The notes under the pieces were generated by a model. That model saw only the letters and a list, made by a program, of their open reading frames with translations. It did not search any database and was not told where the DNA came from. Positions 1 to 64,000 of a stretch of DNA of 64,000 bases are shown here, piece after piece. The stretch comes from Escherichia coli (GTDB lineage: Bacteria > Pseudomonadota > Gammaproteobacteria > Enterobacterales > Enterobacteriaceae): the NCBI RefSeq assembly GCF_050920415.1, contig NZ_CP169309.1; one strand, given 5' to 3'. The number at the start of each line of letters is the position of its first letter. The first letter of the stretch is position 1. A program made the translations under genes and the position numbers.

Positions 1-93
1 GGGGCTACCGTGTGTGAATTTTTCCGTGCGCCACCGCCACAAAATGGTCGCTCTTTTCTTTCCTCCCTCCGGTTTGCAGGAGACACCCTATGA
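1..93 (+). CDS. 3' end of upstream gene (partial; probably yhfW-like), stop overlapping php start (ATGA)
   Basis: Frame open from window edge to TGA 91-93, overlapping php ATG 90-92; no start codon in window. Confidence 0.3.
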
Positions 94-968
94 GTTTTGA
101 TCCGACGGGCTTCACCCTCGCCCATGAGCATCTGCATATTGATCTCTCCGGCTTTAAAAACAACGTGGACTGCCGCCTTGATCAGTATGCGTTCATTTGC
201 CAGGAGATGAACGACCTGATGGCACTGGGGGTGCGTAATGTGATTGAGATGACCAACCGTTACATGGGGCGCAATGCACAATTTATGCTCGATGTAATGC
301 ACGAGACGGGGATCAACGTGGTGGCCTGCACCGGTTATTACCAGGACGCGTTTTTCCCGCAACATGTGGCGACCCGCAGTGTGCAGGAACTGGCGCAGGA
401 GATGGTCGATGAAATTGAACAGGGTATCGATGGCACGGAGCTGAAAGCCGGGATCATCGCGGAGATCGGCTCCAGCGAAGGAAAGATTACGCCGCTGGAA
501 GAGAAAGTTTTTATTGCCGCCGCGCTGGCACATAACCAGACCGGACGCTCGATCTCCACGCATACGTCGTTCAGCACGATGGGGCTGGAGCAATTGGCTC
601 TGTTGCAAGCCCACGGAGTTGATCTTTCGCGCGTCACCGTTGGTCACTGCGATCTGAAAGACAACCTCGACAACATTTTGAAGATGATCGATCTCGGCGC
701 CTATGTACAGTTCGACACCATTGGCAAGAACAGTTACTACCCGGACGAAAAGCGCATTGTGATGCTTCATGCGCTACGCGACCGTGGGTTGCTGAACCGC
801 GTCATGCTGTCGATGGATATTACGCGCCGCTCTCATTTAAAAGCCAACGGTGGTTATGGCTATGACTATTTATTAACCACCTTTATTCCGCAATTGCGCC
901 AGTCAGGATTCAGTCAGGCCGATGTGGATGTGATGTTACGTGAAAATCCCTCTCAATTTTTCCAATAA
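90..968 (+). CDS. php: phosphotriesterase-homology protein
   Basis: 292-aa ORF with N-terminal HxH metal-binding motif (LAHEHLHID); matches Php/YhfV. Confidence 0.9.
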
Positions 969-978
969 GGACAGACTC

Positions 979-1332
979 ATGAAAAAGATTGGTGTTGCAG
1001 GCTTACAGCGTGAGCAGATTAAAAAAACCATTGAAGCGACGGCTCCTGGCTGTTTTGAAGTTTTCATTCATAACGACATGGAAGCGGCGATGAAGGTGAA
1101 ATCCGGGCAACTGGATTACTACATCGGCGCGTGTAATACCGGTGCGGGCGCGGCATTGTCGATTGCCATCGCGGTGATTGGCTATAACAAAAGTTGCACC
1201 ATTGCCAAGCCGGGCATTAAAGCGAAAGACGAGCATATCGCCAAAATGATCGCCGAAGGGAAAGTGGCGTTTGGGCTTTCCGTTGAGCACGTCGAACATG
1301 CGATTCCGATGCTGATTAACCATCTGAAATAA
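979..1332 (+). CDS. yhfU: DUF2620 family protein YhfU
   Basis: 117-aa product from ATG 979 with RBS aagga upstream; track ORF 940 is an over-extended start. Confidence 0.8.
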   Translation: MKKIGVAGLQREQIKKTIEATAPGCFEVFIHNDMEAAMKVKSGQLDYYIGACNTGAGAALSIAIAVIGYNKSCTIAKPGIKAKDEHIAKMIAEGKVAFGLSVEHVEHAIPMLINHLK

Positions 1333-1343
1333 AAGGCACGACT

Positions 1344-2648
1344 ATGGATCTGTATATTCAGATTATCGTGGTGGCGTGCCTGACGGGTATGACATCGCTT
1401 CTGGCGCATCGCTCGGCAGCCGTTTTTCATGACGGTATCCGCCCGATCCTGCCGCAACTGATTGAAGGCTATATGAACCGTCGTGAGGCGGGGAGTATCG
1501 CTTTTGGTCTGAGCATTGGTTTTGTGGCCTCGGTGGGGATCTCTTTTACCCTGAAAACCGGGTTGCTCAACGCATGGTTACTCTTTCTTCCTACCGATAT
1601 CCTCGGCGTACTGGCGATAAACAGCCTGATGGCGTTTGGCCTTGGTGCACTCTGGGGCGTACTGATCCTCACCTGCCTGCTGCCGGTAAACCAGCTGCTG
1701 ACCGCGCTACCGGTGGATGTATTAGGTAGTCTGGGGGAATTAAGCTCGCCAGTGGTTTCAGCTTTTGCACTGTTCCCGTTGGTGGCGATTTTCTACCAGT
1801 TTGGCTGGAAGCAAAGTCTGATCGCCGCCGTGGTAGTGTTGATGACCCGTGTGGTGGTAGTGCGCTATTTCCCGCATCTCAATCCGGAATCCATCGAAAT
1901 CTTTATTGGCATGGTGATGCTGCTGGGGATCGCGATAACTCACGACCTGCGTCATCGTGATGAAAATGATATTGATGCCAGCGGGCTTTCGGTGTTTGAA
2001 GAACGCACGTCGCGGATTATCAAAAACTTACCGTATATCGCCATCGTAGGGGCGCTGATTGCCGCAGTTGCCAGCATGAAGATTTTTGCTGGTAGTGAAG
2101 TGTCGATCTTCACCCTGGAGAAAGCATATTCCGCAGGCGTTACACCGGAGCAATCGCAAACGCTGATCAACCAGGCGGCGCTGGCGGAATTTATGCGCGG
2201 GCTGGGCTTTGTGCCGTTGATTGCCACCACCGCGTTAGCAACAGGTGTGTATGCCGTTGCGGGCTTTACCTTTGTTTATGCGGTGGGCTATCTCTCTCCG
2301 AATCCGATGGTTGCGGCGGTATTAGGCGCAGTGGTTATTTCGGCAGAAGTCCTGTTACTTCGTTCGATCGGCAAATGGCTGGGACGCTACCCATCGGTAC
2401 GTAATGCGTCGGATAACATCCGTAACGCCATGAATATGCTGATGGAAGTGGCTCTGCTGGTCGGTTCTATTTTCGCAGCAATTAAGATGGCGGGCTATAC
2501 CGGATTCTCCATCGCGGTTGCCATTTACTTCCTCAACGAATCCCTGGGCCGTCCGGTACAGAAAATGGCGGCACCGGTCGTAGCCGTAATGATCACCGGC
2601 ATCCTGCTGAATGTTCTTTACTGGCTTGGTCTGTTCGTTCCGGCTTAA
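1344..2648 (+). CDS. yhfT: inner-membrane transporter YhfT
   Basis: 434-aa highly hydrophobic multi-TM ORF, operon position after yhfU. Confidence 0.85.
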   Translation: MDLYIQIIVVACLTGMTSLLAHRSAAVFHDGIRPILPQLIEGYMNRREAGSIAFGLSIGFVASVGISFTLKTGLLNAWLLFLPTDILGVLAINSLMAFGLGALWGVLILTCLLPVNQLLTALPVDVLGSLGELSSPVVSAFALFPLVAIFYQFGWKQSLIAAVVVLMTRVVVVRYFPHLNPESIEIFIGMVMLLGIAITHDLRHRDENDIDASGLSVFEERTSRIIKNLPYIAIVGALIAAVASMKIFAGSEVSIFTLEKAYSAGVTPEQSQTLINQAALAEFMRGLGFVPLIATTALATGVYAVAGFTFVYAVGYLSPNPMVAAVLGAVVISAEVLLLRSIGKWLGRYPSVRNASDNIRNAMNMLMEVALLVGSIFAAIKMAGYTGFSIAVAIYFLNESLGRPVQKMAAPVVAVMITGILLNVLYWLGLFVPA

Positions 2649-2659
2649 GGAAGGTACCT

Positions 2660-3745
2660 ATGAAGACGTTTCCTTTGCAAAGCCTGACGCTTATTGAAGC
2701 GCAGCAAAAGCAGTTTGCGTTGGTGGATACGATTTGCCGTCATTTTCCCGGCAGCGAGTTTCTTACACGCGGGGATTTAGGCTTAACGCCAGGGCTGAAT
2801 CAACCGCGTATTACTCAGCGTGTGGAGCAGGTGCTGGCTGATGCGTTTCATGCGCCAGCGGCGGCGCTGGTACAGGGCGCAGGTACTGGAGCGATTCGTG
2901 CGGCGCTGGCAGCTTTGCTCAAACCGGGGCAGCGTCTTCTGGTGCATGACGCGCCGGTTTACCCGACGACTCAGGTCATTATTGCGCAGATGGGGCTGAC
3001 GCTTATCACTGCTGATTTTAATGACCTGTCGGCACTGAAGCAGGTCGTCGACGAGCAACAACCAGATGCCGCGCTGGTGCAGCATACGCGCCAACAGCCG
3101 CAGGACAGCTATGTGCTGGCAGATGTGCTGGCAACATTGCGTTCGGCTGGCGTTCCTGCGTTAACCGATGACAATTATGCGGTGATGAAGGTGGCTCGAA
3201 TTGGCTGCGAATGCGGCGCGAATGTTTCGACATTCTCCTGTTTCAAGCTGTTTGGACCAGAGGGTGTTGGCGCAGTGGTAGGTGATGCCGATGTTATTAA
3301 CCGGATCCGCGCCACGCTCTATTCCGGCGGCAGTCAGATCCAGGGCGCACAGGCGCTGGAAGTATTGCGTGGTCTGGTGTTTGCGCCAGTCATGCACGCG
3401 GTGCAGGCGGGGGTATCTGAACGGTTGCTGGATTTACTTAACGGTGGCGCGGTGGCGGAAGTTAAAAGCGCCGTTATTGCCAATGCGCAGTCGAAGGTGT
3501 TGATTGTGGAGTTTCATCAACCGATTGCCGCCAGAGTGCTTGAAGAGGCGCAAAAGCGCGGCGCGTTGCCTTACCCGGTCGGCGCAGAGTCAAAATATGA
3601 AATCCCGCCGCTCTTTTATCGACTTTCCGGAACGTTTCGTCAGGCGAATCCGCAATTAGAACATTGTGCAATTCGCATTAACCCGAATCGCAGCGGTGAT
3701 GAGACGGTATTGCGGATTTTGCGCGAGAGTATTGCCAGCGTTTAA
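2660..3745 (+). CDS. yhfS: putative PLP-dependent aminotransferase-like protein YhfS
   Basis: 361-aa ORF, last gene of php-yhfUTS cluster. Confidence 0.85.
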   Translation: MKTFPLQSLTLIEAQQKQFALVDTICRHFPGSEFLTRGDLGLTPGLNQPRITQRVEQVLADAFHAPAAALVQGAGTGAIRAALAALLKPGQRLLVHDAPVYPTTQVIIAQMGLTLITADFNDLSALKQVVDEQQPDAALVQHTRQQPQDSYVLADVLATLRSAGVPALTDDNYAVMKVARIGCECGANVSTFSCFKLFGPEGVGAVVGDADVINRIRATLYSGGSQIQGAQALEVLRGLVFAPVMHAVQAGVSERLLDLLNGGAVAEVKSAVIANAQSKVLIVEFHQPIAARVLEEAQKRGALPYPVGAESKYEIPPLFYRLSGTFRQANPQLEHCAIRINPNRSGDETVLRILRESIASV

Positions 3746-3783
3746 TTCTGGGAACGATGTTTTCGCAGAGGATGGAGAAAAAT

Positions 3784-3809
3784 ACGCCCTCGGAAAATTC
3801 AGAGGGCGT
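3784..3809. terminator. hairpin between convergent yhfS and yhfL (T-run on minus strand: yhfL terminator)
   Basis: acgccctc-N10-gagggcgt inverted repeat; on minus strand followed by ATTTTTCT. Confidence 0.5.
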
Positions 3810-3849
3810 TAGCTCATTAAATCGGTGTTAGCCGATTTCTGTCAGAGAC

Positions 3850-4017
3850 TTACTGTGCAGTAGGACCGCAACCGCCAATGATTTTAGAAATAGAAATTGC
3901 CGGGTGCAGCAGGTAGTCGTAAGAGCAGTTCTTATCACGGTTTTCAATATGACCAGTACATGCAGTTAACGTAGCCAGTACTGCACCTACCAGTGCAACT
4001 TTAATAAATTTGTTCAT
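3850..4017 (-). CDS. yhfL: small lipoprotein YhfL (55 aa)
   Basis: Hand-translated: MNKFIKVALVGAVLATLTACTGHIENRDKNCSYDYLLHPAISISKIIGGCGPTAQ; lipobox LTAC; below track size cutoff. Confidence 0.85.
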   Translation of the reverse strand: MNKFIKVALVGAVLATLTACTGHIENRDKNCSYDYLLHPAISISKIIGGCGPTAQ

Positions 4018-4214
4018 TTACATTCCCTATGTATTATATATTAATTAATATTCATTGATTATATGAATATAAGCGGACTGCTCATAAAGAACGATACAGG
4101 AATATTTAATTGGCGTCAGTGAGTGAATGACTTAATTTTGTAAGTCGCTGTAACGGTGAATATAATCCATTAGCAAATGATATTTATTAAGAGGGTATGC
4201 TTTATTTGCTGAAT

Positions 4215-4256
4215 ATATAAAAAGAGTGATAAAGAGGGCCAGAATTATCTGGCCCG
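4215..4256 (-). terminator. cysG rho-independent terminator
   Basis: gggccag-aattat-ctggccc hairpin followed on minus strand by T-rich tract. Confidence 0.5.
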
Positions 4257-4263
4257 GGTAAAA

Positions 4264-5637
4264 TTAATGGTTAGAGAACCAGTTCAATTTATCGCGCAGG
4301 CCAACGACCCGACCAATAATAATTAATGAGGGACTGTTCATTTGCTGCGCCAGCTCGCCCAGTTGCGTGAGCGTACCGTCAATCACGCGTTGCGTTACCG
4401 CCGTACCGTTTTCGACAATCGCCACCGGCATTTCGCAAGGCATTCCGTGTTCAATCAGTTTTTGCTGAATGGTCGCGGCCTGATTAAGCCCCATATAGAA
4501 CACCAGCGTCTGTTTTTCGGCTGCCAGGTTTTCCCAGTCCAGCTCGCCACCGGTTTTTAAGTGTCCGGTAATTAAGCGTACGCTCTGAGCATAATCGCGA
4601 TGCGTGAGCGGAATGCCCGAATAGGCAGAGCAACCAGACGCTGCGGTAATACCTGGAACCACCGAGAACGGAATGCCTGCATTGCACAGTGTTTCCAGCT
4701 CTTCGCCACCACGGCCAAAAATAAACGGATCGCCGCCTTTCAGCCGCACCACGCGTTTGCCTTTTTGCGCTTCCCGCAGCAGGATCTGGTTAATCTCTTC
4801 CTGCGGTACGCAGTGGTATCCCGCGCGTTTGCCGACGAAAACGCGATCAGCATCGCGGCGTACCAGATTCATAATATCGTCAGAAACCAGACGGTCGTAG
4901 ACCACCACATCTGCCTGCTGAATTTGTTGCAGTCCTTTTAGTGTCAGCAGACCGGCATCGCCCGGACCTGCGCCAACCAGCACCACTTCACCGCGATGAT
5001 CGAGCGGTTCATTGATTAACTGTTCGGTCGTTTCGGTAATGGCTTTCTGATCGTTGTTCGCCAGCGACTGCGCCAGGCGATCATTAACGAACAGTTTTTC
5101 CCAGAAACGGCGACGTTCACCCATCGTGGCGAACTGTCGTTTGACCCGACCGCGTAACTGCCCCGCATATTTTGCTACCTGGCCGAGATGCAGCGGCAGC
5201 AGTGATTCAAGTTTTTCGCGCAACAGTCGCGCCAGAACCGGAGAGGTGCCGCCAGAGGAGACCGCTACCATGAGCGGGGAGCGGTCAATAATCGACGGCA
5301 TAATAAAGCTGGCGGCTTTCGGCGCATCGACCACGTTACAGAAGATACGACGAGATTCGGCGGCTTCGCTGACACGCTGGTTAAGCGCGTCATCATCCGT
5401 CGCCGCAATTGCCAGCCAGCAGGTGTCGAGAAGGCTTTCATCAAATGGCCCTTCGACGAGGGTTAACATGCCTGCATCTGCCCATGCGGTGAACTGTGGA
5501 ATAAACGCTAATGCATTCACCGTTAAGCGAGCACCTGCGTCTAACAGCAACCTTGCTTTGCGTTCCGCGACATCACCACCGCCGACAATCAAACAGTCGC
5601 GGTCGCGTAATTGGCAAAATATAGGCAAATGATCCAC
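4264..5637 (-). CDS. cysG: siroheme synthase (uroporphyrinogen-III methyltransferase / precorrin-2 dehydrogenase / ferrochelatase)
   Basis: 457-aa ORF; N-terminal GGGDVA Rossmann motif, C-terminal methyltransferase domain. Confidence 0.95.
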
Positions 5638-5655
5638 GTAAAAACCCCTTAATAA

Positions 5656-6462
5656 TTAACCGGCAGCCGTTTCAGTTTGATTAAATTTGTCCGCAACCGG
5701 ACGATTAGCTTTCGGCGTAGCATACCAATAACCCAATCCCATGAATACGGCACCCGATAAAGTATTACCCAGCGTCACCCACAGCAGGTTATGACCAATA
5801 CCCGCCAGCGTGTAGGCTTCGCTGTGGTTGCCGAACCATGAGAGCGCGAACAGCGTCATGTTAGCGATGGAGTGCTCGTAACCGGACGCAATAAACGCCA
5901 GCAGACACCACCAGATTGCGATAAATTTCGCCGCGCCTTCAGTACGCAGTGCCATCCAGATTGCCAGACAAACCAGCCAGTTACACAATGCGCCTTTGAA
6001 GAACAGTACCATTGCCGGTGCGGTGGTTTTAGCCAGCGCGACGGAGTGAACAATACTGGTATCTACTGGCAAAAGGCTACCACCGCCCCAGCTATAAAGC
6101 ATGGCAACAAAGACGGAACCGACCAGGTTACCCAGCCAGGTTTGCGGCAGGATTGCCCACATTTGCCCGTGGCTAATGGTGCCCGCTTTCACCCCAAAGG
6201 TGAGGAACATGGTGTGTCCGGTGAACAGTTCAGAACCGGCGATAATGACCAGCGTTAAGGCGATACCAAAGGTCGCGCCCATCACCAGAGGACGTACGGA
6301 CGGATCGAGCAAATTACCGAGCGTGAAAATCAGGATGATCCCCAGCCCCACATACGCGCCCGCCATCGCGGAGCTTACCCAGAAGCCGAGCGGGTTATTT
6401 GCCGACAGGCGTGCAATGCGCGCAGCGTTAGCCGCACACTTATTAATAGTGTCTGTAAACAT
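5656..6462 (-). CDS. nirC: nitrite transporter (FNT family)
   Basis: 268-aa membrane ORF downstream of nirBD. Confidence 0.95.
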   Translation of the reverse strand: MFTDTINKCAANAARIARLSANNPLGFWVSSAMAGAYVGLGIILIFTLGNLLDPSVRPLVMGATFGIALTLVIIAGSELFTGHTMFLTFGVKAGTISHGQMWAILPQTWLGNLVGSVFVAMLYSWGGGSLLPVDTSIVHSVALAKTTAPAMVLFFKGALCNWLVCLAIWMALRTEGAAKFIAIWWCLLAFIASGYEHSIANMTLFALSWFGNHSEAYTLAGIGHNLLWVTLGNTLSGAVFMGLGYWYATPKANRPVADKFNQTETAAG

Positions 6463-6556
6463 TTGATTATCCTTTAAAAAATAAAAACAAAAAATAAAAC
6501 AAAAAGTTTAAAAAATGTCCTGCAATATACTTAAGGTCATTACAGGACAATGCAAA

Positions 6557-6580
6557 AAGGGGAGGCATTGCGCCTCCCGT
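6557..6580 (-). other. nirD-nirC intercistronic hairpin
   Basis: gggaggc-attgc-gcctccc inverted repeat. Confidence 0.4.
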
Positions 6581-6588
6581 TAAAACAA

Positions 6589-6915
6589 TTAACCGCGTAG
6601 CTGTACCACGCCGTCTTTCACTCGTGCCTCGTAATGCTTGACGGAAAACTGTTCATCTTCCATGCATAAACCGTCGCTTAAGCGAAAACGCTGTTTTTTC
6701 AGCGGACTGGCGACCCACAGCTCGCCCTGGTGTTCCGCAATCAGCCCGCGTGACAGCACGCTGGATTCGAAGAACGGATCGATGTTGCTGATCGCAAACA
6801 CCTGGTCGCTGTGATACGGGCGGAAAATCGCTACCTGCTCGTCACCTAACAGCGCGCAGACGCCGGTTTCAGGCAGGATGTCATCAATTTTGCAGATGTC
6901 TTTCCACTGGCTCAT
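6589..6915 (-). CDS. nirD: nitrite reductase small subunit
   Basis: 108-aa ORF overlapping nirB stop. Confidence 0.95.
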   Translation of the reverse strand: MSQWKDICKIDDILPETGVCALLGDEQVAIFRPYHSDQVFAISNIDPFFESSVLSRGLIAEHQGELWVASPLKKQRFRLSDGLCMEDEQFSVKHYEARVKDGVVQLRG

Positions 6916-9455
6916 GCGTTGTCCTCCACCAGAGTTACCGGGATACGTTCATACGGCGTTGCCGGACGGTGCTGTTCGCGCTCTGGCACCATCTGCACGT
7001 TCGGGTCACGCTTGTCGCTGTTGATGAAGTGTTTGAAGCGAATCTGCGCGGACGGTGTATTGACCGTTTCAGTCCACTCACACACTACCGCTTCACGCAG
7101 GCGCGCCATCTCTTCTTCCAGATGTGCGTTCAGCCCCAGCTTGTCGTCAATGATCACCGCTTTCAGGTAATCGATGCCGCCTTCGAGGTTTTCTAACCAC
7201 GGTGCGGTACGCGTCAGTTTGTCGGCAGTACGGATGTAGAACATCATGAAGCGGTCAAGATATTTGATCAGCGTTTCGCGATCGATATCCGCTGCCAGCA
7301 GATCCGCATGACGCGGTTTCATGCCGCCGTTACCGCACACATACAGGTTCCAGCCTTTTTCGGTGGCGATAATACCTACGTCTTTACCCTGAGCTTCTGA
7401 ACATTCACGGGTACAGCCGGAGACACCGAACTTCATTTTGTGCGGCGTACGGATGCCTTTGTAGCGGTTTTCCAGTTCCACGCCGAGGCCGACGCTGTCG
7501 CCAACGCCATAGCGGCACCAGGTGCTACCCACGCAGGTTTTCGCCATACGCAGTGCTTTCGCATAGGCATGACCGGTTTCGAAACCTGCTTCAATCAGCT
7601 GACGCCAGATCTCCGGCAGATCGTCTTTCTGTGCGCCAAACATCGCCAGACGCTGGGAGCCGGTGATTTTGGTGTAGAGATTAAATTCACGCGCGATACG
7701 ACCCACTGCCATCAGCCCTTCTGGGGTGATTTCACCACCCGGAGAACGCGGGATCACCGAGTAGGTGCCGTCTTTCTGGATGTTAGCGAGGAAGTTGTCG
7801 TTAGAATCCTGCAGCGGAGTATGTTCCGGCTTCAGAATGTATTCGTTCCAGCAGGAGGCCAGCAGCGAACCGACGGTCGGTTTACAAACCTCACAACCGT
7901 AGCCTTTACCGTGTTTCGCCAGCAGTTCTTCGAAGGTTTTAATGCCTTCAACGCGGATCAAATGGAACAGTTCCTGACGCGAATAAGCAAAGTGTTCGCA
8001 CAGGTTATTGTTAACTTCGATACCCTGTTTTGCCAGTTCCGCGTTCAGTACCTGAGTGACCAGCGGGATACAGCCACCGCAGCCAGTACCCGCTTTGGTT
8101 TCGGCTTTCAGCGCCGCAACGGTGTGGCAGCCTTTGTTGATGGCAGCAATCAGATCGCCTTTGGTGACGTCGAAGCAGGAGCAGATTTGCGCGCTGTCCG
8201 GCAGTTTATCAACACCAATAGACGGCTTGCCGCTACCTGAGTGCGCCGGCAGGATCAGGGAATCCGGGTTTTCCGGCAGTTCGATTGCGTTCAGCACCAG
8301 TTGCAGCAGGTTACCGTAGTCGCTGGTATCACCCACCAGTACTGCACCGAGCAGGGTTTTGTTGTCTTCGCTGACAATCAGGCGTTTGTAGATCTCTTTA
8401 CTTTCGTCGAGGTAAACGTAGCTACGTGCGCCAGGCGTGCGACCGTGAGCATCGCCAATACCGCCTACGTCTACGCCAAGCAGTTTCAGCTTGGCGCTAA
8501 GGTCAGCACCTTCAAAGGCGTTTTCGCTACCGAGAATATGGTCAACGGCGACCTGCGCCATTTTGTAGCCAGGTGCTACCAGACCAAATACACGGTTGTT
8601 CCAGCTTGCGCATTCACCGATGGCGTAGATATCTGGATCGGAAGTCTGGCAGGAATCATTAATGACGATACCCCCACGAGGAGCAACGTCCAGACCACAC
8701 TGGGTTGCCAGCTTATCGCGCGGACGGATACCGGTAGAGAAGACGATAAAGTCGACTTCCAGTTCGCTGCCGTCGGCAAAACGCATGGTTTTACGCGCTT
8801 CGACACCTTCCTGCACAATCTCAAGAGTGTTTTTGCTGGTGTGAACGCGTACACCCATGCTTTCGATTTTGCGACGCAATTGCTCGCCGCCCATCTGATC
8901 AAGCTGTTCCGCCATCAGCATAGGGGCAAATTCGATAACGTGGGTTTCAATGCCTAAGTTTTTCAGCGCGCCAGCGGCTTCCAGACCTAACAGGCCGCCG
9001 CCAACAACGGCACCGCGCTTACTGCGACGGGCGCAGGATTCAATGGCGTTGAGGTCTTCAATGGTGCGATAGACAAAGCAGTCCTGAGTATCAGAACCTT
9101 TGATTGGCGGGATCCACGGATAGGAACCGGTCGCCATGATCAGCTTGTCATAAAAAACGGTACGTCCGGCGCTGGAGTGAATCACCTTCTCCTGACGGTT
9201 GATGGTGATAGCGCGTTCGCCGACCAGAACTTTAATACCGTGTTTTTCGTAAAAGCCTTCGCGCACCAGCGACAGCTCTTCGGCGGTGTGGTGAGAGAAG
9301 TAAGACGAGAGGTGTACGCGGTCATAAGCGATGCGCGGTTCTTCACAGAAAACGGTAATATCAAAGTTGGCCGCATCAGATTTATCAAGAAGATCTTCGA
9401 TAAAGCGATGGCCGACCATACCGTTACCGATAATTGCGAGTCTGACTTTGCTCAT
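6912..9455 (-). CDS. nirB: NADH-dependent nitrite reductase large subunit
   Basis: 847-aa ORF; N-terminal FAD/NAD Rossmann (IIGNGMVG), Cys clusters for siroheme/Fe-S. Confidence 0.97.
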   Translation of the reverse strand: MSKVRLAIIGNGMVGHRFIEDLLDKSDAANFDITVFCEEPRIAYDRVHLSSYFSHHTAEELSLVREGFYEKHGIKVLVGERAITINRQEKVIHSSAGRTVFYDKLIMATGSYPWIPPIKGSDTQDCFVYRTIEDLNAIESCARRSKRGAVVGGGLLGLEAAGALKNLGIETHVIEFAPMLMAEQLDQMGGEQLRRKIESMGVRVHTSKNTLEIVQEGVEARKTMRFADGSELEVDFIVFSTGIRPRDKLATQCGLDVAPRGGIVINDSCQTSDPDIYAIGECASWNNRVFGLVAPGYKMAQVAVDHILGSENAFEGADLSAKLKLLGVDVGGIGDAHGRTPGARSYVYLDESKEIYKRLIVSEDNKTLLGAVLVGDTSDYGNLLQLVLNAIELPENPDSLILPAHSGSGKPSIGVDKLPDSAQICSCFDVTKGDLIAAINKGCHTVAALKAETKAGTGCGGCIPLVTQVLNAELAKQGIEVNNNLCEHFAYSRQELFHLIRVEGIKTFEELLAKHGKGYGCEVCKPTVGSLLASCWNEYILKPEHTPLQDSNDNFLANIQKDGTYSVIPRSPGGEITPEGLMAVGRIAREFNLYTKITGSQRLAMFGAQKDDLPEIWRQLIEAGFETGHAYAKALRMAKTCVGSTWCRYGVGDSVGLGVELENRYKGIRTPHKMKFGVSGCTRECSEAQGKDVGIIATEKGWNLYVCGNGGMKPRHADLLAADIDRETLIKYLDRFMMFYIRTADKLTRTAPWLENLEGGIDYLKAVIIDDKLGLNAHLEEEMARLREAVVCEWTETVNTPSAQIRFKHFINSDKRDPNVQMVPEREQHRPATPYERIPVTLVEDNA

Positions 9456-9513
9456 TTTTGCCTCGATTTCTTTTCTATTACCGCCTACCTTAACGATTCA
9501 GCAACCCCGCTTA

Positions 9514-9527
9514 TTGATGTAAATCAA
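9514..9527 (-). promoter_or_regulatory. FNR binding site of nirB promoter (TTGAT-N4-ATCAA)
   Basis: ttgatgtaaatcaa about 60 bp upstream of nirB ATG. Confidence 0.65.
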
Positions 9528-9540
9528 ATTCACCTTTATA

Positions 9541-9556
9541 TACTCCTTAAGAGGTA
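9541..9556 (-). promoter_or_regulatory. NarL/NarP 7-2-7 heptamer pair of nirB promoter
   Basis: tactcct-ta-agaggta inverted heptamers (TACYYMT type). Confidence 0.5.
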
Positions 9557-9716
9557 TATTGCTGATTTGTATAAATTTTCTTAAGTCACGGAATTGTCTG
9601 ACATTTCATTCGTGTGCAAAAAATAGACAAAATGAAAGGGTTTATAGAAATAGACGTACGTAGCGGGGTAAGTGAGGAAAAGGCCGGACGACGATAGCGC
9701 CGCCCGGCATGAGCAA

Positions 9717-10898
9717 TTAATGAGAGGTCAGGGTGTTATGCTGACGGTGACGGCTGACGAAACCTAACAGGAAGCACATCACAAAGACGACAGCGTACAG
9801 ACCGTTTGCCGTCAGCAGCGCCGCCTTTGGACCGCTATGTTCAACAATCGGGCCGGTAACGACAAAGGTCAGCATGGTACCGATGGTCCCGCAGGTCAGG
9901 ACAAAGTTAACCAGTTTTGGTGACGGTACTTTGGTTTGCTGTGAACCCAGGGTGATGATGGTGGTATAGATCGCGCTGGAGAAGAAGCCCAGGGCGAGAA
10001 TTGACCACGCCATATGTGCCGGTGTTCCGGTGTTAAAGACGTACATTAGAATCGCAGCCAGACCGGCCAGTACGGTCAGAATACGTTGCAAATCAAAGAA
10101 GCGAAGAATAAAGCTGAACGCCCACATGCCGACCATATAGGACATCCAGAAGTTACTCACCAGCGTACCTGCGTCGTTCAGGCTCATGCCCAGGCCTTTG
10201 GCATACTCTGGTACCCAGGAGATAAAACCTAACTGACCGAGGATGTAGCACAGCGCCGCAACAGAGAGAAACAGCACGCCGATCCCCCATTTTTCTTTCG
10301 CTACCGGAGCATCCGTTTTTGGTGCATGTTTGCCCAGTGCCGGAAACTCACAGCCGAAGGTCAGAATAAAAATAGCGACGTAAACCAGCCCGATGCAGGC
10401 ATAAACCCAGTACCACTCAATGCTGCGCGCCAGCAGAAACGCGGCGATCATTGGGAAAATCATCCCTGCCATACTGAAGAAGGAGTCGGTAAATAACAGG
10501 CGAGAACCGCGCTGACGCCCTTCATACATTTGTGTTATCAGGAATGTACCAATCGACATAGTGATACCGCTGACCACCCCGAGAATGAACATCGCTGCCG
10601 AGAAAAGCGCCAGGCTGTGGCTAAACATCAAACCAGCAACCGCTAGCACCATCAGGAGAAAGCCAAAACGTAACTGCGTTTTTAACGGGACGATTTCCAT
10701 CAGCCAGGCATTGAGGAAGATAGAGATTAAAATGCCAGCATTGAGGAAGGTGAAGGTGTTACTCATACTGGAAACAGGCAGATTGAAATAATCGGCGATA
10801 TTTCCCATCACCATCCCGGTGACAATAACCAACGCACCCGTCAGTGCGTAGGAGAGAAAGCTAATCCATGTGAGCTTGATGCGATTGCTGTTAGTCAT
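9717..10898 (-). CDS. tsgA: MFS transporter TsgA
   Basis: 393-aa 12-TM-like ORF between nirB and ppiA. Confidence 0.9.
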
Positions 10899-10960
10899 GA
10901 TTGGCCTGCGTTCAAAAATAAAATGGCATAGCGGGATATGCCGCGAGCGGGCGATTTTAG

Positions 10961-22856: not shown

Positions 22857-24661
22857 TGGAAGGTTCCGATTTTTTACTCGCAGGAGTGCTGTTTCTCTTC
22901 GCGGCGGTGGCTGCGGTGCCGTTGGCATCGCGGCTGGGTATTGGCGCTGTGTTGGGATATTTGCTGGCAGGGATTGCAATTGGCCCGTGGGGGCTAGGGT
23001 TTATTAGCGACGTCGATGAGATCCTCCACTTTTCGGAACTCGGCGTGGTGTTCCTGATGTTTATCATCGGCCTTGAGTTGAATCCCTCCAAGCTTTGGCA
23101 ACTGCGGCGTTCGATTTTTGGCGTAGGCGCGGCACAGGTGCTGTTAAGCGCGGCGTTGCTGGCGGGATTATTGATGCTGACGGATTTCGCCTGGCAGGCG
23201 GCGGTGGTCGGTGGCATTGGCCTTGCGATGTCTTCCACTGCAATGGCGTTGCAATTGATGCGTGAGAAAGGGATGAATCGCAGCGAATCTGGACAGCTAG
23301 GTTTTTCGGTTTTGCTGTTTCAGGATCTGGCGGTGATCCCGGCGCTAGCGTTAGTACCGCTGCTGGCGGGATCGGCAGATGAACATTTTGACTGGATGAA
23401 GATCGGCATGAAGGTGCTGGCGTTTGTTGGCATGCTGATTGGTGGGCGCTATTTACTGCGTCCGGTATTCCGTTTTATTGCAGCTTCTGGTGTGCGGGAA
23501 GTGTTCACCGCCGCGACACTGCTGCTGGTGTTGGGTTCCGCATTGTTTATGGATGCGCTGGGGTTGTCGATGGCGCTCGGTACGTTTATTGCGGGCGTGC
23601 TGCTGGCGGAAAGTGAATATCGCCATGAGCTGGAAACGGCTATCGATCCGTTCAAAGGCTTGCTGCTCGGACTGTTTTTTATCTCTGTCGGCATGTCGCT
23701 CAACCTTGGAGTGCTTTATACCCATCTGTTGTGGGTAGTGATAAGCGTGGTTGTGCTGGTGGCGGTGAAAATTCTCGTGCTGTATTTGCTGGCGCGGCTG
23801 TATGGCGTGCGTAGCTCAGAGCGGATGCAGTTTGCTGGCGTGTTGAGTCAGGGCGGCGAGTTTGCCTTTGTCCTCTTTTCTACCGCTTCTTCACAACGCT
23901 TATTCCAGGGCGACCAGATGGCGCTATTGCTGGTGACGGTGACGCTTTCCATGATGACCACGCCGCTGCTGATGAAGCTGGTGGATAAATGGCTATCCCG
24001 CCAGTTTAACGGACCGGAAGAAGAAGACGAAAAACCGTGGGTCAACGATGATAAACCCCAGGTCATAGTCGTGGGCTTCGGACGTTTTGGTCAGGTGATT
24101 GGTCGTTTGCTGATGGCAAATAAAATGCGCATTACTGTGCTGGAGCGGGATATCAGTGCTGTTAACCTGATGCGCAAATATGGCTACAAAGTTTATTACG
24201 GCGACGCCACGCAGGTAGCTCTTTTACGTTCTGCGGGTGCAGAGGCCGCAGAGTCAATCGTCATTACCTGTAACGAACCGGAAGACACCATGAAGCTGGT
24301 GGAGATTTGCCAGCAACACTTCCCGCATTTGCATATTCTTGCGCGAGCGCGCGGACGTGTGGAAGCGCATGAGTTATTACAGGCAGGGGTGACGCAGTTT
24401 TCTCGTGAGACATTCTCCAGTGCGTTAGAGCTGGGGCGCAAAACGCTGGTCACGCTTGGCATGCATCCGCATCAGGCACAGCGGGCACAACTGCATTTTC
24501 GTCGCCTGGATATGCGAATGTTGCGGGAGCTCATACCGATGCATGCCGATACCGTACAAATTTCTCGCGCCAGGGAAGCCCGACGCGAACTGGAAGAGAT
24601 TTTCCAGCGTGAAATGCAACAAGAACGACGCCAGCTGGATGGCTGGGATGAATTTGAGTAG
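22856..24661 (+). CDS. kefB: glutathione-regulated potassium-efflux system protein
   Basis: 601-aa ORF: N-terminal cation/H+ antiporter membrane domain plus C-terminal KTN/RCK domain (GFGRFGQ). Confidence 0.95.
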
Positions 24662-24670
24662 AGGATAACG

Positions 24671-24871
24671 ATGGCAATCCGAAAACGTTTTATTGCGGGA
24701 GCAAAATGCCCGGCCTGTCAGGCGCAGGATTCAATGGCGATGTGGCGCGAAAATAATATTGATATTGTTGAATGCGTTAAGTGCGGACACCAGATGCGAG
24801 AAGTCGACAAAGAAGCCCGCGATCATGTTCGCAAAGATGAGCAAGTGATCGGGATTTTTCATCCGGACTAG
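24671..24871 (+). CDS. yheV: zinc-ribbon protein YheV
   Basis: 66-aa ORF with CPAC...CVKCGH. Confidence 0.8.
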   Translation: MAIRKRFIAGAKCPACQAQDSMAMWRENNIDIVECVKCGHQMREVDKEARDHVRKDEQVIGIFHPD

Positions 24872-24965
24872 CGATATGCGCCGAGATTTTTTAAGCTAGT
24901 GAGTACACGGCTGCAGAATTCCGCTACAATCTGCGCCACTATTCTTCCCATGCTCAGGAGATATC

Positions 24966-25556
24966 ATGAAAGTAGCAAAAGACCTGGTGGTCAGCCTGGC
25001 CTATCAGGTACGTACAGAAGACGGTGTGTTGGTTGATGAGTCTCCGGTGAGTGCGCCGCTGGACTACCTGCATGGTCACGGTTCCCTGATCTCTGGCCTG
25101 GAAACGGCGCTGGAAGGTCATGAAGTTGGCGACAAATTTGATGTCGCTGTTGGCGCGAACGACGCTTACGGTCAGTACGACGAAAACCTGGTGCAACGCG
25201 TTCCTAAAGACGTATTTATGGGCGTTGATGAACTGCAGGTTGGTATGCGTTTCCTGGCTGAAACCGACCAGGGTCCGGTACCGGTTGAAATCACTGCGGT
25301 TGAAGACGATCACGTCGTGGTTGATGGTAACCACATGCTGGCCGGTCAGAACCTGAAATTCAACGTTGAAGTTGTGGCGATTCGCGAAGCGACTGAAGAA
25401 GAGCTGGCTCATGGCCACGTTCACGGTGCGCACGATCATCACCACGATCACGACCACGACGGTTGCTGCGGTGGTCATGGCCACGATCACGGTCATGAAC
25501 ACGGTGGCGAAGGCTGCTGCGGCGGTAAAGGTAACGGCGGTTGCGGTTGCCACTAA
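24966..25556 (+). CDS. slyD: FKBP-type peptidyl-prolyl isomerase / metallochaperone SlyD
   Basis: 196-aa ORF; His/Cys/Asp-rich C-terminal tail. Confidence 0.95.
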   Translation: MKVAKDLVVSLAYQVRTEDGVLVDESPVSAPLDYLHGHGSLISGLETALEGHEVGDKFDVAVGANDAYGQYDENLVQRVPKDVFMGVDELQVGMRFLAETDQGPVPVEITAVEDDHVVVDGNHMLAGQNLKFNVEVVAIREATEEELAHGHVHGAHDHHHDHDHDGCCGGHGHDHGHEHGGEGCCGGKGNGGCGCH

Positions 25557-25570
25557 TACCGAAAAAGTGA

Positions 25571-25600
25571 CAAAAAAGCGGGGAATCCCCGCTTTTTTTA
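25571..25600. terminator. bidirectional terminator between slyD and slyX
   Basis: aaaaaagcggggaatccccgcttttttt (A-run/hairpin/T-run). Confidence 0.7.
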
Positions 25601-25604
25601 CGCC

Positions 25605-25823
25605 TCAATAATGTGGCGGTGGCGTTTCTTCAGCCTGCGACGCGATGTTCGACGGCTGGCTGGCTTTTAGCTTCTCGGTCAGCAGACGCAGATGATCGCG
25701 CAGTTTCGCCATCTCCATTTCATGAGCGGTCACCGTGACGTTCAGTTCTTCAATGGTGATTTCCTGAAAAGCCAGTCGGCTCTCCAGCTCTGCCAGGCGT
25801 GCTTCCAATGATAAATCCTGCAT
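25605..25823 (-). CDS. slyX: protein SlyX
   Basis: 72-aa coiled-coil ORF. Confidence 0.9.
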
Positions 25824-25902
25824 GATTCACCTCTTTTGTCGAATGGTCGCCGCGGATTCTACTTAACTTTGCTGCCCGAGACAGCACTCATTTCGCGGTC
25901 AT

Positions 25903-25932
25903 CGAAACTAATTTAAACAAAAAGAGTCTGAA
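25903..25932 (+). promoter_or_regulatory. candidate sigma-E promoter of fkpA
   Basis: gaaact-N17-tctga resembles GGAACTT-N16-TCNAA. Confidence 0.35.
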
Positions 25933-26043
25933 AATAGATGATAATAGGGCGTGTCTGTATGTAGATTTGTTCGACAACGCTTTATAGTACCCTTCTGATA
26001 ATAGTTAACCCTGGGGTGAGATGCCCCGATCCTGGAGATATGG

Positions 26044-26856
26044 ATGAAATCACTGTTTAAAGTAACGCTGCTGGCGACCACAATGGCCGTTGCCCTGCAT
26101 GCACCGATCACTTTTGCTGCTGAAGCTGCAAAACCTGCTACAACTGCTGACAGCAAAGCAGCGTTCAAAAATGACGATCAGAAATCAGCTTATGCACTGG
26201 GTGCTTCGCTGGGTCGTTACATGGAAAACTCTCTTAAAGAACAAGAAAAACTGGGCATCAAACTGGATAAAGATCAGCTGATCGCGGGTGTTCAGGATGC
26301 ATTTGCTGATAAGAGCAAACTCTCCGACCAAGAGATCGAACAGACACTGCAAGCATTCGAAGCTCGCGTGAAGTCTTCTGCTCAGGCGAAGATGGAAAAA
26401 GACGCGGCAGATAACGAAGCGAAAGGTAAAGAGTACCGCGAGAAATTTGCCAAAGAGAAAGGTGTGAAAACCTCTTCAACTGGTCTGGTTTATCAGGTAG
26501 TAGAAGCCGGTAAAGGCGAAGCACCGAAAGACAGCGATACTGTTGTCGTGAACTACAAGGGTACGCTGATCGACGGTAAAGAGTTCGACAACTCTTACAC
26601 CCGTGGTGAACCGCTCTCTTTCCGTCTGGACGGTGTTATTCCGGGTTGGACAGAAGGTCTGAAGAACATCAAGAAAGGCGGTAAGATCAAACTGGTTATT
26701 CCACCAGAATTGGCTTACGGCAAAGCGGGTGTTCCGGGGATCCCACCGAATTCTACCCTGGTGTTTGACGTAGAGCTGCTGGATGTGAAACCAGCGCCGA
26801 AGGCTGATGCAAAGCCGGAAGCTGATGCGAAAGCCGCAGATTCTGCTAAAAAATAA
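26044..26856 (+). CDS. fkpA: periplasmic FKBP-type peptidyl-prolyl isomerase
   Basis: 270-aa ORF with signal peptide and FKBP domain. Confidence 0.95.
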   Translation: MKSLFKVTLLATTMAVALHAPITFAAEAAKPATTADSKAAFKNDDQKSAYALGASLGRYMENSLKEQEKLGIKLDKDQLIAGVQDAFADKSKLSDQEIEQTLQAFEARVKSSAQAKMEKDAADNEAKGKEYREKFAKEKGVKTSSTGLVYQVVEAGKGEAPKDSDTVVVNYKGTLIDGKEFDNSYTRGEPLSFRLDGVIPGWTEGLKNIKKGGKIKLVIPPELAYGKAGVPGIPPNSTLVFDVELLDVKPAPKADAKPEADAKAADSAKK

Positions 26857-26865
26857 GCATTAAGA

Positions 26866-26896
26866 ACCGCCGCCTGACCAGGCGGCGGTTTTTTTA
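26866..26896 (+). terminator. fkpA rho-independent terminator
   Basis: accgccgcctg-ac-caggcggcggt followed by T7. Confidence 0.7.
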
Positions 26897-27022
26897 TTAC
26901 AGGCCGGATATAATTAGTGCTGGAAAGCGGAACCTCCGCTGTATTAATTTAGTTACCCGCATCATTAATGAGCCTGCCCTGAAAAGTTAACGACAGGCTC
27001 CTGAAAAGGAGTGTTTTTTTTC

Positions 27023-28130
<1,108 letters not shown>

Positions 28131-28131
<1 letters not shown>

Positions 28132-28490
28132 TGAAACGAATTGCGTTTGTTTTTTCTACTGCGCCTCATGGTACCGCTGCAGGCCGGGAAGGTTTAGATG
28201 CTTTACTGGCAACTTCCGCATTAACTGACGATCTGGCTGTCTTCTTTATTGCTGATGGCGTTTTTCAGCTGTTGCCAGGACAAAAGCCCGATGCAGTGCT
28301 GGCGCGTGATTACATTGCCACTTTTAAATTGTTGGGTCTGTACGACATTGAACAGTGCTGGGTTTGTGCGGCTTCACTGCGCGAACGCGGGTTAGATCCG
28401 CAGACCCCCTTTGTTGTCGAAGCCACGCCGCTCGAAGCAGATGTCTTACGCCGCGAACTCGCCAACTACGATGTTATTTTGAGGTTTTGA
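28131..28490 (+). CDS. tusC: sulfur relay protein TusC
   Basis: 119-aa ORF, start overlaps tusD stop. Confidence 0.9.
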
Positions 28491-28497
28491 GGCGTTT

Positions 28498-28785
28498 ATG
28501 CTGCACACATTACATCGTTCACCCTGGCTGACGGATTTTGCTGCGCTGTTGCGTCTACTCAGTGAAGGCGACGAACTGCTATTATTGCAAGATGGTGTAA
28601 CTGCCGCAGTTGACGGTAACCGCTACCTTGAAAGTCTGCGTAATGCCCCCATTAAGGTCTATGCCCTGAACGAAGACCTTATTGCCCGCGGTTTGACTGG
28701 TCAAATTTCGAACGACATCATTCCCATTGACTATACTGATTTCGTCAGACTTACGGTTAAGCACTCCAGCCAGATGGCCTGGTGA
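28498..28785 (+). CDS. tusB: sulfur relay protein TusB
   Basis: 95-aa ORF. Confidence 0.9.
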
Positions 28786-28807
28786 TGGCGGGATCGTTGT
28801 ATATTTC

Positions 28808-29285
<478 letters not shown>

Positions 29286-29366
29286 TGGTTCTCCGTTAAG
29301 TAAGGCCAAACGTTTTAACTTAAATGTCAAACTAAACTCGTAGAGTTTTGGACAATCCTGAATTAA

Positions 29367-29852
<486 letters not shown>

Positions 29853-29936
29853 TCCCTTCGGAGTTTTAGTCACCAGGCGGGCGCTTCCAGTAAGCAGCCC
29901 GCTTTGGGCTACTTAAATTGAACGCCTAAAAGATAA

Positions 29937-32063
<2,127 letters not shown>

Positions 32064-32076
32064 GCCTAAGGGTTAA

Positions 32077-33318
<1,242 letters not shown>

Positions 33319-33342
33319 TTACACGTTAATTAGTTTCGAATT

Positions 33343-33368
33343 AAAAAGGGCGCTTCGGCGCCCTTTTT
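33343..33368 (+). terminator. tufA rho-independent terminator
   Basis: gggcgc-ttcg-gcgccc followed by T5. Confidence 0.7.
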
Positions 33369-33443
33369 GCTGCCCGTAATTTGAGCTCGAAATATTTAGT
33401 CGTAATTTCACTCGCTGAACTATGGCGCAAATTAAACTGTGCT

Positions 33444-33466
33444 ATTGTAATCATAACCATTCTCAT
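33444..33466 (+). promoter_or_regulatory. candidate Fur box upstream of bfd-bfr
   Basis: ttgtaatcataaccattctcatt: AT-rich hexamer repeats resembling GATAAT-type Fur sites. Confidence 0.35.
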
Positions 33467-33500
33467 TTACACTTTGCGCAGAATTTGAACGGGAGCAATC

Positions 33501-33695
33501 ATGTACGTTTGTTTGTGTAATGGTGTAAGTGACAAAAAAATTCGCCAGGCAGTCCGTCAGTTTCATCCGCAATCTTTCCAACAATTGCGTAAGTTTATTC
33601 CTGTGGGAAATCAATGCGGTAAGTGCATTCGCGCCGCGCGCGAAGTGATGCAGGACGAGTTGATGCAGATGCCAGAATTTAAAGAGATTGCCTGA
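33501..33695 (+). CDS. bfd: bacterioferritin-associated ferredoxin
   Basis: 64-aa ORF with Cys motif CLCNGVS...CGKC. Confidence 0.95.
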   Translation: MYVCLCNGVSDKKIRQAVRQFHPQSFQQLRKFIPVGNQCGKCIRAAREVMQDELMQMPEFKEIA

Positions 33696-33767
33696 AGCCC
33701 ACGCTTATTTTTTGACATCCCGCTAGCCCCATCTACGCTCTAATAGTGGAAGCGGAGGGACTATAAA

Positions 33768-34244
33768 ATGAAAGGTGATGTTAAAATCATAAATTATCTC
33801 AATAAACTATTGGGAAATGAGCTTGTCGCAATCAATCAGTATTTTCTCCATGCCCGGATGTTTAAAAACTGGGGCCTGATGCGTCTCAATGACGTCGAAT
33901 ACCATGAATCTATTGATGAGATGAAACACGCTGATAAATATATCGAGCGTATTTTGTTTTTAGAAGGAATCCCTAACTTACAGGATTTAGGCAAACTGGG
34001 GATTGGTGAAGATGTCGAGGAGATGCTGCAATCCGACCTGCGATTAGAACTGGAAGGCGCGAAGGATCTCCGTGAGGCTATCGCGTATGCCGACAGCGTT
34101 CATGACTATGTTAGCCGTGATATGATGATCGAGATCCTTGCCGATGAAGAAGGTCATATTGACTGGCTCGAAACTGAGCTGGATCTCATCGGTAAAATCG
34201 GTTTACAAAATTACCTGCAATCACAAATAAAAGTTAAAGATTAA
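33768..34244 (+). CDS. bfr: bacterioferritin
   Basis: 158-aa ferritin-like ORF. Confidence 0.97.
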
Positions 34245-34708
34245 CGGCCTGCCAGCAAACTATCCCAGCCTACAACGAAACCCGCAGCCGCCAGAAATGG
34301 CCCAAACGGCAGCGGGTTTTTTAATGACTCTTTTCCTCTCATGAGCAGACCAATAACTACGGCTCCGCAAGCGAATGAGGCAGCAAGGAAAACCAGTCGT
34401 GGCAAGAAGGTCCATGTATGCCAGGCACCAAGGGCGGCGAGAAACTTCACATCACCATAGCCTAATCCTTCTTTATGACGCAGTATGCGATACCCCCAGT
34501 AAATGACAGCGAATGTGCCGTAACCAATAATCGCCCCCCATAACGCATCGGCTAAACCGTCAGGATTACAAATCTGATAGAACAAAAGACCTGACCAGAG
34601 TAACGGGCACGTAAATCTGTCAGGTAACAAGCCATGATTTGCATCCCAGAAAAAAAGTAGGGCTGATAAACAAGCGTACAAAATCAGAAAGGGAAGGGTA
34701 GTGTCCAT
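34241..34708 (-). CDS. hopD: N-terminally short type IV prepilin (leader) peptidase homologue
   Basis: 155-aa membrane ORF with prepilin-peptidase motifs (HGLLPD...PLLW; [19 protein letters not shown]); stop overlaps bfr stop by 4 nt. Confidence 0.75.
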
Positions 34709-34881
34709 AAAACATCCTCTGTAATTGGAGTATCACCATCGAATAACTGCGGATGCTCAGCAACAGAGAAATCGCTGATTTGTTAACCTGATTCCGGTGA
34801 AAAACGCTATCTTCACAACCTTACAAATTTCGTGGAATGCAGCTCGCAATCTGCGCGTTGCGATTAATTTCTACCCGATGC

Positions 34882-34909
34882 TTGCGTCAGGCTCAGATTT
34901 GCGTATAAT
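34882..34909 (+). promoter_or_regulatory. S10 operon promoter
   Basis: TTGCGT (34882-34887), 16-bp spacer, TATAAT (34904-34909). Confidence 0.6.
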
Positions 34910-34916
34910 GCGCGGG

Positions 34917-35398
<482 letters not shown>

Positions 35399-35418
35399 TC
35401 AGGTCATTGAGCGATTGA

Positions 35419-37814
<2,396 letters not shown>

Positions 37815-37827
37815 TTTTAGAGGATAA

Positions 37828-38109
<282 letters not shown>

Positions 38110-38114
38110 GGTAG

Positions 38115-40043
<1,929 letters not shown>

Positions 40044-40068
40044 TACAGTACACTCTCTCGATACGAAT

Positions 40069-40100
40069 AAACGGCTCAGAAATGAGCCGTTTATTTTTTC
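40069..40100 (+). terminator. S10 operon terminator
   Basis: cggctca-gaaa-tgagccg hairpin followed by T-run. Confidence 0.7.
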
Positions 40101-40120
40101 TACCCATATCCTTGAAGCGG

Positions 40121-40129
40121 TGTTATAAT
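40121..40129 (+). promoter_or_regulatory. spc operon promoter, extended -10 (TGnTATAAT)
   Basis: tgttataat at 40121-40129, about 80 nt upstream of rplN. Confidence 0.45.
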
Positions 40130-40195
40130 GCCGCGCCCTCGATATGGGGATTTTTAACGACCTGATTTTCGGGTCTCAGTAGTAGTTGACATTAG

Positions 40196-41458
<1,263 letters not shown>

Positions 41459-41469
41459 GGTAGGGTTAC

Positions 41470-41778
<309 letters not shown>

Positions 41779-41805
41779 TTGTCACCAATTGAATCACGGG
41801 AGTAA

Positions 41806-43113
<1,308 letters not shown>

Positions 43114-43118
43114 GGTAG

Positions 43119-44252
<1,134 letters not shown>

Positions 44253-44259
44253 GTAGCAG

Positions 44260-45739
<1,480 letters not shown>

Positions 45740-45757
45740 TTTTTTCGCATATTTTTC

Positions 45758-45786
45758 TTGCAAAGTTGGGTTGAGCTGGCTAGATT
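45758..45786 (+). promoter_or_regulatory. candidate alpha-operon promoter
   Basis: TTGCAA, 17-bp spacer, TAGATT upstream of rpsM. Confidence 0.35.
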
Positions 45787-45876
45787 AGCCAGCCAATCTT
45801 TTGTATGTCTGTGCGTTTCCATTTGAGTATCCTGAAAACGGGCTTTTCAGCATGGAACGTACATATTAAATAGTAG

Positions 45877-46242
<366 letters not shown>

Positions 46243-46255
46243 TCGGGGTGATTGA

Positions 46256-47302
<1,047 letters not shown>

Positions 47303-47327
47303 AGCTTAGTACCAAAGAGAGGACACA

Positions 47328-48317
47328 ATGCAGGGTTCTGTGACAGAGTTTCTAAAACCGCGCCTGGTTGATATCGAGCAAGTGAGTTCGACGCACGCCA
47401 AGGTGACCCTTGAGCCTTTAGAGCGTGGCTTTGGCCATACTCTGGGTAACGCACTGCGCCGTATTCTGCTCTCATCGATGCCGGGTTGCGCGGTGACCGA
47501 GGTTGAGATTGATGGTGTACTACATGAGTACAGCACCAAAGAAGGCGTTCAGGAAGATATCCTGGAAATCCTGCTCAACCTGAAAGGGCTGGCGGTGAGA
47601 GTTCAGGGCAAAGATGAAGTTATTCTTACCTTGAATAAATCTGGCATTGGCCCTGTGACTGCAGCCGATATCACCCACGACGGTGATGTCGAAATCGTCA
47701 AGCCGCAGCACGTGATCTGCCACCTGACCGATGAGAACGCGTCTATTAGCATGCGTATCAAAGTTCAGCGCGGTCGTGGTTATGTGCCGGCTTCTACCCG
47801 AATTCATTCGGAAGAAGATGAGCGCCCAATCGGCCGTCTGCTGGTCGACGCATGCTACAGCCCTGTGGAGCGTATTGCCTACAATGTTGAAGCAGCGCGT
47901 GTAGAACAGCGTACCGACCTGGACAAGCTGGTCATCGAAATGGAAACCAACGGCACAATCGATCCTGAAGAGGCGATTCGTCGTGCGGCAACCATTCTGG
48001 CTGAACAACTGGAAGCTTTCGTTGACTTACGTGATGTACGTCAGCCTGAAGTGAAAGAAGAGAAACCAGAGTTCGATCCGATCCTGCTGCGCCCTGTTGA
48101 CGATCTGGAATTGACTGTCCGCTCTGCTAACTGCCTTAAAGCAGAAGCTATCCACTATATCGGTGATCTGGTACAGCGTACCGAGGTTGAGCTCCTTAAA
48201 ACGCCTAACCTTGGTAAAAAATCTCTTACTGAGATTAAAGACGTGCTGGCTTCCCGTGGACTGTCTCTGGGCATGCGCCTGGAAAACTGGCCACCGGCAA
48301 GCATCGCTGACGAGTAA
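47328..48317 (+). CDS. rpoA: DNA-directed RNA polymerase subunit alpha
   Basis: 329-aa ORF. Confidence 0.98.
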
Positions 48318-48333
48318 CCAGATCACAGGTTAA

Positions 48334-48741
<408 letters not shown>

Positions 48742-48754
48742 TCTGAAGCAACGT

Positions 48755-48782
48755 AAAAAAACCCGCCCCGGCGGGTTTTTTT
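48755..48782 (+). terminator. alpha-operon terminator
   Basis: A-run, cccgcc-c-ggcggg hairpin, T7. Confidence 0.75.
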
Positions 48783-48847
48783 ATACCCGTAGTATCCCCA
48801 CTTATCTACAATAGCTGTACTCTTTTTGTTCATCCCCTGGAGTATTT

Positions 48848-49216
48848 ATGTGGTTACTTGACCAGTGGGCAGAGCGTCATATTACTGAGGCACAATCCAA
48901 AGGTGAGTTTGATAATCTTCCGGGAAGTGGCGAGCCATTGATTCTGGATGATGATTCACACGTGCCACCGGAATTACGTGCGGGGTATCGCTTGCTGAAG
49001 AATGCCGGTTGCTTACCGCCAGAACTTGAGCAGCGGAGGGAAGCAATACAGCTTCTGGATATCCTCAAAGGTATCTGTCACGATGATCCGCAATATCAAG
49101 AGGTTAGTCGTCGATTGTCATTACTGGAGTTAAAGCTGCGACAAGCAGGATTGAGTACCGATTTTTTACGCGGCGATTATGCTGACAAGTTGTTGAATAA
49201 AATCAATGATAACTAG
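48848..49216 (+). CDS. yhdN: DUF1992 protein YhdN
   Basis: 122-aa ORF upstream of zntR. Confidence 0.85.
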   Translation: MWLLDQWAERHITEAQSKGEFDNLPGSGEPLILDDDSHVPPELRAGYRLLKNAGCLPPELEQRREAIQLLDILKGICHDDPQYQEVSRRLSLLELKLRQAGLSTDFLRGDYADKLLNKINDN

Positions 49217-49226
49217 TGGAGTATGT

Positions 49227-49652
49227 ATGTATCGCATTGGTGAGCTGGCAAAAATGGCGGAAGTAACACCCGACACAATACGTTATTACGAAAAGCAGCA
49301 GATGATGGAGCATGAAGTACGTACCGAAGGTGGGTTTCGCCTGTATACCGAAAGCGATCTCCAGCGATTGAAATTTATCCGCCATGCCAGACAACTTGGT
49401 TTCAGTCTGGAGTCGATCCGCGAGTTGCTGTCGATCCGTATCGATCCTGAGCACCATACCTGTCAGGAGTCAAAAGGCATTGTGCAGGAAAGATTGCAGG
49501 AAGTCGAAGCACGGATAGCCGAGTTGCAGAGTATGCAGCGTTCCCTCCAACGCCTTAACGATGCCTGTTGTGGGACCGCCCATAGCAGTGTTTATTGCTC
49601 GATTCTTGAAGCTCTTGAACAAGGGGCGAGTGGCGTTAAGAGTGACTGTTGA
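49227..49652 (+). CDS. zntR: Zn(II)-responsive MerR-family regulator
   Basis: 141-aa product MYRIGELAKMAEVTPDTIRYYEKQ... with C-terminal Cys/His metal site; track start over-extended. Confidence 0.95.
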   Translation: MYRIGELAKMAEVTPDTIRYYEKQQMMEHEVRTEGGFRLYTESDLQRLKFIRHARQLGFSLESIRELLSIRIDPEHHTCQESKGIVQERLQEVEARIAELQSMQRSLQRLNDACCGTAHSSVYCSILEALEQGASGVKSDC

Positions 49653-49707
49653 TTTTTTACACTGGCAGGATTACACTCGCGCCGTTAAATAACCAATTGG
49701 AGTTTTT

Positions 49708-49926
49708 ATGAGCCGATATCAGCATACTAAAGGACAGATAAAAGATAATGCGATTGAAGCATTGCTACATGATCCTTTATTCCGACAGCGTGTAGAGAAA
49801 AATAAGAAGGGGAAAGGTAGTTACATGCGAAAAGGAAAACATGGCAATCGGGGAAACTGGGAGGCCAGTGGCAAGAACGTAAATCACTTTTTTACCACTG
49901 GCCTTCTGCTTTCAGGGGCTTTTTAA
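49708..49926 (+). CDS. arfA: alternative ribosome-rescue factor A
   Basis: 72-aa [47 protein letters not shown]... Confidence 0.9.
49863..49903 (+). promoter_or_regulatory. arfA 3' coding-region hairpin (RNase III / non-stop regulation site)
   Basis: ggccagtgg-N23-ccactggcc inverted repeat inside arfA 3' end. Confidence 0.6.
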
Positions 49927-50333
49927 GAGCGGTTATTCTGCTCTTTCAGCAAATCACGGATCTCGGTCAGTAATACTTCTTCTTTAGTTGGTGCAGGTGC
50001 AGCTGCTGGTTCTTCTTTTTTCCGATTCAGTTTATTGATTAGCTTAATCGCCATAAAGATGGCAAAGGCCACAATCAGAAAATCAAAGACGTTTTGAATG
50101 AAGACACCGTAATGCATAACGACTGCTGGGATATCCCCTTGCGCATCGCGTAGCGTGACAGCAAACTGTTTAAAGTCGATCCCACCAATTAATAAACCCA
50201 GCGGCGGCATGATGATATCTGCAACCAGTGAAGAGACAATCTTACCGAAGGCCGCACCGATAATGACACCCACTGCCAAATCCACCACATTTCCGCGCAT
50301 TGCAAATTCGCGAAATTCTTTAATAATGCTCAT
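49923..50333 (-). CDS. mscL: large-conductance mechanosensitive channel
   Basis: 136-aa ORF; stop overlaps arfA stop by 4 nt. Confidence 0.97.
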
Positions 50334-50462
50334 GTTATTCTCCCTATAAAGCCGACAATCATAAGTCTAACAAATGTTAAGCTATTTTCCTGCCGGGAAT
50401 GAATTTAATTAATCCTTGAAAAAAAAAGGGAAATAATAAGGCGCCAGAAGACGCCTTATTAA

Positions 50463-51839
50463 TTACAAGAAGAAAGGACTTGGCTGGAAGAGACGTTCGA
50501 CGTCGGTAATAAACTTTTTGTCCGTCAGGAACATAATTACATGATCGCCTTGCTCAATACGCAGATTGTCATTGGCAATCATCACATCATTGCCGCGTAC
50601 TACAGCACCAATAATCGTTCCTGGTGGTAGCTTGATTTCATCAATGACTCTGCCCACAACGCGTGAGGTGCTTTCATCACCGTGAGCAACAGCTTCAATA
50701 GCTTCTGCAACACCGCGGCGCAATGAGGAAACACCAACAATATCGGCTTTTCGCACGTGACTAAGCAACGCAGAAATAGTTGCTTGTTGTGGTGAAATCG
50801 CAATATCGATCACGCTCCCCTGAACCAGATCCACATAAGCGCGACGCTGGATCAATACCATCACCTTTTTCGCACCCATACGTTTGGCAAGCATGGCGGA
50901 CATGATATTGGCTTCGTCATCGTTGGTGACGGCAATAAACAGATCAACTTGATCGATATGTTCTTCGGCTAGCAGTTCTTGATCCGACGCATCACCAAAA
51001 AAGACGATCGTATTCTGCAACTTTTCCGCCAGTTCGGCAGCGCGCTGCTGATTACGTTCGATGAGTTTAACGCTGTAATCTTTTTCCAGACGACGCGCCA
51101 GCCCTGCACCGATATTACCGCCGCCAACCAGCATGATCCGCTTATACGGTTTTTCCAGACGTTGCAATTCACTCATCACCGCGCGGATGTGTTGCGAAGC
51201 GGCAATAAAGAACACTTCATCACCAGCTTCAACAATGGTCGAACCTTGCGGACGAATAGGGCGATCGTGGCGGAAAATGGCTGCCACACGAGTATCGATA
51301 TGCGGCATATGTTCGCGCATGGTCGAAAGTGCATTACCAATCAGTGGGCCGCCATAATAGGCTTTAACCACAGCCAGGCTGACTTTACCCTCAGCGAAGT
51401 TCACTACCTGCAGCGCGCCGGGATACTCAATCAGTCGGTAAATATTATCGATAACCAGCTGCTCTGGTGCGATCAGATGATCAATCGGTACAGCATCTGA
51501 ATGAAATAGCTTATCGGCATCGCGCACGTAGTCTGGTGAGCGGATACGAGCGATGCGATTAGGGGTGTTGAAAAGTGAGTAGGCTACCTGGCAGGCAACC
51601 ATATTGGTTTCATCTGAACTGGTTACAGCAACCAGCATATCGGCGTCGTCGGCACCTGCCTCCCGCAATACGCGTGGATGAGAGCCATGCCCCTGCACGA
51701 CCCGCAGGTCAAATTTATCCTGCAAGGTCCGCAGACGCTCACCGTTGGTATCGACAACAGTAATATCGTTGTTCTCGCCAACCAGGTTTTCCGCCAGTGT
51801 GCCGCCAACCTGGCCGGCACCCAGAATGATAATTTTCAT
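50463..51839 (-). CDS. trkA: Trk potassium uptake system NAD-binding protein
   Basis: 458-aa ORF with two Rossmann folds (IILGAGQVG; MLVGGGNIG). Confidence 0.97.
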
Positions 51840-51860
51840 CAGTCGCGACCCGTTATCTCA

Positions 51861-64000: not shown

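Follow-up and report, generated by a model that had tools for sequence, protein, structure and literature searches.

The genes php, yhfU, yhfT and yhfS lie intact and on the plus strand at 90-3745 of the 64,000-nucleotide stretch of E. coli chromosome analysed here (the window), and they are the distal half of an eight-gene cluster with the order yhfZ-yhfY-yhfX-yhfW-php-yhfU-yhfT-yhfS, which is a self-contained, horizontally spread cassette. We infer the biochemical roles and the substrate class from the genes present, how well they are conserved, the folds and catalytic residues of their products, and the associations seen in genomes. The reading that we prefer, in which we place about even confidence, is that the cluster would import and break down a nitrogen-containing sugar-like compound via phosphorylated intermediates, with the phosphate drawn from EI/HPr of the PTS instead of an ATP kinase. 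The most likely substrate would combine an alpha-amino-acid centre with a hydrolysable ring or ester, e.g. an amino-sugar acid lactone or lactam, or a glycated amino acid. It may be added that the genes are not new, being ordinary orphans named in E. coli K-12 for decades; the original prediction called their physiological substrate undefined, and we likewise found no substrate or pathway assignment for the cluster in the full-text literature searched.

Extent and conservation of the cluster

Table 1. Features at the start of the window, with the basis of each assignment
Feature	Coordinates	Strand	Basis
yhfW 3′ end (last 30 codons + stop; phosphopentomutase-like metalloenzyme gene)	1..93	+	frame 1 ...FAGDTL*
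php, PTE-family binuclear-metal hydrolase (amidohydrolase superfamily), 292 aa	90..968	+	Pfam PTE
yhfU, DUF2620, RpiB/LacAB-like alpha/beta fold (modelled), 117 aa counted from ATG	979..1332	+	DUF2620
yhfT, ~12-segment integral membrane protein, presumed translocator, 434 aa	1344..2648	+	Pfam YhfT
yhfS, fold-type I PLP enzyme, 361 aa, optional cluster member	2660..3745	+	YhfS-like_C
yhfS-yhfL intergenic region, frl-empty site	3746..3849	.	alignment to K-12, folding
yhfL (DUF4223 lipoprotein), convergent neighbour bounding the cluster, outside it	3850..4017	-	ORF, annotation, Pfam

The yhfW stop codon TGA (91-93) overlaps the php start in an ATGA at 90-93, and the intergenic gaps are 10 nt (php/yhfU), 11 nt (yhfU/yhfT) and 11 nt (yhfT/yhfS), with an AGGA-type ribosome-binding site readable ahead of every start. 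Pfam scores are 476.6 bits for PTE (PF02126, over the full length of Php, residues 1-292, which places it in that family), 175.2 for DUF2620 in YhfU and 602.2 for the YhfT family in YhfT, while YhfS matches YhfS-like_C and, weakly, PLP fold-type I families. In E. coli MFDS1022581, which is 100% identical to the window, the same ORFs are annotated php, yhfU, yhfT and yhfS, and their lengths equal those in K-12. The identities, shared strand and tight coupling first proposed for these genes are thus borne out. The description as an intact operon is wrong because the window cuts the cluster: the unit continues upstream as yhfZ-yhfY-yhfX-yhfW and starts ~3.75 kb before the window, so that yhfX and both regulator genes, yhfZ and yhfY, fall upstream of base 1. 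A transcription unit has been listed as yhfX-yhfW-php-yhfU-yhfT-yhfS (PMC4448311).

The genome-context and co-occurrence check that had been suggested gave a conserved cassette. Among 80 fetched loci yhfU lies directly upstream of yhfT in all 80. The genes Z, Y, php, U, T, X and W come back together, though in changing order, in Enterobacterales, Vibrionaceae, Sebaldella and Firmicutes, and beyond them these 80 loci have no neighbouring gene in common across phyla. The most persistent trio is U-T-X (e.g. the Enterovibrio loci, L088 and L097). On the other side, yhfS is an optional member, which the clusters of Yersinia and Vibrionaceae lack, and both yhfS and yhfW are dispensable in some lineages, several Yersinia being without yhfW yet having the remaining genes. 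Of the 5426 complete E. coli genomes, 5062 contain the region at ≥80% coverage and 351, O157:H7 among them, lack the cluster. Compared with K-12, dN/dS lies between 0 and 0.17 (php 0.087, yhfU 0, yhfT 0.009; trpS 0.007), yhfU and yhfT being as constrained as trpS; for the four ORFs of the window it is 0-0.09, over a dS range of 0.13-0.38. Php, YhfS, YhfX and YhfW keep their catalytic residues across phyla. Crystal structures exist for 4 of the 8 proteins (Php, YhfS, YhfX and the YhfZ C-domain) under PDB titles such as 'uncharacterized', 'hypothetical' or 'homology protein'.

On the downstream side, frlABCDR, which in K-12 is present between yhfS and yhfL, is absent. Coming from yhfS, the homology with K-12 ends at ~3751; towards yhfL it begins again at ~3770-3776. 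The hairpin at 3784-3809 is the yhfL terminator on the minus strand, and a second hairpin at ~3820-3837 has UUUCUGU after it on the plus strand (folding z of -3.2 and -3.6 for the intergenic hairpin region). The place had been called an frl-deletion junction, of which the absence of frl stands and the polarity probably does not: 2105 of 5426 complete E. coli genomes (39%) have the contiguous junction without frl, which makes it a common allele, and yhfS-(yhfL)-cysG without frl is found in E. albertii, Citrobacter, Klebsiella, Buttiauxella, Cedecea and others. The frl-less state matches the outgroup arrangement, and the polarity of a 'deletion' is probably reversed. The idea of a variable neighbourhood agrees with the three states seen between trpS and yhfL (yhf+frl, yhf only, frl only). 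Since each cassette is found without the other (frl without yhf in O157:H7, yhf without frl in other genera), no functional tie between them is indicated. Like yhf, the fructoselysine operon frlABCDR is an optional catabolic cassette (for a modified amino acid or sugar) of the trpS-yhfL interval, but no homologous genes are common to both.

Families and conserved residues of the encoded proteins

Php is essentially identical to PDB 4LEF and 1BF6 (E ~1e-192), and its metal ligands H12, H14, E125, H158, H186 and D243 are kept in at least 97% of 77 orthologues; it reportedly has Glu125 where PTE carries a carboxylated lysine (Buchbinder 1998). The best other solved relatives are PTE-like lactonases, at E of about 1e-38, and the TIM-barrel two-metal family and its metal ligands are shared with the cog1735 lactonases (SsoPox, Lmo2620/3PNZ, NF045706). 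An assignment as phospho-furanose lactonase (NF045706) was rejected at 95.2 bits against a curated cut-off of 630, and the OPH model gives 98 bits against 500. Php is distantly related to the phospho-furanose lactonases and PTE-like lactonases. Kim et al. 2010 (PMC3010111) count it among proteins whose function is unknown, as a predicted metallohydrolase.

YhfU is indeed the small protein of the original prediction, and the description can be taken further. Its model has an RpiB/LacAB-type fold, the loop Cys52-x-Thr/Ser54-Gly is invariant (C52 in 81/81 and T/S54 in 81/81 orthologues), and hhalign places C52-N-T54-G upon RpiB C66-G-T68-G, so that a Cys and a Thr are predicted in the beta3-alpha3 loop, as in the catalytic pair of RpiB. 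The match to PF02502 (13.6 bits, E 0.065) is below the threshold of 24.7, as are those found in 18 of 27 homologues, and DUF2620 matches the SFCGS family PF14272 weakly (E 0.0034). In RpiB the Asp9/His10 loop is the substrate loop and the C-terminal helix binds phosphate. A reading of the YhfU sequence finds neither: its beta1-alpha1 loop is G8-L9-Q10-R11-E12 where RpiB has C-D-H-V-G, and the chain ends at residue 117 instead of 149, i.e. 32 residues shorter and without the C-terminal helix. Also unlike the RpiB/LacAB isomerases, YhfU is always beside a membrane-protein gene (80 close loci) and is sometimes fused to PRD, the domain predicted for YhfY (six protein clusters). YhfU as a PTS EIIB was tried and rejected, as that fold has its phospho-Cys in the first (beta1-alpha1) loop and the Cys of YhfU is in a different one.

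YhfT has 12 segments with Kyte-Doolittle values of at least 1.6 and a GRAVY of 0.93, which makes it an integral membrane protein, and its confident AF2 model is all-helical. No relative was detected among Pfam families or solved structures, and the candidates of PTS EIIC or another characterised transporter family were rejected as neither sequence nor structural homology was found. It is a rare family and a presumed translocator; the earlier label of transporter holds for the multi-pass protein of 434 aa, and for the transport role it is better softened to a presumption.

YhfS matches PDB 4J8L ('uncharacterized protein YhfS', E 3.6e-226), scores 28.2 bits for PF01053 (threshold 27) and 37.8 for PF00155 (threshold 19.7), and in a profile search finds cystathionine gamma-synthase and methionine gamma-lyase at E of 1e-10 to 1e-7. 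With K196 (S-x-x-K motif) and D170 invariant, it is a fold-type I PLP enzyme whose closest group is that of Cys/Met metabolism (gamma-lyase/synthase). YhfW gives 728 bits for NF009049, along with Pfam Metalloenzyme; it also matches phosphopentomutase models and the solved phosphopentomutases (E 1e-30), with metal and Thr84 sites fully conserved. YhfX has an alanine-racemase-type barrel with a weak resemblance to ornithine racemase, and YhfZ has an HTH and a ligand-binding domain. E. coli YhfY is below threshold for PF00874 (PRD; 17.8 bits against 23) and TIGR03582 (27 against 69, E 4.6e-6); its orthologues in L074, L086 and L093 are above the PRD threshold, and His48 is kept in 70/70.

PTS association and parallel systems

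No kinase gene is present in any locus, and genes for HPr and/or Enzyme I lie immediately next to the cluster in L071, L075, L078, L094, L095, L097, L098 and one further JGI contig, representing at least six lineages. Together with the putative PRD protein YhfY and the YhfU-PRD fusions, this argues for a phosphate supply from the PTS. A phospho-sugar is suggested by the phosphopentomutase match of YhfW, the RpiB fold and Cys loop of YhfU, the distant lactonase kinship of Php, and the genes added in some lineages, i.e. NagB-type (L074, L076), SIS-type (L094) and a Cof-type HAD phosphatase (L086). The two PLP enzymes, YhfX and YhfS, point to an amino-acid centre, and ring opening is suggested by L095, in which hydantoinase A and B plus an NCS1 permease occupy the php position. 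In such a cassette YhfT would move the compound across the membrane, YhfU would isomerise its sugar-phosphate moiety or bear a phosphoryl group on Cys52, and the two-metal centre of Php would open the ring or ester. YhfW may move or transfer phosphate via its Thr84/Mn site, and YhfX, with YhfS if present, would use PLP for a racemisation or an elimination at the amino-acid carbon. YhfZ and YhfY (His48) would set expression by substrate and PTS phosphorylation state. The 'uptake plus catabolism' first suggested remains the best general reading.

The following were counted against a PTS-fed cassette. The literature searched gave no experiment that ties one of these proteins to a substrate. The clusters of E. 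coli, Vibrio and Yersinia do not themselves include a gene for HPr or Enzyme I, no EIIA-like protein was found anywhere among the loci, and the cluster has neither an aldolase nor a dehydrogenase with which a sugar-acid pathway could be completed. Also, more remote homologues of YhfT are seen where YhfU is missing (L090-L093), a YhfU-PRD protein is found apart from YhfT (L098), and there is the dispensability of yhfS and yhfW noted above.

The E. coli L-ascorbate PTS and catabolic operon (ulaABCDEF-ulaG, ulaR) has a translocator, a small cysteine protein, a metal ring-opening hydrolase, isomerase/epimerase steps, a repressor, and phosphate from EI/HPr. The yhf cluster can be likened to it in the presumed translocator, the small Cys protein, a metal-dependent hydrolase (putatively of a phosphorylated lactone), the proposed sugar-phosphate isomerase/epimerase steps, the dedicated repressor and the use of EI/HPr instead of a kinase. 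However, YhfT has no detectable similarity to UlaA or any other EIIC and yhf is without EIIA, YhfU is RpiB-like with its Cys in a different loop from EIIB, Php is of the PTE family and not a metallo-beta-lactamase, and yhf adds two PLP enzymes and a phosphomutase.

A second likeness is to PTS-linked amino-sugar acid catabolism via a PLP enzyme, as in Salmonella dgaABCDEF (D-glucosaminate) and in an uncharacterised Enterococcus cluster with an SFCGS Cys protein, membrane proteins, an amidohydrolase, a DgaE-type PLP lyase and an aldolase (PMC11934601). The latter (Enterococcus/Aeromonas EF_0829-EF_0839) comprises a PRD protein, the SFCGS protein, DUF4310/4311/4312, the amidohydrolase, the DgaE-type lyase and a KDGP aldolase. 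Like yhf it would have a PRD-only protein (the sub-threshold TIGR03582 match of YhfY), and it shares with yhf a ~115-aa Gly-rich Cys protein (the PF14272 match of DUF2620), multi-pass membrane proteins and an amidohydrolase-superfamily enzyme, and as a parallel cluster with the same logic it supports the PTS-linked amino-sugar reading. The sequence links are weak and below family thresholds, however, and the membrane components are unrelated by Pfam; yhf is without an aldolase, YhfS is of the Cys/Met gamma family and not of the SelA/DgaE type, and dga has a canonical mannose-family PTS, unlike yhf. Rather unlikely, in our estimate, is the further step by which YhfY-YhfU-YhfT would be an unrecognised type of PTS permease, phosphate passing from HPr~P to YhfY His48 (EIIA role), YhfU Cys52 (EIIB role) and the substrate as it crosses YhfT (EIIC role; a fold not in the PDB), with the SFCGS/DUF4310-4312 clusters of Enterococcus and Aeromonas as a sister family.

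Competing readings and significance

It is unlikely that the cassette is independent of the PTS and acts on a cyclic or non-canonical amino acid (homoserine-lactone-type, hydantoin-type or D-amino-acid). YhfT would then be an ordinary secondary carrier, Php would open a lactone or lactam, YhfX would racemise, YhfS would eliminate a beta/gamma substituent, and the sugar-phosphate labels of YhfW and YhfU would be misleading. The lactonase relatives of Php, the hydantoinases of L095, the ornithine-racemase and gamma-lyase resemblances of YhfX and YhfS, and the persistence of U-T-X all agree with this. But the strong phosphopentomutase match of YhfW with its fully conserved sites speaks against it, and the HPr/Enzyme I adjacency, the putative PRD protein and the NagB/SIS/HAD additions are left unexplained.

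Less probable again is a ribosyl (nucleoside-like) compound with an amino-acid moiety, imported by YhfT, whose ribose-1-phosphate would be turned into ribose-5-phosphate by YhfW and isomerised by YhfU, YhfX and YhfS taking the amino-acid part. YhfW is annotated and modelled as a phosphopentomutase, the predicted fold of YhfU is that of ribose-5-phosphate isomerase B with a catalytic-type Cys/Thr, and in three contigs a PNP_UDP_1 nucleoside phosphorylase/nucleosidase gene is paired with a distant YhfT homologue (27% identity). Yet such a gene is present in 0 of the 80 closer loci, YhfU lacks both the Asp9/His10 loop and the phosphate-binding helix, several Yersinia keep the rest without yhfW, and the PTS association has no role. 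That the genes are cryptic or in decay and no longer have a function in E. coli is highly improbable: it would suit the genomes without the cluster and a literature search that gave neither a phenotype nor an inducing condition, but four intact ORFs of K-12 length, low dN/dS across the dS range (purifying selection), catalytic residues conserved across phyla and presence in most genomes disfavour it.

Among the enzyme-rich clusters that have no assigned substrate in the best-studied bacterium, yhf is one of the larger. The comparative evidence turns a vague orphan operon into specific predictions on ptsHI, YhfY-His48, YhfU-Cys52 and ring opening by Php. If the PTS-like reading is wrong, yhf would be an ordinary orphan catabolic cassette. 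If it is true, a transport system whose inventory is considered complete would gain a new kind of permease, and DUF2620 and the YhfT family would be given roles.

Extent and layout of the cluster

Bases 1-9000 of the window are E. coli chromosome with 100% identity to strain MFDS1022581, and the four plus-strand open reading frames, their Pfam matches, the annotation of this identical genome and the tight junctions bear out the four genes php, yhfU, yhfT and yhfS of the original prediction. The yhfW stop codon overlaps the php start (ATGA), and the remaining junctions (php/yhfU, yhfU/yhfT and yhfT/yhfS) span 10-11 nt, each with an AGGA-type ribosome-binding site. It may be noted that the four genes had been called an intact operon, which they are not: the window opens within yhfW, the annotation of the identical genome places yhfX, yhfY, yhfZ and then trpS upstream of it, off the window, and PMC4448311 reproduces an operon table in which php, yhfS, yhfT, yhfU, yhfW and yhfX form one unit. 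The cluster is thus larger, and the window holds its distal half. The same eight genes are present in K-12. A promoter and terminator scan gave fewer promoter-like sites than shuffled controls, and no conclusion was drawn from it. Some E. coli entries show YhfU fused to YhfT (P0002 and P0081 among others; P0146); these fusions were taken for frameshift or annotation artefacts, since in the window yhfU ends cleanly at a stop codon and 11 nt separate the two genes. The cysG-nir genes further downstream stand in the usual E. coli order, with nothing unusual about them.

Coordinates of the features discussed, with dN/dS against K-12; php to yhfS bear these names in the annotation of the identical genome
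Feature	Sequence	Coordinates	Strand	Description	dN/dS
yhfW 3′ end	window	1-93			
php	window	90-968	+	Pfam PTE	0.087
yhfU	window	979-1332	+	Pfam DUF2620	0
yhfT	window	1344-2648	+	Pfam YhfT	0.009
yhfS	window	2660-3745	+	Pfam YhfS-like_C and weak PLP fold-type I families	0.051
Hairpin	window	3784-3809			
yhfL	window	3850-4017			
cysG, nirC, nirD, nirB	window	4264-9455	-		
trpS				comparison gene	0.007
frlR-yhfS spacer	L002 (K-12)	8785-8935		REP-like palindromic repeat	
Hydantoinase A and B, NCS1 permease	L095	2517-7649		at the php position	
DUF2620-PRD fusion	L098	5258-6061			
Distant YhfT homologue and PNP_UDP_1 gene	L090	9001-10978			

Across the region dS against K-12 is 0.13-0.38, and the low dN/dS values (see table; YhfU is 100% identical in amino acids) exclude gene decay. 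Residue conservation was compared in the orthologues recovered from 80 loci, 39-81 sequences for each protein: the metal ligands of Php (H12, H14, E125, H158, H186 and D243), YhfS K196, YhfX K61, the metal sites and Thr84 of YhfW, YhfU C52 and YhfY H48 all reach at least 97%. Over bases 1-16650 of the window (L001 among the loci compared) the strain stands well apart from other E. coli: php-yhfS has only ~94% identity to 5047 of the 5075 genomes carrying it, argD-yhfK has ~96% identity to all 5424 other genomes, and trpS and cysG too show a dS of ~0.2 against K-12. The window shares an identical YhfT with GTDB 'Escherichia sp. E1V33' and may belong to a cryptic Escherichia lineage that bears the label E. 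coli.

The trpS-yhfL interval

In K-12, frlABCDR and a REP-like repeat sit between yhfS and yhfL. Homology of the window to K-12 ends ~6 nt past the yhfS stop codon and returns ~25 nt further on, just ahead of the hairpin listed in the table. A contiguous yhfS-yhfL arrangement was found in 2105 of 5426 complete E. coli genomes (39%), and also in E. albertii, Citrobacter, Klebsiella, Buttiauxella, Cedecea and others; since the empty arrangement is common both in E. coli and in outgroup genera, the frl-empty state appears to be the ancestral one and frl to have been inserted. The repeat in the K-12 frlR-yhfS spacer is of the GCCGGATGCG...CATCCGGC type and is missing from the window; its presence only on the K-12 side of the junction fits the arrival of frl as an insertion. 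The php-yhfS block itself is present at 80% coverage or more in 5062 of the 5426 genomes and missing from 351, and in O157:H7 strain 86-24 the order is trpS-frlRDCBA-yhfL with the entire yhf cluster gone (in this locus, L085, frlD has an internal stop and carries a pseudogene annotation). The interval is therefore a three-state polymorphism in E. coli, with yhf and frl (K-12), yhf only (the window, 39% of genomes) or frl only (O157:H7), and because the last state has frl without yhf, the two are independent optional cassettes. A functional link between yhf and frl was rejected, as outgroup genera have yhf without frl and O157:H7 has frl without yhf. As a separate observation, yhfL has 100% nucleotide identity to K-12 over 168 bp while the genes flanking it diverge by 5-9% (yhfS 91.1% and cysG 94.9% identity), which recombination over a small patch, or some unusual constraint, could explain.

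Distribution and the proposed phosphotransferase-system link

The YhfT family is rare, with 305 clusters (50% identity) at E<=1e-3 among 1.84 billion representatives, and a search of ~100,000 species genomes for one conserved peptide pattern gave at least 211 relatives. Without exception in the 80 fetched loci, yhfT is directly preceded by yhfU. The set of yhfZ, yhfY, php, yhfU, yhfT, yhfX and yhfW recurs in shuffled order (ZYXW-php-UT(S) in Enterobacterales, ZY-php-UT-XW in Vibrionaceae and Z(Y)UT-php-(S)XW in Firmicutes). An optional member, yhfS is missing in Yersinia and Vibrionaceae; several Yersinia are without yhfW, and Enterovibrio retains U-T-X-W only. The flanks of the compared loci track lineage synteny, Enterobacteriaceae having cysG and trpS there and Yersinia a flavohaemoglobin-like gene, and they hold no further conserved neighbour common to different phyla that would hint at the substrate. 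Since the set recurs in changed orders and its neighbours are not conserved across phyla, the cassette is self-contained and horizontally spread.

None of the loci compared contains a kinase gene. General genes of the sugar phosphotransferase system (PTS) adjoin the cluster in many non-proteobacterial lineages: Enzyme I follows yhfW in L071, HPr follows it in L075 and L078, an HPr-Enzyme I fusion occurs in L094, HPr together with Enzyme I in L095, L098 and one further JGI contig, and Enzyme I on the opposite strand in L097. Some 20 non-proteobacterial loci underlie these associations. YhfY is of the PRD type and has a single invariant histidine, and a YhfU-like DUF2620 and a YhfY-like PRD domain are joined in one polypeptide in L098 and in five related protein clusters (P0391-P0395), of 267-299 aa and from high-GC metagenomic lineages. 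A 435-aa 'DUF2620 fusion' (P0397) was rejected as having a mis-called start, because its N-terminal 300 residues match no Pfam domain but DUF2620 and a Met lies inside the protein ahead of the DUF2620 part. YhfW is a phosphomutase-type enzyme, the fold of YhfU is that of a sugar-phosphate isomerase, and in some lineages the cluster is extended by NagB-type, SIS-type or Cof-type phosphatase genes. In one lineage (L095) hydantoinase A and B, with an NCS1 (cytosine/purine/hydantoin-type) permease, take the php position, which points to a ring-opening step.

Proposed function and its alternatives

The best-supported reading, in which all biochemical roles are predicted ones, is a PTS-fed uptake and catabolism of a nitrogen-containing, sugar-like compound that would combine an alpha-amino-acid centre with a hydrolysable ring or ester. 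The original prediction was partly right: its variable neighbourhood is supported and uptake plus catabolism still fits best overall, while the intact operon and the deletion polarity at the frl junction are not. PDB 1BF6 and 4LEF represent essentially the same protein as Php, whose closest solved relatives are PTE-like lactonases; Php falls well under the cut-offs for organophosphate hydrolase and phospho-furanose lactonase. YhfS corresponds to PDB 4J8L, deposited as "uncharacterized", and lies nearest to cystathionine gamma-synthase and methionine gamma-lyase in profile searches. The C-domain of YhfZ has a structure as well, PDB 2OZZ. YhfU could act as an isomerase, as its fold and Cys/Thr loop favour, or as a phospho-carrier or regulatory partner, as favoured by its fixed adjacency to yhfT, the PRD fusions and the linkage to HPr and Enzyme I. 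One rival to this PTS-fed reading is a route for cyclic or non-canonical amino acids that does not depend on the PTS; another is a route for ribosyl compounds, which is prompted by YhfW, YhfU and the PNP_UDP_1 gene next to a distant YhfT homologue.

This homologue (27% identity; L090 and L091) is paired with the PNP_UDP_1 nucleoside phosphorylase/nucleosidase gene and has no other yhf genes alongside, so the YhfT family may serve more than one pathway. At the level that the tools used allow, the assignment of YhfT to an EIIC family or any known transporter family was rejected. In the YhfT family profile (alignment A4) the N- and C-terminal halves match weakly (residues 6-123 against 228-350, hhalign E 2e-4), a hint of internal duplication.

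In logic the yhf cluster comes closest, among characterised systems, to the L-ascorbate operon with its PTS and lactonase and to the D-glucosaminate pathway; by weak homology the closest is an uncharacterised PRD/SFCGS/DUF4310-4312/amidohydrolase/DgaE cluster of Enterococcus. That the cluster has no established substrate, as originally stated, holds, as a literature search on the genes, Php, cog1735 lactonases and the operon gave no substrate or functional assignment. In the literature found, yhfW, yhfZ, yhfX and yhfY are list entries only, and a 'b3379' match was an unrelated strain name. Overexpression of php suppresses a pdxB deletion, Php being listed as of unknown function (Kim et al. 2010, PMC3010111). 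A DNA-affinity experiment on the cstA promoter captured YhfW among other proteins (PMC7730263), which is odd for a predicted phosphomutase. The genes themselves are no discovery, having been annotated for decades with four of the proteins crystallised. In mechanism the cluster would depart from the canonical PTS-linked catabolic operon as a variant form of it, and it gives a concrete, testable lead.

Follow-up and report, generated by a model that had tools for sequence, protein, structure and literature searches.

The junction between yhfS and yhfL in the 64,000-nt stretch of E. coli DNA analysed here (64 kb; hereafter the window) has very probably never been occupied by frlABCDR, the operon that stands at this position in K-12. 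We put the probability of the whole explanation at about 0.88: the frl-less (empty) junction would be ancestral, frl would be an old insertion in some other Escherichia, the two alleles would have been exchanged by homologous recombination, and no Frl use is predicted for this strain. On this reading, yhfL and the yhfS cluster would have converged from the outset on the yhfL 3′ hairpins, a rho-independent terminator and some 20–29 nt of further spacer. An old, probably single, event would then have put a segment of ~5.24 kb in place of those 20–29 nt in some Escherichia, producing the K-12 arrangement. Both alleles would have persisted since, being swapped among lineages by homologous recombination in their conserved flanks without a mobile element.

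Anatomy of the yhfS–yhfL junction

In the ORF listing of the window, yhfS (plus strand) and yhfL (minus strand) are convergent. Their stop codons (yhfS TAA, 3743–3745, plus strand; yhfL, 3850–3852, minus strand) enclose a spacer of 104 nt at 3746–3849, in agreement with the convergence across about 100 bp, between stops at 3745 and 3850, that the initial annotation had described. The names yhfS and yhfL at these positions follow the RefSeq annotation of a near-identical genome, E. coli MFDS1022581. The features of the locus are as follows.

2660–3745, plus strand: yhfS, an ORF of 361 aa encoding a PLP-dependent aminotransferase-fold protein (RefSeq annotation of MFDS1022581)
3746–3849, no strand: convergent intergenic spacer of 104 nt, the frl-less allele of presumed ancestral type, aligned with other frl-less spacers
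3752–3771, no strand: empty-allele-specific segment, 20 nt by blastn and up to ~29 nt by alignment
3774–3809, minus strand: putative yhfL intrinsic terminator, stem ACGCCCUC/GAGGGCGU at 3784–3809, then AUUUUUCUCC from 3783 down to 3774
3819–3838, minus strand: second hairpin, AAAUCGG/CCGAUUU, just downstream of the yhfL stop, from fold and conservation
3850–4017, minus strand: yhfL, an ORF of 55 aa encoding a DUF4223 lipoprotein
4264–5637, minus strand: cysG, the conserved left-hand neighbour (nirBDC-cysG-yhfL), which anchors synteny with K-12

The yhfZ-to-yhfS (php) cluster ends with yhfS, upstream of which lie yhfT, yhfU, php and yhfW; at the DNA level yhfS is 91% (91.1%) identical to its K-12 counterpart. 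On the minus strand beyond yhfL are found cysG, nirC, nirD and nirB. The YhfL protein (WP_001031834.1) was identical in every E. coli record examined. Among Escherichia lineages the yhfL–cysG intergenic region (4018–4263, 246 bp) is only partly alignable, at 77–87% identity, compared with 91–100% for yhfL. A 48-aa ORF at 3666–3812 on the plus strand overlaps both the end of yhfS and the spacer, and the spacer carries small indels between lineages.

On either strand the spacer folds more stably than its shuffled versions (z = −3.2 and −3.6), and the hairpin that had been noted in it from the letters alone is one of two, at 3784–3809 and 3819–3838. The first has an 8-bp G+C-rich stem which is followed in the yhfL sense by the U-rich tract AUUUUUCUCC, such that on the minus strand a G+C-rich stem-loop stands directly before a U-rich tract, the sequence pattern of an intrinsic terminator. 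On the plus strand, in the yhfS sense, no U-tract follows the hairpin, which thus falls short of a textbook bidirectional terminator. All nine Escherichia sequences compared, covering both alleles, have the same 8-bp stem, with inner pairs that vary yet stay paired. The second hairpin has seven pairs, one of them with a compensatory change on both sides, and is found in frl-positive and frl-less alleles. The hairpin at 3784–3809 thus looks like a rho-independent terminator of yhfL, a putative assignment based on fold and on conservation across Escherichia in place of a consensus terminator scan, whose rule permits loops of up to 8 nt and which did not flag this hairpin. An Rfam scan of 3300–4400 at E-values up to 1 gave no match. 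Since the hairpins are kept in both alleles, they represent the normal yhfL 3′ end and not a product of the frl difference. In Citrobacter and Enterobacter the yhfL–yhfS spacer has a sequence unrelated to the Escherichia one and carries a symmetric hairpin of A-run, GC-stem and T-run (e.g. AAAAAAACCGGGAATTTCCCGGTTTTTT). This looks like a textbook bidirectional terminator, whereas the Escherichia hairpin has its T-tract on the yhfL side only.

Comparison with the K-12 frl locus

Between the yhfL and yhfS stop codons, K-12 MG1655 has 5,319 bp carrying frlA, frlB, frlC, frlD and frlR. Their roles in K-12 are those of a transporter (FrlA), a deglycase (FrlB), a 3-epimerase (FrlC), the fructoselysine 6-kinase (FrlD) and a repressor (FrlR) (Wiame et al. 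2002, J Biol Chem 277:42523, as cited in PMC3505186). A blastn comparison of the K-12 interval with the window returned a single match, namely the first 78 nt of the interval, downstream of yhfL, to window 3849–3772 at 87% identity. On the yhfS side, blastn homology to K-12 extends up to window 3751. Window positions 3752–3771 have no K-12 counterpart, and K-12 holds in their place ~5,235 bp (~5.24 kb) made up of the frlA promoter region, frlA–D, frlR, a REP element and a second palindromic repeat. The two loci hence share their flanking genes and the yhfL terminator region and differ by ~5.24 kb replacing 20–29 nt.

When the five Frl proteins were searched against the 64-kb window by tblastn there was no significant match, the best E-values (0.04 and 0.27) falling in unrelated genes. 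The frl DNA likewise found nothing in the window by blastn beyond the 78-nt yhfL terminator region. The proposal that an operon of about 5 kb sits between yhfL and yhfS in K-12 and is absent here was therefore correct. Moreover, the spacer shows no sign of excision of a mobile island or of a deletion scar: we found no integrase or transposase remnant, direct repeats, tRNA or att site, or IS ends.

We also considered whether the K-12 sequence after the terminator could be read as a diverged empty segment accompanied by a duplicated 'TTAAAT' target site, an idea which would have put the frl insertion exactly at the yhfS stop codon. The alignments were no better than those of shuffles, with 63–464 of 500 shuffles reaching the alignment score, and the idea was rejected.

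Distribution of the two alleles and integrity of the locus

A 1-kb query across the junction was contiguous, and the junction thus empty, in 2,105 of 5,426 complete E. coli genomes, and was split in most of the others. The K-12 frl operon was found in 3,300 of the same 5,426, always on the chromosome, and on none of the plasmids in this collection. The two counts add up to 5,405, no more than the 5,420 genomes in which the locus is present; this fits mutually exclusive alleles. These frequencies support the original description of a strain-level presence/absence difference. The pan-genome comparison of the junction that had been suggested along with it places the empty allele in B2-like and K-12-like backgrounds among others.

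An assembly error that collapsed the locus, or a relocation of frl to another part of the genome, would mimic such an absence. The window is 99.97% identical to MFDS1022581 over 64 kb (10 mismatches and 8 gaps, mostly homopolymer lengths) and two independent complete genomes have the identical junction. A homologous junction stands in 2,105 independent complete genomes, so that a collapsed locus is ruled out, and the allele counts given above stay within the locus count. For relocation we used a chimeric query comprising 2.6 kb of window DNA (fic to argD) and 1.6 kb of K-12 frlB–frlC. MFDS1022581 came out top for this query, matching at a single place, and strain N96, whose junction is identical to that of the window, also gave one place; frl-positive genomes give two. 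No frlB–frlC was detected elsewhere on the MFDS1022581 or N96 chromosomes by megablast, i.e. at ~85% identity or more, and, as stated, no plasmid in the collection carries frl. Absence from the whole genome is thus judged on frlB–frlC by megablast, in a 99.97%-identical genome standing in for the source genome. In the light of these checks, we regard artefact or relocation, the two refutations that the initial annotation had named, as scarcely credible.

Differences between the window and MFDS1022581 include those at window 48761, 2115 and 16344. One of them, in the terminator hairpin that follows rplQ, is an extra A within the A-run, AAAAAAACCCGCCCCGGCGGGTTTTTTT. Homopolymer sequencing differences or changes of very recent date are the probable source.

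Outgroups and the probable direction of change

We scanned for YhfL in one genome per species, obtaining at least 39 loci, and then searched these by tblastn with the Frl, YhfS/T, Php, CysG and Nir proteins; the loci listed include neither E. fergusonii nor several of the cryptic clades. yhfL is followed directly by a convergent yhfS, without frl, in E. albertii NBRC 107761, Escherichia SCPM-O-B-8794, Citrobacter werkmanii, Citrobacter sp. FP75, Enterobacter sp. ENT03, Buttiauxella agrestis and Superficieibacter electus. Among the matches listed, none of 37 loci that are not labelled E. coli has an Frl protein match near yhfL, and frl lies near yhfL in only two E. coli-labelled loci, K-12 and E69. 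SCPM-O-B-8794 is a divergent 'E. coli' with 93–96% identity to K-12 in nirC, cysG and yhfT.

The spacers of E. albertii and SCPM-O-B-8794 align end to end with that of the window, including the 20–29 nt that are missing from frl-positive alleles, and homologous copies of this empty-specific segment, with SNPs, are present in KSC207, CFT073, E. albertii and SCPM-O-B-8794. The E. albertii and SCPM-O-B-8794 junctions have the same convergent frl-less order and a conserved terminator stem, and differ from the window in 85–92% identity of the flanking genes and in small spacer indels. Because these outgroups lack frl and their spacers are homologous throughout, parsimony over this limited sample leads us to infer that the empty junction is the ancestral state and the K-12 arrangement a derived insertion, frl having replaced 20–29 nt. 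The earlier statement that the spacer holds no frl remnants and no mobile-element scars stands, every spacer base being homologous to spacers of E. albertii or other Escherichia, and the explanation would be that nothing was cut out. 'Absent' is consequently not to be read as 'deleted', which is a refinement of the initial annotation.

The obvious competing account is a fresh deletion, in which an frl-positive ancestor spontaneously lost the 5.2-kb operon and the 104-nt spacer is the joint. The usual reference, K-12, has the operon, frl-positive is the majority allele (the 3,300 genomes above), and the divergent Escherichia E69 is frl-positive too. However, a deletion cannot recreate a 20–29-nt segment which frl-positive alleles lack and which is nonetheless homologous to the E. 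albertii and SCPM-O-B-8794 spacers. Nor is any frl, REP or other island sequence left in the window, and junctions of this architecture are found on three or more diverged flank haplotypes (window-like, K-12-like and B2-like). We therefore consider a deletion very unlikely. What the polarity adds to the presence/absence pattern is a direction: K-12 would have the insertion and frl-less strains would keep the original junction. The 'loss of frl in B2' would then be better termed non-acquisition, or retention of the ancestral allele.

Probable age of the insertion and proposed exchange of alleles

The left frl junction, directly after the terminator T-tract, is common to K-12, O157:H7 and E69, and the right junction, with the REP element and the second palindromic repeat just before the yhfS stop, is common to K-12 and E69. 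These shared junctions point to a single origin, and the insertion probably arose once. E69 is labelled E. coli (CP089930.1; extracted locus 3757–10331) and has frlABCDR at this very site, bounded by those junctions. Its frl genes are 91–96% identical to those of K-12 and its flanks 90–97%. Given that E69 is a divergent Escherichia whose frl genes are as diverged as its flanks, the insertion would be old; it is older than E. coli proper or has crossed its boundary. The frl segment has a G+C content of 53.8%, compared with 54.8–55.1% for the flanks. No mobile element was identified at it, there being no integrase, IS or tRNA, and a possible target-site duplication was not significant.

In O157:H7 strain NE 1169-1 (extracted locus 3959–6275) frl is present and the whole yhfS-to-yhfZ (php) cluster is missing, such that frlR is followed directly by trpS; frlD is annotated there as a pseudogene with an internal stop. 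With frl present but the php cluster missing, the yhfL–trpS interval holds two independently variable modules.

The empty allele is found on at least three diverged flank types, namely window-like (rare), K-12-like (e.g. KSC207 and S1-KEN-03-A) and B2-like (CFT073, NU14 and ST131), with a separate SNP variant of the empty-allele-specific segment on each. When the ranking was sampled at even intervals, ~14 of 23 empty junctions proved B2-like. KSC207, which is empty, and K-12, which is frl-positive, are identical over the 574 bp left and the 550 bp right of the junction; further out they differ by 1.0–1.2%, a density that predicts ~6–7 differences for each inner flank. The allele pair coexists on identical inner-flank haplotypes within phylogroup A. 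This block of identity suggests short-tract recombinational swapping of alleles in phylogroup A-like backgrounds, in a manner that fits either strain as the recipient.

If the insertion predates E. coli proper, as its presence in E69 suggests it may, the window lineage could once have had frl and then regained the empty allele by recombination, a history that would look the same as simple retention. This gives an alternative to continuous vacancy: an frl-positive ancestor would have taken in an ancestral-type empty allele by homologous recombination across yhfL/cysG and yhfS. The KSC207/K-12 pair, with identical inner flanks around different alleles, shows that such swaps happen, and frl has been listed among clusters convergently gained by some B1 EHEC strains (Didelot et al. 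2012, PMC3505186). Against this, the close and more distant relatives of the window lineage in the collection (matches at 96–100% identity) are all empty. The window flanks are not conspicuously foreign either, with K-12 identities of 94.9% for cysG, 95.7% for nirC, 94.8% for yhfT and the 91.1% given above for yhfS, and nothing points specifically to import at this locus. We hold such a replacement to be unlikely and prefer a junction that has stayed empty throughout.

A broader proposition concerns Escherichia lineages as a whole. The two alleles may form a very old presence/absence polymorphism across Escherichia in which frl arose once and the alleles have been repeatedly swapped by short-tract recombination, perhaps under diet-dependent balancing selection for the use of Amadori products. 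We offer this tentatively, as somewhat short of an even chance.

Phylogroup B2 and predicted metabolic consequences

The difference in frl content is itself already known. Phylogroup B2 is without the frl transporter and operon (Fang et al. 2018, PMC5996543), and in the metabolic models of that study growth on fructoselysine or psicoselysine was predicted for 0–3% of B2 strains compared with 69–91% of other strains. A 2025 preprint (bioRxiv 10.1101/2025.09.14.675865) terms the absence of frl a hallmark of B2. The frl-negative junction of B2 (e.g. CFT073, NU14 and ST131) has the same order as the window, i.e. yhfS, a spacer of ~105 nt, yhfL on the opposite strand and cysG. Both have the two yhfL hairpins and the empty-allele-specific segment. 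They differ in their flanks, which are ~90–91% identical over 1 kb, and in SNPs and small indels of the spacer. The window extends the empty allele to a further lineage.

Carrying frl neither at this locus nor, by DNA similarity, elsewhere, the window strain should be unable to use fructoselysine or psicoselysine, both Amadori products of heated food, via the Frl pathway; the prediction draws on gene content and on the PMC5996543 models. Beyond strain typing this has little significance. The trait already separates B2 and ExPEC from other E. coli in metabolic models.

Source lineage and other features of the window

Only 2 of the 5,426 complete genomes are at least 99% identical to the window at the junction locus. 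The identity of the window lineage to K-12 in nirC, cysG and yhfT (94.8–95.7%) is unusually low for an E. coli label. For fic–argD (window 12000–14600), the best match beyond a handful of relatives is 96.6%, to SMS-3-5, IAI39 and CE10. The lineage is rare, apparently deep-branching and distinct from B2, and may be a cryptic one.

Two further segments of K-12 are missing from the window. chiA, which occupies 2.7 kb between tufA and bfd in K-12, is lacking, with only 33319–33500 between the end of tuf (33318) and the start of bfd (33501). Also missing are gspB, gspA and gspC–M, the cryptic genes for type II secretion (~12 kb in K-12, from rpsJ to gspO), the corresponding region being 34241–35086. 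There, a shortened prepilin peptidase gene (34241–34708; 155 aa versus 225 aa for K-12 GspO) is the sole gene between bfr and rpsJ. Lastly, an rRNA operon (16S, tRNA-Ile, tRNA-Ala and the start of 23S) occupies ~58700–64000, according to the annotation of the near-identical genome.

Follow-up and report, generated by a model that had tools for sequence, protein, structure and literature searches.

The window (the whole stretch of 64,000 nucleotides that was analysed) derives from an Escherichia coli chromosome and carries the gene order zntR–arfA–mscL–trkA at 49.2–51.8 kb, in which the small arfA gene converges on mscL (Table 1). The product of the arfA ORF matched the Pfam family PF03889 over amino acids 4–45 with 89.5 bits against a cut-off of 25.5 (E = 9e-26), and a Pfam match for a MerR-type regulator was also present in the region. 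Over the 801 bases around arfA–mscL, two complete E. coli chromosomes were 100% identical and RefSeq lists the same genes at the same coordinates, naming arfA as such in a genome that is 100% identical at the locus. A K-12-like genome showed the same arrangement at about 95% identity, with an ungapped alignment to arfA. The ArfA translation contains both A18, the residue whose replacement in the A18T variant causes loss of activity (PMC8012679), and the motif K34-G-K-G-S-Y39, which was found in all 82 arfA loci that were fetched for comparison. No consensus sigma-70 site was found upstream of arfA by a promoter scan.

The best 120 protein matches to ArfA 1–55 came from close enterobacterial relatives only. 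Among the matches listed, many gene calls of 83–96 aa (clusters P0002–P0028) are 100% identical to ArfA 1–55, and these probably reflect start codons placed too far upstream, in the zntR–arfA spacer. Also among the matches listed, cluster P0001 represents a form of 55 aa, which is as long as mature ArfA 1–55, and is 98% identical to the query. A contig of 383 bp (NZ_CACSJJ010000125.1) from an assembly labelled Arthrobacter sp. 18067 carries a Raoultella-like arfA together with the mscL end, and is probably enterobacterial contamination of that assembly.

Local import was considered as the cause of the approximately 5% divergence of arfA from typical E. coli, and was rejected since identity to K-12 is 93–97% throughout the non-ribosomal part of the window; the ribosomal-protein operons (about 35–48.5 kb) are about 100% identical to the K-12-like genome. 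Judged by these identities, the window is part of a divergent E. coli lineage, and identity of at least 99% over 49600–50400 was seen in only 4 of 5,425 complete E. coli genomes. Elsewhere in the window, the tufA–rpsJ interval (33371–34902) measures about 1.5 kb, versus about 19.8 kb in the K-12-like strain JME64, where it holds gspA–O, bfr, bfd and apparently engineered genes. Positions 33444–34228 match bfr–bfd at 77% identity only, and this interval of the window seems to lack the gsp type II secretion cluster.

Table 1. Genes, RNA structures and putative processing sites at the arfA–mscL locus (positions in the window; strand ".", feature read on both strands)
Feature	Position	Strand	Remarks and basis
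zntR	ORF listed 49206-49652; RefSeq start 49227	+	ORF list
arfA ORF	49708-49926	+	72 aa; alternative ribosome-rescue factor A; ORF list, Pfam PF03889, RefSeq annotation
Complete arfA 3′-coding stem-loop	49853-49913	+	arfA nt 146-206, 61 nt; RNAfold, inverted repeat, published interval (PMC10070815)
Basal helix, 4 bp	49853-56 / 49910-13	+	RNAfold
5′ arm of 14-bp core helix	49858-49871	+	Contains GGCCAGTGG at 49863-49871; encodes W51-E-A-S-G55
C.A 1x1 internal loop	49872 / 49894	+	RNAfold; conserved
Putative 5′ RNase III cut	49872/49873	+	After arfA nt 165, last base of Gly55 codon; figure text of PMC10070815 plus alignment
Apical stem-loop	49873-49893	+	5+2-bp stem, 5-nt loop; private C at 49878
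3′ arm of 14-bp core helix	49895-49908	+	Contains CCACTGGCC at 49895-49903; encodes T63-T-G-L-L67
Putative 3′ RNase III cut	49896/49897	+	After arfA nt 189; would release small RNAs of ~24 nt and ~30 nt; figure text of PMC10070815 plus alignment
Putative mscL 3′ UTR (+1 to +64)	49859-49922	-	Extent from PMC10070815; antisense to arfA 3′ coding region
TTAA shared by arfA and mscL ORFs	49923-49926	.	arfA stop TAA 49924-26 (+), mscL stop TAA 49923-25 (-)
mscL	49923-50333	-	136 aa; large-conductance mechanosensitive channel, convergent with arfA; Pfam PF01741 E = 2e-47, RefSeq
trkA	50463-51839	-	ORF list

A sequence-only reading of this DNA had pointed to an inverted repeat with a 9-bp stem at 49863–49903 within the 3′ coding region of arfA. 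This repeat proved exact, with GGCCAGTGG pairing with CCACTGGCC over 9 bp and an A–U pair (49862/49904) extending it to a perfect 10-bp stem, and it forms the core of a longer stem-loop of 61 nt. Folding of the region indeed yielded a stable hairpin at 49853–49913, with a minimum free energy of –28.9 kcal/mol versus –12.6 ± 2.8 in dinucleotide shuffles (z = –5.9; none of 200 shuffles as stable). RNAfold predicts helices of 4, 14, 5 and 2 bp, interrupted by single-nucleotide mismatches or bulges and adding up to 25 pairs, versus 26 in K-12. Substrates of E. coli RNase III offer some two helical turns, or at least about 20 bp, of double-stranded RNA, a length that the 25 predicted pairs satisfy. 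The stem-loop spans codons 49–69 of the 72, and thus lies downstream of the end of the Pfam domain (aa 45) and upstream of the stop codon.

Around two perfect 10-bp inverted repeats are expected by chance in 64 kb, so that the arfA repeat might be supposed to be a functionless accident. With loops of 3–40 nt, the window contains ten such repeats versus about 1.9 in first-order Markov random sequence, meaning that they are some five times commoner here than in random sequence, yet rare. A chance origin is nevertheless excluded by the conservation data: besides the folding energy (z = –5.9) and the published biochemistry, which supports function, the hairpin occurs in every one of the 80 species, its synonymous sites being frozen.

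The nine other perfect 10-bp repeats (at 2972, 18068, 20207, 25572, 26865, 33343, 40066, 48754 and 50434) are for the most part probably intrinsic terminators between operons. A terminator-like hairpin of 12 bp with a T-run behind it is located directly beyond trkA on the minus strand (50461–50434), and overlaps a sub-threshold Rfam match to the Salmonella sRNA STnc350 on the plus strand (50403–50464 region; 21.5 bits versus a gathering score of 60, E = 0.57). For the arfA hairpin itself, an Rfam scan of 49000–51000 at E ≤ 1 returned no family, only two sub-threshold chance matches elsewhere, and the element appears to be uncurated in Rfam 15.

The conservation of the hairpin was examined in 80 Enterobacteriaceae species loci, obtained from a genome scan with ArfA. 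The hairpin region aligned without gaps in all 80, each sequence adopted the same fold, and the RNAalifold consensus was this same structure. Standard pairs filled 91.7% of the cells of the alignment under this structure, versus 43–64% when the 3′ partners were slid by 1–3 columns. The apical closing pair 49880/49886 covaries in a compensatory manner between C–G (45 species) and U–A (30 species). Across the 80 species the 13–14-bp core is invariant or shows only G–C to G.U exchanges; because of this invariance, the pairing of the core rests on its energy and on frozen synonymous sites rather than on covariation.

These frozen sites stand out against the remainder of the gene. In codons 4–48, which encode the functional domain, synonymous variation is seen at each of the 34 conserved degenerate codons (mean codon entropy of 1.17 bits, none restricted to a single codon), whereas codons 52–55 (GAG GCC AGT GGC) and 62–66 (TTT ACC ACT GGC CTT) are essentially frozen, seven of the nine using a single codon. 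This contrast is a clean signature of selection at the nucleotide level, which we read as acting on hairpin codons 52–55 and 62–66, and it is an addition that the comparative data make to the published picture. Downstream of codon 66 the tails diverge in sequence and length between species; in the present strain, a hydrophobic C-terminal tail is encoded after the putative cut.

As summarised in PMC10070815 (citing Garza-Sanchez 2011 and Chadani 2011), the RNase III stem-loop of E. coli arfA comprises nt 146–206 and is cut at nt 165 and nt 189, and in vitro products of nt 166–189 (about 24 nt) and of nt 190 to the stop (about 30 nt) have been described (Morra et al. 2023, PMC10070815). We transferred the cut coordinates from the text to Figures 4B and 5D of that paper through the ungapped K-12 alignment, taking 49708 as arfA nt 1. 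The published interval is identical to that of the stem-loop found here, and no mapping that places the cleavage at another site was found. Both transferred cuts sit at the top of the core helix, by the conserved C.A internal loop. The upstream product of the 5′ cut would then be a non-stop mRNA for ArfA 1–55, and the closing of codon 55 by this cut agrees with the 53–55 aa reported for active ArfA (PMC8012679, PMC3989591, PMC8327144). The same truncation mechanism is given in these reviews (PMC8012679, PMC3989591, PMC8327144), and RNase III cleavage products of the E. coli element were shown in vitro with the K-12 allele only (PMC10070815).

The hairpin of this strain deviates from that of K-12 by three substitutions among its 61 nucleotides, none of them at the cut sites. 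The first (49854, A here versus G in K-12) lies in the basal helix, while the second (49902, C here versus T in K-12) turns a G.U pair of the core into G–C and is the majority state, found in 77 of 80 species. The third (49878, C here versus A in K-12, corresponding to K57N) introduces a C.U mismatch into the apical stem. This C is unique among the 80 species representatives, being absent from the other 79, and is likewise absent from E. coli strains that are 99.3%, 97.3% and 95.0% identical over the locus. It removes one apical A–U pair at a cost of about 4 kcal/mol (–28.9 versus –33.1 in the closest relative), and the net stability of the hairpin is –28.9 kcal/mol here versus –29.9 in K-12.

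The claim that the element is intact thus stands for the core helix and the cut sites, whereas the apical stem carries this private A-to-C change and its C.U mismatch. The substituted position, 49878, sits five nucleotides above the putative 5′ cut, and neither the core helix nor either cut site is altered; moreover, alignment column 30/44, two positions from the mismatch, is unpaired in 37 of the 80 species. The hairpin of this strain would therefore be expected to function despite the mismatch. The substitution might have a measurable effect on the processing of arfA or the regulation of mscL.

A non-stop arfA mRNA could also arise if the hairpin acted mainly as an intragenic transcription terminator, with termination instead of RNase III generating the truncated message. 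Such termination is the mechanism reported for arfA of Neisseria gonorrhoeae and has been proposed in reviews as a contributing route in E. coli, and the plus strand is U-rich after the core helix (CUUCUGCUUUC). A terminator scan moreover picked up a small terminator-like site at 49903–49918, followed by CTTTTT, but this consists of a weak stem of 6 bp in competition with the main helix for its 3′ arm, and the scan as a whole gave three matches versus 1.1 expected from shuffles. The main hairpin was not called on either strand, in a scan that admits loops of 3–8 nt without mismatches and that an imperfect long hairpin could escape. Since RNase III cleavage products of the E. coli element have been demonstrated in vitro (PMC10070815), we regard termination as the principal mechanism as highly unlikely. 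Termination at the hairpin may rather be a contributing route than an exclusive alternative, because a non-stop mRNA results either way.

The stop codons of arfA and mscL had also been noted to overlap by 4 nt on opposite strands, and this overlap is present as the shared TTAA, with RefSeq annotating it both in the 100%-identical genome and in the K-12-like genome. Its place in the mechanism was assessed in 83 sequences, namely the 82 fetched loci and the window. In all 83, mscL is convergent with and abuts arfA, but the arfA ORF ranges from 68 to 94 aa across Enterobacteriaceae and the position of its stop is not conserved. The overlap with mscL is 0 nt in 36 of the 83 sequences, 4 nt in 23, 6 nt in one, 26–27 nt in nine, 33 nt in two, 47 nt in five and 65 nt in seven; Salmonella arfA, for instance, encodes 89 aa and overlaps mscL by 65 nt. 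The arfA stop hence drifts relative to the hairpin and the mscL stop, which keep their register, as would be expected if the natural stop is rarely reached, and this drift of the stop and of the overlap (0–65 nt), which fits a rarely used stop, is a second small addition from the comparison.

A functional role of the 4-nt overlap in RNase III/tmRNA control was accordingly rejected, since the overlap is not conserved, and the comparative data mark it as incidental to the RNase III mechanism and as the standard E. coli/Citrobacter state. The suggestion that the locus matches a known arrangement is upheld for the type of element, a hairpin for RNase III in a Pfam-supported ArfA gene over the same interval as in K-12, and falls for the stop overlap, which is not a part of the mechanism. 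[quoted passage not shown]

The mscL 3′ UTR (+1 to +64) extends as far as the hairpin and is cleaved in vitro by RNase III, and mscL mRNA is made less stable by arfA fragments, which serve as antisense RNA (PMC10070815). In the window, the minus-strand mirror of the hairpin is predicted to fold with –25.2 kcal/mol (z = –4.7). One alternative is that the palindrome is primarily an mscL element, serving as 3′-end hairpin or terminator and as RNase III site, and that its location in arfA is secondary, arfA having been extended into the mscL 3′ region. The stable minus-strand fold and the in vitro cleavage of the mscL 3′ UTR would agree with such an origin, as would the near-fixed distance of the convergent mscL stop from the hairpin base in the 83 sequences, in which the arfA stop moves, and an absolutely invariant core would be compatible with a constraint on two strands.

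The plus-strand fold is, however, more stable than the minus-strand one, three G.U pairs becoming non-pairing C.A on the minus strand, and in E. coli, ArfA expression is altered when the stem-loop is removed or recoded, in constructs described in PMC10070815, which cites the primary work. Furthermore, arfA genes located away from mscL are reported with a 3′ hairpin and hydrophobic tail, such as PA3990 of P. aeruginosa (PMC13159725), and Pseudomonadaceae are placed in the "distal" cluster (PMC10070815). Judged from the literature, a palindrome that is mainly an mscL element is thus very improbable indeed; both transcripts likely make use of it, and this dual use may explain why the core is absolutely invariant.

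In the 80 species the hairpin core (GGGAGGCCAGUGG / CCACUGGCCUUC) does not vary at any position, synonymous sites included, and shows no covariation. Compensatory changes would be allowed if only pairing mattered, and the invariance may therefore reflect a sequence-specific constraint beyond the RNase III site of arfA. Selection on both transcripts at once, through the arfA cleavage site, the 3′-end hairpin of mscL and the duplex between arfA sRNA and mscL, is one candidate for this constraint, and a sequence-specific binding partner may be another. The combined proposition, in which the core is under such an extra constraint and the A-to-C change at 49878 in addition shifts arfA processing or mscL regulation, is offered only tentatively and is on balance doubtful.

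Our preferred reading, held with high confidence, is that the element is the autoregulatory stem-loop of E. coli arfA and that it serves the truncation mechanism as published, where RNase III cleavage, tagging, the recruitment of RF2 and the antisense action are taken over from the literature. The sequence holds nothing that speaks against this reading. By this mechanism, arfA would be transcribed from its own promoter, and the 61-nt stem-loop in codons 49–69 would fold into double-stranded RNA of about 25 bp. RNase III would cut both arms (after nt 165 and nt 189), whereby the last 17 codons and the stop would be lost, and ribosomes on the 5′ arfA product would reach its 3′ end and stall. When tmRNA–SmpB is available, the nascent ArfA would be tagged for proteolysis and the mRNA degraded, while untagged ArfA 1–55 would accumulate when trans-translation is saturated or absent, recruiting RF2 so that ribosomes stalled on non-stop mRNAs are released. 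Any full-length ArfA of 72 aa would carry the hydrophobic tail and be unstable. On the other strand, the same palindrome would form the hairpin of the mscL 3′ UTR, and since this shared palindrome is read in opposite directions, arfA fragments released by RNase III would be antisense to mscL mRNA.

In E. coli, the tmRNA gene ssrA maps elsewhere on the chromosome. As expected from this, no tmRNA gene was found within the 64-kb window.

The arfA element is already known, and so are the sites at which it is cleaved, the way it is regulated and its antisense tie to mscL. Because publications on the element and its mechanism go back to 2011 and reviews cover them, its recognition here carries little weight as a discovery. 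Its value is that of a positive control, in that a real, functional and unannotated RNA element was recognised from the letters alone at its exact coordinates.

Among known systems, the intragenic terminator of N. gonorrhoeae arfA (Schaub et al. 2012, as presented in PMC8327144) is similar in having a 3′ hairpin within the ORF and a tmRNA-controlled non-stop mRNA. It differs in that, in the same account, its hairpin terminates transcription and is without an RNase III site, whereas in the window the terminator scan, within its limits of 3–8-nt loops and no mismatches, called no canonical U-tract terminator at the main hairpin, and a helix of about 25 bp matches an E. coli RNase III substrate. 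The antisense module of the mscL 3′ UTR and arfA (Morra et al. 2023, PMC10070815) shares with the window the tail-to-tail genes and an arfA hairpin that is fully complementary to the approximately 64 nt past the mscL stop; a minus-strand hairpin is predicted here too, and no structural difference was seen. E. coli is assigned there to the "proximal" class, in which the genes do not overlap, in contrast to the 4-nt ORF overlap found here and in the RefSeq annotation of the K-12-like genome, a discrepancy that is probably one of annotation and not of biology.

The closest counterpart is the RNase III stem-loop of K-12 arfA (yhdL), an element for tmRNA-controlled non-stop mRNA known from Garza-Sanchez et al. 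2011, Chadani et al. 2011 and Schaub et al. 2012, as cited in later papers. Both loci have the same zntR–arfA–mscL–trkA neighbours, a 72-aa ORF that differs in its last residue (F72 here, C72 in K-12), a stem-loop over nt 146–206 and the TTAA overlap. Within an ungapped alignment, the sequence at both published cut sites (nt 165 and nt 189) is identical, and the 14-bp core helix is the same but for the one G.U to G–C change.
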